Shown: positions 1 to 58,460 of the stretch, one piece after another
Layout: every line of letters begins with the position of its first letter
How positions within the stretch are numbered: the first letter of the stretch is position 1
Assembly (NCBI GenBank): GCA_035623825.1
Contig: DASPSR010000064.1
Location: 1-58,460 of the forward strand
Reading direction: 5' to 3'
Origin: Nitrospirota bacterium
Lineage (GTDB): Bacteria > Nitrospirota > UBA9217
DNA length: 58,460 nucleotides
Position numbers and translations under genes: made by a program
The notes under the pieces: model-generated
What the model was told of the DNA's origin: nothing
Seen by the model: the letters and a program-made list of their open reading frames with translations, nothing else
Databases searched by the model: none

Positions 1-1
1 A

Positions 2-328
2 CTCATGCCGTGAATCCGTCGTCTTCCTGAACCTCCTCTTCACTTCTGCTCGAATCCCGTTTTCTTTCATGAGCCTGGCAATCCGGTTCTTCCCGCAGCG
101 GGTCCCTTGCTCCCGGAGCGCCTCCGTTATCCGCGGGCTGCCGTAAACCCGTCTATTCTTCTCGTAGATCTCTCGGATCCGGCCCAAAAGCAGCTCATTC
201 TCATTCCAACGCTTGCCAGGTTTTCGCTCCCTCCAGGCGTAATAACCACTTCGCGAAACCCTCAATACCTTGCACATCTCGGTAAGCCGATAAGAGTCCC
301 GGTGATTTTCAAGGAACAGATACTTCAC
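2..328 (-). CDS. IS3-family transposase OrfB, N-terminal part (truncated by window edge)
   Basis: GTG at 328 overlaps the orfA TGA. Translates MKYLFLENHRDSYRLTEMCKVLRVSRSGYYAWR, the classic OrfB start. Not in the supplied ORF track. Confidence 0.88.
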   Translation of the reverse strand, partial: MKYLFLENHRDSYRLTEMCKVLRVSRSGYYAWRERKPGKRWNENELLLGRIREIYEKNRRVYGSPRITEALREQGTRCGKNRIARLMKENGIRAEVKRRFRKTTDSRHE

Positions 329-627
329 CAATTTCGCTTGGAAAACACGCTCAAAGCTTTCTTTAAAATGTCCCGCTCTTCCTTGACGTCTTCCAGCTCC
401 TTCTGGAGGCGTTTTAATTCCGCATCCTCAGGCTTTAACTTCCCTGTTCCCACAAAGGCGCTTTCTCCCTCCGCCAGGTAATCCCTCCTCCATCGATGAA
501 TCAAATTCGGATGAATATCAAGCTCTCGGGCTACTTTACCCACAGAAACACGCTTTTCTATCACCAGTTGAAGGGCATTTCTCTTAAACTCCTTACTAAA
601 CTGACGATGACCTATGCGTTGACCCAT
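325..627 (-). CDS. IS3-family transposase OrfA (HTH)
   Basis: FSKEFKRNALQLV..VARELDIHPNLIHRW HTH, then the coiled coil ELKRLQKEL..ERDILKKA typical of IS3 OrfA. Confidence 0.93.
   Translation of the reverse strand: MGQRIGHRQFSKEFKRNALQLVIEKRVSVGKVARELDIHPNLIHRWRRDYLAEGESAFVGTGKLKPEDAELKRLQKELEDVKEERDILKKALSVFSKRNW
361..367 (-). other. Putative -1 ribosomal frameshift heptamer T_TTA_AAG (OrfAB fusion)
   Basis: In-frame X_XXY_YYZ motif in the orfA codons ATT TTA AAG AAA, just before the orfA/orfB overlap. Confidence 0.6.
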
Positions 628-740
628 GCCGGCCTCCTTGTATGAGTTTACAACTTTTCGGCATGTCCATCAAATCGGGGGAGGCTCACTTTGTAATTTA
701 GTGCCAAATCTTTTATAATCATCTAAGATTTTTATGGACG

Positions 741-2084
741 TTATTGGAAGCGCAAGTTATGTGGCGGTTGAAGTTGCAGTGTTAGAGGGTGTGGGTAAGT
801 ATAAGGTTTATATCCAGGCATTGCTGTTGACCCGTTATTTACATAATCGACCTGACCGTTGGCATGTCCTGCCCCAGTTTTTAGATGGTCTGTCAATACA
901 GGCGGAGGACTTGTCAAACACTGATCAAAATTAGAGTTTACTGATATATTTGTACTATTAGCACAAGTTGCCTGCGTAGTCCGACAATCGTCCTGCGGGC
1001 CGTTGTTCCACGCATAAATAGGCATTGAGGGTTGATTTTGCGGCGCACCATAACCACGCCCCGGTTGATCGAGACAGGGCCAACCAGTATCGGAAATATT
1101 CCCGTCATAAGGCTGTGTCCCACTGCATCTTGTATCGAACGCAGAACAGGTGCGTTGATTATCTACTTGTAACTGCCCAGTCGAGTCGATGGTGTTATTA
1201 AAAACTACTCCAGTTCCGGACCTCCACCAAACAACACGGGTATCACTCATTCCCACAGCAACAAATTTGTTATTATAAACTTCAATTCTTTTTCCGCCTC
1301 TTGCTGTAGATCTGGCTGAATGAGTGCTTATCTGACATCTGTTTATAGTGTTATAACGGAATACGACAGAACCGCCATACCATACATCGGCAGCCCAGCC
1401 ACCGGTTGAGCTTGCATTTAGCGTAGAATCCTCGACATAAATAGCATTCGCATCACCAAGCGAATAAGTCAATCCCCAACTTATTGTTCCTTGATTAAAT
1501 GGTTGTCCATCAGCTTCAGAATTATCATTAGTATACGCGTAGTGAGTCATAAATTGTGCAATGCTATAATCTGAACTCCAACTCACATGATCTATGACAC
1601 CATAGGTTAATCCAAATACAAAAATTGATCTTACGTCAGTGAGGCCATTAGCTGTCAGAGTAAGATGGTCTAATCTCCACCCCTTTGAATACGAACCTCC
1701 AGTCGGAGTATGTTTTCGATTAATAATCTGAACAGCTATTCCATTTATAGCTTGATTTATAGTCATAGCAGAAATTCTAAATGCGGCCTTATTATCCGCT
1801 ATAATACTAAATCCAAGAGATCCAACATTGATTATCGTTTTGCCTTCTCCTGCTCCGATAACTCTAATATTCTTATCAGCCCACGATACAGCAGTTGACC
1901 AATTACCAGTGCCTGGTGGTATTGACACAATATCCTCATCTATTGCTGCATTTATAGCATCTTGGACATCAATCTGTGAACAACTTTTAGCTGCGATTAA
2001 CGCGGCCGTGGCATTTGATGTCCATAAGAGGGTCGTAATCAGAATTATAACCTGCCAGTGCATCTTAGACTTATTTTTGTTCAT
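741..2084 (-). CDS. Secreted right-handed parallel beta-helix protein (pectin-lyase-like; putative polysaccharide lyase/hydrolase)
   Basis: Signal peptide (..LLWTSNATA-A), DVQDAINAA..IVSIPPG cap, G-x-V-F-R-Y-N-T and IEVYNN beta-helix coils, YKPYTYPHPL C-terminus, AAGGAG RBS. Confidence 0.7.
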   Translation of the reverse strand: MNKNKSKMHWQVIILITTLLWTSNATAALIAAKSCSQIDVQDAINAAIDEDIVSIPPGTGNWSTAVSWADKNIRVIGAGEGKTIINVGSLGFSIIADNKAAFRISAMTINQAINGIAVQIINRKHTPTGGSYSKGWRLDHLTLTANGLTDVRSIFVFGLTYGVIDHVSWSSDYSIAQFMTHYAYTNDNSEADGQPFNQGTISWGLTYSLGDANAIYVEDSTLNASSTGGWAADVWYGGSVVFRYNTINRCQISTHSARSTARGGKRIEVYNNKFVAVGMSDTRVVWWRSGTGVVFNNTIDSTGQLQVDNQRTCSAFDTRCSGTQPYDGNISDTGWPCLDQPGRGYGAPQNQPSMPIYAWNNGPQDDCRTTQATCANSTNISVNSNFDQCLTSPPPVLTDHLKTGAGHANGQVDYVNNGSTAMPGYKPYTYPHPLTLQLQPPHNLRFQ

Positions 2085-2274
2085 ACCAGTATCTCCTTAT
2101 CTGCCTTGGTTGTTTAACTTGATTAAATAAACAAAAATCTCCTACCTTCGAACTACAATATATATTATATTAAAGTCACTAGAATTACTGTGACCTATAT
2201 CACCCAAATTGTGGAAGAAAGCCAAAATTTTGTTTAAGTCGTTGAGAAATAATCTTCGGTTTAGCGTGTTATCT

Positions 2275-4095
2275 CTACTCAATTAGTTGTCGTTGGACAA
2301 GCTCACTGGTTAGGACCTGGTTTATCTCGCGTGTGTAATTTCGCTTTCCGTCGTAATGATTACGCACAATCGCTTCGAGACGTCGACTGTTCAAGTATGG
2401 CCTGGCGAGCGTACGCGGATCCAAAAGCACGTCCTTTACAAACTGCGACAACCTGTCACGATACCAGACACGAAAATGATAGAATTTGTTCCTACCAAGA
2501 AAAAGTCTTTCAATGTGCAATGGTGCCAAAAAATGGTCAATTCCTGCTAGCCACTGCGGCATGCCGTAGTCAAATGCATACTCCGTTTTAGCGACAAATT
2601 CAGCATAAAGATGTTGAATTCTGCCGATGCCCGGAACATGGCGATATAATACGCCGCGATCTGTGGGTATTTTAGACAAGTCCACATTTCCTTCAGCTAT
2701 CAGTTGTAATGAAAATTGTTTGCTTAGCGTATGATTAGAAGGCGCCCGATACATTAGAGCAACAAGGTCATTATCGAGATAAGGTGAACGGAGGGTTAGT
2801 TGGGATTGCTCCACGGAGAACCGAGCATGATGATGCCAGGGAACTTGCTTGAATGCTATGAACGACAAATTGTGACACTGACTCTCTCCATAGTAGGTCG
2901 TCGAGGCATCGCTTACTAGTTCTGAAAAAGCAGGTTCAAACAATTTATCATCACGGGTGAATGGTTTGAATGCCACATTTCCTCGCAGTATTTCCGAACC
3001 ATAGTTCCCTGTCAGCCGAATTGGCGCTATACCACTCGCTAACCTGTTTACATATAATTCAACTGACCCTGAAACATCCATGGTACCGTCGGATACATAA
3101 ATCGCTTTTTCTGCCATGCGCGGAAATTCAGAATGAAATTTTTCATCAATTACAATCGTTTCGTGAGTTTGGCCGCAATTCTTTGCCACCTTTCGTGCTA
3201 TTTTAACATCAGCAGAATCACGATAATTACTGCTAAATGAATAGCATGGTAATCCCCCCGGAGGAGATTTCGCCCAAGCGAGGATTATCCGACAGTCTAA
3301 GCCGCCTGTGAGGGACATGGCTATTCGTTCTTTCCCTTGAAAGTATCTCGGAAGTATCCGAGTAAAAGTTTCCTTTAGCGTTTCGTAGAACTCCATATCA
3401 TTCAAAAATGGCTGTTTCTCCCACGTTTCCAAATTGAAGTACTTCCCTTTTCTTATGCTTCCATTCTTATCTATAACCCATGACGATCCTCCCGGCAATA
3501 ACCCAATGCCAGCGAATAATGTTCTATTTTGTAGCACGCAACCACATGAAATGGTTTCCGCAAATCCTCGCATATCCAGCTGCCGTAGTTCCGACAATAT
3601 CTTGAGAAGCGACTTTGCTTCGGAAGAAAAATAAAATGCATCCTTTGTCTCGTAAAAGTATATTCGCCGCATTCCATATCTGTCGTTAAAGAGGACCACT
3701 TTGTTCTGACGAAGATCGATCAAAACTCCAGCAAACCATCCATTCAAGTCTACTAAAAACCTATCACCCTTCTCCTCATACAAGCTAATTATATATTTTG
3801 CATTAGATCTATCAAATTTATAACCTCTTTGCCCAAGCTTTTGAATCTTTTCGTTGTCTGCAAAGTCTTCACCCGCAAAAATCATATAAATACTTTTTTT
3901 TTCGTTAACCAGTGGCATACAATCAGAGAATGAACCTTGATGGCAAACCCAACCAGCATAAATACCAAGTTGAACGTTAGAATATGAGCCTGAAACATAG
4001 TTGGCCTCGTGCATCATGACATTGATCATCTGATCTAAGTTGCTCTTGTTCTTAATTGGATTAGCCTTACTGATAATTCCAGCAATACCCGGCAT
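2275..4095 (-). CDS. Asparagine synthetase B-like amidotransferase (N-terminal Cys replaced by Pro)
   Basis: MPGIAG start, NG-x-F and DRYG motifs of the Ntn domain, SLTGGLD PP-loop, LTGNYG, RSPYLD. Confidence 0.85.
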   Translation of the reverse strand: MPGIAGIISKANPIKNKSNLDQMINVMMHEANYVSGSYSNVQLGIYAGWVCHQGSFSDCMPLVNEKKSIYMIFAGEDFADNEKIQKLGQRGYKFDRSNAKYIISLYEEKGDRFLVDLNGWFAGVLIDLRQNKVVLFNDRYGMRRIYFYETKDAFYFSSEAKSLLKILSELRQLDMRGFAETISCGCVLQNRTLFAGIGLLPGGSSWVIDKNGSIRKGKYFNLETWEKQPFLNDMEFYETLKETFTRILPRYFQGKERIAMSLTGGLDCRIILAWAKSPPGGLPCYSFSSNYRDSADVKIARKVAKNCGQTHETIVIDEKFHSEFPRMAEKAIYVSDGTMDVSGSVELYVNRLASGIAPIRLTGNYGSEILRGNVAFKPFTRDDKLFEPAFSELVSDASTTYYGESQCHNLSFIAFKQVPWHHHARFSVEQSQLTLRSPYLDNDLVALMYRAPSNHTLSKQFSLQLIAEGNVDLSKIPTDRGVLYRHVPGIGRIQHLYAEFVAKTEYAFDYGMPQWLAGIDHFLAPLHIERLFLGRNKFYHFRVWYRDRLSQFVKDVLLDPRTLARPYLNSRRLEAIVRNHYDGKRNYTREINQVLTSELVQRQLIE

Positions 4096-4300
4096 TACAT
4101 CTCACTCCCCTTTAACTGATTCATTCTGCATATTATTATAAAAATTCATGACATTCACGACCCGTAGTAGAACTCAAGAAATGAGAATACAACCATGAAA
4201 CTTAGCGAACTATTGAATAGACCTGAATAAATATACCCGCTATTGAAGTGTCACTTAGAAAATGAGTGATCAACAACATGATAACTGGGAATCTCTCACT

Positions 4301-5293
4301 TCAGAGTTTTTTGTTTAATGTCTTCCGCTCATTCCATTTCGTCCTAAAATCCCGTAAGGGTGACATAATCCACTCCGGTATTCTTTCTTTGAACTCTATG
4401 TGAAATCCCATGCTAAGTGCAATTGCTCCTTTCCAGGTCAAGGGGATATAATATCGAGGGATATTCATTCTCACAAATCCGTTGCTGCGCTTGAATTCCG
4501 TAAGCGTACTGTTAGTCTTGTTCCCATAAACAAACTTCTCATATAGCAGGTATGGTATACCTCTCGATGTACACTGTCTTACTGCCTCAGCCAGCAGCGC
4601 GTTATTCGGACGCATATTATAAAATTGCATCCTTGACATGATTTGCATAATTGCTGCCGTTTGTTCATCCCAAACTATCTTGGCATATCCAATCATCTCA
4701 TCTTTATAATAAGCCGCAAGAAAAGTACTACGCTCAGAGTATGTAGCATTCTCTTCTTGAACTTGAGTAAAATTTTTTCCGTAATGCCAAAATCTTCGTC
4801 CTTGTCGAACTGGAGTCTCATTGTATATTGACATTATACCTCGAACATAAGTATCATCAAATTGTGAAACTCTCACTACGATGCCCCTCTTTTCACTCGC
4901 TTTAATGTTTCTTTTAACGGAAGCAGATGTTTGATTATTAAGCCAATGGTGGTAAGATTTTAATTGAATTACTGCTAAATTATCATATACCAATTGGAAT
5001 GAGTAATGCGGTTCTATATCAGGGACTCTCTGCGAAAAGGCAAAAAGATCAGGTTTCAAATCAGTTTTTTGAAGCTCATTTAAAACAATTTCCGGCTTCG
5101 GAAGACGACGCCTCTCGATCCAATACTCATCAAAGATTCGAGCTATTTTTAAGAATTTACCTTTAACTATAACGATACTCTCGCCTACTCTAATGGCGGG
5201 CACTTTTGCTTGTATACCTTTAATACTAATGATATAATGTTTTGTTAACATCCCATATCCGTTCTCTTCCATGTTGTGCTCTATCTCTGTCAA
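4301..5293 (-). CDS. FemAB/GNAT-fold protein (start may be 5272 or 5251)
   Basis: KRNIKASEKRGIVV, PNNALLAEAV and LTEFKRSNGF are typical of FemAB-like acyltransferases in EPS loci. Confidence 0.65.
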   Translation of the reverse strand: MTEIEHNMEENGYGMLTKHYIISIKGIQAKVPAIRVGESIVIVKGKFLKIARIFDEYWIERRRLPKPEIVLNELQKTDLKPDLFAFSQRVPDIEPHYSFQLVYDNLAVIQLKSYHHWLNNQTSASVKRNIKASEKRGIVVRVSQFDDTYVRGIMSIYNETPVRQGRRFWHYGKNFTQVQEENATYSERSTFLAAYYKDEMIGYAKIVWDEQTAAIMQIMSRMQFYNMRPNNALLAEAVRQCTSRGIPYLLYEKFVYGNKTNSTLTEFKRSNGFVRMNIPRYYIPLTWKGAIALSMGFHIEFKERIPEWIMSPLRDFRTKWNERKTLNKKL

Positions 5294-6458
5294 TGGTTAA
5301 TTTCATTAACAGCACTGATAGCGCATTATACGTTGTCGCCTGAGCCCAGTGTAACATAGGAGTTTTAGCCCTTATAAAGGGATACTCTCTATAATAGAAA
5401 TAACCCATTTTGTCCCGCATATTATCAATTGCCCAATTAGTTACTTTAATAGCTAGCATAAGGATCGATGGATCGTAGTCTGATAAATTAGCCAGTGTTT
5501 CGATGGCCTGAGCTATGCACTGACTGTCAATTGGATACGCGCGGTTGTGGTAATATTTTGGTCTACCGTTTTCTTCGAAAAAGTTCTTCTTGTAAAAGTC
5601 CAATCCCTTTTCCAATTTGTTTTCATATTGCCGGTCACCTGAATAATCCATGTAGCATTTCAAGGCGTCAAGATTATAACCGGTGTGGAAATTGTCTATC
5701 CAATGATTTCGAGAGTGTTCTCCATATAACCATGCACCGCTTGGCAGTTGTCTGGAGCAACTGAATGTTATCGCCTCTTTGGCTACTGTCAAATATTCTT
5801 CATTAAATAAATGTTTGGCGGTTCGGGCCAATACTGCGGCGCCAACCATGTTAGAATTATGTATATCGGCCGTGAAATCTTGATTATGATATCCAATACA
5901 AAAACCAAACTCAGTCTTATTTCGGGGTAATCTCAAAATCCATTTGCATACACTATTGGCAACCTCCAAGTATTTTCTGTCTCCAAATGTCTCGTAGGCT
6001 TCGAGAAAGGCATGAGCAATAAGGGCTGTCCAAATCAGGATAGGTTCGAATGCTTTGTACAGTCCGCTTCTACTCGCGAAATCGAAATGCTTTCCCCATG
6101 AAAATTCCTGATAACCAGAAGACCTGTTTTCTACGAGCCATTGCAGGCAGGCATCGGTTTTCCCCCGATATCTTTGATCTCCAGTTATCATGAACATATG
6201 GCAATAACCCCATGCCATATATCCCCTTCCAATGGTCGAATCCAATGGCTTTACACCAAATAACGGCCTTAGGTTGATAGGCGATTGCCGAATGAGTTGA
6301 AGCAAAAGCCTGTCTAAAAGGAGATTGCCAAATGTAAGCGGACGGAATGTCGAGGAAAGTCCGTCAAAAGGCTCATAACCTTTGTAATCATGCTCTTCTA
6401 CCCATTTTTCAACCATTCTAACGCTAACTTCGATTTTATTTTGATTCTTGTCGTCCAC
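5226..6458 (-). CDS. (alpha/alpha)-toroid six-hairpin glycosidase-like protein of EPS loci
   Basis: YEPFDGL, HNSN, WIDNFHTGY, GYFYYR and HWAQA motifs; repeated helical hairpins; GTG start at 6458 with AGGAG RBS. Confidence 0.65.
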   Translation of the reverse strand: MDDKNQNKIEVSVRMVEKWVEEHDYKGYEPFDGLSSTFRPLTFGNLLLDRLLLQLIRQSPINLRPLFGVKPLDSTIGRGYMAWGYCHMFMITGDQRYRGKTDACLQWLVENRSSGYQEFSWGKHFDFASRSGLYKAFEPILIWTALIAHAFLEAYETFGDRKYLEVANSVCKWILRLPRNKTEFGFCIGYHNQDFTADIHNSNMVGAAVLARTAKHLFNEEYLTVAKEAITFSCSRQLPSGAWLYGEHSRNHWIDNFHTGYNLDALKCYMDYSGDRQYENKLEKGLDFYKKNFFEENGRPKYYHNRAYPIDSQCIAQAIETLANLSDYDPSILMLAIKVTNWAIDNMRDKMGYFYYREYPFIRAKTPMLHWAQATTYNALSVLLMKLTIDRDRAQHGRERIWDVNKTLYH

Positions 6459-6475
6459 TCTAACTCCTGTTATTT

Positions 6476-7366
6476 TTACGCACCCCAATTAGGTGCTTTT
6501 GTGAACACATTTTTTAAGCGTTTCATTTGTTCGCGACGATGAAATTTCATGAGTTCCGGCGATATCAAGCGATCGGTTCTCCTCATGCTAGCCCAAGCAT
6601 ATCCCAGAAGAAGCAATGTTCCTCCAATGATATACGGCCTTTTCGTCATCTGATAAAGCGCCCTGAATAACTGCCACAGTGGATGACCACCCAGAAAATA
6701 ATCTTTTCTTCCATGTTTATACCATGTCATCAGAGATCTGCTGTTTCCAGTCCCCATTTGCCGGTGATGTAAACAGGCCTTTTCCGTGAATGTCCTAGTC
6801 ATCCACCCCTTCATTCTTGCCGTCGTCACCGCGGTCCAGTCAATACCCCCACCCTTGATAGGAACATAACCTCCGATATCTTCGAAGCATTCGCGTCTGA
6901 ATAATTGACAAGCGCCAGAAACATGTTCGATGTTGGTGAACCGATAATCATACTGAGATGATCCTTCCACAAAAGGCGTGCCGGCAACCCCGAGCATGGG
7001 GAATAAATTAAATTTAGAAAGAAGGAATTCGAAATAGTCGCTCTCAAAAGAAATATCCGCATCAAGGCTCCCGATGATATCGAAGGGCAGATCCTTGATC
7101 CTCTCATACCCGGCGTTAAAACAAAGAACTTTAGCGGCAAATTGGCGATCTCTGTGCTCAGGCATGCGTACCAGTTCTATCCATTGGTATCGCGATATGT
7201 ACTTATTGATAATCTCATCTGTCCTATCTGTTGATCCGTCGCTCACGATAACCCATTTTTCAGGCAAAACAGTTTGCGAGATGACAGATTTAATTGTTTT
7301 TTCTATATATTCTTCTTCATTTCGAGCCGGCGTAATTAAAATGAAGGATGATCTGTTTGACGACAT
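6476..7366 (-). CDS. Glycosyltransferase family 2
   Basis: ITPARNEE, VSDGSTD, LDAD (DxD), GACQLFRR. Confidence 0.93.
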   Translation of the reverse strand: MSSNRSSFILITPARNEEEYIEKTIKSVISQTVLPEKWVIVSDGSTDRTDEIINKYISRYQWIELVRMPEHRDRQFAAKVLCFNAGYERIKDLPFDIIGSLDADISFESDYFEFLLSKFNLFPMLGVAGTPFVEGSSQYDYRFTNIEHVSGACQLFRRECFEDIGGYVPIKGGGIDWTAVTTARMKGWMTRTFTEKACLHHRQMGTGNSRSLMTWYKHGRKDYFLGGHPLWQLFRALYQMTKRPYIIGGTLLLLGYAWASMRRTDRLISPELMKFHRREQMKRLKNVFTKAPNWGA

Positions 7367-7467
7367 GTTTCGTTATCCCTTACAAATCAATGGATTTTAT
7401 AACATTAATATTTGAATAAATAAAGAAGGCTATCTTATTCATCTGATGTCATCGCTTTTAGATTCTC

Positions 7468-8373
7468 TTAAGAAGGTCTTTCTTTAATAACATGTACTCC
7501 GCAAAGGGCCATCAATTTCCCAAGATGATCACAATCTTTTATCAGATACTTCATGAACAGATGGTGTCCCATCAATAACAGGATAGGTAAAACCACTGTA
7601 TACACAATCAAGGCTATTATCGACTTCAAAGTACTGAAACTAATTATCGAAATATGGCTTGCACTCACCACTCCTCTTAATAATGCTCTCTTTATAAAAT
7701 ACTTTCGTTTAAGTCGATATTGAGGGACAAATTCATAAACATGAGCTTCATTACTCCATACGAAAACGTTTCCTCTCTCCATCAGCCTTCTAAAGAAATC
7801 AACGTCCTCTCCTCCTGTTTTCCCAAATCGATAATCAAACGGATTCTTATCAAATAGAACATTTCTATCGAGAAGAACATTCCCTGTGCGCGTATCTATA
7901 GGATTCCTTATAATTGTCCCCGACTCAAATGATTTTCTCTCGCATAATTGGCTTCTGACTACCCAGTTGGGAGGACTGGTTTCAAAATAGGGCAATACGG
8001 GGCCCAGAATTCCACTCACATTGAATTTATAAATGGCCTTATAGAGATTCAGAAGCCATTCTTTAGTGGGGACCTCATCATCATCTATGAAAGCCAATAA
8101 GTCACCACTTGCATTTTGTACAGCCTTATTTCTCGCAAGGGCAATATTCTGTTCAGGTTCACAGTAATAATCGATGGTGATATTTGATTCTTTCTCTATT
8201 CCCTCAACCACATGTCTTGCTGTTTGGGTATAATCATTATCCACTATTACCACAGAATAAGTGAACAAATCGTCGGTACTTTGATGTTTCAGTTCCTTCA
8301 ATAACCGAGCAAGCATCTCTTCCCGTTTGTAGGTACAAATGCAGACCGTTATATGGTGACGTTTTCGTTCCAT
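7468..8373 (-). CDS. Glycosyltransferase family 2 (ExoM-like)
   Basis: ICTYKR, VDND, IALARN, FIDDDE, TGN, GGEDVDFF. Confidence 0.92.
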   Translation of the reverse strand: MERKRHHITVCICTYKREEMLARLLKELKHQSTDDLFTYSVVIVDNDYTQTARHVVEGIEKESNITIDYYCEPEQNIALARNKAVQNASGDLLAFIDDDEVPTKEWLLNLYKAIYKFNVSGILGPVLPYFETSPPNWVVRSQLCERKSFESGTIIRNPIDTRTGNVLLDRNVLFDKNPFDYRFGKTGGEDVDFFRRLMERGNVFVWSNEAHVYEFVPQYRLKRKYFIKRALLRGVVSASHISIISFSTLKSIIALIVYTVVLPILLLMGHHLFMKYLIKDCDHLGKLMALCGVHVIKERPS

Positions 8374-8439
8374 AAACCAGTATATGACGACTAAATGTTT
8401 CGTTCACTGCAGCGATCGCCCATATTGATTATTTTGAAA

Positions 8440-9543
8440 TCACGAGAAATCCTTAATCGTCTCGGTTATAAATCTAATCTGCTTCTCTTGCAACTCAGGG
8501 AACATTGGCAGGGACAGGATTTCCTGTGACGCCATTGTAGCTTCAGGAAAATCATTCTCTGTGTGGTTCAGGTATGAATATGCTTTGAGATTCGGCAAAG
8601 CAATCGGATAGTGAATACCAGTTGCTATCCCTTTTAACTTCAGGTGGTCTTGCAAATGCCGTCGCAATGTTTTTTCTATCCTTATAACATAAAGATGATA
8701 TACGGCCTTAACATAATCAATCTCAAAAGGGGTGACTACTTCCATCCCTTTTAGATGCTCGTTATACAGATAGGCGTTCCTTCTTCGTGCTTCGGACCAG
8801 CCGACAAGATGTTTCAATTTTACATTCAGGATAGCCGCCTGAAGGCCATCCGTTCTGCTGTTGACCCCTTCCATTTCATGATCATACTTGTCTTTGCGAC
8901 CATGATTGGCAATCATACGTGCCTTTAATGCCCATGAGTCGTTGGACGTGACAATGGCCCCTGCATCTCCGTAAGCTCCCAGATTTTTCCCTGGATAAAA
9001 GCTGAAGCAAGCCATATCTCCAATAGAGCCAATGCGGCGTCCCTTATACTCTGCCCCATGCGCCTGTGCTGCATCCTCAATGACTTTAAGATTGTGTTTC
9101 CTTGCCAGAACCAAAATGGGATCCATATCTGCAGGCTGTCCATAAAGATGGACGGGAATAATTACCTTAGTCCTTGAAGTAATTTTCTCCTCGATTTTGC
9201 CGGTATCAATGTTATAGGTCTTCGGATCTATATCGACAAAAACAACTTTCGCTCCTGCATGGGTTATTGCTTCCGAAGTGGCGATAAAGCTGTTTGCGAC
9301 GGTGATCACTTCATCGCCGACACCGACACCGAGTGTCTTGAGAGCGATGAAGAGTGCATCAGTTCCATTGCCGACCCCGATGCAGTACTTCACTTGACAG
9401 AATTCAGCGAAGGAGGTCTCGAACGACTTGACATATTCACCACCGATAAACGCGGACTTTGAAATGACGTCGGCCATAATGGCGTCGATCTCTTTTTTTA
9501 TGCTGTTATATTGACTCTGCAAATCAACTAATGGTATTTTCAT
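8440..9543 (-). CDS. DegT/DnrJ/EryC1/StrS PLP-dependent sugar aminotransferase
   Basis: IPLVDL, NGTDAL, PVHLYGQ, IEDAAQAHGA, FSFYPGKNLGAYGDAG (PLP lysine). Start placed at ATG 9543 with RBS. Confidence 0.95.
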   Translation of the reverse strand: MKIPLVDLQSQYNSIKKEIDAIMADVISKSAFIGGEYVKSFETSFAEFCQVKYCIGVGNGTDALFIALKTLGVGVGDEVITVANSFIATSEAITHAGAKVVFVDIDPKTYNIDTGKIEEKITSRTKVIIPVHLYGQPADMDPILVLARKHNLKVIEDAAQAHGAEYKGRRIGSIGDMACFSFYPGKNLGAYGDAGAIVTSNDSWALKARMIANHGRKDKYDHEMEGVNSRTDGLQAAILNVKLKHLVGWSEARRRNAYLYNEHLKGMEVVTPFEIDYVKAVYHLYVIRIEKTLRRHLQDHLKLKGIATGIHYPIALPNLKAYSYLNHTENDFPEATMASQEILSLPMFPELQEKQIRFITETIKDFS

Positions 9544-10159
9544 ATCGACCCTCTCCATATGGTAGTTCCGAGATGTTTTTTATAATTCTCGCCGGATTCC
9601 CCACTACTACTGCGTTGGCAGGAACATCGTGGACTACCACCGATCCCGCGCCCACCAAGGCGTTCTCGCCAATGACAACGCCTGGCAGAATGGTGCTGTT
9701 CGCCCCAATCTTGGCCCCCCTCCTGATTACTGGCCCTTTGAGATTCGCTTTCGCTCCCGGTGATGCCGGATATTTAGCGTTGGTCAGCACTACATGCGGC
9801 CCCAGCCATGCCCCGCTTTCAATCACCGAATATTCCGGTATGAAAACCTGGCTGTGAATACGCACACCGCTTCCGATTGTGACGTGATGCTCAATCACAG
9901 ACAATGTGCCCACGCTTACATTGTCACCGATTACATTTGACTCTCTGATATTGACCTTGTTGCCTGTCTTAAATTCTCTTCCGATCCTATTGCCAGCATA
10001 AATTACTGTGTGAGACCGAATAAGTGCGTTGGCTCCTATGATGGTCTTTAATTCACCTTCTTTCCGCCCCCTCGGCGGAACACCAAGGATGCAATAATCC
10101 TCAACCACTGCGTCTAACGGTAATTCTACTTCTGCATGGATTCTATAGTCTGCTTGCAT
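9524..10159 (-). CDS. Hexapeptide-repeat sugar N-acetyltransferase
   Basis: Left-handed beta-helix hexapeptides; GANSTILPGVVIGENALVGAGSVV..DVP..GNPA. Confidence 0.9.
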   Translation of the reverse strand: MQADYRIHAEVELPLDAVVEDYCILGVPPRGRKEGELKTIIGANALIRSHTVIYAGNRIGREFKTGNKVNIRESNVIGDNVSVGTLSVIEHHVTIGSGVRIHSQVFIPEYSVIESGAWLGPHVVLTNAKYPASPGAKANLKGPVIRRGAKIGANSTILPGVVIGENALVGAGSVVVHDVPANAVVVGNPARIIKNISELPYGEGRYENTIS

Positions 10160-11174
10160 GGGTTTTCTGTTGAGACACCGCCATACCATTGGTGCTCGCC
10201 AGTATCTCTACGACCTTCCTTGCATGGTCAATTCCGGTGATGCATGTCGTTCCTTTTTCGATGCAGTCGATAAAATGGTCTATCTCTACTTTTAGGGGTT
10301 CCTGAAAATCAATCTTCGGAAGAAGCACGTCCCCCGACCGTTGATCAAAGGTCTGGAAGTGCTGGTTATCATAATCCATGTTCTTTCCGAGCTGCGCTTT
10401 TCGATCGATCCCTTTGTCATAAATGGCAATCTTATTTTCTACGGTGTCATCGTAAATGACCATTTTTTTTGAGCCTACGACCACGATGGACCGGATCCTT
10501 TGCGGGTCGAGCCAGCTTACATGGATATTCGCCATAACTTTGTTGGGGTACATGATGTTCAGGAACACAACATCATCAATATTGTTCTGGATGTAGTCTA
10601 TCCCTCTTCGCACAACTGAGAGCGGTGTGGGGTCGCCAAGCCAGTATTGGATGATGCTGATATCGTGAGGGGCGAAATTCCACAGTGCGTCTACATCCGA
10701 CCTGATCCTGCCAAGATTAAGACGCTGGCTGTAAATATAACGGATATCACCAAGCTCACCGGCATCGATAAGCTTCTTGACATATCGAACGGCAGCGTTG
10801 AACAGAAATGTATGACCAACCATTGCGACGCAGTTCTTTTCCTGCGCTATCCTGCCGATTTCATCCACCTGCTCAATGCTTGTCGCTAGCGGCTTCTCAA
10901 CAAGAACGTGCTTTCCAGCCTTCAACGCCTCCACGGCAAGGCCATAGTGTGATGCGACAGGAGTCGCAATGACGATGGCATCAATATCGGTTTTATTCAA
11001 TGCTGCTTTCACGTCGTTGCTTGCGGACAAAGTCGGATACAATTTGCGCACATAATCCATTCTTTCCTGGGAGAGGTCTACAACATCGGTCACTTTGCAC
11101 CGCTTGCTAGACACTAGATTCCTTAAGAGGTTCGGTCCCCAGTATCCTACTCCGAATTGTGCGATGTTCATCAT
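10143..11174 (-). CDS. Gfo/Idh/MocA NAD-dependent oxidoreductase (sugar 3-dehydrogenase-like)
   Basis: GVGYWGPN, GKHVLVEKP, VGHTF, APHD. Confidence 0.93.
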   Translation of the reverse strand: MMNIAQFGVGYWGPNLLRNLVSSKRCKVTDVVDLSQERMDYVRKLYPTLSASNDVKAALNKTDIDAIVIATPVASHYGLAVEALKAGKHVLVEKPLATSIEQVDEIGRIAQEKNCVAMVGHTFLFNAAVRYVKKLIDAGELGDIRYIYSQRLNLGRIRSDVDALWNFAPHDISIIQYWLGDPTPLSVVRRGIDYIQNNIDDVVFLNIMYPNKVMANIHVSWLDPQRIRSIVVVGSKKMVIYDDTVENKIAIYDKGIDRKAQLGKNMDYDNQHFQTFDQRSGDVLLPKIDFQEPLKVEIDHFIDCIEKGTTCITGIDHARKVVEILASTNGMAVSQQKTHASRL

Positions 11175-11223
11175 TAATAAACCTCCATACCTAATCGATA
11201 CTCCATCGTAAATTCTAATTAGT

Positions 11224-12471
11224 TCAATGCGCCTCAGTCTCGATCGTCAACTGTTGTTTTTCGACCATGGATTGATAGAGGTTGACCAACTCGAACTTAT
11301 GAGTTTCCCACTTATATGTGTCCATAAATCGATATGCATTTTTTGCCTTCTCTTTAATCTTGGCACGATTCCCATAAGCAAAACGAATCGCATCCATTAG
11401 GGAATCGATATTCTCCGGGTCGAAAAAAGTTACCATATCATCAGTGAAATAATGTTCTATAGCCTTTAACCGAGGAACAATTACCGGGATGCCGAGAGCT
11501 ATGCAGTCAAGCATTTTAACAGGCAACATCAGCTCCGTTGCATCACTTCGTCTATTTGGAACCAAGCCCAGATCCATTGTCTTCAATATACCTACCAATT
11601 CTTCAAAAGGGATATTCTTTCCCGAAAATCTCACAAACTCACTAGCATGCAAATTTCGGCTCAGTTTCATGAACTCCTCCAGGTCATCACCCTCCCCTAT
11701 GACATGGAACGTTACGTCCGGGATCGATAATCTAATCTGCGCAACGGCCTTAATGGCAAAATCTATGCCGAGCCGCTTTGCCATGGTGCCATGGTATATC
11801 AGATTGAATTGATTAATCGTTCCAGGATACTTCTTTTGAACCTGCGGAGATTTCAACCGCTCGGGATCCGGCACATTGAGCAAAATAATTATTTTGTCTT
11901 CCGGGATGCCTCTTTTTAGCAACACATCTTTTTGAACATGATTGACGCAAATAACACGGTGGGCTATTTTACACGAAAGAAACTCTTCCATCCTTAGGAG
12001 CGCATTAATGCACATCGAAATCGGCCTGAAGACATTCTTGGGAAACTTAGCGACATATGTCTCAATCATCGTATCATGGATATCGAGAATCAATTTCTTC
12101 CCGATTATCCGTGGTATCACAGCAGCGAAGACAATGAAATTCGGCATGTTATGAACATGCACGATATCAATAGATCTCCGCAGCAGTAGCCCTGTACAGG
12201 CGAAAAAGGCTAGTGTCATGAAAAAGGCGTAGGATAACAGGTATCTTATGCTCGTCTTTCCTTGATATTTCGTGATGTTCAGTTCCCTTACGTTAACCCG
12301 ATTGAGCGTATACCGCTTCGGACGGTCTGATAATTTAATAGTAAGAACTGAGACTTTATAACCGGGTAAGGCCGCTATGGTTTCTGCAGTACGCCTTACG
12401 CGAGGATCCATTGAATAATTCGAGTAGTTAATCATGCAAACGTTTTTGCTTCTTTTCATCTCTTTACGCAT
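11224..12471 (-). CDS. Glycosyltransferase family 4
   Basis: DPRVRR, HVHNMPN, DIHD, YHG, PVKMLD, GT-B fold pattern. Start placed at 12471, overlapping the upstream stop. Confidence 0.9.
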   Translation of the reverse strand: MRKEMKRSKNVCMINYSNYSMDPRVRRTAETIAALPGYKVSVLTIKLSDRPKRYTLNRVNVRELNITKYQGKTSIRYLLSYAFFMTLAFFACTGLLLRRSIDIVHVHNMPNFIVFAAVIPRIIGKKLILDIHDTMIETYVAKFPKNVFRPISMCINALLRMEEFLSCKIAHRVICVNHVQKDVLLKRGIPEDKIIILLNVPDPERLKSPQVQKKYPGTINQFNLIYHGTMAKRLGIDFAIKAVAQIRLSIPDVTFHVIGEGDDLEEFMKLSRNLHASEFVRFSGKNIPFEELVGILKTMDLGLVPNRRSDATELMLPVKMLDCIALGIPVIVPRLKAIEHYFTDDMVTFFDPENIDSLMDAIRFAYGNRAKIKEKAKNAYRFMDTYKWETHKFELVNLYQSMVEKQQLTIETEAH

Positions 12472-14158
12472 GAATATTTTCTGTTGTCTTCCAAAGCTTA
12501 ATCTCAATGTGGGATTCTCCATGCCAAGGAACGCTCATGATGCAGGGTTCACTTTCCACCGCTCTCGATCCTGTCGCAGACGCAGGTATATGAACTCTTA
12601 TCTGCATGGGAGGTAAATCAGCCCAATTAACATCGTTATTCATCAAGGTTACTTGCGCAACACCTTCCCTGAAGGACACATTGCTGAAATTAAGCGTCCT
12701 TCTTCTGCGAAACCACTCAACAGCCAGCTTCGCAACGGCGAACCACGCCCTTTCCGCTTTAAGCATTTGTATCAGCTCGCAATAAAAGCCGTCCCAATTC
12801 CGTTCGGGGCGGAGACTCCTTGTGTGCCAATTAATGGTCAGCACACCGCCTGAAATCCGAAAGCATTCAATGACCTTACGACATGCTTGCATGGCATGGT
12901 ATTCAGACAACCCCATTCTGTCCCGAGAAAAGAGGGCCGTATCCATGATATTGAGCGGAAGTTCATAGACGTTACCATGACCATCCAGACAAAATACTTG
13001 TGTGGTCCCTGACCGAAACCCTGCGGCATCATTGTAACCAAGGCTAGAATCATAAAATAAACCCGATTTGCCAATGGCTTCAGGAGAGCAATCAGCGAAA
13101 TAAAGCCAGTGCATGCGAACTCCAGCAACGTTGTCGCCCGTTATTCCACGAATGACATCACGTTCAGTTGAGGCGCTTTTTGCATCACGCCATGCATCAA
13201 TGCCATGAAGAGCTATCTCCCTCCCTTCATGAGCCAGCTTTTTCAACTCTGGTGCGTAGTCTTTGACATCATATCGTATAGAACGATATGACATCGGTTT
13301 GGTTAATTTCTTGTCCGCTGCCTTTCCCGTGTAATCCTTTCGCGGAACGAAAAAAAACGTTGACGGGATGTCCTTTTCTATTTTCTGATAACAGTCAATG
13401 TCATACCAGGGGTCTCTGACAACGCCAGCATAGGCAAAGGGCATCATAAGAACAGCCTTCCAGTTCCTGAGGAGTCGCGACCAGCGTATTTTCGACTGAG
13501 AATCCCTTAGCGACGGTCGGAGTAGAGACCTAAGAAGAAAACCTATTACCGAGTGATCAATGCCGTGGTCTTTCATCCTTATAAAATCAACGTCATGAGT
13601 GAGACAGACCATGAAATGGTAGCCATACGGGACTGGCGGGATATCGATGATCGGGATGCCTGCGTCTAGAATACATCGTTTCAAAAAAGCTATATGGATT
13701 TCAATCGTTGGAATCGTTGCAAATTCCAATGGCTGTCCTTTGGTCAGCACATACGCGATCTCATCGAAAAGATCATATCCAATGCGGCAGATCCGCTGCC
13801 CTTTCTGCTCTCTCATGTATCCAGCACATAATCCTTTTGCCTTGATATGGAGGAGAGGTATTTCCTTTATTTTAAATATTGACAGTCCGGCATAGACAGG
13901 GAAAATGAATTTTTCGTTTTCGAGAAGCTCTCTACTTTCGCAAGATATTGGTCGGATTCCTGTACGGATGTCGTAAGGGGTAGTTTCTGAACAATATAAG
14001 ATCACAAGAGCCGCTGACGGCACATCATCAGTGCGGCAAGTTATGATTATGGTTGAATACTCACTGCCTTCGCGCCAGAACTCCCATGGCGTTTTAAACA
14101 ACTGAAAGAATTCTTCTACGACAGCTCTCTGATTGTCACGTGCAATTACACCAATCAT
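12464..14158 (-). CDS. Polysaccharide deacetylase-family protein (CE4-like) with N-terminal extension
   Basis: LTHDVD, STFFF, EIALHG, GVRMHWL, YDSSLG, PLNIMD, INWH. Confidence 0.8.
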   Translation of the reverse strand: MIGVIARDNQRAVVEEFFQLFKTPWEFWREGSEYSTIIITCRTDDVPSAALVILYCSETTPYDIRTGIRPISCESRELLENEKFIFPVYAGLSIFKIKEIPLLHIKAKGLCAGYMREQKGQRICRIGYDLFDEIAYVLTKGQPLEFATIPTIEIHIAFLKRCILDAGIPIIDIPPVPYGYHFMVCLTHDVDFIRMKDHGIDHSVIGFLLRSLLRPSLRDSQSKIRWSRLLRNWKAVLMMPFAYAGVVRDPWYDIDCYQKIEKDIPSTFFFVPRKDYTGKAADKKLTKPMSYRSIRYDVKDYAPELKKLAHEGREIALHGIDAWRDAKSASTERDVIRGITGDNVAGVRMHWLYFADCSPEAIGKSGLFYDSSLGYNDAAGFRSGTTQVFCLDGHGNVYELPLNIMDTALFSRDRMGLSEYHAMQACRKVIECFRISGGVLTINWHTRSLRPERNWDGFYCELIQMLKAERAWFAVAKLAVEWFRRRRTLNFSNVSFREGVAQVTLMNNDVNWADLPPMQIRVHIPASATGSRAVESEPCIMSVPWHGESHIEIKLWKTTENIHA

Positions 14159-14282
14159 AACGATTATTGTTGAAATATTCGATAAGTCTGGTTACACTTT
14201 CTTCTCGTGCTAATACTGCAGGGAAAAATCACTCTTTTCTACTTCTTCAACGCACCAGCCATCTAGACAGTTATTCTATATT

Positions 14283-15212
14283 TCAAGTTCTGACGCGAGT
14301 CCGCTCTGACCAAAAACGTGCCATTTCTCGCGGAAGAGGTTGCCAATACTGGCCTTCGTAGCGGTTTTTTATATAGCAGAGCAATTGTTCGTAATAGTGA
14401 GCCGGATATTCTTCGGCTCCGGCCGGTACGCCGTCAAAGTTCATGTAATCCGGATGCGAAATCAGGAGCGCCATTCCCCCCTGTTCTACTATCCAGTCGA
14501 GCTTTTTCTTCCAGATATCTATGTTCTTTTCACACAAAATGATGAACAGTGTAAAATCTTGGGGGAGTGTATAGGGGAGCTCCACGTAGCCCCTAGAAGA
14601 ACCGTTCTGGTTGATCCAGATTGGAAAGATCGTTCCCATGCCGTCAGGCTGGGGCTCAAAGGGGTCCGTATCGAAGGTCGATGCGTCATATTCTATATCC
14701 AAGTCATGGATCCATTCGAGATTGTGATGCATAGAAGGTGAGCGGAATCCGACAGACTGCCAAGCCCTAAGATATGCATTGATGCGGCCTGCCTGATTCA
14801 AGAACTGCTTTCTAGACATATACAACATTCCTTTATGATTCAGGCCGTGCACTCCAACTTCAAACCCTTTGTTTTTCAGGTATAGGCGCAATTCCTGCGA
14901 CACGACGTATTCCTCGGCAACGAAGTTAAAAGAAGACCTGAATCCTAGTCGAGCCTCCAATGCCATCAGTTCATAACATTTTTTCTGGCCTTCCGACCTC
15001 TCTACGTCGTGCGTCAGAACAAGAGCGAATCGCCTGCCATAAGGCCATCCTGTCCAGCCATGAGGAGGATGGGAAGCCAGTTTGTCGATAGGCCATATAT
15101 GTGAACAGCCGGCTAACTCATTGCGAATCTTCCTTCTCCGCATTTCGATTTGTAGCCAGCGTGGAATGAACGGTTTTGAAAAGTAATATATTTTTTTTAG
15201 GTAGTTGTTCAC
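14283..15212 (-). CDS. Polysaccharide deacetylase-family protein
   Basis: LTHDVE, FEVGVHGLNH, GFRSP, ELPYTLPQD, SHPDY. Confidence 0.85.
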   Translation of the reverse strand: MNNYLKKIYYFSKPFIPRWLQIEMRRRKIRNELAGCSHIWPIDKLASHPPHGWTGWPYGRRFALVLTHDVERSEGQKKCYELMALEARLGFRSSFNFVAEEYVVSQELRLYLKNKGFEVGVHGLNHKGMLYMSRKQFLNQAGRINAYLRAWQSVGFRSPSMHHNLEWIHDLDIEYDASTFDTDPFEPQPDGMGTIFPIWINQNGSSRGYVELPYTLPQDFTLFIILCEKNIDIWKKKLDWIVEQGGMALLISHPDYMNFDGVPAGAEEYPAHYYEQLLCYIKNRYEGQYWQPLPREMARFWSERTRVRT

Positions 15213-15465
15213 TTTAATTCCTCATCTGAACAAGCTTAGCTACTAAATCTTTTTTATCGCTGATAATGCAAAAATATTCTTCCTAAAGTACCATTACTGT
15301 TTTCCCAAATTTACAAGGCACGGATTTTCGAGCATATTCCCATATAACATAATCTTTCACCCGAAGGCGCCAAGGGTTCGATTATTTATTGTCTTTGAAC
15401 ATGAATATATAGGTTTGCTTCTATTTCCCACTCGAACTTAGCAACAAGAGGCCCCCAAGTTGTTT

Positions 15466-16506
15466 TCACCCCATGTGTCGGTATAAGATCGCCCCCGCGA
15501 TCTTCAGAAGAGGAACCGGCATCTTCCTGAAAATCTCACTATGCAGTCCCAGTATCAGCTCGTCGTGTCTTATGAAAGCATCCCTCTTAAGATCATATCG
15601 ATAATAATATAGAGGGAATTCCCGTGCCCCCCAGCCATGCTTGTACTGCAACAACCCTTTGTTTCCATGCTCAGTCCTACCAAAACTGAACCGAGTACAG
15701 CCTTCCTTCCTGCACCATCGCATGGCTTCCCACATGACGAGGTTGTTCGCACGCAGATGCCGGTACCGCTTGTCAGAAGCTCCATATTTATAGAATATCT
15801 GGTCTCCGAAATGGCAATAGACTGCACCGGCTATCCAGATCCCGCTATAGGATGCGAGAGCCACAAAACCGTGATTCTTTGCTATGACATGGTCATAAAT
15901 TTTTCTAAACCATAAGTAGGGCTGAGGTGGAAGGCCGTGGTCTTTTCTTCTCATACAGTGAAGTCGGTAGAATTCTGACACAGCGTCCAATGATCTGGTG
16001 ATTGTGATCGCAACACCTTCCTTTGCGGCTTTCCTTATGTTTCTTTTCGTACTGTCCCGGAAGAGCGAAAAGATCGTTCCCTCATCGTGGGAGATGTCCA
16101 AGGTATGACCGTAAAATGAAGAGGAAGGCGTGATTTCACGCTGTAACGGATATTCTGTCCTCAATTCGAAGTACTTCCAGCCTACTTTCTTGCCATATGA
16201 AATCAAACTGGCCATAACATCATCGAATGCCGTTTGATCAGCCATAATGGGATTGCAATAGTCTGTAAAAGGAAGGGACACCCCGCGTTTACCCGTAACC
16301 ATGCTGTCGACTTCCATGAACGGGATCAGTGCGATTAGCTTTTCCCGCTGAACAACTACAAAATATCGCGGAGTGTAATGATACGATTCTGAGAGTACTG
16401 ATGCCCAGTTCGATGAATGAAAAAAGGAATGACCGGGAGTTGTAATCAGCAAGTCATTCCAGGAGGGATACTGCAGCGGGTTTATAATTTTCGTGTCATC
16501 TTTCAT
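15466..16506 (-). CDS. FemAB-related / GNAT peptidyl- or acyltransferase
   Basis: SLPFTDYC, RNIRKAAKEG, YKYGAS, NNLVMWEA, FGRT..GLLQYK..WG. Confidence 0.85.
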   Translation of the reverse strand: MKDDTKIINPLQYPSWNDLLITTPGHSFFHSSNWASVLSESYHYTPRYFVVVQREKLIALIPFMEVDSMVTGKRGVSLPFTDYCNPIMADQTAFDDVMASLISYGKKVGWKYFELRTEYPLQREITPSSSFYGHTLDISHDEGTIFSLFRDSTKRNIRKAAKEGVAITITRSLDAVSEFYRLHCMRRKDHGLPPQPYLWFRKIYDHVIAKNHGFVALASYSGIWIAGAVYCHFGDQIFYKYGASDKRYRHLRANNLVMWEAMRWCRKEGCTRFSFGRTEHGNKGLLQYKHGWGAREFPLYYYRYDLKRDAFIRHDELILGLHSEIFRKMPVPLLKIAGAILYRHMG

Positions 16507-16695
16507 GAAAGCGGATTGCTCAAAAAGACCTGAACGGCGAAAGCGCCAAGATCGCTAATGTGCTTGAGATTGGTGACCCCGTAACAATACACAGGGCATT
16601 TCAAGATCAGTGTTTTCTCTGCGTCCTTAAACTCTAAGTAATTATTTTCTTGGCATTTTGACATAAACTTTATTCGTAAGCAACCGACTCCCAAT

Positions 16696-17178
16696 TCACT
16701 TTTCTTTATCTATCGCCTTTATAATCTTTGCCGGATTTCCAGCAACGATCGTTGCTGGCGGGACATCCTTCGTGACCACACTTCCCGAACCTACAATAGC
16801 CTTTTCGCCAATTGTGACATTGCAAAGTATTGTTGACCCGGACCCTATAGATGCGTTTTTTTTCACTATAGTCGGGACCACCTTCCAGTCGGCCTCGCTC
16901 TGCAGACCGCCGTTTCCGTTCGTAGCGCGCGGATACTTGTCGTTGATGAATGTTACCCCATGGCCGACAAAGACGCCATCCTCGATGATCACCCCCTCGC
17001 AGATGAAGGTGTGGCTCTGGATTTTGCAGTTCTTGCCGATCATGGCGTTCTTCTGCACCTCTACGAATGTGCCAATCTTGGTATTGTCGCCAATCGTACA
17101 TCCGTAGAGATTGACGAAATTAGCGATCTTGACATCTTTCCCGAGTTTTACGTCGTCTGTGATGGAAACATATTTCAT
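16696..17178 (-). CDS. Hexapeptide-repeat sugar N-acetyltransferase (WbpD/WxcM-like)
   Basis: NLYGC, CKIQSHTFICEGV, FINDKYP, GNPA. Confidence 0.92.
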   Translation of the reverse strand: MKYVSITDDVKLGKDVKIANFVNLYGCTIGDNTKIGTFVEVQKNAMIGKNCKIQSHTFICEGVIIEDGVFVGHGVTFINDKYPRATNGNGGLQSEADWKVVPTIVKKNASIGSGSTILCNVTIGEKAIVGSGSVVTKDVPPATIVAGNPAKIIKAIDKEK

Positions 17179-18176
17179 AACGCTACCATCCGTCCGTTAT
17201 GTTTCAGTGATTCATTGCAGGCATTCAGCATCTTCACCACCCGCAGGCCCGCCTGCCCGTCATTAATTGGTATCTTGTTTTCCATGATACAATGCGCAAA
17301 ATACTCCGCTTCAATCCTAAGCGCTTCGCTCGGTTCGACCCGCGGAGCGAACATATCACCGGAGCGGTAATTGACTCGAAGGTGATAGTCGGCTTCCTTG
17401 TTTTTTACCTCTACGCCCTTGTCGTATATTTTGATTTTTTCATCCGCTTCCAGGTCATTCCAGACGAGCATCTTTTTCTCGCCGCCGATAAGTGTGGTCC
17501 TTACCTTGACCGGGGACAGCCAATTGACGTTGAAGTGGGCGATCATGTTATTGTTGAAATGGACAGTGATGTAGGCGGTGTCCTCCATTCCGTTCACATG
17601 CGCTTTGCCGCAGGCCGAAAGGGCAACAGGTTTTTCATCGATGATGTGGTCCATGACTGAGAAATCATGCGGAGCGAGGTCCCAAATCACGTTCACGTCG
17701 TGCTGGAAAAGACCTAGATTCACCCTGACCGAATCGTAATAGTAGAGATCTCCCAGTGTTTTTTCGTTAATGAGCTGCTTGATCTTCCTCACGGCACCGG
17801 TGAAGATGAAGGTGTGGTCTACCATAATGGTGAGCTTCTTTCTCCCAGCCAGAGATATCAATTCCTCGGCCTGCTCCACCGTCGCCGTGAAGGGTTTTTC
17901 CACGAACACATGCTTTCCGTTCTCGAGCGCCTTCCTCGCCAGATCGAAGTGCGTGGATACCGGTGTGATTACGGCAATGGCATCGATCTCCGAAGAGGCA
18001 AGAATATCATTGCAGTCACGGGTCGTTACCACATGCGGGTAGGACCTGCGCGCTCGATCCATCGCTTTCGGATCGCTGTCGCATATGCCGAGGACCCTTG
18101 TTCCATCAATGCTGGTAAAATTCCGTACGATGTTCGGTCCCCAGTAGCCATATCCTATAACACCGATGTTAATCAT
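17175..18176 (-). CDS. Gfo/Idh/MocA NAD-dependent oxidoreductase
   Basis: GYGYWGPN, GKHVFVEKP, VDHTF, DLAPHD. Confidence 0.93.
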   Translation of the reverse strand: MINIGVIGYGYWGPNIVRNFTSIDGTRVLGICDSDPKAMDRARRSYPHVVTTRDCNDILASSEIDAIAVITPVSTHFDLARKALENGKHVFVEKPFTATVEQAEELISLAGRKKLTIMVDHTFIFTGAVRKIKQLINEKTLGDLYYYDSVRVNLGLFQHDVNVIWDLAPHDFSVMDHIIDEKPVALSACGKAHVNGMEDTAYITVHFNNNMIAHFNVNWLSPVKVRTTLIGGEKKMLVWNDLEADEKIKIYDKGVEVKNKEADYHLRVNYRSGDMFAPRVEPSEALRIEAEYFAHCIMENKIPINDGQAGLRVVKMLNACNESLKHNGRMVAL

Positions 18177-18273
18177 AGATCCTCCAGCTCATGCATCTAC
18201 ATCACCGCCGAGTATCCCGCTTCCGCTCGCTTGCTTCATCACAGAAATATAGAAACGTTAATAGCATGCGGCC

Positions 18274-19434
18274 TCAATACGCTCCTTTAGCTATAAGTAC
18301 AATCCACGGCGTTTTCAGCAGAATTTTCACGTCCATCCAGAGATCCCAGGTTCTCGCATACTGAAGGTCAAGTCGCACCATCTCGTCGAAAGTTATTGAA
18401 CTCCGGCCTCGGATCTGCCACAACCCAGTGATCCCGGGTTTTATCTCCAGGATGCGGCGCCGGTGCCATATTTTGTATTTCTCGAGCTCATACGGGATGG
18501 GAGGTCTTGGCCCTACGAGTGACATCTCACCCCTAAACACATTGATAAATTGAGGCACCTCATCGAGGCTCGTTATTCGCAGGAAATGCCCGAAGGCTGT
18601 CACCCTTTCATCTTTCGTAATCTTATATACCTTCTGCGATGTGGCGCTGCTGCCAACGTCACCAGATACCTTTCCATTAATAAGGTTTTGGACATATTTC
18701 TTGTGCACGTCCGGGTCGTTGTTCGCATACATGCTTCTGAACTTAAGGAACATGAACTTCTTTCCATATTGTCCGACTCTCTCCTGCCGGAAGAACACCG
18801 GCCCCCGCGAAGTGAGCTTGATGCCTATTGGGACCAAGATTAAGAAGGGAGAAAAAATCAGGATGCCCGCGATACTGCCGATAACATCTATGATCCTTTT
18901 CACTTTGAGGGATGTCGTTCTGTGCCGTTCTTTTTCAGGAATGTCCGGATAGAACGTGAATCGCATCTGACCGCGCGGATCGTCTGTCGTTCCCTCATCG
19001 GGAAACCAGTGAAAAGATAGCAGGAGGACTTCGAGTTGTTCTTTCGTCAGGGCAGCTTGAAGGCCCTGAAATATCTTTTTCTGCAAGGCCTCCGTCTTAG
19101 CACTGTTCATTTCCGTGAACAAAACTCCGAGTACGATGGGGTAGCAGGACCATCCTTTGATATCGGTCTCCCGGGTAATCGTTGAGAGCGATTGCACAGC
19201 CCTCGTGACAACTTCAATCCTGCTCTCATCATCTCGGATCCCGGTGAAATCAAGTTTCATCAACAGAAATGCTCTCCCCGATCGTTCGCTCCGCTTTCGC
19301 TCGAATGCAAGAAGCTCATGGAAATAATCTTCCCCGTAACAGCCGAACTCGTCGGTATATAATACCTGGGAATGTCGTGGAACAGCATTGTGATCGAACA
19401 GTTCTAGCTTGTTCATTGCATTTTCCTCATGCAT
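18274..19434 (-). CDS. Priming polyprenyl-phosphate sugar transferase with N-terminal degenerate GGDEF-like domain
   Basis: C-terminal KR.ID, KFRSM, SLDEVPQF.NV..GEMSLVGPRP, KPGITGLWQ. N-terminus resembles the GGDEF fold (ERKRSERSGRAFLLMKLD..RETDIKGW). Confidence 0.9.
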   Translation of the reverse strand: MHEENAMNKLELFDHNAVPRHSQVLYTDEFGCYGEDYFHELLAFERKRSERSGRAFLLMKLDFTGIRDDESRIEVVTRAVQSLSTITRETDIKGWSCYPIVLGVLFTEMNSAKTEALQKKIFQGLQAALTKEQLEVLLLSFHWFPDEGTTDDPRGQMRFTFYPDIPEKERHRTTSLKVKRIIDVIGSIAGILIFSPFLILVPIGIKLTSRGPVFFRQERVGQYGKKFMFLKFRSMYANNDPDVHKKYVQNLINGKVSGDVGSSATSQKVYKITKDERVTAFGHFLRITSLDEVPQFINVFRGEMSLVGPRPPIPYELEKYKIWHRRRILEIKPGITGLWQIRGRSSITFDEMVRLDLQYARTWDLWMDVKILLKTPWIVLIAKGAY

Positions 19435-19569
19435 TGATATTCTTGTAATTAAGAATGGATTCAGGTTAATGGCAGTTTACTGAGAGCAGAGGGTTAAGAA
19501 AAGCAGTTCACGTCCCGATCTGGTCAACGCGCTGCATGGTAAGTGGTATGGCATTATTGAAGAACTGAT

Positions 19570-20277
19570 TTATTGCTTCTGATTTTTCTTGTAATACTTG
19601 CTGTAGTGGGAGTAACTTCCATCCAGACTCGCTGTGCTCATATCATTATAGACGATTCCCAGCAGCAATGCGCCCTTCAGGGTTTCCAGCATGTCTCCAA
19701 TGCCTTTGAGCGTGGCAACGCCTTCCTTCACGACTATGAGAACCCCGTCGACGAGCGCGCTCAGCGCCAGTGTTTCAGCGTATAAGAGGGCGGGAGGAGT
19801 ATCTATAATGATATAGCGATCCGCATACCGATGTTTAATCTCCGTTAAAAGATCCTTCATCCTGTGGGATGACAGAAGTTCGGCGGGATCCTCCACTTTC
19901 TTACCCGCTGACAGGAACGAGAGCTTCGGAAACCCCGTTTTCACGATGGCCCTTCCAAGATCTATCCCGTCATAAAGACTGTCGGCGAGGCCATAGACGG
20001 GCTTCAATCCAAGATAGTTCCCGAGTGACGGCTTCCTGAGATCAGCATCGACAAGTAGTACTGTCTGGCCGTATTCCCTGGCAAGCATGACAGCAAGATT
20101 CGCGCTTGTTATGCTTTTTCCTTCTCCGCTGAGCGCGCTGGTCACCAGGACCGTGTTCCGAAAATCCTTCTTCGTCATCTTCAGAAGCACGGTTTTCAGT
20201 TTTCGATACTGCTCAGAAACAGGGGAATCAGGGTCTGTGCATGTCACGATACAAGGATCAGTTGGATTAAAGGTCAT
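19570..20277 (-). CDS. BY-kinase / polysaccharide biosynthesis tyrosine autokinase (CpsD/CapB type)
   Basis: EQYRKL, Walker A GEGKS, Walker A' LLVDADLR, Walker B IIIDTPP, Tyr-rich tail YSHYSKYY. Confidence 0.93.
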   Translation of the reverse strand: MTFNPTDPCIVTCTDPDSPVSEQYRKLKTVLLKMTKKDFRNTVLVTSALSGEGKSITSANLAVMLAREYGQTVLLVDADLRKPSLGNYLGLKPVYGLADSLYDGIDLGRAIVKTGFPKLSFLSAGKKVEDPAELLSSHRMKDLLTEIKHRYADRYIIIDTPPALLYAETLALSALVDGVLIVVKEGVATLKGIGDMLETLKGALLLGIVYNDMSTASLDGSYSHYSKYYKKNQKQ

Positions 20278-20403
20278 TTTTTCTCTCTCTCAGAAGCATT
20301 GGGACAGACTTCGCTATGCTATTCGGACCACCCGTACGCTTCCATTTCTTATGTACTTGAGTTTTTTGGTCCATTTTCGGTCCTACTCGTCCTTTTCCCT
20401 GTC

Positions 20404-23076
20404 TTATCCCAGCTTCTCGAGCACTTCCCGCACCAGAACTGCGACAAGAAGAGATACAAACAGACTGGAAAAACCGTAGAACACGATGTTATCCCTTCTG
20501 GACCTTTTCAGTTCACCTGGATTCGGTATATGCGGTACGAAGATAATGGGCAAACCGAATTTTTTGAGCGAATCGATGCTTTTGACGGATTTATTGATGC
20601 TGTCAAGGACAATGATAAAACCGAATGCACCTGCAAGTCCAATAAAGATCCCGATCAGCATTATCTTCAGGCGGTCTGGGCTAACGGGCTTAAAAGGCAG
20701 GATTGCGGGATCCACGATCCTGAATCTACCCACCCTGTCCTGGATCTCCGCCTGTGTGGACACCTGCGATATGCCGTAAGCCGATGCCAGTTCGTCGTAA
20801 ATCCTTTTGTTTGTATCGCGCTCACGCTCGAGTTCCGCCAGACGGGTCTTTACATTGGAATCTGGCATCAGAGCGGCTTTAGTCGTTCCTTTTGACTGCT
20901 TTGCGGCAACATCGTCAACCGGCGGCTTATACGGATTTGCCTTTATCTTCGCCTTGAGTGTTTCGATCTCCGCCTTTACCTTGACCACCTCTGGAAAGGT
21001 ATCCGTGTAGTGGACTAGGAGATAATCAAGCCTTTTTTGAAGCTTTTTGAGTTCAACTAATCTCTCATCGCCGGCGATGATCCGGTTATTCTTCATAAGC
21101 TCTGCTTCATCCTCCTTTTTCTTCATAAGCTCTGCTTGATCTTCCTTTTCCGTCAGCCGCACGATTTCCTCGTCGAGTTTGCCTGCTTTGGCCTTGAAAA
21201 GATTGATCTGGTCAAGGAGAAAACTGTTCGCGCCGGTCGACTCCTCTCTCTTGTACCTGAGGCTCTCTTCTATGTATCTTCCGATCAGGGTATTCACGTA
21301 ATCCCTTGCAATCTTTGGGTCCCGGTCCTGAAATGATACGGTGAAAAAGTCCACATCGTTCCTGCTCACCTTGTTGAACTCGATCTTGACCTCCGTCCTG
21401 TTTTGGACGCTTTTGATCAGTTTCTCAATTTCGGCTTCGCTTTTCTTGTTCACTTCGAGGTCGAGATCGCTGATCACTTTGTAAATGAGGGTTCTGCTGT
21501 TTAAGACTGTGGAAAGGGCGCTCACCTTGGAGTCTACTGACGGAGACACGGCGAGACCTTTACTGATATCGTTTAGAAAATTCTTCTCGATGGAGACGAG
21601 GATCTTGGCCTCATAGAGTGGAGGTATGACATGGCTGATGATGAATGCCGCGGTGATGACCACAGCGGCAAGTGAAGCAAAAAGTACACGCCGTTTCCGT
21701 ATAAGGTTAAGATAGCGCTTCAAGTCAAGAGGCGTTATATCTCCAGATTGTGTTCCCCGAGGACGTTCATCCTTAACAATGATGTTCATCCCGGGTTGCT
21801 GATGTCTGCCGATACTGGAAGACGCACTTGCAAACTCTCCCTTATGATTCATTACCGTTGACTTTTCGTTTTCGGAGACCCCTCCGCCAGAGACAGTGAC
21901 CTCTTCGGAAGGTTGTTGGGGCTTCTCGTGTATCTCCTGGATCAAATCATGATTTATCTCTATCAAGTCCCTGTCCGCCGCTTTCTGAGACTGGTCGAGG
22001 CTGACGGTATTCTTCACCGCCGATTCACCCTTACTAACGTCATCTACAGGTGTCTGTGATTTTTCAATCCTTGAGATCGCCGTGCTTGTGACGGTCGCCT
22101 TTTCAGAAGTTTGATGGGGCTTCTCTTGTATCTCTTGGATCAAACCCTGATTTATTTCTATCAAGTCCTTGTCAAATGTATTCTGAGGCTTGTCAAAGTT
22201 GCGTGTATCCCTCACCACCGATTCGCCCTTACTAACGTCATCCGCAGGTGTCTGTGCTTTTTCAATCTTGGAGACCTCCGTTTCCGTGACGGCGGTCTTT
22301 TCAGAAGATTGTTGGGGCTTGTCGTGTAACGCTTGAGTCAATTCCTGATTTTTTTCTATTAAGTCCCTACCAGATGTATTCTGAGACTGGTCAAGGTTGC
22401 CGGAATTCTTCACCGCCGATTCGTTCTTACTAACGTTGTATCTAGTTGTCGGTGACTTTTCGATTCTGGGGATTCCCCCGCCAGGGATAGTGGCCCTTTC
22501 GGTAGCTTGCTGGGGTTTCTCGTGAATCTTTGGAGTCAATACCTGAAATTTTTCTATCGATTTCCTGCCACCCAGATTCACAGACTTGTCAACGTTGCCA
22601 GCATGCTTCACCGCCAATTCGTTCTTACTATCATTATTGTTAATTGTCGGTGACTTTTGGGTCCTGGGGACCCTACCGTCAGGGACAGTGGCTTTCCCGG
22701 CAGCTTGCTGTGATTTTCCGCTTAACCCGTGAACCCAATCCTGATATTTTTCTATCGATTTTTTGCCAGCCGTATTCTGAGACTGGCCAAGGCTGCCGGT
22801 ATTCTTCACCACCGATTGGTTCTTACTACCATTATTGTTAGTTGTCTGCGATTTTTCAATCTTGGGAATCCCCCCGCTAGAGACAGTAATCTTCCCGATA
22901 GACTGCTGAGGTTTTCCGCGTAACCCGTGGATCCAATCTTGATATTTTGCTATCGATTCCCCGTCAGTCGTATCCTTAGACTGGTCAACGTTGCCTGAAT
23001 TCTTCATCGCTGATTGCCTCTTACTGACAATGTCATTTTTGGTAATCGGAATATTAATGTCATTTTCATGATCCAT
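20404..23076 (-). CDS. Polysaccharide chain-length determinant (Wzz/GumC-type co-polymerase) with ~410-aa N-terminal repeat extension
   Basis: DLKRYLNLI..TM1..PPLYEA, periplasmic coiled coils, F-R-I-V-D-P-A..P..P then TM2; long hydrophilic repeat region before TM1. Confidence 0.88.
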   Translation of the reverse strand: MDHENDINIPITKNDIVSKRQSAMKNSGNVDQSKDTTDGESIAKYQDWIHGLRGKPQQSIGKITVSSGGIPKIEKSQTTNNNGSKNQSVVKNTGSLGQSQNTAGKKSIEKYQDWVHGLSGKSQQAAGKATVPDGRVPRTQKSPTINNNDSKNELAVKHAGNVDKSVNLGGRKSIEKFQVLTPKIHEKPQQATERATIPGGGIPRIEKSPTTRYNVSKNESAVKNSGNLDQSQNTSGRDLIEKNQELTQALHDKPQQSSEKTAVTETEVSKIEKAQTPADDVSKGESVVRDTRNFDKPQNTFDKDLIEINQGLIQEIQEKPHQTSEKATVTSTAISRIEKSQTPVDDVSKGESAVKNTVSLDQSQKAADRDLIEINHDLIQEIHEKPQQPSEEVTVSGGGVSENEKSTVMNHKGEFASASSSIGRHQQPGMNIIVKDERPRGTQSGDITPLDLKRYLNLIRKRRVLFASLAAVVITAAFIISHVIPPLYEAKILVSIEKNFLNDISKGLAVSPSVDSKVSALSTVLNSRTLIYKVISDLDLEVNKKSEAEIEKLIKSVQNRTEVKIEFNKVSRNDVDFFTVSFQDRDPKIARDYVNTLIGRYIEESLRYKREESTGANSFLLDQINLFKAKAGKLDEEIVRLTEKEDQAELMKKKEDEAELMKNNRIIAGDERLVELKKLQKRLDYLLVHYTDTFPEVVKVKAEIETLKAKIKANPYKPPVDDVAAKQSKGTTKAALMPDSNVKTRLAELERERDTNKRIYDELASAYGISQVSTQAEIQDRVGRFRIVDPAILPFKPVSPDRLKIMLIGIFIGLAGAFGFIIVLDSINKSVKSIDSLKKFGLPIIFVPHIPNPGELKRSRRDNIVFYGFSSLFVSLLVAVLVREVLEKLG
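21091..21150 (-). repeat. 30-bp tandem duplication in the coiled-coil region (KEDQAELMKK/KEDEAELMKN)
   Basis: cttcataagctctgcttcatcctccttttt followed by cttcataagctctgcttgatcttccttttc. Confidence 0.85.
21835..23013 (-). repeat. Six diverged tandem 198-bp (66-aa) repeats inside the chain-length gene
   Basis: The DNA motif TTC(A/T)TCACC(G/A)CCGAT..CTTACT recurs near 22011, 22209, 22406, 22604, 22802 and 23000. Protein unit: S(A/V)VKN.G.LDQSQ....DLIEKNQ.L...LH.KPQQ..EK.TV..G.I.KIEKS.T...VSK.E. Confidence 0.92.
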
Positions 23077-23102
23077 ATTGAGTCTTTCACATCCTCTCTC
23101 TT

Positions 23103-23141
23103 AAAAAACCCAACCAAGACGATAGCGTCGGGACTTGAGGG
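23103..23141 (-). terminator. Putative intrinsic terminator/attenuator in the EPS operon leader
   Basis: Minus strand CCCTCAAGTCCC-GACG-CTAT-CGTC-TTGGTTGGG-TTTTTT, ending ~25 nt upstream of the first EPS start codon. Confidence 0.45.
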
Positions 23142-23963
23142 TTTCACAGACACGGTTGCATTGGCTTTATATCCTTACCTATCCGATCGATATCATACTT
23201 ATGGTTGAAGGCATCCACACATCTCCCTCTTTTAAGCCCTTTCGCTGGTCCACTCCGTTCATACGCGAAGTCAATGCTTCTCTGGTTGGCGCTTAAGAAG
23301 AGGGACTAGGCGTCAGGCGTAATCTGGAACGTTCTTTTTCAGGTTGTAAAAATCGAGGCAAATATGATTTGTCTGTCTTTTGACCGTTTGACGTTATTTT
23401 TTAAAGGAATGATCGCGAGAATGATTAGTCCGACAATGTTATGATGCCTTATGGTAGAAGAAAGAAAAATTGCTTAATTATTCTCATGTTTCGCTGGGTA
23501 ACAGGAGTCGGCATTGCTCCGCCCTCCCACTTACACGACCATCAGGCAGGAATAATACTGCATTGAAATTACTAAAATAGCAGTAGAGTTGAATGTGAGG
23601 GCAAAATCGCTCTATTGTAAAACTTTACAACAACATCATCGTATAAGACTAATATATGTAAAATTATACTACAATATACAATTAAAGGCATAAAAATCTT
23701 TTTGTCAAGGGGTAATTTTTATTCAAAAAAATTAAGTTTGTTTTGCCAAAAACAAAAAAAAATTATCATTATATTTCAGGAACTTAATGTTTTAAACCGT
23801 TTTAGGGTATTTTCAGGGTATTTCGGAGGTATGCAACAAATTGCGACTTTGCTCAGTATTATAAAACGGATGGATGCTTGACTCGAAGCACGAATACTTA
23901 GGCCATCGAGAGGATTAAAGCCTCAACTCATAAGCAGCGCGGTACCATAGCCTTGTATTCCTG

Positions 23964-25145
23964 TTACTTCTGTTCCTCGGCTATTTCTTTGAACAGCTGT
24001 TCTGGATCAAAGGGCTGGAGCGAGGCATTAAAGCTGGCGATGCCGATCGGCGGCTCCAAGAAACGAATCTCGAACGGCATCGAGCCTTTTGATGGAATGA
24101 CTACCCCTTGATCCTGGAGGGCCCTTGCTTTGAGTTCCTGGACATTTACTCCTCTCTTGGCCAGAATCTCATAATCTTTCTTCGTATAAAGCTGTTTGCC
24201 GTTCAACATCCTCGCTTTGACAAGGACCGTACCCTGCGCATCAAATACATCGACCACAACATACCATGCGGCCTTCTCCTTATCCGCGGTATTCGATACT
24301 ACGCCACTGACAATCAGATCGTTGTTTTGGTCCATAGCCCCCGAGGCGGAGGTGATCTGCAGTCCCTCGGGCGATGTCATCGTCTTGGTCGCTACTTCGG
24401 CTTTCGATGCAGACCGCGTAAATCGGAACACATTGTATCCAACCATTCGGAGTACAAAGAACGCTGCCACCCCGAGAACGAAGATCAAAAGAACGATGAC
24501 AAGATATTTCTTCCCCGAAGAAGGACTGGCAAGAGGCGTAGCTGCAAATACATCAGCGGCCGTGGTTGCTGGACGCGCTGTGGCAGATACCCGTTCGGTC
24601 ACTGAGGCAGACGGTGGCGAAGGACGAGGGGCTTCAGGTTTGGATGGAGCTGACGGTTTTGTTTCCGGCATTGACATCGCAACAGGTTCTACTTCCACTT
24701 TGAAAGGTTCCGGGGGTTCAGGTCCCTTTACAGGCGGCACTTCTGGCGAAGACTGCGGGCTCGTCACCTGAGGTGATTCGGTATATATCTGCCCTGGCTC
24801 GAGTCCAGACTCCGGTTTCGTTACCGGCGAAGCAGGCTCCGTACGTGTCCCTTCCGTCACAGGGATTACAGGGGGTTCAGGACCTTTCACTGGCGGCACT
24901 ACAGGTATAGACTCCCGACTGGCTGCTTCTGGTGCTGTGGTCCCAAGAGTTGCCGCAGGAGCTTTTGGTTCAAGAGAGGGGAAAACGGGGGCGGCGGTTT
25001 TGGACAAATTGTATTGCTCAAAGTCTTCCCTTGTGATCCTTACATATTCGCCGCAGCGCGTGCACTTGAACTTGATGCCCGACCCGGTAATTTTTTCGTC
25101 GGCGACACGGAAAAGCTTTTTGCAGCTTCCACACCGGATTTCCAT
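23964..25145 (-). CDS. Zinc-ribbon (MJ0042-type finger) membrane protein with Pro-rich linker and DUF3426-like C-terminal domain
   Basis: N-terminal C-x2-C-x20-C-x2-C (CGSC..CTRC), long P/E/A-rich linker, one TM helix (KKYLVIVLL..), Ig-like tail VSGVVSN. Confidence 0.75.
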   Translation of the reverse strand: MEIRCGSCKKLFRVADEKITGSGIKFKCTRCGEYVRITREDFEQYNLSKTAAPVFPSLEPKAPAATLGTTAPEAASRESIPVVPPVKGPEPPVIPVTEGTRTEPASPVTKPESGLEPGQIYTESPQVTSPQSSPEVPPVKGPEPPEPFKVEVEPVAMSMPETKPSAPSKPEAPRPSPPSASVTERVSATARPATTAADVFAATPLASPSSGKKYLVIVLLIFVLGVAAFFVLRMVGYNVFRFTRSASKAEVATKTMTSPEGLQITSASGAMDQNNDLIVSGVVSNTADKEKAAWYVVVDVFDAQGTVLVKARMLNGKQLYTKKDYEILAKRGVNVQELKARALQDQGVVIPSKGSMPFEIRFLEPPIGIASFNASLQPFDPEQLFKEIAEEQK

Positions 25146-25227
25146 GCAGCAGCGCCTCCTATAAGATCCTGAATTTAATTGTCATTATTTTAGTCTATTT
25201 TTATAAAATTATCCAGCGTTCTCTGTA

Positions 25228-25413
25228 TTATTTTTTCTTCCCGCTATCCTCCGCCGGTGTCTGCTTCTTTTCACCTGCTATCCGGTATCCTTCCGAGGCC
25301 CACTTACCCAGGTCCATAAGTCTGCACCTTTCCGAACAAAAGGGCCTGAAAGGATTACCTTCCCATGCGGCCTCTTTATTACATATAGGACATTTTAATT
25401 TCTTGTCTTCCAT
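25228..25413 (-). CDS. yacG: DNA gyrase inhibitor YacG
   Basis: [23 protein letters not shown]. Confidence 0.93.
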
Positions 25414-25459
25414 GATTACAGTTTGTCTTCAATCTTTATCTTCTGCTTACTGCCTTATG

Positions 25460-26146
25460 TTACTTTAGGACATATGCTATGGGCACTTCGATCCATCCCC
25501 TCACATACGGCATGGGAGCGGCGCGGTAAACCGTGCGGACCGATGCAGTGTCCAGGATCTCGTATCCGGAGCTTTTGACGACTTCAACACGATCCACCTC
25601 ACCTCCGGGTCTCACGCGGAACCGTAGATGCACTACACCCTCGATGCCGCGCTCTCTGGCAATGCGCGGATAGCTTTTGACCCGCTCGATGGAGGAAACG
25701 ATGACTGCCCATTGTTCTGCAGATGCCAGTCCGAGCTGCTCATCAGAGCCCGACCCCGATGAACCTCCCCCAGGCTGTCCATGCGGTGAACCGTCATTGC
25801 CCGCATCGCCGGTGCCGACATTATTGTCTTCCGAGCCCCCTGAAAGCGTAGCATCCTCGTGTACATCCTCCTGAATGCTTTCTCCTAAAGAGGGGGTTTC
25901 CGGTCGTTCCGCAGGTGAGGCTGTTTCCTGGGTCACTTCAGGCTTGTGGACAGACAATGCCTCGCGATGCACCCTATTTTGTAAACCCCTGCCCTGACCC
26001 CCTGCTTCAGAAGAGACTAGAGACACGACAGTCACATCCCAATTGCCCCAGAGCGCACCCCTGGTGAACTGGGCAAACGCAAGGATACTTCCGAAGAACA
26101 CGATATGGGAAAAGAGAGAGATATATAGTGACCGCTGAAATGTCAT
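25460..26146 (-). CDS. tonB: TonB energy transducer
   Basis: N-terminal TM helix with S-x3-H; C-terminal YPRIARERGIEG.V..SSG..LD; directly downstream of a TonB-dependent receptor. Confidence 0.85.
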   Translation of the reverse strand: MTFQRSLYISLFSHIVFFGSILAFAQFTRGALWGNWDVTVVSLVSSEAGGQGRGLQNRVHREALSVHKPEVTQETASPAERPETPSLGESIQEDVHEDATLSGGSEDNNVGTGDAGNDGSPHGQPGGGSSGSGSDEQLGLASAEQWAVIVSSIERVKSYPRIARERGIEGVVHLRFRVRPGGEVDRVEVVKSSGYEILDTASVRTVYRAAPMPYVRGWIEVPIAYVLK

Positions 26147-26246
26147 AATGAATATATTACCACAGAGGAAACAGGAGCAAAGAGAGCCAAATAAGTCATG
26201 GTTCCCTTGTCATTTTCGGCTATGTGGCAAATTGATTTTCCGCTTA

Positions 26247-28091
26247 TTAGAATCGGACCGAAACACCTCCATACAGTTCTTCCGGAGGCATAGGATACCC
26301 TGCAATGACCTGATATTGACGGTTGAACATGTTCTTTATGCCAAAGAATACGTCGCACGTCACCTTCTGACCAAACTTGACCGGCTGCAAGATCTTTGCG
26401 TCTACCACCGTATAGCGCAGTGTCGGGTTCGGCAGTGCGGGTTGAGCATAATTTCTGACATAACGTCCTTCAACATAGATATTTGTCTTTGTAGGTAGTG
26501 TCCAATTTAAGTAGCTTTTAAGCTGATCTGCAGGAATGTTGTAAATATACAAGCCCGTTGTTTCGTCTACTGCTCTCATATACGTGTAGTTAATTGCCCA
26601 AGTGACCGGCTTGAAAGGAACGAATATGGCCTCGGTTTCCGTTCCCGTGATTTGGGCCTTCCCTATATTGATCGGGCTATAGATAAAGCTTGAGTTTGGC
26701 AGCCACTGGATAAGGTCAGAAACCTTCCGTTCGAAATACGTGAACTTGACGGAGTTTCCTTTCCCGAAAGGCTGTTCAATCCCGGCCTCGTATTCAATCG
26801 AGGTCTCAGGTTTAAGATTCGGGTTCCCCTGCTCAAAGCCGTCAAACGTCCAATAAAGCTCGTTGAGCGTGGGCGCCCTGAAAGCCTCTCCTACAGAGGC
26901 CCTGATGATCGTGCCGGCTCCGCTTACGATGTAGCGGGCACTCGCCTTGGGACTGAACCTGTCACCGTAGACCGAGTGGTCGTCGTTCCGGCCGCCTACA
27001 ACGACGATGAGCGACTCCCCGAAAGAGATCTCGTCCTGAAGATAGACTGCCCAGAGCGAGTCTGTATGTTCGCCCGCATCGGTGCTATTGACATGGTCCT
27101 GCCTCACTTCAATACCGAACGTTAAAAGGTTCCATGAATTTGCAAGCCAGTTTGTCTGGGCCTCTGCATCGTTCGTTATGCTGGTATGTTTGCTGTTCGT
27201 AGGAATCTCTGGATCTATGTAGGTGATATTCTGCCGATTCTGGTAGGCGTTCAGGCTGAGATCAAGCTCCTTGGAGAACTTTGTCTTGTATGTGAGCGAT
27301 GATATGACGTTGCGGTCCCACTGGCGTGCCAAGGGGCTCAGAAATTCTACCGAACCGGGCACCCCGATCTCCTTTCCTATCCAATCGGAATTGAATTCCA
27401 AACTGGAATCGGGGGTGATTTCATAACCAAGCTTTGCTCCCGCGGTGCTCTGATCTAGGTCACTGTTCGTCCGGAATCCGTCATACTCTTTCTTGCCCCC
27501 GTAGAGGTTATAGTAAAATTTATCGATCTTGTTCGAGTTGCTGAGCGTATAGGACTCATAACCGTGGCTGCCCCATTCGCCCGTGACCGTCGTCGTCAAA
27601 GCTGTCGGTTTCTTTGTAATGATGTTCACGACGCCACCCAGCGCGTCCGCCCCGTACAGGGCGGAAGACGGGCCGCGCACGATCTCGATCCTGTCGATGT
27701 CTTCAAGAGGTATAGGCAGATCGGACATGTCGAAGCCACCGGCACTCGATGAATTCAACCTCTTGCCGTCTATAAGAATCAGGACCTGCTCTGCGTTGGC
27801 CCCTCGTAAATTAATGCTGCTAAGAGATCCTGTTGAACCATAGTCCAGCACAGTGGCCCCGACCGTCCTTTCAATGGCATCGGACGCGGTCGTTGCACTG
27901 GACTTCTGAATGTCATCGGAGGTAATGACCGTGACAGACTGCGTTACATCCTGAGGCTCCTTTTCCGTCTTCGTGGCCGTAACAACCACTTCCTTAAGTT
28001 GTACATCGGCATCTTCCGCGGCGGCTGCTGACGCTACAGATACCGCCGTCCACAATATCATAATTACTGCAGCAATACTCCTCTTTATCAT
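26247..28091 (-). CDS. btuB: TonB-dependent cobalamin receptor
   Basis: Signal peptide, TonB box EVVVTAT, plug motif IDRIEIVRGPSSALYG..GGVVNIIT, NPNLKPE, terminal Phe; preceded by a cobalamin riboswitch. Start placed at ATG 28091. Confidence 0.88.
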   Translation of the reverse strand: MIKRSIAAVIMILWTAVSVASAAAAEDADVQLKEVVVTATKTEKEPQDVTQSVTVITSDDIQKSSATTASDAIERTVGATVLDYGSTGSLSSINLRGANAEQVLILIDGKRLNSSSAGGFDMSDLPIPLEDIDRIEIVRGPSSALYGADALGGVVNIITKKPTALTTTVTGEWGSHGYESYTLSNSNKIDKFYYNLYGGKKEYDGFRTNSDLDQSTAGAKLGYEITPDSSLEFNSDWIGKEIGVPGSVEFLSPLARQWDRNVISSLTYKTKFSKELDLSLNAYQNRQNITYIDPEIPTNSKHTSITNDAEAQTNWLANSWNLLTFGIEVRQDHVNSTDAGEHTDSLWAVYLQDEISFGESLIVVVGGRNDDHSVYGDRFSPKASARYIVSGAGTIIRASVGEAFRAPTLNELYWTFDGFEQGNPNLKPETSIEYEAGIEQPFGKGNSVKFTYFERKVSDLIQWLPNSSFIYSPINIGKAQITGTETEAIFVPFKPVTWAINYTYMRAVDETTGLYIYNIPADQLKSYLNWTLPTKTNIYVEGRYVRNYAQPALPNPTLRYTVVDAKILQPVKFGQKVTCDVFFGIKNMFNRQYQVIAGYPMPPEELYGGVSVRF

Positions 28092-28120
28092 GGTATACAT
28101 TCTCCTTTCAACGAGGTCTT

Positions 28121-28302
28121 GGGAATGATGAGGTCTCCTGGCTGAGGACCGCCTACTCACCGGCCTTCCCGGTATCGCCGTTCAAACGGTTTAAATTCCT
28201 CACACCGTTTAAACAGCCTCACCAGTGGCGTGCTCGGCTTTCGTTTCCATTACAGTTGCGTGACAGCAGGGGAATCGCACCCCTTTCCGCTTCGTCATTC
28301 CC
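28121..28302 (-). ncRNA. Cobalamin riboswitch upstream of btuB
   Basis: Minus strand GGAAAGGGGTGCGATTCCCC..GCAACTGT..GCCACTG..GGGAAGG..AGCCAGGAGACC (B12 box); P1 GGGAATGA/TCATTCCC. Confidence 0.93.
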
Positions 28303-28383
28303 TTTTGATATTAAATCTCCAAATACTCCTTTTTGCCTAGCAACAGAACATTGCTGAACTCTTCGATTCTATCGCACCTCCCT

Positions 28384-29163
28384 TCATAAAAAATTGTTCT
28401 CGTAACTGACATAAATGCCGCCGGTTCCCGACCCTTTGATTTCCACGTTCACATCGAAAGCGTGTTTAACCATTTCCCGGGTCAGAACGGTCTCCGGATC
28501 GCCTGAGGCAATTATCCTTCCGTTCTGAATGAGAATCACGCTCTCGAACTGAAGCGCAATATTGATATCGTGGAGCGCCATGACCACCGATATATTTCTC
28601 TGTTCCTTAAGCCTTCTGAGGAGCTTGAGCAGTTCGATCTGATATTTTATATCTAGGTTCGCGAGCGGCTCATCGAGCAGAAGGAGGCCTGCACCCTGAA
28701 GGAGAGTCATGGCGATAAAGGTCCTCCTCCTTTCGCCTCCGCTCAGGTCCGTTAGATGAGCATCCGCCTTATCCCTGAGCCCGACCATATCAAGGGCATC
28801 ATCAACGGTCATGGCTGGAGGGATGTCGTACGGGTAAAGCCCCATGCTCACCAGTTCCTTGATAGTGAAGGGCACAGTGATATCGAGCGTCTGCGGCAGA
28901 TAGCTGATCAGTTTCGCCCTATCGCGGTTGTTGAGCGTATGAAGGCTCTTGCCCCACAACAGCAGACTCCCGGATAGGGGTTTCAGGATTCCGCTACCCA
29001 GCTTTAGGATCGTGGACTTGCCCGATCCGTTCGCGCCGAGAAGGCCGATGAATGCTCCCTCTCCCACTGAGAAAGAGAGATCGCTGATGACTGACCTGTT
29101 CTGATCATAGGAGTAGCTTACCCCATCGAGTTCGAGTATCTTCGGTTTAGATGCTGAGGACAT
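28384..29163 (-). CDS. btuD: ABC transporter ATP-binding protein (cobalamin/Fe-siderophore family)
   Basis: GANGSGKS, LSGGE, LLLDEP, H-loop; located in a B12-riboswitch operon. Confidence 0.85.
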   Translation of the reverse strand: MSSASKPKILELDGVSYSYDQNRSVISDLSFSVGEGAFIGLLGANGSGKSTILKLGSGILKPLSGSLLLWGKSLHTLNNRDRAKLISYLPQTLDITVPFTIKELVSMGLYPYDIPPAMTVDDALDMVGLRDKADAHLTDLSGGERRRTFIAMTLLQGAGLLLLDEPLANLDIKYQIELLKLLRRLKEQRNISVVMALHDINIALQFESVILIQNGRIIASGDPETVLTREMVKHAFDVNVEIKGSGTGGIYVSYENNFL

Positions 29164-30112
29164 CTTTTCTCCTGAGCAGGTACAAAAAATACGGCGCCCC
29201 GATGATTGCGGTGATCACGCCGGCCGGGAGTTCCAGGGGCGGCAGAAGGGACCTGCTGATCAGATCGGCAATGCAAAGGAGAGCTCCGCCGCCGAGCGCC
29301 GACGCGGGTATCAACATCCTGCTGTCGGAGCCGAGGAAAAAGCGCATGATATGCGGGATGAGCAGGCCGATAAACCCGATCATGCCGCCAAGCGAAACAG
29401 AAGCCCCGGTCATCAGACCGACGGAGATGAAGAGGATGAACCGCTCGCGCCGCGGAGCAAACCCCAGGCTATGGGCGAACTCGTCGCCGAGGATCAGGGC
29501 ATTGAGCGCCTTTGCCCTCGTCGTGGAGAGAAGGATCCCAATCATGACAAAGGCCAATCCGTACGGGATCCGCGGCCATTCGGACATGGAGAGATCACCG
29601 AATATCCAGAGCATTGCCCTCCTGAGTCCCTCGTCGGTCGAGATGCTCATCATGAGCATCAAGAGCGCGGAAAAAAGAAAACTGAGCCCTACACCGGCAA
29701 GCAGCAGCCGGTCAGGCCAGAGACCACCCCGCTTCCAGCCCATCACACCCACGATTCCGCCTGTGACGAGGGCGCCGCAAAAAGCGAGCATCGGCACAGT
29801 AAACGTACCAAGAAATGTCAGCCCGCCAATGATGCCGAGCGCTGCAGACAGCGACGCGCCGCTCGAAATCCCGAGAATATAGGGATCGGCAAGCGGGTTC
29901 CGAAGTATCCCCTGAAGTACAGCGCCCGAAGCCCCGAGCGCCATTCCCATGAGCAGCGCGACCAGCACACGCGGCAGCCGTATTGAAAAAAGGATCTCCT
30001 TGTCTATATCGGTTGTGGCCATCGGCGACACGATCCGAGGCCCGAGGAAAACCGAACACAGAACGATAAGCAGGGTAACAGCGATGAGTACTAACATCCT
30101 TACTTGAGACAT
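29147..30112 (-). CDS. btuC: ABC transporter permease (FecCD/BtuC family)
   Basis: IRLPR, NPLADPYILGISSGA, GFIGLLIPH, GAPYF. Confidence 0.87.
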   Translation of the reverse strand: MSQVRMLVLIAVTLLIVLCSVFLGPRIVSPMATTDIDKEILFSIRLPRVLVALLMGMALGASGAVLQGILRNPLADPYILGISSGASLSAALGIIGGLTFLGTFTVPMLAFCGALVTGGIVGVMGWKRGGLWPDRLLLAGVGLSFLFSALLMLMMSISTDEGLRRAMLWIFGDLSMSEWPRIPYGLAFVMIGILLSTTRAKALNALILGDEFAHSLGFAPRRERFILFISVGLMTGASVSLGGMIGFIGLLIPHIMRFFLGSDSRMLIPASALGGGALLCIADLISRSLLPPLELPAGVITAIIGAPYFLYLLRRKDVLSI

Positions 30113-30942
30113 TCGGAAAGCTCCTCGATACCCTTGACCACCCTCGGCCCGAGCCGATACAGGCTATCGCCCATGAAACAGACCTTCCCGTTCTTAACTG
30201 CTGGCACGGTTGCAAGCCTCTGGAGGATTCCGTTTGAGATCGCTTGCATGTCCATACCTGATGCCTTGCCGATCATAATTACGTCGGGAGCCTGCCGGAT
30301 GGCCTCTTCGATTGAATACTTGGGATATTGAGTCTTCGCCGTTGCCGCGAGGTTCTCACCCCGTAGTAGCGCGATTGCGTCGTTTATGACTGTGCCTGGC
30401 CCCGCAACAATGAGCGGCTCAGGCCAGACAATGAACAGTATCTTCTTAGGTGTAGAAGGAGGAGAAGCAAGGGCCGCTTTTTGTCCCGCTGAGTTCCTGA
30501 TGCCAGCCGCTATCTTGTCGGCCAGAGCATCTGCCCGCTCCCGGACGCCAAGCGCCACGCCCAGTTCCCTGATGCCCCGAGGCAGATCCGCAAGTCTCCG
30601 CGCCTGGGAAACATAGGTATGGACCTCCAATGAGCGGAGCCGCTCTTCAAATTCTTTAGGGTTCCCATCCGTGGTCATCACGACGATATCGGGCTTCAGC
30701 GAAACCACGGCCTCAAGCGACGGGTCGGACATGCCGCCGATCTTCGGTTTCTTTTTTGCTTCTTCAGGATAATCGCAAAAGGATGTCACGCCGACGATAT
30801 TATCACCGAGCCCCAGCGCGTAAAGGATCTCCGTCATGTTCGGTGCGAGAGAAACAATCCGCTTGGGTGGTGATGCGATCTCAGCCGAAATGGAAGTCGA
30901 TATGCCTAAAACGAGGGCTGCGATTATAAAGAGATTTTTCAT
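30100..30942 (-). CDS. btuF: Periplasmic cobalamin-binding protein
   Basis: Signal peptide from ATG 30942, RIVSLAPNMTEILYALG, VGVT.FCDYP, LKPD, RLGPR. Confidence 0.87.
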   Translation of the reverse strand: MKNLFIIAALVLGISTSISAEIASPPKRIVSLAPNMTEILYALGLGDNIVGVTSFCDYPEEAKKKPKIGGMSDPSLEAVVSLKPDIVVMTTDGNPKEFEERLRSLEVHTYVSQARRLADLPRGIRELGVALGVRERADALADKIAAGIRNSAGQKAALASPPSTPKKILFIVWPEPLIVAGPGTVINDAIALLRGENLAATAKTQYPKYSIEEAIRQAPDVIMIGKASGMDMQAISNGILQRLATVPAVKNGKVCFMGDSLYRLGPRVVKGIEELSECLK

Positions 30943-31084
30943 ATGCTCAATGACATTGTCTGGGCGTGGATAAAAACGGATCAAACGGTCGTGAATGAAC
31001 AGGGTCAGGATTTTTTTCACAAATCTGCATCCACCTTATATTTTCGCTCACTAAAAATGCATATCTCACGTACATTTCTTAGTC

Positions 31085-31130
31085 ATAAAAAATAAAAAAT
31101 CCCCGGTCTTCTTTTCAAGAACGGGGATTA
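31085..31130 (-). terminator. Intrinsic terminator (expression platform of the cobalamin riboswitch)
   Basis: Minus strand ATCCCCG-TTCTTGAAAAGAAGAC-CGGGGAT-TTTTATTTTTT. Confidence 0.75.
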
Positions 31131-31180
31131 ATAGCAGGCATTAACCCACACATGATCTTAACGCCGAAGACTGTGCGAGA

Positions 31181-31345
31181 ACATCCAAGCAGGTCTTCTG
31201 GCTCTCCCATCTCTGCCCGCCTTCCCAACCTTGAAAGTCAGTGGCGTGTTTCCGGCAGAGACATAAGACCCCGCTTCCTGCGGGGCCGGGATTACAGCGG
31301 CGGGTCCGCTCCCGAATCACACGGGATTCCCTTCGCCTGGATATG
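31181..31345 (-). ncRNA. Cobalamin riboswitch upstream of btuF
   Basis: Minus strand AGGGAATCCCGTGTGATTCGGG..CCCGCCGCTGT..GCCACTG..GGGAAGG..AGCCAGAAGACCTGC. Confidence 0.94.
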
Positions 31346-31425
31346 ATCGAATTTTCTCTTGTGTAACTCTTATAACACAGCAGAGACTGAAAGTCAAAAT
31401 GTTTTTGAGGCTGTCACGTGCGCTC

Positions 31426-32202
31426 CTATTCAGCTGCACTTTCCGTTCGCCCGAGTGTCTTTATCGTTTGAAGAAAGTCTCGTGACTTGAGCCGTTTCCC
31501 GAGGATATTGAGCGTGTGGGCGGAGAAGATCCGATCGAGCTCCTGCATAATGGAGGGAGAAGGTCTGAGGCGGCAGACCTTGTCCATGTCCATCCTGAGC
31601 ACCTGGTAGTAGAAGCCGGCCGCGCCCTGCGATAGCCTGACCTGCGGGTCTTCCGAAGAAATCATGCAGTCAGGGCAAAGCACACCGCCTTTCACGCCGT
31701 GGAACATCATCTCTCCTTTCGGCTCTCTGCCGCAGGAAAGGCAGTGATCCAGCTTGGGTTGGTACCCCAGGAGCGAAAGGAACTTTATCTCGAATATCCT
31801 GAGCAGAAACGAGGGATCTTCCCCGGCGTTCAGGAGTTGAATGGTATGGGCAAGAAGAAGGAAAGCGAAAGAGTTGCGCTCCCCGACAGGCGCGAGTTCC
31901 TTAACGAGCTCGAGCATGACGGCGCCGGCCGCAGAACGGGTAAGGTCTTCGCAGATCCGTGAAGACTGCGTTATGATGTCGGCTGATTCGATCCTCAGAA
32001 GCTCCTGGTGCTCCCGCTCGTGGAGCTGGAGCCTGCAGCAGGTAAATGCTTCGAGCCCCGCGCCGAAGCGCCGAAACGATTTCCGCGCGTTCTTAGCAAC
32101 GCCCTTGAGTATTCCACGGTCGAGGGAAAAGAAGGTGACGAGCTTGTCTGCCTCGCCCAGGTTCATGCTGCTGATGATGATAGCTTCGGTCTTAGATTTC
32201 AC
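31426..32202 (-). CDS. recO: DNA repair protein RecO
   Basis: EAIII..GEADKLV..G...GVAKNARKS..RFG; zinc finger C..CG..CPDC. Confidence 0.93.
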   Translation of the reverse strand: MKSKTEAIIISSMNLGEADKLVTFFSLDRGILKGVAKNARKSFRRFGAGLEAFTCCRLQLHEREHQELLRIESADIITQSSRICEDLTRSAAGAVMLELVKELAPVGERNSFAFLLLAHTIQLLNAGEDPSFLLRIFEIKFLSLLGYQPKLDHCLSCGREPKGEMMFHGVKGGVLCPDCMISSEDPQVRLSQGAAGFYYQVLRMDMDKVCRLRPSPSIMQELDRIFSAHTLNILGKRLKSRDFLQTIKTLGRTESAAE

Positions 32203-32529
32203 AGCTTATCCTGAAAGCGGCGATTGGCCGCCGATTTACTCACCAGAATATCGATCATGTACGTCAGTACGGTGGACCATCTAGCATCGACATCCACCGC
32301 AATAGGTTACCCAATCGGAAAGGTGCAGGCATTATACACCGTTGTAAAGAGATAGAAAAGAGAGAATCGACCGAAGCCGCACCTCCGGCGCCAGAGAGTG
32401 ATTTGCAGCCTCGGATATCCACCTGTCCCAAAATGCCCCTGCAACGCCCCTGCAACGCCTTTACATTTGGGATATCTTATTCTATACTATCAGCTGTAGT
32501 CAAAAATTCCTGGGAAAGGGGTTGATTCT

Positions 32530-33039
32530 ATGAAGAAAGCTTTTATAGGCATTCTCGTTTTTATTATGCTTTTCGCGACAGGTATCGTTCTTGCTGATGA
32601 GACGCCTGCACCATCTCCCACTCCTGAGCCCGCGGCACCCGCGGCACCTGCGGCACCCGCAGAGCCCGCAACCCCGGCGCCAGTACCCGCAGCTAAAGCC
32701 CCTGCCCCCGAGGCCCCGGGTCTCAACATCGCGCGTATGGAGATTGCGGGTTCCGTGGAGGACCGCGAGCCCGTGGGGATCGCTGCTACATTTCCCGACA
32801 ACACGGATAAGGTCTATTGCTTTGTCGAGGTCAAGGACGCACCTATGGACACTTCTATCACCTTTGTTTGGACACTCGGCCCGAACGAGATGGGTAAAGT
32901 GACCCAGCAGGTGAAGCAGTCCTCGCGTTGGAGAACCTGGACGAGCAAGACCGTCAGCGGCATGAGGGGCGACTGGAAGGTTGACGTGCTGGATGAATCA
33001 GGTGCGGTGCTCAAGTCTGCCACGTTCAAGGTGGAATAA
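32530..33039 (+). CDS. Secreted DUF2914-domain protein with Pro/Ala-rich linker
   Basis: Signal peptide, PAAPA linker, VEDREP..VYCF..WRTWTSK..GDWKVDV. Confidence 0.85.
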   Translation: MKKAFIGILVFIMLFATGIVLADETPAPSPTPEPAAPAAPAAPAEPATPAPVPAAKAPAPEAPGLNIARMEIAGSVEDREPVGIAATFPDNTDKVYCFVEVKDAPMDTSITFVWTLGPNEMGKVTQQVKQSSRWRTWTSKTVSGMRGDWKVDVLDESGAVLKSATFKVE

Positions 33040-33107
33040 CGGTTCATCAACAAACCGCCTATCTTTTTCTCTCATGACTCCGGTCTAGAATGATGAACGC
33101 TAAAGCT

Positions 33108-33138
33108 AAAGCGCGGTTTCCCCGCGCTTTTTTGTTTT
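33108..33138 (+). terminator. Intrinsic terminator
   Basis: AAAGCGCGG-TTTCC-CCGCGCTTTTTT. Confidence 0.8.
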
Positions 33139-33298
33139 ACTTCATAATGTGATCCGCTTCGCTGTATAGCAGTCCATGTTGGGAGAATGTACCTCCGGTG
33201 TGGTGATAGAACGATAGAAAGTATAATGAATTTTGGTGGATAGTTAAAAAGAAATGGTGAATTTAGCTGGTAAGCAACTTACTTACGGAGGTGGCCTT

Positions 33299-33748
33299 GT
33301 GAAAATGACCTTGATAATCATAACTATCTTCGCTGGATCAATGCTGATTCCGTACCCAGCTCGAGCTGAAAGGCTTCAAGAGGACAACAAGAAGATCGTT
33401 ATCGATTTTTACGAGAAGGCTCTCAATCAAAAGGATTTCGAGGCAGCCTCGAGATATCTCGGACCGCGGTACATCCAGCACAATCAGCGTGCAGCGGACG
33501 GGGCTCAAGGCTTAAAGAACTTCATCGCGTTTCTGCGGGAAAAGTATCCCGGATCTCATAGCGAAATCAAGCGGGTTTTCGCGGACAGGGACTTTGTGAT
33601 CCTGCACGTGCATGCGGTCAGGGAGCCAGGCACTCCCGGTGTGGCCATCGTCGATATCTTCAGGCTGAAGGAAGGCAAGATCGTCGAACACTGGGACGTT
33701 CACGAGGATATTATCGAAAAACCGGCGAACCCGAACGGGATGTTCTGA
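33299..33748 (+). CDS. SnoaL-like/NTF2-fold exported protein
   Basis: NKKIV..FY..YIQHN..DG..V.LH.H..DIFRL..GKIVEHWDV..NPNGMF; GTG start after GGAGGT. Confidence 0.88.
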   Translation: MKMTLIIITIFAGSMLIPYPARAERLQEDNKKIVIDFYEKALNQKDFEAASRYLGPRYIQHNQRAADGAQGLKNFIAFLREKYPGSHSEIKRVFADRDFVILHVHAVREPGTPGVAIVDIFRLKEGKIVEHWDVHEDIIEKPANPNGMF

Positions 33749-33815
33749 CATGGCCAAAACATTGCCCACGGGTATGTTGATCAGTTAACATAGCACGCAG
33801 ATTGTCTTTCCTACA

Positions 33816-34433
33816 TCATTCTACCACGCTATTCTTTTTTTTCATATTCCTGTGTCTCACCACATATCCGGCAACAAGTACCGCGCAGAGGATCATGGCG
33901 ATTATGAGTGCCTGGCGGGAATAACGCATCACAAGCTCTTCCTCGGCACCTATAAAGTAGCCGATAAAGGCCAGGACCGTGACCCATAAGCCGGCGCCCA
34001 GGGCGGTATAGAGGGAGAACTTTGTGTGGTGCATGCCTGCAAGCCCAGCCGGGAGCGAGATGAGATGGCGCACCACGGGGATGAGCCTCCCGATGAACGT
34101 GGATATCTCGCCATGGTCCTTGAAGTATCGTTCCACCTTGGCAAATTTTTCTTCGGTGATCAGGACGTACTTTCCGTACCGGAGCAGGAGGGGACGGCCG
34201 AGGTAGTGGGCTGCGAAGTAATTCGCGTACGCGCCGACGAGGCTTCCCAGGGTGCCCAGTAAGATGACGGTGAACATGTTCATTTCGCCCTTCTGAGCGA
34301 GGAAGCCCGCGGGAGGTATCACAAGCTCGCTTGGGATCGGGATCACCGAACTCTCCATAGCCATGAGGATGAAGATGCCCGGATAGCCCAGGGCTCCGAT
34401 GGTCTCGACTAGCCACATAATCAGTCCATGCAT
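33816..34433 (-). CDS. DedA family membrane protein
   Basis: ESSVIPIPSELVIPPAG, GRLIPVVRHLISLPAG. Confidence 0.93.
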   Translation of the reverse strand: MHGLIMWLVETIGALGYPGIFILMAMESSVIPIPSELVIPPAGFLAQKGEMNMFTVILLGTLGSLVGAYANYFAAHYLGRPLLLRYGKYVLITEEKFAKVERYFKDHGEISTFIGRLIPVVRHLISLPAGLAGMHHTKFSLYTALGAGLWVTVLAFIGYFIGAEEELVMRYSRQALIIAMILCAVLVAGYVVRHRNMKKKNSVVE

Positions 34434-34476
34434 TTACTTGCTCCTTGAAATGATTTTTTAGCTTTAGGGCCTAGGC

Positions 34477-35385
34477 TCAGCGGCCCGATTCTTCGCCGAG
34501 GACGCCAATGTTCCTGAGCATGCGCTCGTCCTCGCGCCAGCCCTTCTTCACCTTTACCCAGAGCTGGAGGAATATCTTGACACCAAGCAGTTTTTCCGCA
34601 TCCTGCCGGGCAAGCGTGCCTATTTGCTTGAGCATGGACCCGCCCTTGCCGATCAGGATGCCCTTTTGCGAGTCGCGCTCCACGTAGATGACAGCGGTGA
34701 TCCTTGTAATGTCCGTTTCTTCCTTCATGTTTTCGATGACCACAGCCGTGGAGTACGGGATCTCTTCCTTGGTGAGCGCGAAGACCTTCTCCCGAATGAG
34801 CTCCGACACGATGAACCGCTCAGGCTGGTCCGTAAGCTGATCATCGGGGAAATATTTCGGCCCTTGGGGCAGCCTTTTGAGGATGGATCCGAGGAGGCCG
34901 CCGAGGTCGTTACGGAGCGCGGACACGGGAATGATCTCGGCAAAGTCAAAAAGCCTGCTGTACTCCTGCATCAAAGGCAGGAGCGCTTCTTTCTTTACGA
35001 GGTCCACTTTGTTGATAAGGAGGAACACGGGCGTCTTGACCTTGGCAAGTGTTTCGATGATGTATTTGTCCCCCCCGCCTGGCTGCTCCGTGGCCTCCAC
35101 GAGCATCAATATGACGTCCACTTCATTGTAGGTCGCAAGCGCCGTCTTCACCATGAACTCGTTCATCTTGTGCATGGGCTTGTGGATTCCGGGAGTGTCG
35201 ATGAACACCATCTGCGCTCCCGGTTGGTTCACGATGCCGAGTATGCGGTTACGCGTGGTCTGCGGCTTGTCCGAGATGATCGCGATCTTCTCCCCGAGCA
35301 GAGCGTTCAAGAGAGTAGATTTTCCCACGTTCGGCCTGCCGATGATCGAGACAAAGCCGGATTTGAACTTTTGTTCATCAGTCAT
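34477..35385 (-). CDS. era: GTPase Era
   Basis: GRPNVGKS, QTTR, DTPG, NKVD, KH domain ILIGKGG. Start placed at ATG 35385. Confidence 0.96.
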   Translation of the reverse strand: MTDEQKFKSGFVSIIGRPNVGKSTLLNALLGEKIAIISDKPQTTRNRILGIVNQPGAQMVFIDTPGIHKPMHKMNEFMVKTALATYNEVDVILMLVEATEQPGGGDKYIIETLAKVKTPVFLLINKVDLVKKEALLPLMQEYSRLFDFAEIIPVSALRNDLGGLLGSILKRLPQGPKYFPDDQLTDQPERFIVSELIREKVFALTKEEIPYSTAVVIENMKEETDITRITAVIYVERDSQKGILIGKGGSMLKQIGTLARQDAEKLLGVKIFLQLWVKVKKGWREDERMLRNIGVLGEESGR

Positions 35386-35751
35386 GGGGGGTAGGATACC
35401 CGAATTCAACCCGTCGTGCAACAGAAAAGCCGGAATTTGGATAGTCCTGTGGCCGCAGTTTTTTGAAGATTTCGTTCTTAAATTGACAAAACTGATGAAG
35501 CCTGATACCATTTACACTATCCATAAGAGACCTCCCGTCAAGCATTGAGCCCCCCGCGAGAACAAATTCTTTGCAGGAGGTTTCTGTTTAGGTCAGATTA
35601 TAAGTACATTTTTCCCCCTGTTATACTGATCTTTAACTATCCCTTTATTAATAAACCAAGATGGCACTGCCAACAGAAGAAATCCTAAGCCGAAGTCGGA
35701 TTTTTATTTTTTATCGTAGGATCAGTATAGTATCTAAATAAGGAGTGGACC

Positions 35752-36330
35752 ATGAAACGATCACTCGGTTTTATAATTCTGGTTGTCTCGGGGGCGGTTG
35801 TGTTTACAGCTTACGGCGGAGCAGGAGGCGGCGAAGCAGCCCGGTTCAATTCTCCTTATGGCATAACGACTGACGGGACTAACATCTATGTTGCAGATAG
35901 CAATAACAGCACGATTAGAAAGATTTTGATTTCGACAGGAGCGGTAACGACCATCGCGGGAACGGCAGGAATCGCAGGCGCTACGGATGGCACAGGAGCA
36001 GCGGCCCGGTTCAATCACCCTTTTGGCATAACGACCGACGGGAAAAACCTCTATGTCGCGGATAGCTTTAATCATGCGATCAGAAAGATCGTGATTTCGA
36101 CAGGAGCGGTAACAACGATCGCGGGAACGGCTGGAGGCGTAGGCACTACGGATGGCACGGGAGCAGCGGCCCGGTTCTATTATCCTTACGGAATAACGAC
36201 TGACGGCACAAACCTCTACGTGGCAGATAGCGGTAATCACACGATAAGAAAGGTCGTGATCGCATCGAGAGTGGTATCAACGATTGCGGGAAAGGCCGGA
36301 AGTATCGGCTCTGAGGACGCGAGTCAGTAG
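35752..36330 (+). CDS. Exported NHL-repeat protein (three 55-aa blades)
   Basis: ARFN.P.GITTDG.NLYVAD..N..IRK repeated three times; AGGAG RBS; N-terminal hydrophobic signal. Confidence 0.85.
   Translation: MKRSLGFIILVVSGAVVFTAYGGAGGGEAARFNSPYGITTDGTNIYVADSNNSTIRKILISTGAVTTIAGTAGIAGATDGTGAAARFNHPFGITTDGKNLYVADSFNHAIRKIVISTGAVTTIAGTAGGVGTTDGTGAAARFYYPYGITTDGTNLYVADSGNHTIRKVVIASRVVSTIAGKAGSIGSEDASQ
35835..36320 (+). repeat. Three 165-bp tandem repeats (NHL blades)
   Basis: ccggttc(a/t)at at 35841, 36006 and 36171, with high nucleotide similarity between units. Confidence 0.9.
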
Positions 36331-36713
36331 CTTAAGCTCGGGCTGTTCATTTTATCCATTATGCAACTGTCAACCGGGAATCGTTACCTTTACACGTTCT
36401 CGAAATCCGTTTAGTTGTGGCTGAAGGATACTTCGAGTCATCTTTACTAAAAGTATCAACTAACGTACTGTTCTCAATGGGGAGAGCGCCAGGACATCGC
36501 GGTTTAATATCACTCTCCCCTTTTCTCAATTCTCTCAGTCCGATGAGCCTCTTTTGATCCGGTTTTTCTTGTGTCATCTGCATTCAACATGTCTTTCCGA
36601 TGTAATTTCTTTCGCATTCTGCCTCCTACCAGTCGATGGATTTCGCTTTTCATCGCAGTTCCAACACTTTCCATTTGACAATAGCGTGCCCTTATCGGTA
36701 TTATCATCTAGAC

Positions 36714-37712
36714 ATGACGACTGATAAGACCAACATCTCCGCCATTCGCGACAAAATCCTGAAGCTCAAAAAAGACCTGAACGCTATCATCCTCGCGCAT
36801 AATTATCAGCGTCCCGAGGTCCAGGACATCGCCGACATCACCGGCGACTCGCTCGAGCTTTCCCGCGCGGCGGCGAAGACAGACTATAGCGTTATCGTGT
36901 TTTGCGGCGTGCATTTCATGGCCGAGAGCGCCTCTATCCTCTCGCCCGACAAGACGGTGCTCCTGCCCGAGATAACCGCGGGCTGCCCCATGGCAGACAT
37001 GGTCACGGTCAAGGGGCCGCGCAAAACGAAGCGGGAGCTCTACACCGATGTCCTCGGCATTGCCTTCGAGTTCGCTGACGATTTCACGCTTCGCGACATG
37101 AAGAAGCAATATCCGGGAGTTCCTGTCGTCGCTTATGTGAACACCTCGGCCGCCGTCAAGGCAGAAAGCGACATATGCTGCACATCATCCAATGTTGTCA
37201 AGGTCGTCGAATCCCTGAAGGAAGACACCGTCATCTGCATCCCTGACAGGAACCTCTCTTCCTATGCGGCAAAACGGACGAAAAAGAAGATCATCTCCTG
37301 GGACGGGTTTTGCAACGTGCACCATGCGCACCTCAATGTCGAGGATGCGAAAAGGGCTAAAGCCGAGCATCCCGAAGCCGTCCTAGTGGTCCACCCGGAA
37401 TGTCCTCCTGAAGTGCAGGACATGGCTGACCAGATCACGAGCACTTCAGGCATGCTCCGCTTTTGCAAGGCGTCGAACCATAAAGAGTTCATTATCGGTA
37501 CCGAGGAAGGGATCCTCCATCGCCTCAGGAAGGACAGTCCGGACAAAAAGTTCTATATCCTCAACAGGGAAATGGTCTGCCCGAACATGAAGCGCACGAG
37601 GCTCGACAGCGTTCTTGCAGCCATGGAGAAGATGCAGTACGTCATCAAGGTGCCCGAAGAGATCCGCATCCCGGCCAAACGGGCCCTCGACCGGATGCTG
37701 GAAATCAAGTAA
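36714..37712 (+). CDS. nadA: Quinolinate synthase
   Basis: [43 protein letters not shown]. Start placed at ATG 36714. Confidence 0.96.
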
Positions 37713-37797
37713 AATAATCAGGTCATCGCTAAGGCTGGTTGCGGCTAAATGTCACTTATCCCCGGCCTCAGCCCCGACCTCGTCCTGAAGGTCCTTC

Positions 37798-38901
37798 ATG
37801 CAGATAGCCATACTCATACTCCTTGCGGTCGTCGTCCTCATCCTTCTCTGGCTCATTGCTCAGTCCCAGAAGAAGACCGCTGACCCCACCATCGGCCTGA
37901 TGCAGCAGGAGGTTCTGTCCCTTCGGGGCCAGGTCACCGAGGCCATGCTCAGGAACCAGGAAACGGTGAATCAGCAGCTCGCTCAGATCACGATGCAGGT
38001 GAACGCTCAGCTAGGTCAGGTGACCCAGCAGCTCCAGAAATCGACGGACGATCTGAATACGCGGCTGGACAACGCGGCCCGCGTTGTGCAGGAGGTAAGC
38101 AAGGGGCTCGGCAGCCTGAGCGAAGCCACGAAGAAAGTGTTCGACGTGGGGAAAGACATAGCGAGCCTTCAGGAGATCCTTCGCTCGCCCAAGCTGCGCG
38201 GCGGGCTCGGCGAGCTCTTTCTCGGCGACCTCCTTGCCCAGATTTTCCCGCCGGCCCACTTTACGCTTCAACACAAGTTCAAGAGCGGTGAGACAGTTGA
38301 TGCGGTCATCATGCTCGGTCACAACCTCGTGCCTGTCGATGCCAAATTCCCTCTTGAAAACTTCAGGCGCATCGTTGAGACTGCATCGGAAGAAGAGCGA
38401 AAGACGGCGAAAAAGAGGTTCATTGCCGACGTGAAGAGGCATATCGACGCGATCGCTTCAAAATACATCTTGCCCGATGAAGGCACCTTCGATTTCGCCC
38501 TCATGTACATCCCTGCCGAAAACGTTTACTATGAGCTCATCATCAGGGACGAGGCCGTGGATACTGACAAGGCGCTCCTGAACTACGCCTTCTCCAAACG
38601 CGTGATCCCGGTATCTCCGAACAGTTTCTATGCCTACCTTCAGACCATCCTCCTCGGCCTTAAAGGATTGCACATCGAGGAGCAGACCCAGGAAATCCTG
38701 AAGAACCTCGAGAGGCTCTCGGGGGACTTCGAACGGTTCAGAACGGATTTCTTACTAGTCGGGAAACACCTGACGAACGTCAAGACGAAATACGACGAAG
38801 CGGACAGACGGCTTGAAAAGTTCGGCGACAGGCTCCAGTCTCTAAGCACCTCTGAGCCCCAGACCCTTGTCGAAGAAGGGACAAAAAAGCTGCCCCTCTG
38901 A
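37798..38901 (+). CDS. rmuC: DNA recombination protein RmuC
   Basis: N-terminal TM helix and coiled coil, RG..GE..L, PVDAKFPLE, KYI..GT.DFALMYIPAE. Confidence 0.92.
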   Translation: MQIAILILLAVVVLILLWLIAQSQKKTADPTIGLMQQEVLSLRGQVTEAMLRNQETVNQQLAQITMQVNAQLGQVTQQLQKSTDDLNTRLDNAARVVQEVSKGLGSLSEATKKVFDVGKDIASLQEILRSPKLRGGLGELFLGDLLAQIFPPAHFTLQHKFKSGETVDAVIMLGHNLVPVDAKFPLENFRRIVETASEEERKTAKKRFIADVKRHIDAIASKYILPDEGTFDFALMYIPAENVYYELIIRDEAVDTDKALLNYAFSKRVIPVSPNSFYAYLQTILLGLKGLHIEEQTQEILKNLERLSGDFERFRTDFLLVGKHLTNVKTKYDEADRRLEKFGDRLQSLSTSEPQTLVEEGTKKLPL

Positions 38902-39000
38902 CCTCCAGATTCAATCAATGGTAGCTAGAAAGCAGGTTCAACTTTTGTTATCAGTGGTGATACTCCCACCCAATGGCCGCCTGCAAAGAGGAAACGGTGC

Positions 39001-39040
39001 AAAAAAAAGCGGATTGAGATGACCATCTCAACCCGTTTTT
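39001..39040. terminator. Bidirectional intrinsic terminator between convergent rmuC and tatA
   Basis: AAAAAAAAGCGG-ATTGAGATG-ACC-ATCTCAA-CCCGTTTTT. Confidence 0.75.
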
Positions 39041-39084
39041 AGGATTTTCCAATACCGTGATACTCTGCCTAACCAGCCAGCTGG

Positions 39085-39276
39085 CTACGCCTTTTTCTCT
39101 TCCTTGTGCTCAACAAGCTTCTCTTTTGTGTCTTCTTCCTTCATGGCCTTTTTAAAGGCCTTGATGCTCTTGCCCAACCCTGCTCCGAGCTCCGGGAGCT
39201 TGCCGGGACCGAATATGATGAGCACGATCAGCAGGATTAAGATCAGGTGCAGCGGTTGAAATAGTCCTTCGAACAT
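39085..39276 (-). CDS. tatA: Twin-arginine translocase TatA/E subunit
   Basis: TM helix plus [22 protein letters not shown]. Confidence 0.93.
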
Positions 39277-39371
39277 GATATCCCTCCCCCTTTCGATGGC
39301 AGCATTATACCCTGCTCGCTCCGCTCTGTCAAATTATAAAAGGGATAGAATGCTTGAGGTAGGTAGTAGGA

Positions 39372-40226
39372 TCAGTGCTTCACAACGAGCACCGGACAGG
39401 GTGCATGGCCGATGACCTTCTCAGCCACGCTTCCCATGAGGAGCCGACGCAGGCCCGTTCTGCCGTGAGAACCAATGATAATCATGTTCGCGCCCTGATC
39501 CTTCGCCAGGTTCGTTATCGCCTCGGAGGCTTCCGTCTCTGCCACAAAAGTCTCGGAATTGACCCCGGCTGCCTCGGCCTGCTTCTTGACGTCGCTCACG
39601 AAGCTTTTCGCCTTCCTGACCAGATCCTCGACGGCCTGCGGCGCCTCGGCGTGAAACTCGGCAGGCACATCCACGACCGAGACGACCTTCAGTTCTCCGC
39701 CGTAGGATCGGGCGAACAAAATCGCTCTCGCTGTCGCGGCGGCGCTGTACTTCGAACCATCGGTGGCGAGCACGATCTTCTTCCACCCCAAAGTGGTGCC
39801 ATTCGGGACAACGAGGACATCACGCTGAGTATGGCCGATTACCCTCGCCGTGACGCTCCCCACGAGGCTGCGCTGGATGCCGCGCAGCCCGCGTCTGCCC
39901 ATGACGATCACGTCGCAGTTCTCAGCATCAGCGAGGTCTACGATCCGCTCGTAGACCTCGCCTTCTTCACAGACCGTCTTGACGAGCATCCGCTCGGTCT
40001 TTGATATCTTTTCGACCTCGGCGAGGGCGTCCTCACAAGGCTTCCTCATGGCAGCCCTGATATCCTTAATACCAAGGATCTCGATTTCGCCTTCGTACGG
40101 GGGAACGACCGACGTCACTGTTATCCAGCATTTCTCTTCGCTCGCCAGTTTGAAAGCTTGGTGAAGCGCATTCCTGCTGGATTCCGAACTGTCGACTGCG
40201 ACGAGGATCTTCCTATATTTCCCCAT
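39372..40226 (-). CDS. Tandem-domain universal stress protein
   Basis: Two Usp domains: KILVAVD..VMGRRG..GSVT.RV and KIVLATDGS..GSHGRTG..LMGSVAEKV..APCPVLVV. Confidence 0.93.
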   Translation of the reverse strand: MGKYRKILVAVDSSESSRNALHQAFKLASEEKCWITVTSVVPPYEGEIEILGIKDIRAAMRKPCEDALAEVEKISKTERMLVKTVCEEGEVYERIVDLADAENCDVIVMGRRGLRGIQRSLVGSVTARVIGHTQRDVLVVPNGTTLGWKKIVLATDGSKYSAAATARAILFARSYGGELKVVSVVDVPAEFHAEAPQAVEDLVRKAKSFVSDVKKQAEAAGVNSETFVAETEASEAITNLAKDQGANMIIIGSHGRTGLRRLLMGSVAEKVIGHAPCPVLVVKH

Positions 40227-41295
40227 GCTCCAGGGCTCCAGAGGCATGCTGCAGTTTCTCTGCCTGTCGGCCTTGCCACATGGCGCGCAGGACGATGAAC
40301 GCGCCTAACGCCAATGCGAATATCATGATGGCGAAGCTGGTGGTCTTGAGCATCTTCACCATGTTGTCGTTCAGTTTCTCGATGAGTCCGAGCTGGGACA
40401 GGTACACGGGAACCATCAGGCCGCGGCTGAACAGGACGATGACCATGATCACGCCCATCACCACCTTGATCATGAACGGCTTCACATAGGTGGTCCCGAT
40501 GGCGCCGAGCTGGATGCCGAAGAGAGAGCCTGCGAGAATGATCATGGCAAGGCGAATATCGACCAGGCCGTGAAGGGCATACTTGAGGGAGCCGCCAAGA
40601 CCCATGACGAATGCGATCACGAGTTCAGTGGCTGAGGCCATGAGGCTTGGTGCGCCGAGAACATAGATCATGGAAGGAACGCCGATGAAGCCGCCGACAG
40701 CGATCGTGGCAGCCAGCATTCCTGTAGCAAACCCGAGGGGGATGGTGAAGAGCACCGATACACGGGCGTTCAGGCTCTTGAAATAGACCATGGTGCCAGG
40801 AATATTGATTGACTGTATCCGCCTGGCAAGCTCGCCGGTTTTCTCCTCTGCATGGGCGTTTCCGGATCTATATGTCTTCCAGGCATCCCGGAGGACGAAG
40901 CTTCCAACCGTGGCGAGGATTACGACGAAGGCGACGCTCACATAGAGGTTCGAGCCGGCATCGCCGAAAGCCAGTTTGATCTTCTCCTGGATATGCGCAC
41001 CGTAGAGCACGCCGGCCTCTGCCGATATGCCGAGAACGATGCCGAGTTTAACATCGACTTGGCCGTACTTGGCCCGCTTGATGGCGCCCACGAGCGCCTT
41101 CGGGAACTTGTGGCACATGTTGCTCGCCACCGCCACAAGACCGGGGACACCAAGGCTCATCATGCCCGGTGTAAGGACGAACGCCCCGCCGGAACCGATA
41201 AATCCGCTCACAAGACCGCCCACAAAGCCTACCCCGAACAGGTAGAGGATGGTAACGGCATCGAGATTAATGAAATTCGCGACGATGTCGTGCAT
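40213..41295 (-). CDS. TauE/SafE (DUF81) family transporter
   Basis: GLVSGFIGSGGAFVLTP, AVASN, second repeat IAVGGFIGVP..ASAT; multiple TM helices. Confidence 0.9.
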   Translation of the reverse strand: MHDIVANFINLDAVTILYLFGVGFVGGLVSGFIGSGGAFVLTPGMMSLGVPGLVAVASNMCHKFPKALVGAIKRAKYGQVDVKLGIVLGISAEAGVLYGAHIQEKIKLAFGDAGSNLYVSVAFVVILATVGSFVLRDAWKTYRSGNAHAEEKTGELARRIQSINIPGTMVYFKSLNARVSVLFTIPLGFATGMLAATIAVGGFIGVPSMIYVLGAPSLMASATELVIAFVMGLGGSLKYALHGLVDIRLAMIILAGSLFGIQLGAIGTTYVKPFMIKVVMGVIMVIVLFSRGLMVPVYLSQLGLIEKLNDNMVKMLKTTSFAIMIFALALGAFIVLRAMWQGRQAEKLQHASGALEHGEI

Positions 41296-41296
41296 G

Positions 41297-41548
41297 TTAT
41301 TTTACCTCCTTTTTCTTCTTCGCGGCCTCAATGCCGAGCACGGTCCAGAAGTTGCCTGTGAACGAGCCATGTACGAAAGAAAAGACAAACGCGGTGATGA
41401 TCGGTAGCAGCGCATACATTCCGCCCTTCGCGAATGTGCTGTTTACCAGATCCTGCTTGAGCAGGAGGGCCGAGTAGAACGCTATGGATATGATGCCCAT
41501 AACGATCAACTTTCCCACCGGCTTCTTTTTTGTGGTGCTCTGTGCCAT
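41297..41548 (-). CDS. Small two-TM membrane protein
   Basis: Two hydrophobic segments, FSFVHGSF..NFW..LGIEA; AGGAGG RBS; abuts the tauE gene. Confidence 0.8.
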   Translation of the reverse strand: MAQSTTKKKPVGKLIVMGIISIAFYSALLLKQDLVNSTFAKGGMYALLPIITAFVFSFVHGSFTGNFWTVLGIEAAKKKKEVK

Positions 41549-41643
41549 TATGATTCCTCCTTATGTTTTTTTGACAGAGCATCGGGGACAAAAAAATTCC
41601 CATACCCTGCTCCTGTCAGATTCATATGCATTATTCAGTCATG

Positions 41644-42147
41644 CTATGCCCTGGCCCCGTCCATCACCACGACGAGCGGACATTTCAGTTGCTGCCATAG
41701 TTCAGCAAGCGTTTTATCTCTCTTATTACAATCGGCATCGAGACTGTGGGGGGATTCAATGACGGCGAACAGGATTTCCTTTTCGCTGTTCGTATAGTCG
41801 ATGATCTCTTGCTTTAGACAGCCGGTCCGCGAGATCAGCCGGTATGGGACATTAGCCGCCTTGAGCTCCGATTCGAAATGGTCCAGTACGGGATCGATCC
41901 TGCGCTCCCTCCTGCCGGTCGATGAAACATAGAGAATGTCGAGGTGGGCGCCGATTCTCCTTGCAGTGTTCAAGGCGTATTTCAGCGTCTTGATATCAAT
42001 CTGCCCTTCTTTGAGCGCAAGAAGGACCCCTCTCCCTTCCTGCAGCATTGACTGTGCGGTAACGCCCTCATCTGCTTCCGCGAAAGTCGTTGCCGCCAGG
42101 GCGGTTTCTATACTTTTCATCATTTTCTTCAGTTTGGTCGTTTCCAT
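41644..42147 (-). CDS. Usp-like protein with N-terminal AxxFAE motif
   Basis: TLKYALN.A.RIGA.LDILYV..CPLVVV (Usp alpha/beta pattern); N-terminal ETALAATTFAEADEGVTAQSML. Confidence 0.72.
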   Translation of the reverse strand: METTKLKKMMKSIETALAATTFAEADEGVTAQSMLQEGRGVLLALKEGQIDIKTLKYALNTARRIGAHLDILYVSSTGRRERRIDPVLDHFESELKAANVPYRLISRTGCLKQEIIDYTNSEKEILFAVIESPHSLDADCNKRDKTLAELWQQLKCPLVVVMDGARA

Positions 42148-42215
42148 AGACCCTCTGTAGACTATCCGATATCCACGGGGCATGCGGAATGCCGCGGAAG
42201 ATGTTCTGCAAAATG

Positions 42216-42392
42216 CTAGTCGGCACGCAATTCTTTTCTCGCAGCAGGACGTTTGTAATCCTGGACTGTCGGCCGACCGGTCTTTCTCGGCCGGTCTTCA
42301 TTCATGATCTGGCGAGCCGTCTCAAACTCACCCTCTTCCGCGAACGCAGCTGCCACCATTGCCGTTTCGAATTTCTTTAAGATGTTTTTCAT
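42216..42392 (-). CDS. Unannotated 58-aa protein (AAAFAEEGEFETARQI motif)
   Basis: GAGGAGG RBS, ATG 42392, TAG 42216-42218: MKNILKKFETAMVAAAFAEEGEFETARQIMNEDRPRKTGRPTVQDYKRPAARKELRAD. First gene after a sigma-54 promoter; below the ORF-track cutoff. Confidence 0.8.
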   Translation of the reverse strand: MKNILKKFETAMVAAAFAEEGEFETARQIMNEDRPRKTGRPTVQDYKRPAARKELRAD

Positions 42393-42437
42393 TGCCGTTT
42401 CCTCCTCATTTCTATTTTCTCTTTCTGCAATTCATAT

Positions 42438-42453
42438 TACAACTATCGTGCCA
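42438..42453 (-). promoter_or_regulatory. Sigma-54 (-24/-12) promoter of the small ORF-usp-tauE-usp operon
   Basis: Minus strand TGGCACGATAGTTGTA against consensus TGGCACG-N4-TTGC(A/T); a sigma-54 activator is encoded in the divergent operon. Confidence 0.75.
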
Positions 42454-42528
42454 ACAGGATGATGTCATTTAACTATTTGAAAACATTATATTCTCAAACA
42501 ATTCATAAAATCAGCTCATGGCCCCACT

Positions 42529-42630
42529 GTTTAATTTTGCAATAGTAATGAACTTAACACGTATTACTGGTTGAATTTTAAACCTAATTTTGATTGTTGC
42601 ATAAAAAATAAAATCGTTGTAAAATGCAAC
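42529..42630. promoter_or_regulatory. Candidate enhancer (UAS) palindromes GTTGCA-N3-TGCAAC
   Basis: GTTGTAAAATGCAAC (42616-42630), GTTTAATTTTGCAAT (42529-42543), half-site GTTGCA (42596); 80-180 bp upstream of the sigma-54 promoter. Confidence 0.5.
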
Positions 42631-42654
42631 TATTCTAAAAAATCCCGGTACGCG

Positions 42655-44652
42655 ATGAAATTTTTTAGGAAATCAGATGACCAGCAGCATGAATTCATTA
42701 TTGAAGAACTTCGCCAGAAGGTCTCGTCGGCAAGCATGCCCCCTCCTGTCGCGAAGATCGCCGAACAGGAACTTGACCTTTTAACGAGAATCAGTTTCTC
42801 GTCCGCAGAATATACCATCGGCATTACCTATATCGATTACCTTGTTTCCCTGCCCTGGAATAGAAAAACCGAAGACAATCTCAACATCGTCCGCGCCGAA
42901 CGCATCCTAAATGAAAACCACTACGGTCTGGACAAGATAAAAGAGCGGATTATGGAGCACCTGGCTATCAAAGTGCTCATGATGAACAAAAAGGCCCGCG
43001 TTCTGATCATCGATGACGAAGAGATCGCGAGGAAAAATCTCGCGCACATCCTCACGAAAGAAAATTACGACGTAACCACGGCAGCAGACGGGGGAGGGGC
43101 GCTCAGGGAGCTGGAATCTTCGGAGTTTGATGTGGTCCTGACCGACCTCCGAATGGGGAAAATCGACGGCATGGACATTCTGGATCGGGTCAAGATAAAA
43201 TACCCTGACACCAAGGTGATCATGGTGACAGGCTACGCTACTGTCCCCTCGGCCATCGAAGCCATGCAGAAAGGCGCGTTCCACTATATTGCCAAACCGT
43301 TTAAGCTCGACGAAGTGCGCGACACAGTAAAGAGGGCGGCCGAGAAAAAATCGCTCCGGCCCATGACCAAGGGCTCGGTGCTTTGCTTCTCCGGTCCACC
43401 GGGCACAGGGAAAACGTCGCTCGGGCAATCCATTGCCCGGGCACTCAACAGAAAATTTACGAGAATCGCTCTTGGCGGGCTTAAGGACGAGGCCGATATC
43501 CGCGGACATCGAAGGACTTACGTGGGCGCAAAGCCTGGTAGGGTTATCGAGGAGATCCGGAGAGTGGAATCGGCCAATCCCGTAATCATGCTTGACGAAC
43601 TTGACAAGATCGGGCACGATTTCAAGGGGGACCCGGAATCGGCCCTGCTTGAAGTGCTCGACCCCGAACAGAATCGTTCTTTCGTGGACCACTATCTTGA
43701 CGTCCCGTTCGACCTTTCAAGCGTCATGTTCATCCTCACCGCTAATGTGCTCGACACCATCCCGGCGCCGCTCCGCGACCGTATGGAGGTCATCGAGTTT
43801 GCAGGGTACACGCAGGAGGAAAAGGCGCGTATCGCCATGCGCTTCCTCTGCCCAAAGCAGACCCGCGAAAAAGGCCTCTCCTTGGGCCAGGTCGTCTTCA
43901 CGGAAGAGGCCATAAATAAAATCATCCAGGAGTACACGCATGAGGCCGGCATCCGTAATCTAGAACGGAGGATCGCCACGGTCTGCCGCAAGATCGCCCG
44001 GAAAACGCTCCAGAGCACCGGCGCAGCGGAGGTCCTGACCATAATCCCTGAATCTGTGGAGCGCTACCTCGGAAGAAAAAAGTTCCACTTCGAGGCAATC
44101 GAGGAACAGGACCGGATCGGCGTAGCCACAGGCCTCGTGGTGACCGAGACCGGCGGCGATATCATCTTTGTCGAAGCAGCCAAGATGAAAGGCGACAAAG
44201 AGCTCATCATCACCGGCTCGCTCGGCGATGTGATGAGGGAATCGGCACAGGCGGCGCTCAGCTACGTCAGGAGCAATGCCGAAGCATTCGGGATCCCCGA
44301 TAATTTCTTCGAGCGCCACGACATCCACATCCACGTCCCCTCCGGCGCGATCCAGAAAGACGGCCCATCGGCGGGCATCACTATCCTTATTGCCCTCGCC
44401 TCGCTCCTGACAAAGCGGCCCGCCCGGCGTGACGTCGCCCTGACCGGCGAGATAACACTTACAGGCCGCATCCTCCGTGTCGGCGGAATCCAGGAAAAGA
44501 TCCTCGCGGCCAAACGAGCAAAGGTCAAGACCGTGATCGTGCCCGCACGAAACAAAGACGATGTCGATGATTTAACCGAAGATATGAAAAGAGACATCGA
44601 CATCCAGATCGCCGACACCATTACGGAAGTCGTGAAAGCGGTGCTGATTTAG
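42655..44652 (+). CDS. lon: Lon (LonA-type) ATP-dependent protease lacking the N-domain, with an inserted response-regulator receiver domain
   Basis: LPW..HYGL..KERI.E.LA, then REC (LIIDDE..VLTDLRM..DG..TGY..AKPF), then Walker A GPPGTGKT, GHRRTY, Walker B LDELDK, protease KDGPSAG (Ser) and GGIQEK (Lys). Start placed at ATG 42655. Confidence 0.92.
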   Translation: MKFFRKSDDQQHEFIIEELRQKVSSASMPPPVAKIAEQELDLLTRISFSSAEYTIGITYIDYLVSLPWNRKTEDNLNIVRAERILNENHYGLDKIKERIMEHLAIKVLMMNKKARVLIIDDEEIARKNLAHILTKENYDVTTAADGGGALRELESSEFDVVLTDLRMGKIDGMDILDRVKIKYPDTKVIMVTGYATVPSAIEAMQKGAFHYIAKPFKLDEVRDTVKRAAEKKSLRPMTKGSVLCFSGPPGTGKTSLGQSIARALNRKFTRIALGGLKDEADIRGHRRTYVGAKPGRVIEEIRRVESANPVIMLDELDKIGHDFKGDPESALLEVLDPEQNRSFVDHYLDVPFDLSSVMFILTANVLDTIPAPLRDRMEVIEFAGYTQEEKARIAMRFLCPKQTREKGLSLGQVVFTEEAINKIIQEYTHEAGIRNLERRIATVCRKIARKTLQSTGAAEVLTIIPESVERYLGRKKFHFEAIEEQDRIGVATGLVVTETGGDIIFVEAAKMKGDKELIITGSLGDVMRESAQAALSYVRSNAEAFGIPDNFFERHDIHIHVPSGAIQKDGPSAGITILIALASLLTKRPARRDVALTGEITLTGRILRVGGIQEKILAAKRAKVKTVIVPARNKDDVDDLTEDMKRDIDIQIADTITEVVKAVLI

Positions 44653-44655
44653 CCC

Positions 44656-46200
44656 ATGTTCAACTATAAACCAAGCATACGCCAGAAGATAACGTTCGGT
44701 TACTATGCCATTGTAGCCATGATCATCGGCCTGACCATGTTCACCTATCTTGAACTTCGGTACGTCGAAAAGAAGATCGTGTTCGGTGAGGCTATCTCCG
44801 AATTTTTTGACACAACGCTCGAGATCAGGCGGTTCGAGAAGAACTTCTTTCTCTACGAACAGAGGTCGGACTATAACGAGAACATCACGTATGTGTCCAA
44901 GGCCCAGGACATCATCGATCGCAATATCACGGGGTTTACTGCCGTGGCATCACCCGAACAGATATCGGCGATCCAGGTCAAGCTGAAAGAATACAAGGAT
45001 ATCATGGAGCAATACGCAGAGCTGAACAACCAGAGCGTCGAAAAACGGCCCAACAATGCGGCTCGCAAGACAATGCTCGAAGGCAAGATACGCGCCAACG
45101 GCAAGGACATCATCACAATCGCGGAAGAGATCTCGAAGACAGAGAGAAGGAGCCTTCAGGCGCTCCTCAACAACTCCCAGCGCATCCTCATAACGTCGAT
45201 CGTGCTCATCTCCATTGCGGTGATTGCCCTGGGCCAGGTTCTGTCGCGTATGGTATCGCGACCGCTGAAATCACTGGAAGAGAGCATGGGAGTCATTGCC
45301 GAGGGGAAGTTCGAGCGTGTTGCGATCGACTCGAAGGATCGTGAAATCGTCTCCCTCACGAAGGCCTTCAACAAAATGCTCAAAGAGCTGGAACTGCATG
45401 AACGGCACCTAATCCAGTCCGAGAAGCTCGCGTCACTAGGCACACTCCTGTCCGGCGTGGCGCACGAACTGAACAATCCCCTGTCCAACATCTCTTCGTC
45501 CAACCAGATACTCATGGAAGAGTTCAAGGAAGCGCGTGAGCGACGGCCTTCCGGATCCTGGCCTCTGGACCCCGACTTCTCAGTGGAACTCATGACCCAG
45601 ATCAACGATCAGACGGACCGGGCACGCAATATCGTCCGTTCCCTGCTCGACTTCTCGCGGGACAGGGAGTTCAAGAAGGAGAAGCTGTCGCTGAAAAAGC
45701 TCTTTGAAGAAACTATCCAGTTCGTCAAAGGACAAGTACCGGCGAGAATAGAGATCACATTGGCCGTCGCCAATGACATCATGATCATGGCCGACAAACA
45801 GCGAATTCAACAGGCTTTCCTGAATCTGGTCAAAAACGCCATTGACGCAATCACCACGGACGAGGGGACGATAACCATCAAGGCCGAGAAGCACCGAACG
45901 ATTGACGATATCGAGGACGAAAAGATTGGCATCTACAATTATCTAAAATACCGCGGCAAGTGCACTCTTGAAGAAGACACCGTTGATATCGAGATACGGG
46001 ACAGCGGCTCCGGTATACCTCTCGATATCATTCCAAAGATCTTTGACCCCTTCTTTACGACCAAGGACGTAGGCAAGGGTTCAGGTCTCGGTCTCTTCAT
46101 CGTACACGAGATTATCGAAGAACACGACGGCTGCATCGCCGTGGACAGCGAACCCGGCAAGGGAACGTCTTTTTTGATGCGTTTGCCGGTGAGGGAGTAA
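44656..46200 (+). CDS. Membrane sensor histidine kinase (TM-periplasmic helical sensor-TM-HAMP-HisKA-HATPase)
   Basis: EKLASLG..GVAHELNNPL H-box, NLVKNA N-box, DSGSG, FDPFFTTK, GSGLGL. Confidence 0.95.
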   Translation: MFNYKPSIRQKITFGYYAIVAMIIGLTMFTYLELRYVEKKIVFGEAISEFFDTTLEIRRFEKNFFLYEQRSDYNENITYVSKAQDIIDRNITGFTAVASPEQISAIQVKLKEYKDIMEQYAELNNQSVEKRPNNAARKTMLEGKIRANGKDIITIAEEISKTERRSLQALLNNSQRILITSIVLISIAVIALGQVLSRMVSRPLKSLEESMGVIAEGKFERVAIDSKDREIVSLTKAFNKMLKELELHERHLIQSEKLASLGTLLSGVAHELNNPLSNISSSNQILMEEFKEARERRPSGSWPLDPDFSVELMTQINDQTDRARNIVRSLLDFSRDREFKKEKLSLKKLFEETIQFVKGQVPARIEITLAVANDIMIMADKQRIQQAFLNLVKNAIDAITTDEGTITIKAEKHRTIDDIEDEKIGIYNYLKYRGKCTLEEDTVDIEIRDSGSGIPLDIIPKIFDPFFTTKDVGKGSGLGLFIVHEIIEEHDGCIAVDSEPGKGTSFLMRLPVRE

Positions 46201-46205
46201 AGATC

Positions 46206-47567
46206 GTGCAAGACACCGCAAAAATACTGATCATTGACGACGAGCGGGTCGCTCTCCGGAACCTTGAGCACGTCATGAAAAAGGAAGGGTACGATGTGAC
46301 GGCTACGCAGAGCGGCCCGAACGCGCTCAAGCTGCTCGATGAACAGCAGTTTGATGTGGTGCTTACGGACCTGCGCATGGAAAAGGTCGACGGCATGCAG
46401 ATCCTGCGGAAAAGCCGTGAGTTTTACCCAGATTCCGAAGTGATCATGATAACGGGCTACGCCACGCTCGATTCCGCCGTTGAGACCATGAAGCACGGTG
46501 CGTTCTACTATATTGCAAAGCCTTTTAAGCTTGAAGAGGTGCGCAAGGTCGTGAAGGAGGCTGTGCACAAGGTCAAGCTCAAAACCGAGAACCGGAACCT
46601 GCGGGAACAGCTCGAAAGCTATCAAGGCAGGGTCAAGATCATTACGCAGGACTCGAACATGGAGAAGACTCTCGAAACCTCACGCCAGATCGCGCCGACT
46701 GATTGCAATGTGCTCATCACCGGCGAGAGCGGAACCGGCAAGGAGCTCTTCGCTCGTTTCATCCACGTGAACAGCAAACGCGCTGAGGGCCCCTTCTTCG
46801 CTCTCAACTGCGGCGCCTTTAGCGAGGATCTTCTATCGAATGAACTGTTCGGTCACGAAAAAGGTGCATTTACCGGCGCCAACAGCATGAAGAAGGGGCT
46901 CATCGAAATGGCGTCGGGAGGTACCCTGTTCCTCGACGAGATCACGGAAATGTCGCCGTCCATGCAAGTAAAGCTCCTCCGCGTTATCCAGGAGAGAGAG
47001 GTCCTTCGTGTCGGTGGAACGGAACCGTTGAAGGTAGACGTGCGGTTCGTAGCCGCTACCAACAGGGACATTCATGATTCCATGAAAACCGGCGCCTTCA
47101 GACAGGACCTCTATTTCCGGCTAAACGTGGTCTCGCTCCGCATTCCGCCTCTTTCTGAACGAAAGGACGATATCCCGCTGCTTTCCTTTTATTTCTTGAA
47201 GAAATACGCCTTGCTTATGAAGAAAGAAGTGACCGAAATCACCGAGGACGTGATCGCACTGCTCATGAATTACGACTTCCCGGGGAATGTTCGGGAGCTC
47301 GAGAACATCATCGAACGCGGTGTGGCGCTAACGAATGGGGCCACCATCGAGTCTGGACATCTGCCCGAGGACCTGCGCGAGCTCAGCATCAAGACCTTCA
47401 GGAAGAAGGAGGGCAAGATACCATCGCTCGAGGAACAGGAAATGGCGTATATCCGTTGGGTGCTGAACGAGGTCGGCGGCAACAAGACCCTCGCCGCGCA
47501 GATACTCGGTATCGACCGGGTCTCTCTCTGGAGGAAGCTCAAGAAGTATGGGCTGGAGACTGATTAG
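46206..47567 (+). CDS. NtrC/AtoC-family sigma-54-dependent response regulator
   Basis: REC domain, GESGTGKE, ELFGHEKGAFTGA, LFLDE, FPGNVREL, Fis-type HTH. Confidence 0.96.
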   Translation: MQDTAKILIIDDERVALRNLEHVMKKEGYDVTATQSGPNALKLLDEQQFDVVLTDLRMEKVDGMQILRKSREFYPDSEVIMITGYATLDSAVETMKHGAFYYIAKPFKLEEVRKVVKEAVHKVKLKTENRNLREQLESYQGRVKIITQDSNMEKTLETSRQIAPTDCNVLITGESGTGKELFARFIHVNSKRAEGPFFALNCGAFSEDLLSNELFGHEKGAFTGANSMKKGLIEMASGGTLFLDEITEMSPSMQVKLLRVIQEREVLRVGGTEPLKVDVRFVAATNRDIHDSMKTGAFRQDLYFRLNVVSLRIPPLSERKDDIPLLSFYFLKKYALLMKKEVTEITEDVIALLMNYDFPGNVRELENIIERGVALTNGATIESGHLPEDLRELSIKTFRKKEGKIPSLEEQEMAYIRWVLNEVGGNKTLAAQILGIDRVSLWRKLKKYGLETD

Positions 47568-47643
47568 TTATCGAAATCACGGTCCGGCATGACTTTTCCC
47601 CTCCTCTATCGCGAGTATCAGGCAATGACCTCAGGAGGAAACA

Positions 47644-48120
47644 ATGGGTTTTGAAGACTTGATTTATGATCTGCAAAATGGCCTCGGCCTGGTCCGAGTC
47701 AAGGCTGCGTCAGAACTGGGGAAGCTCAAGGACAAAAAAGCTGCAGCAGCGTTGAGAGAGGCGCTGAAAGACCCCAATATGGGAGTCAGGAGCAATGCAG
47801 CTTTCGCGCTTGGAGAACTCGGTTCGAAAGATGCGGTACCCCAGCTCCTTGCGCTCCTGAACGATCCCGAAGAGCGGGTAAGAAAGAGCGCCGTTAAGGC
47901 CCTGGGGATGATTGGTTCACGTGAGTCCGTTGCCTCCTTGATCCATGCACTGAATCACGACGCATCACTTATTGTCCGTAGGAGCGCCATCAGAAGCCTG
48001 GGCCAGATTGGCGGACCCAAGGCGATGCAGGCCGTTGAACGCGCTGCTTCAGACCCCGACATCATCCTTGCCGATATGGCGAAAAAGGCAATGGAGAATC
48101 ACAAAAACCATAGGCGGTAA
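47644..48120 (+). CDS. HEAT/PBS-lyase-repeat protein
   Basis: Repeated L..L.DP...VR..A..ALG.IG units; AGGAGG RBS. Confidence 0.88.
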   Translation: MGFEDLIYDLQNGLGLVRVKAASELGKLKDKKAAAALREALKDPNMGVRSNAAFALGELGSKDAVPQLLALLNDPEERVRKSAVKALGMIGSRESVASLIHALNHDASLIVRRSAIRSLGQIGGPKAMQAVERAASDPDIILADMAKKAMENHKNHRR

Positions 48121-48543
48121 AAACCGTCTTTTACGCATATCAAGCCCGTCAATATTTCATCTTGAAATTGGCCCTCCTTCAGACCGAACTCCGCTTTGAA
48201 AGACCCGGCCCAGTCTACCGGTAGTGACTTCCTTTCTTTTTCCTCCAATCGTCCTGTGTGAATTTCTTGCAGGGATTTCATCTGCAACACTCTTGTTCCC
48301 GTGCAGGACTTTTTTTTAGCAGTCTCGTAAAGATCAGAATAAAATGCAAGTGTGTTTGTTCCGCGAATGTCGGCCACTTTTTATGTTTTGATGCTTGTAC
48401 TTTCTTGCTTCTGCGCACCACAAATTCATTCCGGACTGTTTATAAATAATTCTTATGGCGCGTTATGATGATTTTATGGATTTTGTGCACTGAAACGGGA
48501 ACATTTTTCTTGACATCATCTCTATTATTATATTATAAGAAAA

Positions 48544-48579
48544 AGTGCATAATGAAACGATATAGTTGCAAATTGCAAT
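48544..48579. promoter_or_regulatory. Tandem palindromic sites resembling those at 42529-42630, upstream of the second tauE gene
   Basis: AGTGCATAATGAAAC (48544-48558) and GTTGCAAATTGCAAT (48565-48579), 21 bp apart. Confidence 0.4.
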
Positions 48580-48636
48580 TGAATTTTTCAATAATAATTT
48601 TGGATTGGACTCATACGAGGGAGGAAAGGACAAGAA

Positions 48637-49644
48637 ATGGTAGAGCGTAATTTGAAGGTCTTTTTCATGCTGCTGGTCGTTTTAATCGCGCTGACTGCGG
48701 CTGGTGCAGTGTTTGCTTCGTCCGGTACACATGAAGCGGCGGCACCTGCAGCGGTAGAGACGCCTTTGGCTGCGACTGCGGCAAGACCGGCATCGACAGC
48801 ACCTTGGTGGATCTGGCCGCTGGCATTGTTCATCGTGACGTTTATCCTCGGCATTCTGGCTGTCCTCGGCGGCGTTGGCGGAGGCGTGCTTTTTGTGCCG
48901 ATCGTGGGCGGATTCTTCCCATTCCATATCGATTTCGTGAGAGGCGCGGGCCTGCTCGTGGCGCTTGCGGGCGCGCTTGCTGCCGGCCCTGGTCTCCTCA
49001 AGAGGAACCTCGCCAGCCTTCGCCTCGCTCTTCCCGTCGCACTTATCGCGTCGGCAGCTGCGATCGTCGGCGCGATGATCGGCCTCGCCCTCAAGCCGGA
49101 TGTCGTCAATACGCTCCTCGGCGCGACCATCCTGCTCATCGTGGTCATCATGGCGACGGCGAAGAAGTCCGACTTCCCCGTAGTGCCGAAGCCCGATGCG
49201 CTGTCTCAGAGCCTCGGCATCATGGGCATCTACCGGGAAGAATCGCTCGGCAAGGACGTTGAGTGGAATGTCCACAAAACGCCTCTGGGTCTGACCCTGT
49301 TCATCGTGATCGGCATCATGGCCGGCATGTTCGGTCTCGGCGCCGGCTGGGCGAACGTGCCTGTGCTGAACCTCATGATGGGCGCGCCGCTCAAGATATC
49401 GGTGGCTACGAGCAAGTTCCTGCTCTCGATCACCGACACTTCTGCGGCATGGGTATATCTGAACCAAGGCGCGGTGCTTCCCATGATCGTGGTGCCGTCC
49501 CTCGTGGGCATCATGATCGGATCCATCGTGGGCGTGAAGATACTCGCCAAGGCGAAACCCAAGGCCATCAAATGGATGGTGATTGGCCTCCTGCTCTTCG
49601 CAGGAGCTAGATCCCTGCTCAAGGGACTCGGAGTCTGGAGATAG
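48637..49644 (+). CDS. TauE/SafE (DUF81) family transporter
   Basis: GILAVLGGVGGGVLFVP and GIMAGMFGLGAGWANVP repeats, ATS; multiple TM helices. Confidence 0.9.
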   Translation: MVERNLKVFFMLLVVLIALTAAGAVFASSGTHEAAAPAAVETPLAATAARPASTAPWWIWPLALFIVTFILGILAVLGGVGGGVLFVPIVGGFFPFHIDFVRGAGLLVALAGALAAGPGLLKRNLASLRLALPVALIASAAAIVGAMIGLALKPDVVNTLLGATILLIVVIMATAKKSDFPVVPKPDALSQSLGIMGIYREESLGKDVEWNVHKTPLGLTLFIVIGIMAGMFGLGAGWANVPVLNLMMGAPLKISVATSKFLLSITDTSAAWVYLNQGAVLPMIVVPSLVGIMIGSIVGVKILAKAKPKAIKWMVIGLLLFAGARSLLKGLGVWR

Positions 49645-49655
49645 GGGGAAGAAAA

Positions 49656-50075
49656 ATGATGAACGAAAAAACCAAAGCATCGGAAGAACAGATGGCATAC
49701 GCAAGCGTCCTAAGTATCGGCATGTGGTTCGGTCTAGCCTTGCTTATCATCACGTTTATTGTTTACATATCAGGGGTCATCCCGAGCTTCGTTCCGATCG
49801 ATGATCTGCCGAAATACTGGGGAATGAGGGTCCACGATTTCAACCATACTCTCAACGCACCTACTGGCTGGCAATGGGCTGCACTGGTCGGAAAGGGCGA
49901 CTACCTCAATTTTGTAGGTATCGCGATCTTGTCGGGACTCACGATACTGTGCTACCTAGTGCTCCTGCCGATCCTGTTTAGGAAGAAGGATACGGCGTAC
50001 GTCGTTATTGCCATCGTGGAAGTGCTGGTGCTGTCTTTGGCGGCAAGCGGTCTCTTGAAAGCAGGCGGCCACTAA
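49656..50075 (+). CDS. Small membrane protein, TauE partner (DUF1634-like)
   Basis: Three hydrophobic segments, EV.VL.LAASG..GGH end; directly after tauE. Confidence 0.75.
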   Translation: MMNEKTKASEEQMAYASVLSIGMWFGLALLIITFIVYISGVIPSFVPIDDLPKYWGMRVHDFNHTLNAPTGWQWAALVGKGDYLNFVGIAILSGLTILCYLVLLPILFRKKDTAYVVIAIVEVLVLSLAASGLLKAGGH

Positions 50076-50102
50076 TTCACAAGTAAGTTGATAATGAGTA
50101 AT

Positions 50103-50128
50103 CAAGGGCGGCTTTTGAGCAGCCCTTG
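50103..50128 (+). terminator. Stem-loop after the tauE-DUF1634 pair
   Basis: CAAGGGCGGCT-TTTG-AGCAGCCCTTG; weak U-tract. Confidence 0.5.
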
Positions 50129-50161
50129 CTGTTGGTCTCTGGGTATGATTCATGACCGGGC

Positions 50162-50230
50162 CCTTGCGCTCCTCAACGATCCCGAAGAGCGGGTAAGAAA
50201 AAGCGCTGTTAAGTCCCTAGGGATGATCGG
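50162..50230 (+). pseudogene. 69-bp remnant of a second HEAT-repeat gene
   Basis: 63/69 identical to 47847-47915; five of the six differences are synonymous; ends exactly at the duplicated IS right end. Confidence 0.85.
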
Positions 50231-50261
50231 ATGAACTACCCGCCACTAAATTTATGCTGCG
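50231..50261 (-). repeat. Second copy of the IS605 right end
   Basis: atgaactacccgccactaaatttatgctgcg, 30/31 identical to 50448-50478. Confidence 0.92.
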
Positions 50262-50447
50262 TTTGATCGCTCCTTCTTTCTGAGATCCCACTTGTAAGAG
50301 GCTCTACCCATCGGACAGTCTCGCCCTTGTTAACTTTTTTCCAGTAATTCCCATGTACATTTCGTGTAAGAGCGCATGTCCGTGACCGTCCGTATCGCGG
50401 CTTCCTTCCTTGCTGTCGGCTTAGCCCCCGAATTGCTGTTTCTACAG

Positions 50448-50590
50448 ATGAACTACCCGCCACTATATTTATGCTGCGATTATAGTGGGGGTTTCACGGT
50501 TCAAAGAAGCTTGCAGCATAGCGGTTTCCCCGATATGCCGTCTTATGTGCCTCTCCCCGCGCATAACATCGGGCAGTCCCTGCCCTAGTG
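50448..50590 (-). ncRNA. Putative TnpB omegaRNA (reRNA) scaffold overlapping the tnpB 3' end
   Basis: Expected position for IS605 reRNA; hairpins GGGCAG-GGA-CTGCCC and CCACTATA..TATAGTGG. The 5' boundary is approximate. Confidence 0.6.
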
Positions 50591-51914
50591 GTGCCTTTTT
50601 CTTCAGCCTCATGGCCCTTTTCTTCGCCTTTACGGTAAATTCTCCGGCAATCAGTTTTGCGATCCCGCGTGATTTTATGACGCGGGCTGCGTTGATGTCG
50701 GCATTCTCCGTAAATCCGCAGCTCGTGCATTCGAACCCTGCCTGTGACAGGCGATTGTCCGGGTGAGTGTGCCCGCACCGGGAACACTCCTGCGATGTGC
50801 CATGTGGCGGTATCGACAGTACCAGTTTGTTGAGTCTTTGCGCTTTATAATTCGTGAATAGTTTTACTTTGCCCCACGCCGAATCAAGGATTGCTTTGCT
50901 CAAACCAGCCTTTGCCGCGGCGCCGTTCGGGAGATAGCCGCCATGGCCGTTTGGTTTCGGCTTCGGTTTTGCGGTCATGCCCTTTATGTTAAGGTCCTCG
51001 AAGAAGATCACCTCACAGCTCCCGTCCACGATCTTCCTGCTGGCCTGATGCGCGAAGTTCTTGCGGACGTTCATCGCGTACTCACTGCTCTTATGAGCTT
51101 CCCGGAGCGACCTCTTCCAGTTACCCGATCCTTTTGTTCTTCTGGCCATCTGCCTCTGGTATCTCTTCCTCCGGCGATCCTTTCTCGCCATTCGGAAGAG
51201 TTCGACCTTCTTGAATCCGTGGGTATCCCCGGTGCTTTCGGCAACAGGGATATACAATCCCCTGTCAAGTCCCACACTGACCTGCTCGAGTTCTTGCTTC
51301 CCCATGTGGCTGTACAGGTCTATCAGGACCTCTTTGGCCATTTCAGAGCCGGCCTTCTCAAAGGAGAAAGACACGTACCACTTGCCGCTATCCCGGGAGA
51401 CCGTTATAGTTGACGGGAGGTTGTACTCCACATGAGCTTTAAACCTTAGTTCTCCAAGGCCATGGCTCTTCGTCCTGAGCATCAATTTATGACCATAGAT
51501 GATTTTGCCGTTTCGCTTTCTCGTTCTCCCCGTTGGTTCAAACCTGAACAGCTCAGAGGTGAGCCATACGGTTTGTCGCCCCCTGTTTTTCCTGAACACC
51601 GGCCGGCTCGCCAACCCGGAGATAAACCGCTTGTACGCCATCATGAACCGGGTTGCCCCGTTCCTCAGAACCTGAGACGGCACTTCGAAGAGATGCGGGG
51701 TGAGGCTCCTGTCCTTGAAGTGCGAGTACTGCTGGTCAAAGGGGATATCTATCCCGGTGAGGGAAAGAGCCTTGTCCCTGAATTTCCTGAAGTAGCGCTC
51801 TTCGCCAACTTTCGCGTTGTAAATATACCGTTGGCAGTTCATCCAGAAAGTGAGGCTTCTCGCCTGCTCCTCGGTCGGGTAGCATCTGAATTTTACTCCG
51901 CTTGACAGCGCCAT
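50469..51914 (-). CDS. tnpB: RNA-guided endonuclease TnpB
   Basis: KFRCYPT HTH start, RuvC-I GLDRG, RuvC-II FEDL, zinc finger CSRC..CTSC, RuvC-III ADINAA; catalytic D-E-D intact. Start placed at ATG 51914. Confidence 0.95.
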   Translation of the reverse strand: MALSSGVKFRCYPTEEQARSLTFWMNCQRYIYNAKVGEERYFRKFRDKALSLTGIDIPFDQQYSHFKDRSLTPHLFEVPSQVLRNGATRFMMAYKRFISGLASRPVFRKNRGRQTVWLTSELFRFEPTGRTRKRNGKIIYGHKLMLRTKSHGLGELRFKAHVEYNLPSTITVSRDSGKWYVSFSFEKAGSEMAKEVLIDLYSHMGKQELEQVSVGLDRGLYIPVAESTGDTHGFKKVELFRMARKDRRRKRYQRQMARRTKGSGNWKRSLREAHKSSEYAMNVRKNFAHQASRKIVDGSCEVIFFEDLNIKGMTAKPKPKPNGHGGYLPNGAAAKAGLSKAILDSAWGKVKLFTNYKAQRLNKLVLSIPPHGTSQECSRCGHTHPDNRLSQAGFECTSCGFTENADINAARVIKSRGIAKLIAGEFTVKAKKRAMRLKKKAPLGQGLPDVMRGERHIRRHIGETAMLQASLNRETPTIIAA

Positions 51915-51937
51915 GATTCTATTGTATCTTAGGTCGC

Positions 51938-52381
51938 ATGGAAAATCAACCAAATAAATCATTGTCTCATGCGGTATATTTGATTAGGCTGCATATCGTA
52001 TTCGTCACAAAATACCGGAGAAAAGTTTTAAATGCCGAGATGCTTGCCTTCCTGAGGTCGGCATTTGCCGGCATACTCTCCGATTGGAGATGCGGCCTTA
52101 TTGAGTTCGGGGGCGAGGAGGACCATGTGCATATGCTGATCGATATCCATCCCGCGCTCAACATTTCGACACTTATCAACAATCTTAAATCAGCGAGTTC
52201 CAAACGTTTGCGCCGACAGTTTGCGGAACACATCAAGATGTTCTACTCTAAACCCGTCTTCTGGCACAGGGCCTACTATGTGGGAAGCGTCGGCAATGTT
52301 TCGCTGGAAGTCGTTCGCGACTACATCGACCGGCAGGGATCACCGGACAGACCCAGAAAGAAATCCAACCAATCCGCTTGA
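51938..52381 (+). CDS. tnpA: IS200/IS605 Y1 (HUH) transposase TnpA
   Basis: HIVFVTKYRR, EEDHVH (HUH), FW...YY.GSVG, catalytic Y-I-x-x-Q (YIDRQ). Confidence 0.95.
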   Translation: MENQPNKSLSHAVYLIRLHIVFVTKYRRKVLNAEMLAFLRSAFAGILSDWRCGLIEFGGEEDHVHMLIDIHPALNISTLINNLKSASSKRLRRQFAEHIKMFYSKPVFWHRAYYVGSVGNVSLEVVRDYIDRQGSPDRPRKKSNQSA

Positions 52382-52542
52382 CCCTCTCCTGGCGATCTAC
52401 GCCTGGCAGGGGGATTGCGCGGATGTATTAGTTCAAAACCTCTTTTGCCCAATCATTAAAGATTAGCAGCAAAAATGCCGATAACACTAGTTGAAAAGCC
52501 TTAAAGACGGTTAAAGCTACGGGGTCCCTCAAGGGAGGCTAT

Positions 52543-53391
52543 ATGTTCAATAAAACATTACTTTTTCTTTTTGTTTGTCTGCCTCTTCTTTTTAATTGTG
52601 CAGCGCATCATCAGCCAGAAAATTCTCGAATTTTGTCTTCTCATTATCTAATACCCGTATATCGGACCGGGCTTGATGTCAAAGAAGCCCAAGGCGGATT
52701 ATCCATCGAGTCTGTTGATGCCGATTCTCCTGCGAAGGACGCCGGCATCCAACCAGAAGATTTGATCGTAGCGGTCAATGGCAATAGAATCTCGCATAAG
52801 GAATTCCTGAAATTGATGCAGCTGAACAGGGGGGAGGATGTCCACTTCGCAGTAAATCGTTATAACGAAATATTGGATTTTACGATCACACCGAAACTGT
52901 ATTTCAATTCGCCACCGTCTGTTTACATGATATACGAACTTTCGGTCATCGATGAGCAGAAGGTCAATCTGGCTGTCATTGTAACCGATGTAAAGAACAA
53001 TACAAGCGAAGATAACTACTCATGGGAAGAAAACACGAGAAATCAGCTGCAGAGGGACATCGAAAATAATGTGCTCAATAATTTGGACAGCCAAGACGGG
53101 GTATCATTTGTTGATAGATCGCGCCTTGAAGAAATCATCGACGGATATAAGATGAACATGACAGGACTTATTTCAGATAACGCAAGAGCAACAATCGGCA
53201 AAACGACCGGTGCCACTCATATACTCGCGACCACCTTCGCTCGCAATCCGAAGAAAGTAAATGACACTGAAAGTTGCGAGGATACAATAACAGGAAGGCT
53301 GATGGAGGTAGGAAGCGGCAAAGTCCTTGCGGTCGATCAAAGCACTTCAGATTGCAAGCCGGCATTTCTATATACATACAGCAAACGATGA
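52543..53391 (+). CDS. Lipoprotein with PDZ domain and CsgG/HfaB-like domain
   Basis: Lipobox LLFN-C; PDZ SPAKDAGIQPEDLIVAVNG; CsgG-like FVDRSRL..TGLI....IGKTTGA. Confidence 0.75.
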   Translation: MFNKTLLFLFVCLPLLFNCAAHHQPENSRILSSHYLIPVYRTGLDVKEAQGGLSIESVDADSPAKDAGIQPEDLIVAVNGNRISHKEFLKLMQLNRGEDVHFAVNRYNEILDFTITPKLYFNSPPSVYMIYELSVIDEQKVNLAVIVTDVKNNTSEDNYSWEENTRNQLQRDIENNVLNNLDSQDGVSFVDRSRLEEIIDGYKMNMTGLISDNARATIGKTTGATHILATTFARNPKKVNDTESCEDTITGRLMEVGSGKVLAVDQSTSDCKPAFLYTYSKR

Positions 53392-53648
53392 TCCCTAGGA
53401 TGCAGAAACAATGCTGCTTCGGGATGGGCAAAAGGGCGCCCGGACTACGAAGCAAGTCATGATCTTAGGAGAAAGACGGTCCACACCGCTTCATAGCATC
53501 ACCCGACTCGGTGACCAAGAACTGCATCGGCTACAATTCGCGCCCCATATTCTCCTGAAACAGCAGCGTCATGCGGCGTGTGTTTTTTACATTGGCCGGC
53601 ACGAAATGAACTTTAAGGTCTCGATCAGGGAATATCCTGCTTTTGCGG

Positions 53649-54683
53649 CTATTTCAGAAAGAGAAATTCAGCAACGTAGAGAAGAAGCAGTACGAACCAT
53701 CCGCCGAGAATGATGAATTCGAGGGTGGCGCGATACGACACACTGAAGTTTTCCGTTGCCATGGTGTAGACGTCCTCGAGTGTGTCGAGCTTTTCCTTGA
53801 TCTCGGCTTTCCAGCTGTCGAGATGAAACTTCTTCGATATCAGGGAATAGAGCTTTGCAGAGTACCAGTCCCCGATCAACTTGATGTTCCGCTCCACGGC
53901 TTCCGATTCGAGGATGGACTGGGTCCGTATCTCGATGATCTCTTTGAGCACCCTCCTCACCTCTCCGGAACTGATAATCGGCATCCGCTTCGGCGCCCTC
54001 GTCAGATGAAGGGTCTTTTCCAGCCGTTCATCGAGATCGTCGTCGAGCATGCGGGACTTAAGGAGCTGGAGGTTCGCAATCTCAAACAGCTCGATATTGC
54101 TATCGAAATCCCCGGCAGAATCGAATATGAACGCGCCGTCCCAATCCACGATCGTGATATCGTCCTTCCCGTATTTGAGATAGGACGACAGCGTGGCCTG
54201 CACCTCTTCCTCGTCGAGAGGCATCCTTTCGTTCTTGAGGAAGGCGGCGATCTTTTCTCCATACATGGACAGATAGACTTCGGGGTCGCCGCTGTAGCCC
54301 GAGATGCAGTACACGCCATACTCCTCGTCGAATTCGCGGTTGCAGGTGAACTCTTCCAGGATCTTTCTGCATTCGCCGGTGAGTGAGCGTTTGAATTCCA
54401 GAGTGGCGTCGGACAGGAGATCCTCCATGTCGAGGGACGCTTCAACCACGACTGCATCCGGCAGATATGCCTTCACAAGGAATCCGACCTCGATGCCGTC
54501 GACATCGCGTTTTTCGAGCCTGATGATCTTCTGCTTGGGGATGACATCGAGGTAGCTGGGGGCGCTCTTTATTGCCTTGACCTCGACGACCTCCGTCGTC
54601 TCAAGGTTCGTATCGGTCTGGCCGATGAGGAACACCACGAGCCTGCCAGGCATCATTTTCGTTTCCGGTTCCACAGCGCTCAC
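53649..54683 (-). CDS. Hypothetical protein, RMD1/DUF155-like, with C-terminal TM helix
   Basis: Long ORF with acidic soluble domain, IGDWYSAKLY..FHL..W, terminal LEFII.. TM helix. Confidence 0.65.
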   Translation of the reverse strand: MSAVEPETKMMPGRLVVFLIGQTDTNLETTEVVEVKAIKSAPSYLDVIPKQKIIRLEKRDVDGIEVGFLVKAYLPDAVVVEASLDMEDLLSDATLEFKRSLTGECRKILEEFTCNREFDEEYGVYCISGYSGDPEVYLSMYGEKIAAFLKNERMPLDEEEVQATLSSYLKYGKDDITIVDWDGAFIFDSAGDFDSNIELFEIANLQLLKSRMLDDDLDERLEKTLHLTRAPKRMPIISSGEVRRVLKEIIEIRTQSILESEAVERNIKLIGDWYSAKLYSLISKKFHLDSWKAEIKEKLDTLEDVYTMATENFSVSYRATLEFIILGGWFVLLLLYVAEFLFLK

Positions 54684-54759
54684 ATTCTCCTTGGCATGAT
54701 TATATCATGCAATGAGTCTGCATCACCGCATGTCCGTCTCATGCCTTCCCTTCCTGTTC

Positions 54760-55290
54760 TCAGGGTAACTCATTTGCCTCACTCAGTTTCTCTTCCGGGA
54801 CTTCCGGGGCATAGGGAAACTCTTGCGCTCTGAATGCCTGGGCTGCGAAGATCAAAAGCGAGATGAGGCCCCATGCCAGGCCCACGACCACGCCCGCGTC
54901 CACGATCCCCCTCCAGGGCTGGGGCAGGAGCCGTACAAGGATGACAAGCGCGATGATGCCCAATGTCACCGAGATGGATGTAACCCGCCGCCTCTTTGGC
55001 GCGTGAAAGTAACCCATGCAGAACAGCGGGGCAAGAATCAAGTGGAGATTATTACGGTGAGTGCGCAGATACCGGGCGCGCGCCGCGACACGCGGGGAAA
55101 ATCCCTTCTGGAACGCGCGATAACCCTCGGCATAGGCCATGAAGAAGAGGACAAGCGCCAGGAAAACCCAATGATACCATAGCATCTCATAGGTAAAAGC
55201 CTGCACTGCCAAAGGTGTCAGTCTATACACAGCGCTCCCGAGCAGCAGAATGACCCCCATTAGCCCCCAAAGCGCGCCAATCATTCCCAT
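54760..55290 (-). CDS. Hypothetical integral membrane protein
   Basis: AGGAGGGG RBS before ATG 55290; about four TM helices; EGYRAFQKGFSPR. Confidence 0.75.
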   Translation of the reverse strand: MGMIGALWGLMGVILLLGSAVYRLTPLAVQAFTYEMLWYHWVFLALVLFFMAYAEGYRAFQKGFSPRVAARARYLRTHRNNLHLILAPLFCMGYFHAPKRRRVTSISVTLGIIALVILVRLLPQPWRGIVDAGVVVGLAWGLISLLIFAAQAFRAQEFPYAPEVPEEKLSEANELP

Positions 55291-55369
55291 CAGCGTATTC
55301 CCCCTCCTGTAAAATATAATCAACAATTAGCTGTTCGCAAAATCGATCCGGAATCAATGAAACAAAGCG

Positions 55370-55879
55370 CTATCTGCCCACTGCTTTCAGGATGCCCTGG
55401 AGCAGGGCCGTAGGCGTCGGCGGGCATCCGGGGATGCGTGCGTCCACCGGGATGACCTTTTCGATCCCGCCCAAAGACGCGTAGCTCTCTCCGAATATGC
55501 CACCTGTGCATGCGCAGTCTCCCACGGCAACAACCAGTTTCGGAGGAGGCGTGGCATTATAGGTCCTCCTAAGAGCGATCTCCATGTTGTGTGAGACCGG
55601 TCCCGTGACCAGCAACATGTCCGCGAAACGCGGAGAGGCGGTGAAATGAATGCCGAAGCGCTCACAGTTGTAGATGGGATTGTTGATAGCGTGGATCTCG
55701 AGCTCGCATGCATTGCACGAGCCGGCATCCACCTGCCGGATGGCGAGGCTTCTCCTGAAATGCCGTTTGATAATTTTTCCCAGCTCGACGCCTATCTTCT
55801 CGATCTCCGGGTCGGTAACTGGAGGAAGCGGCTCGGTGACGATGCCGGTCCGGAATATCTGACCAAGGATCCGTATCAT
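55370..55879 (-). CDS. NuoB/HycG-family Fe-S small subunit (Ehr-type)
   Basis: DAGSCNACE, ASPRFAD, GDCA, PGCPP: all four [4Fe-4S] Cys ligands present. Confidence 0.92.
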   Translation of the reverse strand: MIRILGQIFRTGIVTEPLPPVTDPEIEKIGVELGKIIKRHFRRSLAIRQVDAGSCNACELEIHAINNPIYNCERFGIHFTASPRFADMLLVTGPVSHNMEIALRRTYNATPPPKLVVAVGDCACTGGIFGESYASLGGIEKVIPVDARIPGCPPTPTALLQGILKAVGR

Positions 55880-55950
55880 AAGGCTCCTAGATAAAGTTCA
55901 TGTCAAAACGACATCAAGTTACTGCAATGTCGCAAAGGACTCGAGATCCA

Positions 55951-57522
55951 TCATAGATCATGTCCCGAATACGACTGATTAAAGCTCTTGTTGCACAGCG
56001 GAAAGTCGGGAACGATGTTCCCGTGTATGCACTGCTCAAGCCCCAGCCAGTTCACGCTCGACGGGTCCCTGACCATGCATCGGTTTATCTCACCTTTTAG
56101 ACCTGACTGGACCCAGTAGATGACCTCGCCGCGCCAGCCTTCTACCGCCGCGAAACCCGCCCTGTCCGGCATGGGCGAGCCGACAGATGCGGCAATCTCG
56201 CCATCCGGAAGGGTTTTCAGTATCTCCCGGATGATCCGCATGGAGTCCCTGACCTCTTCCACTCTGACCCACGCCCGGGCATGGACATCGCCTGAGACGA
56301 GAATTGGGATGCTCACGTTGATGCGGTCATAGGGAGGAAACGGGTGGTGAATACGGCAGTCAAGGTTCAGCCCGCTTGCACGCGCAACGAAACCCACGAC
56401 GCAGAGTTCCCGCGCCTTCTCCGATTTGAGGATGCCCGTATCCCTTACCCGGTCCTCGACTGAGGAATTTTCATCGTAGATGACCACGAGCCGCTCGAAT
56501 TCCTTCTCCAGCCAGTCCAGCTCCGAGAGGATTGTCGTTACGCCGTCCGCATCGATGTCGAAAGTCGTTCCGCCTGGTACGATTCTGTCCATCATGAACC
56601 GGTGGCCGAAGAGCTTGAGATTCGTACGCAGAAACATCTCTTTGAGCCGCATGAACTGGTACAGGAGGATCGCGAATGCAACATCATTACAGATGGCGCC
56701 CAGGTCGCCGAGGTGGTTCGCGATGCGCTCGCGTTCGAGGAACAGGGCCCTGAGCCACAGCGCCCGGTCAGGAGGGATGCATCCGGTCAGGGCCTCCACT
56801 GCCTGCGAGTAGGCCAAACTGTGAGCGACGGTGGTGTCGCCGGACGTCCTTGCCGCCAGGCGTGAAGCCTCATGCCACGAGAAAGCCTCGAACCTCTTTT
56901 CGATCCCTTTGTGAACATAACCCAACTTCTCTTCCAGATTGATTATGTCTTCCCCCACGGCCTGAAATCGGAAATGGCCCGGCTCGATGATGCCTGCGTG
57001 CACGGGCCCTACTGGGATCTCGTAGACGCCCTCTCCCTCTGCCCGTATCCAGCGGTACTCACCGGGAACCCGCGGGAGCGATTTCGACGCATCAAATGAC
57101 TTCCTGAGCGGCCAGGCATCTTCTGGCCAGTCTTCATGTTTTATCCATGGCCGCTGGTCGGGATGGCCGATGGCAGTCACACCCATCAGGCTACTTATCT
57201 GCCGTTCGAACCGGTAGGCGGGGACGAATTTTTTAGTGAGGCTGGGGAAGGTGGGATCATCGGCTGGTGCAGATGTTTTCACGATGAGATATTCCGATTC
57301 CTTGCGGTAGCAGGCGTAGATCCCGAAGCCTTTTCCCAAAAGGGTTTCATCCGTAGCCCACTCGGCCGCAAGCAAGGCATATTCCTTCTTGAGCGCCTTT
57401 GCCGCTTCCGCGAACCGCTCCCTCGGCACGAGGAACGCGGCTATAGAGGAAGGCTGCTGCCCTTCTATTTGGGTGGCGCTCTCCCCAAATGCTGATCGTA
57501 AAGTTTCTTCCAGTTTGCTCAT
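55951..57522 (-). CDS. HycE/NuoCD-family large subunit without NiFe ligands (Ehr-type)
   Basis: FERQI..GHPD (NuoC-like part), GPVHAGIIEPGHFRF, HKGIE, ERIANHL, EGWRGE. L1 reads RTSGDTTVAH and L2 reads NKSFNQSYSGHDL, with no CxxC. Start placed at ATG 57522. Confidence 0.9.
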   Translation of the reverse strand: MSKLEETLRSAFGESATQIEGQQPSSIAAFLVPRERFAEAAKALKKEYALLAAEWATDETLLGKGFGIYACYRKESEYLIVKTSAPADDPTFPSLTKKFVPAYRFERQISSLMGVTAIGHPDQRPWIKHEDWPEDAWPLRKSFDASKSLPRVPGEYRWIRAEGEGVYEIPVGPVHAGIIEPGHFRFQAVGEDIINLEEKLGYVHKGIEKRFEAFSWHEASRLAARTSGDTTVAHSLAYSQAVEALTGCIPPDRALWLRALFLERERIANHLGDLGAICNDVAFAILLYQFMRLKEMFLRTNLKLFGHRFMMDRIVPGGTTFDIDADGVTTILSELDWLEKEFERLVVIYDENSSVEDRVRDTGILKSEKARELCVVGFVARASGLNLDCRIHHPFPPYDRINVSIPILVSGDVHARAWVRVEEVRDSMRIIREILKTLPDGEIAASVGSPMPDRAGFAAVEGWRGEVIYWVQSGLKGEINRCMVRDPSSVNWLGLEQCIHGNIVPDFPLCNKSFNQSYSGHDL

Positions 57523-57752
57523 GATAAGAAGGATAAAGTTCAAAATCCAAATATCAAGTCTATGTTCATAAGGATAAGGTGTCCTGGACGCTATCTGCGT
57601 CGACAATTGCTGTAAACACAACTCTTGACATCTTTCACCTGGGAATATTGCATTCTAACAAGATCGAGTTCTGTGAATTACCTATATTGCTGCAATTTCA
57701 GTCAGAGATCATTGACTACTGGTTGAACATTGCACATAACGCCCCGATAGAG

Positions 57753-58412
57753 TTAGTAAGACAACTTTAACGGAATATATCCTCCAGCGATGTAATAAGC
57801 CAGCTTCAGAAGTTCCGCAGCGAAGTCACGCAATCCATTCTCTTGAGACCACCAATGGTCAAGTTGATATGAATTAAAGCAGGCAGAAGGGAAGATTTTA
57901 ATATGGAATGGAATGCATAAATGTTGATATACAAGATAGCTCCGCCGCGCATGAAAACCTGATGACAGTAGGATGGCACTCTTTACATCTTCTTTAGAGA
58001 TAGTCTCCAATGCTCCTCTCGCTGCTGTCAAGGTTATTGGCTGATGAATGTGGGTTACAATGATGCTGAAATCCCTTTCTTTCAGTCCGAGGGCTTCCAT
58101 TTCTTTCTTGACAAGATGTGGATAATCTTCATTGAAAGCAAAAGGTCTGTCAGATGGAGCAATTCGGTGCAATACGACAATAATTCGTTTGACCTTTCCT
58201 GATGATAGCAAATTCATCCCACACCTTACCATACCTCTATTAATAAATTCAGTACCTTCAAGAATGGCGACATCAGCAATATAATTACCCTCAGGCGCCA
58301 TAAACTGGCCTGCTCGCATCAGGATAGGCACTCGGAATGTGAAAATAAGAATAATTATTAAGAATAGAGAAAGACTAATTCCTCCCCAAATCCATTTGAC
58401 CCTATTTTTCAT
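57753..58412 (-). CDS. YdcF/DUF218-like membrane-anchored protein
   Basis: N-terminal TM helix, AD.AILEG, T...A, ILLSS.FHARRS, WW, E..KL..Y. Confidence 0.75.
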   Translation of the reverse strand: MKNRVKWIWGGISLSLFLIIILIFTFRVPILMRAGQFMAPEGNYIADVAILEGTEFINRGMVRCGMNLLSSGKVKRIIVVLHRIAPSDRPFAFNEDYPHLVKKEMEALGLKERDFSIIVTHIHQPITLTAARGALETISKEDVKSAILLSSGFHARRSYLVYQHLCIPFHIKIFPSACFNSYQLDHWWSQENGLRDFAAELLKLAYYIAGGYIPLKLSY

Positions 58413-58460
58413 TTCTTATCCAATAGGTTACGAGTTATCTTTACAACAAGTGTCAACGCC

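Follow-up and report, generated by a model that had tools for sequence, protein, structure and literature searches.

The 58-codon open reading frame at the head of a sigma-54-dependent operon in the window analysed here, a stretch of 58,460 nt from a Nitrospirota bacterium, is a true, conserved gene found in RNA libraries, and the first 33 residues of its product correspond to one copy of a predicted helix-turn-helix hairpin, a second copy of which lies at the N-terminus of UspL, the universal stress protein (USP)-like protein encoded by the next gene. The explanation to which we incline, with modest confidence, is that this promoter-proximal gene supplies a portable docking hairpin, that the small protein and UspL correspond to a split form of the single-chain hairpin-linker-hairpin-USP proteins of other bacteria, and that the two may jointly serve the transporter module as a regulatory subunit, by analogy with TeaD. 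The hairpin tracks sigma-54/TauE/USP cassettes rather than Lon, and is not a Lon-specific device.

The small gene and its operon

The small gene occupies positions 42216..42392 of the minus strand, stop codon included. It is preceded on the same strand by a Shine-Dalgarno sequence, GAGGAGG (42401..42407), 8 nt 5' of its ATG, and by a sigma-54-type -24/-12 promoter element of the form TGGCACG-N4-TTGT (TGGCACGATAGTTGT, 42439..42453), 47 nt 5' of the ATG; rpoN was found in the genome. Both signals recur among orthologues: of 30 distinct small ORFs of this orthologous group, 19 have TGGCA[CT]...TTGTAA on their 5' side, and almost every orthologue displayed has an AGGAGG-like Shine-Dalgarno sequence in the corresponding position. 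There are 309 homologues (103 of 120 among the matches listed are exactly 58 aa long), and with a pN of 0.19 against a pS of 0.73 the dN/dS ratio comes to about 0.08. From the RNA libraries, contigs X1 (42064-42404) and X2 (42126-42313) match the small-ORF region with 100% identity; no contigs of X1-X3 fall on 42405-43591, a stretch that takes in the intergenic region together with the 5' portion of the Lon gene, but such missing cover is not evidence and the depth cannot rank genes. The conservation that the earlier note's proposals presupposed is borne out by these homologues, this ratio and the RNA-library contigs. That note called the protein unannotated, which holds as far as function is concerned; the homologues themselves are already present in public records as 'hypothetical protein', and a protein atlas search likewise returned only unnamed 'hypothetical protein' clusters.

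The product consists of two parts. Residues 1-33 (42294..42392, minus strand) are recognized by profile A1 (see below) as one FAEAGE-type, TPR-like helix-turn-helix hairpin with a net charge of -3, and residues 34-58 (42219..42293, minus strand) form a Pro/Arg-rich tail ending in RKELRAD. This tail had been described as basic and disordered: it is indeed basic, with a net charge of +6, but conserved rather than freely disordered, R36, R40, P41, R48 and R56 being invariant in 29 sequences and its dN/dS being 0.14.

The sigma-54-dependent operon continues on the minus strand with the genes for UspL (41644..42147), for TM83, an 83-aa membrane protein with two hydrophobic segments and no family (41297..41548), for a TauE/SafE-family anion transporter (40213..41295; Pfam PF01925, E 4e-34) and for a tandem USP (39372..40247; Pfam Usp, E 2e-64) in which a motif search locates two G-x2-G-x9-G-S ATP motifs. 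Concerning UspL, the ORF was listed as 41644-42183, but the real start is the ATG at 42147 (METTK...), and nearly all homologues have 167 aa, as UspL then does. Divergently, on the plus strand, follow a REC-Lon (42571..44652), a HAMP histidine kinase (HK; 44656..46200) and a REC-AAA+-HTH sigma-54 enhancer-binding response regulator (EBP) with GAFTGA (46206..47567). The REC-Lon, whose likely start is 42652, from whose residue 1-2 the orthologues align, comprises the Lon pre-AAA helix, a REC insert, AAA+, lid and S16 protease domains; no Lon N-terminal substrate domain was found in it, in agreement with the earlier reading of this Lon as N-domain-less.

A gene placed first behind a promoter could also act in cis, as a leader peptide whose translation, through coupling or arrest, tunes the downstream genes while the product itself is functionless. 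The conserved C-terminal end would suit such a role, aligning with the ...LRAPG... tails of relatives, which we take to bear a loose resemblance to RAxP-type arrest motifs. We consider this most improbable: all 58 residues are under purifying selection, the N-terminal 33 are a domain common to many other proteins, the UspL gene has an AGAGGG site of its own after a 68-nt spacer, and in other loci the small ORF is found in varied positions.

The shared hairpin and its carriers

The second hairpin copy, at the N-terminus of UspL (42025..42132, minus strand), was delimited by pairwise alignment and by profile. The small protein and UspL share 14 identities over 34 residues (BLASTP pairwise E 5e-7), which upholds the earlier observation of a motif common to both genes. 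Profile A1, built from this ~34-residue motif on a hairpin alignment of 36 columns, retrieved exactly 4 ORFs (E 6e-22 to 1.7e-13) when run against every ORF of 30 aa or more in the six reading frames of the 3.24-Mb genome, and nothing beyond those 4 up to E = 10; judged from the sequences, the sharing of the motif is far above chance. Residues A1, A14, A18, E19 and A26 are invariant in the hairpin alignment, to which the full-length alignment of the small protein adds A2, G21 and E22.

Among protein clusters (50% identity), the profile matches 1300 at E <= 1e-3; a limit of E <= 1e-10 leaves 150. Sorted by length, the best 149 of the 1300 comprise 54 of no more than 75 aa, 70 of 76-150 aa, 46 of which have two hairpin copies and 11 three, and 25 of more than 150 aa, which combine hairpins with a USP-like domain. 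The copies, one to four in number, are arranged in tandem. They are carried by small peptides, by USP-like proteins (where the hairpin is N-terminal or internal), by receiver domains and by the small membrane subunit found next to TauE: the TM83 homologue bears an N-terminal hairpin in Desulfurivibrionaceae-type loci, and stand-alone REC domains carry one at their C-terminus in L093 (two genes), L062, L104, L051 and L091, as well as in P0408 from Thermodesulforhabdus.

The hairpin belongs to no Pfam or NCBIfam family, the 58-aa protein matches no Pfam family even at E <= 1, and a literature search found no mention of the hairpin. Its closest likeness is to TPR_4, TPR_14 and TPR_6 and to the C-terminal motif of FimV/HubP (TIGR03504), with which it shares a helix-turn-helix of ~34 residues, small residues at packing positions and weak matches. 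Among 30 two-hairpin relatives, TPR_4 matches 4 and TPR_14, TPR_19 and TPR_6 match 3 each, all below gathering scores, and FimV_Cterm matches 3 at E <= 0.01 (best E 6.8e-6), again below its curated cut-off of 30.65 bits as far as a score is given (23.8 bits for P0241); the 58-aa protein itself gave no match to TIGR03504. The hairpin differs from these models also in its FAE-x-GE core, far more conserved than generic TPRs, and in its one to four copies with long linkers between them. An AlphaFold2 (AF2) model of a natural two-hairpin protein has four confident helices and a pTM of 0.39, and no structural match to it is significant (best Foldseek E 0.93; rmsd of ~11 A to consensus TPRs), the top-ranked neighbours, none of them significant, being TPR, PPR, MamA and FimV TPR3. 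Packing of one hairpin on the other within a chain was considered too, but given this pTM and the absence of a significant structural match it is unsupported by the modelling, the model holding no confident mutual arrangement of the hairpins. Altogether, the FAEAGE hairpin appears to be an undescribed, portable, TPR-like module, whose membership in the TPR families is below threshold.

The acidic character of the hairpin allows for yet another function, that of an ion or ligand sensor, in which the helix-loop-helix (AEEGEFE) would bind a cation, or a small ligand, that matters for the transporter; E19, G21 and E22 of the loop are nearly invariant across architectures. We find this very improbable, as no metal-binding family was matched and the conserved A/F/G/A spacing suits, by eye, the packing pattern of TPRs.

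The designation of the next gene as USP-like is confirmed at the level of fold, though not by Pfam. All best Foldseek matches of UspL are universal stress proteins (E 1.9e-5, prob 1.0), so that the modelled protein has the USP alpha/beta fold, while no Pfam family is found at E <= 0.01 and the threshold of the Pfam Usp profile (PF00582) is hence not reached; multi-hairpin relatives reach that profile only with E 4e-5 to 1e-2, at or below its 24-bit cut-off. The protein contains three invariant cysteines and lacks the G-x2-G-x9-G[ST] nucleotide motif, which by motif places it outside the ATP-binding USP subclass. In the AF2 monomer the domain at residues 40-162 is confident and the N-terminal hairpin (pLDDT <50 for residues 1-37) is not docked on it, which would be consistent with an external partner.

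Distribution of the hairpin and its relation to Lon

Eighty loci were gathered by similarity to the small protein, and the neighbourhood counts are biased to this cassette type because of that choice. In 73 of the 80 at least two hairpin ORFs are present, two of them lying <1.5 kb apart in 68, and a hairpin-bearing USP-like gene adjoins 57 of 72 small-ORF calls. Most hairpin loci also contain genes for an HK and a sigma-54 EBP, and the layout with REC-Lon, HK and EBP divergent from the membrane/USP operon recurs in many related loci. Chains that join what is separate here also exist: P0271, P0277, P0310 and P0354 hold two hairpins and a UspL-type domain, and P0390 is a read-through fusion of small protein and UspL (63% identity to the UspL domain), known from one 1162-nt contig, where a misread stop codon could have produced it. 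Three sigma-54 cassettes occur in this genome, and each encodes a hairpin-USP, one or more membrane proteins and a tandem USP; the two further ones, C27 and C48, each encode one motif-bearing protein, the USP-like one, without a small partner, which implies that a second hairpin protein in cis is not required.

The earlier note had seen in the motif an interaction module for the N-domain-less Lon, and had named, as one part of the evidence to the contrary, the occurrence of motif-bearing proteins independently of such loci. Such independence is what we observe: C27 and C48 contain no Lon, Lon is absent from 16 of the 35 loci in which a stand-alone hairpin ORF has 5 kb or more of sequence on both sides, and whole lineages, Desulfurivibrionaceae and Thermoleophilia, have the small ORF, a hairpin-USP and TauE without it. 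The motif behaves as a portable module of interaction type, as proposed, but a tie to this kind of Lon is not supported. The same note suggested a ligand of the kinase or of a receiver domain, which has some, if low, probability, because elsewhere REC domains occur in one chain with the hairpin.

In its developed form, that suggestion has the hairpin bind an HK, an EBP or a receiver domain, so that the sigma-54-induced small protein would feed back on the two-component circuit; small connector proteins are known from other two-component systems (PmrD, SafA, MgrB). The hairpins at the C-terminus of stand-alone REC domains and the HK and EBP genes of most hairpin loci speak for it. It is nevertheless rather improbable in our view, because the hairpin-USP genes of C27 and C48, with their sigma-54 promoters, have no HK or EBP within ~8 kb, and the presence of the hairpin on the membrane subunit and on USP domains as well suggests a hub different from the kinase.

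A Lon-directed role of the whole small protein deserves separate treatment, namely as substrate or degron, adaptor or allosteric regulator of a phosphorylation-gated, N-domain-less REC-Lon, closing a feedback loop, with the ...RKELRAD tail as handle. In a set of 61 related genomes, a full-length orthologue of the small protein occurs in 25, and REC-Lon (23 full-length and 2 partial) in precisely these 25; this co-occurrence among relatives, however, corresponds to one inherited cassette. A tail of LRA type, defined as ending in LRA[D/E/N] or in the extended ...LRAPG.K[KR] or ...ISAPGAKR, is found in 25 of 28 Lon-linked loci versus 7 of 39 others. On the TauE tree (50 rows), though, there are 4 changes of Lon and 8-9 of the tail, with 2 independent contrasts on supported branches and 4 on all (sign test p = 1), and with only 2-4 such contrasts the raw two-by-two table does not amount to statistical support. 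Exceptions run both ways, with Lon but no LRA tail in L057, L058 and L106, and, in L044 and L077, an LRA tail but no Lon across flanks of 5 kb or more. In some loci (L049, L073) the small ORF lies directly 5' of Lon on the same strand, and P0457 is an in-frame fusion of REC-Lon and hairpin protein. It comes, however, from a single 2.5-kb contig and, with most of its protease domain missing, may reflect a deletion or a chimera.

There is also a precedent in LarA of Caulobacter, a small heat-shock protein reported to activate Lon by means of a degron at its C-terminus (PMC10665427, PMC11882793). In both cases a small protein induced by stress has a C-terminal tail that could direct it to a Lon; the likeness does not extend to sequence, the Lon link here being one of gene neighbourhood only. 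LarA is reported to bind the Lon N domain, and a C-terminal Asp broke its degron (PMC10665427, PMC11882793); the REC-Lon here does not have that domain and the present tail ends in ...LRAD, so that the small protein falls outside the LarA-type Lon activators. The hairpin itself is, moreover, common without Lon. We consider a Lon-directed role of the small protein unlikely. Any link to Lon, unproven though the raw association is strong, may reside in the conserved basic tail (...RKELRAD) and not in the motif; where REC-Lon belongs to the cassette, the tail is a better candidate for Lon contact than the hairpin. One may also combine both functions in a 'tag and tail' arrangement, to which we would give little credence: the hairpin would gather peptides, USP-like proteins, the membrane subunit and receiver domains at sigma-54-controlled TauE transporters and, where REC-Lon is present, the ...RKELRA tail would be the handle by which this phosphorylation-gated Lon selects the tagged complexes. 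If true, the substrate recognition for which REC-Lon lacks a domain would come from a genetically encoded adaptor, and a feedback loop would be closed.

Known systems and biological meaning

For the preferred reading, a hairpin-USP acting as regulatory subunit of the transporter module, the closest parallel is TeaD, the USP of the TeaABC TRAP transporter and a regulator of that transporter. TeaD and UspL share the USP fold, each is encoded together with a transporter, and the TeaD structure (PDB 3hgm) ranks second in the Foldseek search with UspL, at E 2.4e-5. UspL differs in lacking the G-x2-G-x9-G[ST] ATP motif, in its three invariant cysteines and N-terminal hairpin, and in having no Pfam Usp match at E <= 0.01.

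The locus as a whole resembles the 'three-component system' of Desulfovibrio vulgaris Hildenborough, formed by DVU3303 (REC-Lon), DVU3304 (HK) and DVU3305 (sigma-54 EBP) with the target operon DVU3302-DVU3298 (Rajeev 2011, PMC3333781; Kazakov 2015, PMC4641369; Trotter 2023, PMC10102598). In both cases adjacent genes for REC-Lon, HK and sigma-54 EBP diverge from an operon with a sigma-54 promoter that encodes membrane, hypothetical and UspA-type proteins including an anion transporter, a likeness at the level of domains and layout. The D. vulgaris transporter is needed under chlorate stress (PMC3333781, PMC10102598), and orthologues in Thermodesulfovibrio have been noted (Rajeev 2011, PMC3333781). 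In the accessible portions of these reports (PMC3333781, PMC4641369, PMC10102598) neither a small leading ORF nor a shared hairpin motif is mentioned.

The hairpin is a marker for the output side of a sigma-54 'three-component' stress system, whose genetic phenotypes in D. vulgaris, a model sulfate reducer, concern chlorate, high pH and heat, and it defines a widespread protein module that has no Pfam or NCBIfam family. As one tag common to small peptides, USP-like proteins, a transporter subunit and receiver domains it suggests concrete, testable partners, and it bears on how USPs regulate transporters and on how a Lon without N domain may find its substrates. More generally, ORFs of ~58 codons that head operons, easily overlooked or left as 'hypothetical', can be conserved parts of a system.

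The small gene and its operon

The 58-aa small protein is encoded at 42216-42392 (minus strand, from ORF translation), with a Shine-Dalgarno sequence, GAGGAGG, 8 nt ahead of its ATG and a sigma-54-type -24/-12 element, TGGCACGATAGTTGT, at 42439-42453 on the same strand, 47 nt upstream of the ORF. The genome encodes rpoN, and the sigma-54 enhancer-binding response regulator (EBP) beside the cassette carries GAFTGA. The protein has 309 homologues at E ≤ 0.01; of the 120 listed, 103 have precisely the same length of 58 aa, at 76-97% identity. Named entries are all 'hypothetical protein', including one of a Nitrospirota bacterium. For 18 distinct 58-aa orthologues pS is 0.73 and pN 0.19, giving a dN/dS of about 0.08 (0.14 for the tail, residues 34-58, alone), values beside which a leader peptide, as one might read a short ORF at this position, is scarcely credible. 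Almost every small-ORF orthologue has an AGGAGG-like site ahead of its ATG, and 19 of 30 distinct upstream regions contain TGGCA[CT]...TTGTAA at a distance of 51-91 nt. Contigs from two separate peat metatranscriptome studies match at 100% identity, one spanning the whole ORF (42064-42404) and one reaching into it (42126-42313), which documents presence in RNA libraries, not proof of transcription; their depth is unusable for ranking genes. The small ORF is hence a conserved gene headed by a sigma-54 element.

It is followed on the same strand by the USP-like protein UspL, TM83 (83 aa, two hydrophobic segments, no family), a TauE/SafE transporter and a tandem USP carrying two ATP motifs. UspL (167 aa, 41644-42147, minus strand) starts 68 nt past the small-ORF stop; the ATG at 42147 is not the first of its ORF (42183), and was chosen because nearly all homologues have 167 aa and a METTK-like start. 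The divergent side encodes REC-Lon (42571-44652, plus strand), a HAMP histidine kinase and the EBP, a REC-AAA+-HTH sigma-54 activator. REC-Lon lacks the Lon N domain and has its REC inserted ahead of the AAA+ module, with the conserved Lon 'HYGL...KERI' helix on one side and the AAA+ P-loop on the other. Its listed TTG start (42571-42651, plus strand) adds 27 residues absent in orthologue alignments, and the start is likely ATG 42652 (MKFFRK...). Directly 3' of the EBP, 47644-50075 (plus strand) holds a HEAT/PBS-lyase-repeat protein, a second TauE (48637-49644) and, by a weak match, a DUF1634 membrane protein (49656-50075), while the flank at 35752-39276 contains ordinary genes (NHL-repeat protein, NadA, RmuC, TatA).

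A TPR-like hairpin family

The earlier note had pointed to a motif common to the small ORF and UspL, and this resemblance is real, not chance. The two proteins share 14 identities over 34 residues (BLASTP-type pair alignment, E 5e-7), and a profile of 32 motif copies, run against all six-frame ORFs of the 3.24-Mb genome, matches exactly four ORFs (E 6e-22 to 1.7e-13), with nothing further up to E = 10. A search of 1.84 billion representative proteins with the profile returns 1300 matches at E ≤ 1e-3, of which 150 reach E ≤ 1e-10. The best 149 comprise 54 proteins of at most 75 aa, with one copy (in 52 by regex count; none found in 2), 70 of 76-150 aa, with one copy in 13, two in 46 and three in 11, and 25 longer than 150 aa, with one copy in 4, two in 14 and three in 7, the last class showing hairpins followed by a USP-like domain. 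From these copy counts across length classes, the motif is a repeat unit, formed by a helix-turn-helix.

Residues A14, A18, E19 and A26 are invariant and F17, G21 and E22 nearly so, a spacing that by eye would fit the TPR pattern. That the loop of the hairpin binds a ligand seems very improbable. No Pfam or NCBIfam family covers the motif, only sub-threshold matches to TPR_4, TPR_14, TPR_6 and TPR_19 (Pfam) and FimV_Cterm (NCBIfam) being obtained, in 3-4 of 30 relatives; an Atlas search gave unnamed clusters only, and we found no mention of the motif in the literature. A natural two-hairpin protein is modelled by AF2 as four confident helices but at a pTM of 0.39, with no significant structural neighbour and TPR, PPR, MamA and FimV TPR3 in the top ranks at E ≥ 0.93. 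Many two-hairpin small proteins (P0259, P0281, P0282, P0289, P0340 and others) end in a conserved ...[F/L]..VGL.G.R..YG module that looks like a beta-hairpin.

UspL has no Pfam match; its AF2 model contains a confident alpha/beta domain, and the best matches of this domain in Foldseek are universal stress proteins throughout, in the order 3tnj (E 1.9e-5), TeaD 3hgm and KdpD-USP 7ji4. The USP ATP-binding motif, looked for in UspL, is absent. In the model the hairpin at the N-terminus (residues 1-37) does not dock on the domain and has a pLDDT below 50. Three cysteines are invariant in 21 aligned homologues (G-C at 110-111, C141 and C-P at 157-158, numbered on a 168-residue translation with one extra leading residue) and may form a redox or metal site.

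Four library proteins (P0271, P0277, P0310 and P0354) each carry, in one chain, two hairpins with a linker between them and then a UspL-type domain, which matches that of UspL with BLASTP E 3e-7 to 3e-9, and in P0390, on one 1162-nt contig, a small-protein orthologue reads directly through into a UspL orthologue at 63% identity. Judged from these chains, the gene pair in the window resembles a two-hairpin USP-like protein that has been split in two. In P0457 (570 aa, ENA; one 2543-nt contig) a REC-Lon breaks off inside the protease domain and is fused in frame to a small hairpin protein; this may be a variant that arose by deletion, a pseudogene or a chimera of the assembly.

Hairpin cassettes with and without Lon

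The other two hairpin ORFs of the genome belong to paralogous cassettes on contigs C27 and C48 (L025:7959-8495 and L026:8134-8649) and encode USP-like proteins whose fold is interrupted by the hairpin after beta1-alpha1-beta2. A sigma-54-type promoter, TGGCAC-N9-GC or TGGCAT-N9-GC, precedes each; downstream come TauE and/or an Alph_Pro_TM membrane protein as well as a tandem USP, and no Lon lies within about 8 kb. In other genomes these cassettes are found immediately 3' of the Lon cassette and have a kinase and EBP of their own.

In 80 loci taken from named public genomes, we ran the profile over every ORF and used tblastn to place the cassette genes; as the loci were chosen by similarity to the small protein, counts lean to its cassette type. 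At least two hairpin ORFs are present in 73 of the 80, two of them within 1.5 kb in 68. The hairpin is carried by stand-alone ORFs of about 57-66 aa, by the UspL N-terminus, by the N-terminus of a 115-aa TM83 homologue (Desulfurivibrionaceae-type loci L063-67, 72, 76, 79, 80, 82 and 89) and by the C-terminus of stand-alone receiver domains (Pfam Response_reg; L051, L062, L091, L093, L104), and taxa in the record titles include Nitrospirota/Thermodesulfovibrionales, Desulfobulbaceae/Desulfurivibrionaceae, Hydrosulfovibrio, Thermoleophilia, Actinomycetes and Thiotrichaceae. The hairpin is thus a portable TPR-like family with several architectures. Its presence on receiver domains would suit a connector acting on the kinase, the EBP or the REC; with the UspL and TM83 homologues among the carriers as well, we regard this as quite unlikely for the small protein. 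One locus of a different kind, without USP (L093:2165-6975), has a PAS-type sigma-54 activator and, divergent from it, a two-hairpin small protein, two proteins of the REC-hairpin type, a histidine kinase with dCache, another REC and a TauE of 429 aa.

The loci gave 72 small-ORF calls, five of them misclassified and left out of later counts (L051, L054, L105 twice, and the second call in L084). At least 5 kb of flank is available on both sides in 35 of the 72, and Lon is in the locus in 19 of these 35 (within 3 kb in 17) and missing from 16. Desulfurivibrionaceae and Thermoleophilia loci combine the small ORF, hairpin-UspL, TM83, TauE and USP with divergent kinase and EBP, and no Lon. Given such Lon-free loci the motif is not Lon-specific, an outcome that the earlier note itself would have counted against its proposed module for the N-domain-less Lon; the hairpin is associated with sigma-54/TauE/USP cassettes rather than with Lon. 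Among 61 related genomes, a full-length small-protein orthologue and REC-Lon (full-length in 23, partial in 2) occur in precisely the same 25, a match that reflects one inherited cassette.

A Lon-directed role could still reside in the tail, which is basic (net +6) with invariant R36, R40, P41, R48 and R56. For the 67 valid small ORFs, a strict C-terminal ...[L/I/V]R[A/V][D/E/N] is present in 17 Lon-linked loci and absent from 11, against 2 and 37 in other loci; 8 of those 11 have an extended ...LRAPG.K[KR] or ...ISAPGAKR, so that both forms together cover 25/28 Lon-linked loci versus 7/39 others. Lon occurs without such a tail in L057, L058 and L106. The tail occurs without Lon in the well-flanked L044 and L077, in L074, in L031 (Lon at L039 of the same MAG), in L048 (adjoined by a 36-aa Lon fragment) and, with short flanks, in L038 and L065. 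A TauE tree of 50 cassettes implies 4 changes of state for Lon and 8-9 for the tail, leaving only 2 independent contrasts on supported branches, or 4 on all (sign test p = 1). In wider relatives the tail position (...ELRAD end) aligns with the start of a longer C-terminal module ...VGL-G-R--YG. The link between tail and Lon is no more than a lead, and a Lon-directed role through the tail is unlikely.

A proposed transporter-linked role

In Desulfovibrio vulgaris, DVU3303 (REC-Lon), DVU3304 (kinase) and DVU3305 (EBP) are described as a three-component system whose targets are the operon of the system itself and DVU3302-3298 (genes for membrane, hypothetical and UspA-type proteins), with upregulation at high pH, heat shock and stationary phase and orthologues in Thermodesulfovibrio (Rajeev 2011, PMC3333781); the same regulon is listed by Kazakov 2015 (PMC4641369). 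DVU3303-3305 show cofitness above 0.9 and are detrimental in chlorate, where the target anion transporter DVU3299 is important (Trotter 2023, PMC10102598). The passages of these three papers drawn on here do not mention the small ORF or the hairpin motif. For the cassette of the window we somewhat favor a reading in which the hairpin would be a docking element, and the small protein would serve, together with UspL, as a subunit that regulates the transporter module.

Follow-up and report, generated by a model that had tools for sequence, protein, structure and literature searches.

The closest described counterpart of the locus analyzed here is DVU3303-3305 of Desulfovibrio vulgaris, termed a 'three-component system' by Rajeev et al. 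2011 (PMC3333781), in which a response regulator with a Lon output is combined with a histidine kinase and a sigma-54 response regulator. The same study proposed that the Lon response regulator is active only if phosphorylated, reported DAP-chip binding of DVU3305 to its own operon and to DVU3302-3298, and listed orthologues that include Dechloromonas and the Nitrospirota species Thermodesulfovibrio yellowstonii. The target operon, divergent there as it is here, encodes membrane, hypothetical and UspA-type proteins and a putative anion transporter. The system was also treated by Kazakov et al. 2015 (PMC4641369). Fitness data gave pairwise cofitness above 0.9 within DVU3303:3305, the three mutants behaving alike (Trotter et al. 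2023, PMC10102598, in the main text of which the word 'polar' is absent). The cofitness could partly reflect polar effects of insertions in one operon.

The locus described here lies in a window of 58,460 nucleotides (the whole stretch of DNA that was analyzed) from an uncultivated lineage of Nitrospirota, and it belongs to the 'three-component' modules of the DVU3303-3305 type (Table 1). The kind was already described in 2011, and protease gating by phosphorylation is an idea that has been in print since Rajeev et al. 2011 (PMC3333781). The two loci differ in host phylum (Nitrospirota against Desulfovibrio) and in the activator motif, which reads GAFTGA in the translation of the activator and is listed as GAFSGA in the DVU3305 paper. 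Their homology was measured with a Nitratidesulfovibrio liaohensis protein standing in for DVU3303; the alignment with our protein (hereafter REC-Lon, for its receiver, or REC, domain) is collinear, with 46% identity over 670 columns and the receiver at the same place. The locus is not a discovery; it adds a clean annotation and sharper predictions, namely the insertion point, the alpha-1 code, the promoter and its boxes, and candidate small-protein partners. No biochemical study of REC-Lon was found in the literature searched, the coverage of which left most subscription journals outside. Since the family has many members among sulfur-cycling anaerobes and in Nitrospirota, with a genetically tractable one in D. 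vulgaris, the question is testable now.

Several other systems share parts of this architecture. Like canonical LonA (TIGR00763; 7p6u, 3m6a, 6on2), REC-Lon has an AAA+ module, a lid and an S16 protease domain with intact Walker, pore-loop and Ser-Lys residues; unlike it, REC-Lon is without some 270 N-terminal residues and carries a receiver of ~125 residues where LonA has a link of ~4. NtrC-family receivers gate AAA+ ring assembly. As in NtrC, NtrC1 and DctD, a receiver of the same subfamily lies directly N-terminal to an AAA+ P-loop domain, but in REC-Lon that domain is a Lon unfoldase joined to a protease and not a sigma-54 remodeller, and the receiver follows the first AAA+ helix as an internal insertion instead of forming an N-terminal domain. 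RssB with ClpXP in E. coli and CpdR with ClpXP in Caulobacter are response regulators that steer proteolysis as adaptors. They too tie two-component phosphorylation to an AAA+ protease, as is predicted for REC-Lon, but they are separate proteins that deliver or prime substrates, whereas the receiver of REC-Lon is within the protease polypeptide. To our knowledge, two-component-regulated proteolysis has so far been known through such separate adaptors. A receiver in the protease would link a membrane sensor directly to protein degradation, and REC-Lon would represent a natural case of an NtrC-type switch moved onto another AAA+ machine.

Table 1. Features of the locus, in positions of the window
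Feature	Position	Strand	Remarks
Tandem universal stress protein, 291 aa	39372..40247	-	
TauE/SafE-family anion permease, 360 aa	40213..41295	-	
83-aa protein	41297..41548	-	hydrophobic, probably membrane protein; kept beside TauE in all three lineages
179-aa protein	41644..42183	-	no Pfam family; A-x-A-F-A-E-x-G at N-terminus
58-aa protein	42216..42392	-	no family; first gene of divergent operon; GGAGG ribosome-binding site
Sigma-54-type promoter TGGCACGATAGTTGTA of divergent operon	42438..42453	-	-12 element TTGT instead of TTGC
Box TGTTTAATTTTGCAAT	42528..42543	.	conserved; likely activator site, ~85 bp upstream of sigma-54 promoter
Boxes TGTTGCAT and imperfect palindrome GTTGTAAAATGCAAC	42595..42630	.	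conserved; likely activator sites
REC-Lon (lon), 665 aa	42655..44652	+	LonA-type ATP-dependent protease with inserted receiver, without N-terminal substrate-binding domain
REC-Lon residues 1-111	42655..42987	+	helical pre-AAA segment of LonA kept; ends in HYGL..KERI..HLA helix
REC-Lon residues 112-236	42988..43362	+	receiver (REC): D120, D121, D164, T192, Y211, K214
REC-Lon residues 237-460	43363..44034	+	AAA+ large subdomain and Lon lid: Walker A K253, Walker B D314/E315, pore loop GHRRTY, N364, R376, R434
REC-Lon residues 461-665	44035..44652	+	Lon_C protease domain, S572-K615 dyad
Sensor histidine kinase, 514 aa	44656..46200	+	HAMP, HisKA, HATPase_c
NtrC/AtoC-type sigma-54 activator	46206..47567	+	GTG start; REC, Sigma54_activat, HTH_8

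A receiver inserted into an accessory Lon

The start of lon was placed at the ATG at 42655; the frame itself opens at a TTG at 42571, and homologues of 664-669 aa begin MKFF. A first-pass annotation of this DNA had described a Lon without its N-terminal substrate-binding domain and with a complete receiver between the HYGL..KERI helix and Walker A, and both statements hold. The Pfam search returned no match to LON_substr_bdg (PF02190) in REC-Lon, the third LonA-type enzyme of the genome, and alignment to the other two, which are ordinary LonA proteins (819 and 803 aa) that both possess this domain, gave 53-55% identity with ~270 N-terminal residues absent. Pfam placed Response_reg (PF00072) at residues 116-225 (6e-30; 104 bits against a cut-off of 30.2), AAA at 243-383, Lon_lid at 405-455 and Lon_C (PF05362, 5e-82) at 464-664. 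The NCBIfam model TIGR00763 'endopeptidase La' matched with 729 bits (cut-off 608) in two stretches, with the receiver lying between them. When aligned to the solved Lon 7p6u, residues 15-114 correspond to residues 250-349 of the chain and residues 241-664 to residues 354-775, and ~126 residues (the receiver with short linkers) occupy the spot of ~4 in ordinary Lon; alignment to the two ordinary LonA proteins of the genome gives the same insertion point. The nearest solved relative of the Lon receiver is the NtrC1 receiver 1zy2 (E 7.8e-21), and the RssB and CpdR models are among its weaker NCBIfam receiver matches. An AlphaFold2 model built on a 54-sequence alignment gave good domains, with linkers below pLDDT 50 and a pTM of 0.53, and did not place the receiver confidently against the AAA+ domain; we therefore draw no conclusion on the place of the receiver on the ring.

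Conservation of the functional residues is complete among full-length relatives. The acidic pair D120/D121, the phospho-acceptor D164 (in VLTD), T192 and K214 of the receiver are invariant in 115/115 sequences, as are Walker A K253, Walker B D314/E315, pore-loop Y289, the dyad residues S572 and K615, and N364, R376 and R434; the 54-sequence alignment shows no variation at Y211, the aromatic switch residue. The phospho-acceptor set, Walker motifs, pore loop and Ser-Lys dyad, reported earlier as intact, are thus intact in all 115 of these relatives.

REC-Lon proteins form a large family that spans Nitrospirota, Desulfobulbales and Desulfovibrionales. In three homologue searches, PF00072 was present in all of the best 120 clusters of each search and Lon_C was listed for 119, 117 and 116 of them. 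Sources of these clusters include Nitrospirota, Desulfobulbus propionicus and Nitratidesulfovibrio, and among the source names is 'response regulator receiver modulated ATP dependent protease [Desulfovibrio sp. X2]'. A full match to the junction was found in ~63 of 401 sampled Nitrospirota genomes. An assembly chimera, the reading that absence of the fusion from related genomes would have favoured, is ruled out by the same fusion in many relatives across lineages. Scans aimed at the Dechloromonas orthologues recovered the junction in 0/301 genomes from the order of an Azovibrio genome (E <= 1e-55, probably too strict) and in 0/201 genomes from the family of that genome (E <= 1e-35), zero counts that prove nothing about absence. 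The best 150 matches among representatives of 50% clusters contained few REC-Lon proteins; the long multi-stretch matches in that set turned out to be tandem-AAA Lons without a receiver.

Partner genes, sister receivers and gene neighbourhood

The three genes of the lon strand are tightly packed, with gaps of 3 nt between lon and the kinase and 5 nt between the kinase and the activator, the 3-5 bp spacing given in the earlier annotation. In the kinase, two hydrophobic segments (identified by eye) flank an outside domain of ~145 aa that belongs to no known family and is followed by HAMP. The gene for sigma-54, rpoN, is present in the genome.

The receivers of REC-Lon and of the activator share 58% identity over 122 aa (E 9e-44). 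Among the 53 REC segments of the genome each is the other's best match, the next one having 46%, and the striking likeness first noticed by inspection is confirmed. The receiver phylogeny that had been suggested as a check united 25 Lon-RECs and 19 activator-RECs in one clade (SH-aLRT 91), with 24 other RECs outside; the same clade was recovered when a second lineage was added (36 against 11). Note that these were quick IQ-TREE reconstructions with SH-aLRT support only; they did not resolve how the four receiver groups branch from one another, and we consequently make no claim that the fusion arose once. An alpha-1 signature, DDE.IA[RL].N[LM].H, is common to both receivers in most loci of both locus sets and is absent from the other RECs of these loci in which alpha-1 was read. 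In the genome, it occurs only in the Lon and activator receivers of the 53, the next best segment having 2 of 5 positions. Sister receivers with a common alpha-1 signature are consistent with one shared kinase.

The synteny survey, likewise proposed beforehand, revealed that the partner genes accompany REC-Lon in different arrangements. Orthologous kinase and activator genes are adjacent in 15 of 26 Nitrospirota REC-Lon loci (11 after lon, 4 divergently upstream), and in 2 further loci they lie ~4-5.5 kb off, past the target operon. Similar neighbourhoods had been guessed to exist in sulfate reducers, and correctly: 26 of 37 Desulfobulbus/Desulfovibrio-like metagenome loci carry both partners, mostly in convergent orientation, and 8 of the 9 metagenome loci with neither partner stop at a contig edge. 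The linkage of kinase and activator to REC-Lon therefore survives three gene orders. TauE is kept in 29/37 metagenome loci and, at an identity of at least 79%, in 13/26 Nitrospirota loci.

The divergent operon and its regulatory DNA

The divergent operon is separated from lon by an intergenic region of 262 bp. Its first product contains the motif A-x-A-F-A-E-x-G, which recurs at the N-terminus of the protein of the next gene; the C-terminal part of this second protein appears Usp-like by eye. The sigma-54 promoter was found by eye and then confirmed by footprinting of aligned intergenic regions; a consensus sigma-54 scan demanding GC at -12 had missed it. The -24 element TGGCA[C/T] is present in 14/14 aligned Nitrospirota intergenic regions. 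Among loci of other lineages, a sigma-54-like site was found on the minus strand in 19/35 and on the plus strand in 0/35.

Palindromic boxes of the type TTGCA-N3-TGCAA are conserved in the intergenic region, where the TGTTGCAT and GTTGTAAAATGCAAC boxes precede the start of lon by 25 bp and lie ~170 bp upstream of the sigma-54 promoter. The palindrome is present in 21/35 loci of other lineages, and of 11 sigma-54-like promoters in the genome only that of the divergent operon has it upstream. These boxes are likely binding sites of the activator. A search of 42150-42750 turned up neither a sigma-70-like promoter nor a terminator, and no lon promoter was found.

Proposed mechanism and alternative readings

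The locus is probably a branched module of the DVU3303-3305 type, in which the kinase feeds both a sigma-54 activator and a Lon switched by its receiver. One kinase signaling to two outputs had been proposed in the first-pass annotation; the operon, the linkage in three lineages, the sister receivers and the intact residues agree with it, and phosphotransfer and gating keep the standing of predictions. In the proposed mechanism, the membrane kinase with its outside sensor domain would phosphorylate both sister receivers. The activator would bind the TTGCA-N3-TGCAA-type boxes of the 262-bp region and fire the divergent sigma-54 promoter, inducing the operon of small-protein, Usp-like, membrane protein, TauE and tandem-Usp genes. 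The other receiver would act from within the accessory Lon, where very short linkers join it to the adenine-side helix (HYGL..KERI) on one side and to strand 1/Walker A on the other. Phosphorylated D164 would most likely alter the ATPase and/or the hexamer competence of REC-Lon and in this way switch proteolysis.

A tentative extension of this mechanism, to which we attach a low probability, is that an NtrC-like assembly/ATPase switch operates in an N-domain-less Lon, phosphorylated D164 permitting hexamers to form or ATP to turn over, with the module's own products as substrates, the activator or the A-x-A-F-A-E-x-G proteins. If true, the module would be a self-contained circuit in which one kinase induces a stress response and times its removal, and REC-Lon would be the first AAA+ protease under direct two-component control in cis rather than via adaptors.

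Phosphorylation more likely activates REC-Lon than inhibits it, an argument by analogy that we favour because receivers control the AAA+ ring in NtrC-family activators. It is unlikely that phosphorylation is an off switch, with unphosphorylated REC-Lon active and the signal stabilizing substrates while the activator induces the operon. The sequence does not fix the sign, the closest solved receiver is that of NtrC1, and the AAA+ ring is under positive control by some NtrC-family receivers and under negative control by others. In NtrC1 and DctD, however, inhibition comes from the unphosphorylated receiver, a point in favour of activation by phosphorylation. The off switch also fits less easily with the lon, kinase and activator mutants of D. 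vulgaris, which behave alike (Trotter et al. 2023, PMC10102598), a pattern that is easier to explain if the three genes act in the same direction but that polarity could also produce.

Several readings depart further from the branched module with a phosphorylation-activated Lon. It is improbable that the Lon receiver serves chiefly to draw off phosphate, as a sink or competitor that adjusts how far the activator is phosphorylated, with proteolysis constitutive and ungated. Phosphate-sink receivers occur in chemotaxis, and here two receivers with the same alpha-1 signature adjoin one kinase, but a sink would need neither a full AAA+ protease with catalytic residues preserved in 115/115 full-length relatives nor the same tight insertion point in three lineages. 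A minority of REC-Lon loci, 4 of 26 in Nitrospirota (L018, L019, L022, L029) and one from the metagenomes (L084), have no kinase/activator pair within ~6 kb and show a slightly diverged Lon alpha-1. They would suit a Lon receiver served by a non-adjacent kinase, cross-wired or orphan, a reading that is decidedly improbable for the present locus given a linkage that outlasts three gene orders and an alpha-1 signature that, among the 53 REC segments, only the Lon and activator receivers have. Finally, although the substrate-binding N-domain is gone and something must select substrates, it is highly improbable that the domain is an unphosphorylated pseudo-receiver serving in its place as a docking or oligomerization module, since pseudo-receivers usually lose the acidic pocket and switch residues, and D120/D121/D164, T192 and K214 are all retained in 115/115 relatives, with Y211 likewise retained throughout the smaller alignment.

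Architecture and conservation of REC-Lon

The locus is a well-preserved representative of a family that is known but has yet to be explored biochemically, and the first-pass annotation's observation of a Lon protease with a receiver domain (REC-Lon) beside a histidine kinase and a sigma-54 activator is confirmed. The three genes follow one another in the same direction on the plus strand with spacers of 3 and 5 nt, matching the gaps of 3-5 bp first reported. The lon reading frame is open from a TTG at 42571; since the 664-669-aa homologues start at MKFF, ATG 42655 was taken as the start, as originally proposed. Pfam delimits the receiver (residues 116-225, 6e-30), AAA (243-383), Lon lid (405-455) and Lon_C (464-664) domains and detects no Lon substrate-binding domain in this protein. 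Against the NCBIfam endopeptidase La model the protein scores 729 bits (cut-off 608), the match being split in two by the receiver. The kinase carries HAMP, HisKA and HATPase_c domains, and the activator carries REC, Sigma54_activat and HTH_8, with GAFTGA visible in its translation.

Besides a LonC-like protein, the same genome encodes two LonA proteins of the ordinary kind, 819 and 803 aa long, and LON_substr_bdg is present in each. Compared with these LonA proteins, REC-Lon lacks ~270 N-terminal residues, which bears out the earlier claim that the substrate-binding domain is missing. It shares with them a helical segment of ~100 residues ending in HYGL..KERI..HLA, and it alone has ~125 extra residues ahead of the strand leading into GPPGTGKT. 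When aligned with the solved Lon 7p6u, residues 15-114 match chain positions 250-349 and residues 241-664 match 354-775; therefore the receiver and two very short linkers replace a link of ~4 residues. Both alignments place the receiver between the HYGL..KERI helix and Walker A, where it had been seen initially. With domain boundaries drawn as is customary for E. coli Lon, the HYGL helix counts as part of the AAA+ module, and the phrase "inserted into the AAA+ module" is then apt. Among solved receivers, the NtrC1 receiver is the closest (1zy2, E 7.8e-21). An AlphaFold model (mean pLDDT 72.7, pTM 0.53, linkers below 50) gave no readout of receiver packing.

All of the best 120 clusters (72-93% identical, ~665 aa) carry PF00072 and Lon domains, with Lon_C listed for 119 of them; source names, where given, read 'endopeptidase La' and come mostly from Nitrospirota MAGs. 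Residues were checked in REC-Lon and 114 relatives, each of at least 655 aa, out of 125 listed proteins. Receiver residues D120, D121, D164, T192 and K214, Walker A K253, Walker B D314/E315, pore loop Y289, N364, R376, R434 and the protease dyad S572/K615 were invariant in 115/115, so the motifs initially described as intact are indeed so. An assembly chimera, which would leave the fusion absent from relatives, is excluded by the recurrence of the fusion across the family. The aromatic switch Y211 and alpha-1 residues I124, A125 and N128 were also invariant across 54 aligned sequences from two lineages. By its sequence, REC-Lon is a catalytically complete accessory Lon devoid of the N domain, with an intact receiver inserted rigidly beside the nucleotide-binding strand.

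Gene linkage and regulatory DNA

A five-gene operon on the opposite strand begins 262 bp upstream of lon.

Features of the module, the divergent operon and the DNA between them
Feature	Position	Strand	Length	Remark
lon	42655-44652	+	665 aa	
Histidine kinase	44656-46200	+	514 aa	
Sigma-54 activator	46206-47567	+	453 aa	
First gene, divergent operon	42216-42392	-	58 aa	GGAGG ribosome-binding site
Second gene, divergent operon	41644-42183	-	179 aa	no Pfam family
Hydrophobic protein, divergent operon		-	83 aa	
TauE/SafE anion permease, divergent operon		-		
Tandem universal stress protein (Usp), divergent operon		-		
Sigma-54 promoter, divergent operon	42438-42453	-		TGGCACGATAGTTGTA
Conserved block	42528-42543			TGTTTnAnnnTGCAAT
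Conserved block	42595-42602			TGTTGCA
Conserved block	42616-42630			GTTGnAnnATGCAAC

Orthologous kinase and activator genes adjoin REC-Lon in 15 of 26 Nitrospirota loci, downstream in 11 as here and divergently upstream in 4 Nitrospira-type loci. Two further loci have both partners ~4-5.5 kb away, past the TauE/Usp operon; one has only the activator, one the kinase followed by the contig end, two reach the contig end right after lon, one is fragmentary, and four (L018, L019, L022, L029) have neither partner within ~6 kb. In 26 of 37 metagenome loci of other lineages, including Desulfobulbus- and Desulfovibrionales-type loci, kinase and activator are both present, in most cases downstream on the opposite strand (the present gene order recurs in three L100-type loci), which bears out the suspicion of similar neighbourhoods in sulfate reducers. 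Two of the 37 are cut after one partner and nine have neither; of these nine, eight end <1.5 kb from lon, leaving L084 as the only one with space for partners. TauE occurs in 29/37. These counts indicate that the same gene set was kept through three gene orders, which argues more strongly for a functional unit than an unchanging operon would. By sequence, REC-Lon has a conserved linkage with a single kinase, a single sigma-54 activator and a single target operon.

The intergenic region gave no hit in a sigma-54 consensus scan that required GC at -12. The minus strand nevertheless holds a site with a perfect -24 element and TTGT at -12. In 14 aligned orthologous intergenic regions, TGGCA[C/T] occupied -24 in all (TGGCAC in 13) and TTG occupied -12 in 12; three further blocks were conserved. 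The -12 GC has T or A for C (TTGTA/TTGAA), kept in Nitrospirota, and the same oddity appears as TTGAT/TTGAA in Desulfobulbus-like loci. The 3.24-Mb genome, which has rpoN, contains 11 sigma-54-like promoters, and this is the only one with a TTG[CT]A-N3-5-T[GA]CAA box at most 260 bp upstream. In other lineages, a sigma-54-like site upstream of lon was found on the minus strand in 19/35 loci and on the plus strand in 0/35, and TTGCA-N3-TGCAA in 21/35. A conserved sigma-54 promoter with palindromic boxes is evident from the sequence at the divergent operon; the sequence search recognised no promoter for lon itself.

A motif, E-T-A-x-x-A-x-x-F-A-E-x-x-E/G, is common to the 58-aa protein and the N-terminal end of the 179-aa protein, and neither protein matched a Pfam family. 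Both proteins recur, motif included, in the Desulfovibrionales-like metagenome locus L101, at 5568-5744 (-) and 5013-5540 (-). One may speculate that they are partners or substrates of the module.

Two receivers and a possible shared kinase

The Lon and activator receivers are reciprocal best matches among the 53 REC segments of the genome (58% identical, next best 46%), in keeping with the strong likeness first remarked upon. In quick ML trees, 25 Lon receivers and 19 activator receivers were each set apart by a branch (SH-aLRT 88 and 95) and together formed a clade (91) with 24 other receivers outside. With ten loci of other lineages added, 36 module receivers formed a clade (91) against 11 others, the inner order not being settled. 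The similarity therefore reflects an old duplication; recent gene conversion is ruled out by the lack of grouping by genome.

Positions 14, 15, 18, 21 and 22 of Spo0F are presumably the main alpha-1 positions of kinase contact and specificity. At these five, the Lon receiver reads IANHI and the activator receiver VANHV, and the next best of the 53 matches two. The signature DDE.IA[RL].N[LM].H was read in most Lon and activator receivers of both locus sets and was not found in those unrelated receivers of the loci whose alpha-1 was read. On the assumed mapping, the shared alpha-1 would fit one kinase serving both receivers.

We propose that one kinase phosphorylates both receivers, that phospho-D164 would alter the ATPase or ring competence of REC-Lon, and that degradation of its substrates would thereby be coupled to induction of the TauE/Usp operon. 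Activation by phosphorylation is tentatively favoured over inhibition. This reading of one kinase with two outputs is reasonable, agrees with all computational checks run, and has already been published as a hypothesis.

The orthologous Desulfovibrio vulgaris system is DVU3303-3305, the "three-component system" of Rajeev et al. 2011 (PMC3333781), who suggested that its Lon regulator requires phosphorylation for activity and who list orthologues with such a linked Lon regulator in other Desulfovibrio, Desulfomicrobium baculatum, Desulfohalobium retbaense, Thermodesulfovibrio yellowstonii, Thioalkalivibrio and Dechloromonas aromatica. Its activator, DVU3305, is reported to bind both its own operon and DVU3302-3298, and its three genes to share a phenotype (PMC3333781, PMC10102598); the regulon is tabulated by Kazakov et al. 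2015 (PMC4641369). Trotter et al. 2023 (PMC10102598) report pairwise cofitness >0.9, the three genes being detrimental in chlorate and the target anion transporter DVU3299 needed. Since a text search shows 'polar' to be absent from that paper's main text, the cofitness of these same-operon genes may partly reflect polarity. A literature search with subscription journals mostly outside its scope found no biochemical or structural study of the family.

Breadth of the family and neighbouring features

A junction query of 241 residues (60-300 of REC-Lon) found full-length matches in ~63/401 sampled Nitrospirota genomes of several families, and in ~35/64 genomes of the window's own family. The representative P0125, only 52% identical, opens a second clade, with a receiver in all of its best 120 matches (Lon_C listed for 117) and names such as Desulfobulbus propionicus DSM 2032 ('response regulator receiver protein'), Desulfobulbaceae and Desulforhopalus. 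An L101 query reaches Desulfovibrionales, including Nitratidesulfovibrio species and 'response regulator receiver modulated ATP dependent protease [Desulfovibrio sp. X2]'; the Nitratidesulfovibrio liaohensis member is 46% identical to REC-Lon and collinear, with the receiver at the same place. The junction was not found in 301 genomes (order) and 201 genomes (family) around an Azovibrio genome, a result that does not imply absence.

Several variants were encountered. P0498 (391 aa, on a 139,763-bp contig) has the receiver and AAA part without Lon_C, and one Nitrospirota genome has a second junction copy (G349:C11:7409-8119; 46% identical, 382-aa open frame). P0124, P0126, P0128, P0130-P0134 and P0137 are receiver-less Lons, 889-1379 aa long, in which a single Lon_C is preceded by a tandem array of two or three Lon-type AAA+/lid modules; the representative library also gave a 3865-aa match, P0143. 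The window genome has four Lon-type genes, plus a Lon_C match in a 461-aa frame on contig C43. On contig G000:C13 (L065 1570-4017) lies an 815-aa LonC/LonB-like protein with LonC_helical, AAA_32, LonB lid and partial Lon_C.

The stretch 47644-50075 (+), downstream of the activator, holds genes for a 158-aa HEAT-repeat protein and another TauE permease, of 335 aa, as well as for a 139-aa protein whose weak match to DUF1634 falls short of the Pfam cut-off. In L007, one of the relatives, the activator is likewise followed by the HEAT gene, and the TauE/DUF1634 pair lies near the module in L025. A TnpB/Cas12f-like protein of 497 aa (50469-51962, -; OrfB_IS605, Cas12f1-like TNB and HTH_OrfB_IS605 domains) is encoded 2.9 kb downstream of the module. 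G+C is 38-49% over positions 1-24000 versus 50-55% in the remainder, and these first ~24 kb may be foreign or island DNA.

Follow-up and report, generated by a model that had tools for sequence, protein, structure and literature searches.

The DNA analysed here is a 58,460-nt stretch of one contig from a Nitrospirota bacterium (henceforth the window), and its source genome is a metagenome bin of 67 contigs that is 89.65% complete. Read along the + strand, the locus of interest comprises histidine kinase and sigma-54 response regulator genes, a gene for a HEAT-repeat protein, a TauE/SafE-type gene, a DUF1634-like gene, a complete IS200/IS605-family element carrying tnpA and tnpB, and a PDZ/LpoB-like gene (Table 1). 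Between the DUF1634-like gene and the element lie two further pieces: a short stretch that reads as part of the HEAT gene and, abutting it, a second and incomplete copy of the element's right end. In what follows we refer to the right end of the complete (live) element as RE1 and to the incomplete copy as RE2.

Table 1. Features of the locus, in window coordinates (RE: right end).
Feature	Position	Strand	Details and basis
Histidine kinase and sigma-54 response regulator genes	upstream of HEAT gene	+ strand order	
Resident HEAT-repeat gene, 158 aa	47644..48120	+	Pfam HEAT_2 1.2e-31, HEAT_PBS 2.5e-26
HEAT-gene segment duplicated at 50162-50230	47847..47915	+	63/69 identical
Uninterrupted counterpart of putative old insertion site	47896..47920	-	GTGAA (47916-47920), then CCAATCATCCCCAGGGCCTT (47915-47896)
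TauE/SafE-type gene	48637-49644	+ strand order	ORF list and Pfam
DUF1634-like gene	49656-50075	+ strand order	ORF list and Pfam
Probable HEAT-gene relic	50136..50230	+	reads SLGMIHDRALALLNDPEERVRKSAVKSLGMIG in frame, ends at half right end; alignment
Half right end (RE2)	50231..50265	-	linker TAGTTCAT, 3' hairpin arm, loop; nhmmer E 7.5e-4
Spacer between right ends (182-186 nt)	50266..50447	.	unique sequence
Flank of live right end, predicted omegaRNA guide	50428..50447	-	directly 3' of RE boundary
Complete IS200/IS605-family element, 1984 bp	50448..52431	-	boundaries from family copies
Right-end hairpin	50448..50491	-	arms 50456-50467 and 50481-50491, loop 50468-50480, linker 50448-50455
Putative omegaRNA scaffold region, overlaps tnpB 3' end	50448..50605	-	family profile positions ~143 to 300
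tnpB, 481 aa from ATG at 51914; open frame to 51962	50469..51914	-	Pfam
tnpA, Y1 (HUH) transposase, 147 aa	51938..52381	+	Pfam Y1_Tnp 1.6e-38, profile 2-121/121
TAM / insertion motif TTGAA abutting left end	52432..52436	-	nine left ends
PDZ/LpoB-like gene	52543-53391	+ strand order	ORF list and Pfam

The live element and its surroundings

We compared the order of genes at the locus with that in related genomes. In the relative G001 the HEAT orthologue comes after the sigma-54 regulator. Window segment 40914-48110, which takes in the upstream genes and HEAT, is conserved there, as is the PDZ gene, whereas the interval between HEAT and PDZ differs and holds an IS110-like transposase and an acyltransferase. 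The TauE-DUF1634 pair is sited elsewhere, with other neighbours, in G001 and in two further relatives (G002 and G012). Conservation across the relatives is therefore confined, by this synteny comparison, to the TauE-DUF1634 pair (at its other sites), the kinase-regulator-HEAT block and the PDZ gene, and positions 50077-50447 have no conserved counterpart in these genomes. Judging by these differences in content, the HEAT-PDZ interval is a rearrangement hot spot. Upstream of the PDZ gene, homology to G001 begins only at ~52455, which places the live element in native PDZ-upstream DNA. We detected no tRNA genes in 47000-53000 and no Rfam matches at E <= 1 across 49900-52600.

The two genes of the live element are divergently oriented. 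TnpB contains the Pfam domains HTH_OrfB_IS605, OrfB_IS605 and Cas12f1-like_TNB, and it is matched by solved TnpB and Cas12f chains, with LaTranC named among the PDB matches; its similarity to ISDra2-type chains is distant (E 7e-9). When TnpB is aligned to a 408-aa TnpB-type chain, residues D217, E306 and D406 fall on its positions 191, 278 and 361, which we take to be the RuvC catalytic positions of ISDra2 TnpB. The nearest TnpB copy in the same genome, on contig C19, is 58% identical.

The ends of the element were delimited by comparison with other family copies. At all 16 loci fetched from G001-G003, as well as in the C19 copy, the right end reads ...TAGTGG(C)GGGTAGTTCAT, with unrelated DNA directly beyond, and this common end sets the right boundary at 50448 for RE1 and at 50231 for RE2. 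Within the right end, the hairpin is followed by the 8-nt linker TAGTTCAT. At the other side, nine left ends (the window, C19, C24 and six in G001) open with (A)CTAAT, and eight of the nine are preceded by TTGA+A, the exception being C24 with ATGA+C. The comparison with the HEAT gene described below led us to assign the final A to the outside of the element, which gives TTGAA as the motif and 50448-52431 as the extent of the element. A palindrome at the left end was noted by eye, without folding. The DNA flanking one end of the live element is unrelated to that flanking the other.

The omegaRNA region folds better than its shuffles (z -2.37), and the family profile shows the last ~158 nt of the element conserved together (positions 143-300), an appearance typical of the omegaRNA scaffold of a TnpB element. 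Taken as a whole, 50448-52431 holds a Y1 TnpA, a three-domain TnpB with its catalytic triad, hairpins, sharp boundaries and a motif at the point of insertion, i.e., the parts by which an IS200/IS605 element is recognised; it looks intact and is probably active. With the ISDra2, IS608 and ISGst elements it shares the Y1 TnpA, the RuvC/zinc-ribbon core of TnpB, the subterminal hairpins, a guide just past the right end, and insertion on the 3' side of a pentanucleotide that leaves no target duplication. It differs from them in the divergent arrangement of tnpA and tnpB, in its TAM (TTGAA) and in a TnpB that is only distantly similar to theirs.

In its function the live element is most likely typical of TnpA/TnpB elements. 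It sits 3' of TTGAA, about 110 nt upstream of the PDZ/LpoB-like gene, at a site which without the IS would read TTGAA joined directly to CTGTAGAAAC; pattern searches of public genome and metagenome contigs returned no such empty site and no strain without the IS. The anatomy of the element suggests that TnpA would excise and insert it at TTGAA, and, on the TnpB model, its omegaRNA would carry the flank CTGTAGAAACAGCAATTCGG as guide. TnpB may then cut the resealed donor joint, after which the element would be restored by recombination. TnpB-driven retention of IS200/IS605 elements, and elements termed PATEs, are among the subjects set out in bioRxiv 10.1101/2023.03.14.532601.

The second right end and its flank

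An earlier note on this DNA had reported that the 31-nt right end is duplicated (50448-50478 and 50231-50261, 30/31 identical, with 186 nt between the copies), and that on the tnpB strand the first copy is followed by CTGTAGAAACAGCAATTCGG and the second by CCGATCATCCCTAGGGACTT; both observations were reproduced. A repeat finder extends the similarity to 35 nt (50230-50264 vs 50447-50481, 33/35 or 94%). The two copies are in direct orientation downstream of tnpB, and two right-end matches occurred together in none of 100 dinucleotide shuffles of the window.

RE2 is a fragment. We built an nhmmer profile on the 3' ends of 12 family members (ten from G001 and G002, C19, and the one in the window) and ran it over the whole genome; it matched RE2 at profile positions 266-300 only (50265-50231). 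Both the profile and the family comparison bear out the earlier observation that the 5' arm of the terminal hairpin is missing, and the body of the scaffold is absent too, RE2 having retained 35 of about 158 scaffold positions. Identity falls from 33/35 to nothing at a single point, and this abrupt end indicates a breakpoint and not gradual decay. Region 50211-50447 folds no better than its shuffles (z +0.88; 163 of 200 shuffles did equally well).

The sequence of RE2 also bears on its age. At the single base by which the 31-nt copies differ, RE2 has the T of the family consensus (TTTAG) and RE1 an A, which pairs with a changed base in the opposite arm and thereby lengthens the stem; since RE2 keeps the consensus base and RE1 has changed, RE2 is not a recent copy of today's RE1. 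The loop CGCAGCATAAAT, on the other hand, is common to RE1 and RE2 and absent from the G001 and G003 copies, a shared character by which the two appear to belong to one sub-lineage.

What a working end or guide requires can be set against what RE2 holds. A functional second right end has both hairpin arms for TnpA, and 50231-50265 has one; an omegaRNA unit has a full scaffold of ~150 nt upstream of its guide, and neither 50231-50265 nor its flank provides it. Without a hairpin for TnpA and without a scaffold for TnpB, the stump is most likely inert, i.e., neither a second transposon end nor the source of a second guide.

The spacer between the two right ends has no other copy in the genome and none in 41 related genomes, and it shows no significant similarity to the IS, to the TnpB, TnpA or HEAT proteins, or to the HEAT-PDZ interval of G001 (best score 23 vs 22.2 +/- 1.9 for shuffles). 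Two candidate origins were tried and rejected: a decayed omegaRNA or tnpB 3' end, for which local alignment, the family profile and protein comparison all remained at chance, and native PDZ-upstream sequence, for which the score of the G001 alignment lay within the shuffle range. A collinear, non-significant alignment of 51 columns between the spacer and the G001 interval starts exactly at 50262. A 20-nt piece of the putative omegaRNA 5' stem had also been said to recur within the spacer (50567-50586 vs 50309-50327). The 17 matching columns of 20 are indeed present, but they are no more than chance would give: shuffles attain the same score of 25, both against the 322-nt interior (mean 18.0, sd 2.5, max 25) and against the two strands of the complete IS (mean 21.7, sd 2.1, max 29), and the family 3'-end profile does not detect it.

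The flank of RE2 on its other side proved more informative about origin. It had been described as a 20-nt match to 47896-47915 within the HEAT gene, next to GTGAA. The match and the preceding GTGAA hold, but the length does not: a whole-genome search with 50100-52500 and the repeat finder both align 50162-50230 with 47847-47915 over 69 nt (63/69, 91%), and a HEAT-like reading runs back to about 50136, giving a relic of 69-95 nt. Within the HEAT gene the next-best register reaches 34/69, so the match is specific to one HEAT repeat and is not generic HEAT similarity. Relic and resident gene differ at six bases, of which five lie at third codon positions and are synonymous while the other changes Ala to Ser, which argues for a coding copy of the HEAT gene as the source and against a random match; this synonymous bias is the pattern left when two coding copies diverge under selection. 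Both sequences match the G001 orthologue at 55/69 positions, so that each is nearer to the other than to G001. The homology ends exactly at 50230/50231, which is the RE2 boundary. In the intact HEAT gene, read on the tnpB strand, GTGAA adjoins this breakpoint, the family motif being TTGAA at eight of nine left ends.

Origin of the second right end

We consider it very probable that RE2 is what remains, in truncated form, of an older insertion in a HEAT-gene copy, and that this remnant now lies beside the live element. The earlier note had leaned the same way, and the finding that a piece of a HEAT copy, 69-95 nt long, ends at the point of insertion strengthens that view. The feature is thus ordinary in its cause, though the duplication is real. 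IS200/IS605 elements insert without target duplication, and their donor joint is the TAM abutting the right-end flank, as outlined in bioRxiv 10.1101/2023.03.14.532601. The right-end flank thus corresponds to the 3' half of the site landed in, and a version of that gene without the insertion is bound to show a TAM followed by a guide-like match. The resemblance to HEAT beside GTGAA would therefore be inherited from the landing site, and is no sign of targeting.

Under this explanation, an older copy of the same IS lineage would have inserted in a HEAT copy (a paralogue or a diverged allele) 3' of (G/T)TGAA, the motif still kept by the resident gene at 47916-47920. Rearrangement, in one or more later steps and with a break inside the hairpin loop of the right end, would have removed the rest of the old element together with the remainder of that HEAT copy, leaving a 35-nt stump 217 nt beyond the right end of the live element. 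We infer this order of events, and likewise a hairpin-stimulated deletion as the origin of the stump. A whole-genome search found no second HEAT copy in the 89.65%-complete genome, and a pattern search found no IS-in-HEAT junction in public genome contigs. Two other histories built from the same parts were rejected. In a composite element ending at RE2, the left-end flank would be expected to be HEAT and RE2 to carry a hairpin; the flank is native PDZ-upstream DNA and the hairpin is lacking. For a new IS inserted inside an old one, the live element should be flanked by IS-like sequence, and on neither side is this so.

The HEAT piece and RE2 may also have arrived together, imported with neighbouring DNA (e.g., the TauE-DUF1634 cassette) from a related strain with the IS in its orthologous HEAT gene, for example by a single crossover in the 69-nt HEAT homology. 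The order of the locus (repeat 47847-47915, HEAT 3' end and TauE-DUF1634, repeat 50162-50230, RE2) is compatible with such a route, as are the other locations of the cassette in G001, G002 and G012 and the allele-like differences between the two repeats. However, 50136-50161 does not match what precedes 47847 in the resident gene, searches of public genome and metagenome contigs yielded no donor arrangement, and the truncation of RE2 would still require a separate deletion. We regard the import as unlikely, and it would in any case be a variant of the older-insertion explanation and not a functional alternative to it.

A more technical explanation is that the assembly misjoined a piece from a co-occurring strain, whose HEAT allele carried the IS, so that the HEAT relic and RE2 would be an artefact. 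The five of six synonymous differences do look allelic or strain-level, the genome is a metagenome bin in 67 contigs, and the arrangement is known from one metagenome contig, the sole other record of the stretch being that same contig (the remaining metagenome match is one chance 20-mer). Against this, the junctions of the stump and the HEAT relic lie within about 130 nt, a distance that single short reads would be expected to span, and RE1 and RE2 have only short exact runs in common, those on either side of the first mismatch being 19 and 12 nt. A collapse at the right end would moreover lead into the interior of the IS and not into a unique 186-nt sequence, and the left junction, near 50130-50136, is without a repeat. 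With the junctions inside one short-read length and no coincidence with long exact repeats, we judge an artefact very unlikely, somewhat more so than the import.

The proposed second guide or nascent array

The earlier note had raised a functional reading as well, in which the right ends serve as the repeats of a proto-array, read-through from tnpB yields a guide CCGATCATCCCTAGGGACTT, and TnpB binds or represses HEAT at 47896-47915. We found no support for it and give it almost no credence. The same orientation of the two copies downstream of tnpB is what it would predict, a search for a terminator-like site between the right ends found none, and the RE2 flank matches HEAT at 17 of 20 positions beside GTGAA; serial duplication of omegaRNA segments is also a route to CRISPR arrays put forward in PMC10691335. 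By contrast, RE2 keeps 35 of about 158 scaffold positions with one arm of the terminal hairpin gone, it shows no fold signal, and the 186-nt spacing is far from the size of a guide. The mismatches to HEAT (positions 3, 12 and 17) include one close to the TAM, at position 3, and the TAM itself begins with G where the consensus has T. All three RuvC positions are present in TnpB, which is thus not of the nuclease-dead regulator type.

The HEAT match itself was inherited with the 69-nt gene duplicate. A self-targeting guide would match its target independently of common descent, and here the 20-nt match is simply the end of that duplicate. When the first 16 nt of the RE2 flank were searched with up to 3 mismatches, 38 non-self sites were found in the genome and only the HEAT site was preceded by TGAA, which is what descent predicts and does not point to targeting. 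A working second guide made from the stump is accordingly as improbable, in our estimate, as the array itself.

We then asked how right ends are arranged across the family, using an 18-nt RE core (with no more than 1 mismatch) to search 31 family genomes and fetching 1.5 kb on each side of every hit. The core was found at 22 sites in 3 of the 31 genomes, all within the genus. The 5' hairpin arm is kept at 20 of these sites, being absent in RE2 and in a mini-element of G001 (on contig C6, roughly 103 nt). A second core within 1.5 kb occurs at one of 21 places, namely in the window, and at none of the other places in the genus; with tandem cores confined to the window, there is no sign of a selected array. 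What the window holds is two copies at an interval of 186 nt, in an arrangement found at 1/21 places, and this is not a CRISPR-like array. In comparison with omegaRNA-derived or early type V CRISPR arrays, as described in PMC10691335, the locus is alike in having two scaffold 3' termini in direct orientation downstream of tnpB, the layout from which arrays are there proposed to arise. It is unlike them in having one extra, partial repeat, a 186-nt interval, a flank that is the remnant of a landing site, and no conservation.

Other known systems offer looser parallels. Nuclease-dead TnpB proteins (TldR) with a guide matching a host gene for repression are described in bioRxiv 10.1101/2023.11.30.569447, and the likeness to them is one of idea only, since TnpB here keeps D217, E306 and D406 and belongs to a mobile element with tnpA and intact ends, and the candidate guide is without a scaffold. 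Standalone omegaRNAs that act in trans are reported in PMC10691335. As with these and with PATEs, the genus holds gene-less remains of the family: an element of roughly 385 nt with left and right ends (G001:C5:355600-355988), the mini-element G001:C6 and, in the same genome as the window, a solo omegaRNA scaffold with a right end (C7:50091-50245); a scaffold piece without hairpin (C13:93223-93319) is also found in this genome. RE2 lacks a left end as well as a full scaffold, and is unlike both PATEs and standalone omegaRNAs.

Such stumps are common, and one further remnant resembles RE2 closely. At C33:30782-30818 lies a stump with 37 nt of right end (an adjoining inverted piece of scaffold is weak, E 0.21), and its break within the hairpin loop nearly coincides with that of the 35-nt RE2. 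Random decay does not predict such a coincidence, and the shared cut point therefore counts against purely random decay; the near-identical positions hint at hairpin-stimulated breakage. Splitting of an omegaRNA into tracrRNA and crRNA has been proposed, and the half right end might be viewed in its terms as a split crRNA-like unit (loop, 3' arm, linker and flank), with a second, imperfect guide against HEAT. The 3' arm of the stump would then pair in trans with the 5' arm of the neighbouring element's scaffold. We hold this to be a very long shot, on a par with the proto-array; if it were true, the 35- and 37-nt stumps would be a first step towards repeats and not debris.

The older insertion in a HEAT copy, which we prefer as the explanation of RE2, carries a caution: any paralogue or allele of the gene that an element once landed in will mimic a TAM with a nearly matching protospacer beside it. 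When genomes are scanned for nascent arrays or for TnpB guides that target their own host, it should therefore be checked whether a match continues beyond the length of the guide, as it does here for 69 nt. For the family itself, the locus yields TTGAA as a clean TAM and the exact termini of a TnpB element not described before, and the two stumps suggest the terminal hairpin as the preferred breakpoint of right-end remnants in this genus.

HEAT-PDZ interval and start of the spacer

Compared with the corresponding locus on contig C7 of the related genome G001 (L045), the stretch separating the HEAT and PDZ genes is variable. In the window it carries a TauE-DUF1634 pair, which is located elsewhere in G001 and in two further related genomes (G002 and G012); the G001 interval carries an IS110-like transposase and an acyltransferase. 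The edges of the variable interval are marked by the two arms of a 22-nt inverted repeat (82% complementary), one lying close behind the HEAT stop and the other shortly ahead of the PDZ gene. This repeat may be due to chance; further pairs of 76-77% were also found.

Window 50262-50311, the initial 50 nt of the sequence that separates the relic half right end (RE2) from the live right end, gave a weak collinear alignment (~69%) with the reverse complement of L045 (~10304-10354), at a position ~300 nt upstream of the G001 PDZ gene. The alignment begins exactly at the end of the RE2 homology, and its score against this PDZ-upstream DNA was no higher than that of shuffles.

Relatives and remnants of the element

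Other tnpA/tnpB elements, right-end and scaffold remnants in the genome holding the window (G000), and gene-less derivatives in G001 are listed in the table, together with features of the window.

Positions of the features described here (profile: alignment model built from 12 family 3' ends)
Feature	Location	Description
Variable HEAT-PDZ interval	window 48121-52540	
22-nt inverted repeat	window 48122-48143 / 52491-52512	
tnpB stop	window 50469-50471	
Second full tnpA/tnpB element	G000 C19:1664-3650	on 4.2-kb contig; TnpB 58% identical
Left-end/tnpA fragment	G000 C24:38286-38402	
Two distant TnpB genes	G000 C42 ~12287-13862, C67 ~91271-92059	29-30% identical; tnpA accompanies one
Half right end with scaffold piece	G000 C33:30782-30883	half right end 37 nt; scaffold piece profile 141-199, E 0.21
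Solo omegaRNA scaffold and right end	G000 C7:50091-50245	profile 143-299, E 1e-10
Scaffold fragment	G000 C13:93223-93319	profile 159-254, E 2.5e-10; no terminal hairpin
Mini-element (L075)	G001 C6, right end at 501510	~103 nt; TTGAA, 59 nt left end, ~44 nt right end
Left end plus right end derivative	G001 C5:355600-355988	~385 nt

The half right end on C33 is broken in the hairpin loop, as is RE2 in the window, and is directly adjoined by the scaffold piece in opposite orientation; the arrangement resembles a relic that has been scrambled or inverted. The solo scaffold on C7 is a candidate standalone omegaRNA or gene-less derivative. A tblastn search upstream of it found no tnpB, and its flank, AACGTGGGTATATTCTGAAG, has no near match adjoining a TAM anywhere in the G000 genome. 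The C13 fragment sits right behind a gene end. Both derivatives in G001 are gene-less and belong to the same IS family as the live element.

Live right end and 3' end of tnpB

The tnpB frame of the live element spans the entire scaffold region, ending ~68 codons past the end of the TNB domain with a stop inside the right-end hairpin loop. The arms of this hairpin read CTATA...TATAG, as against CTACA...TTTAG in the family consensus, the deviating positions being window 50466 and 50482-50483. At the one base where it differs from the live right end, RE2 has retained the consensus. As the live copy departs from the consensus on both arms, its stem is longer.
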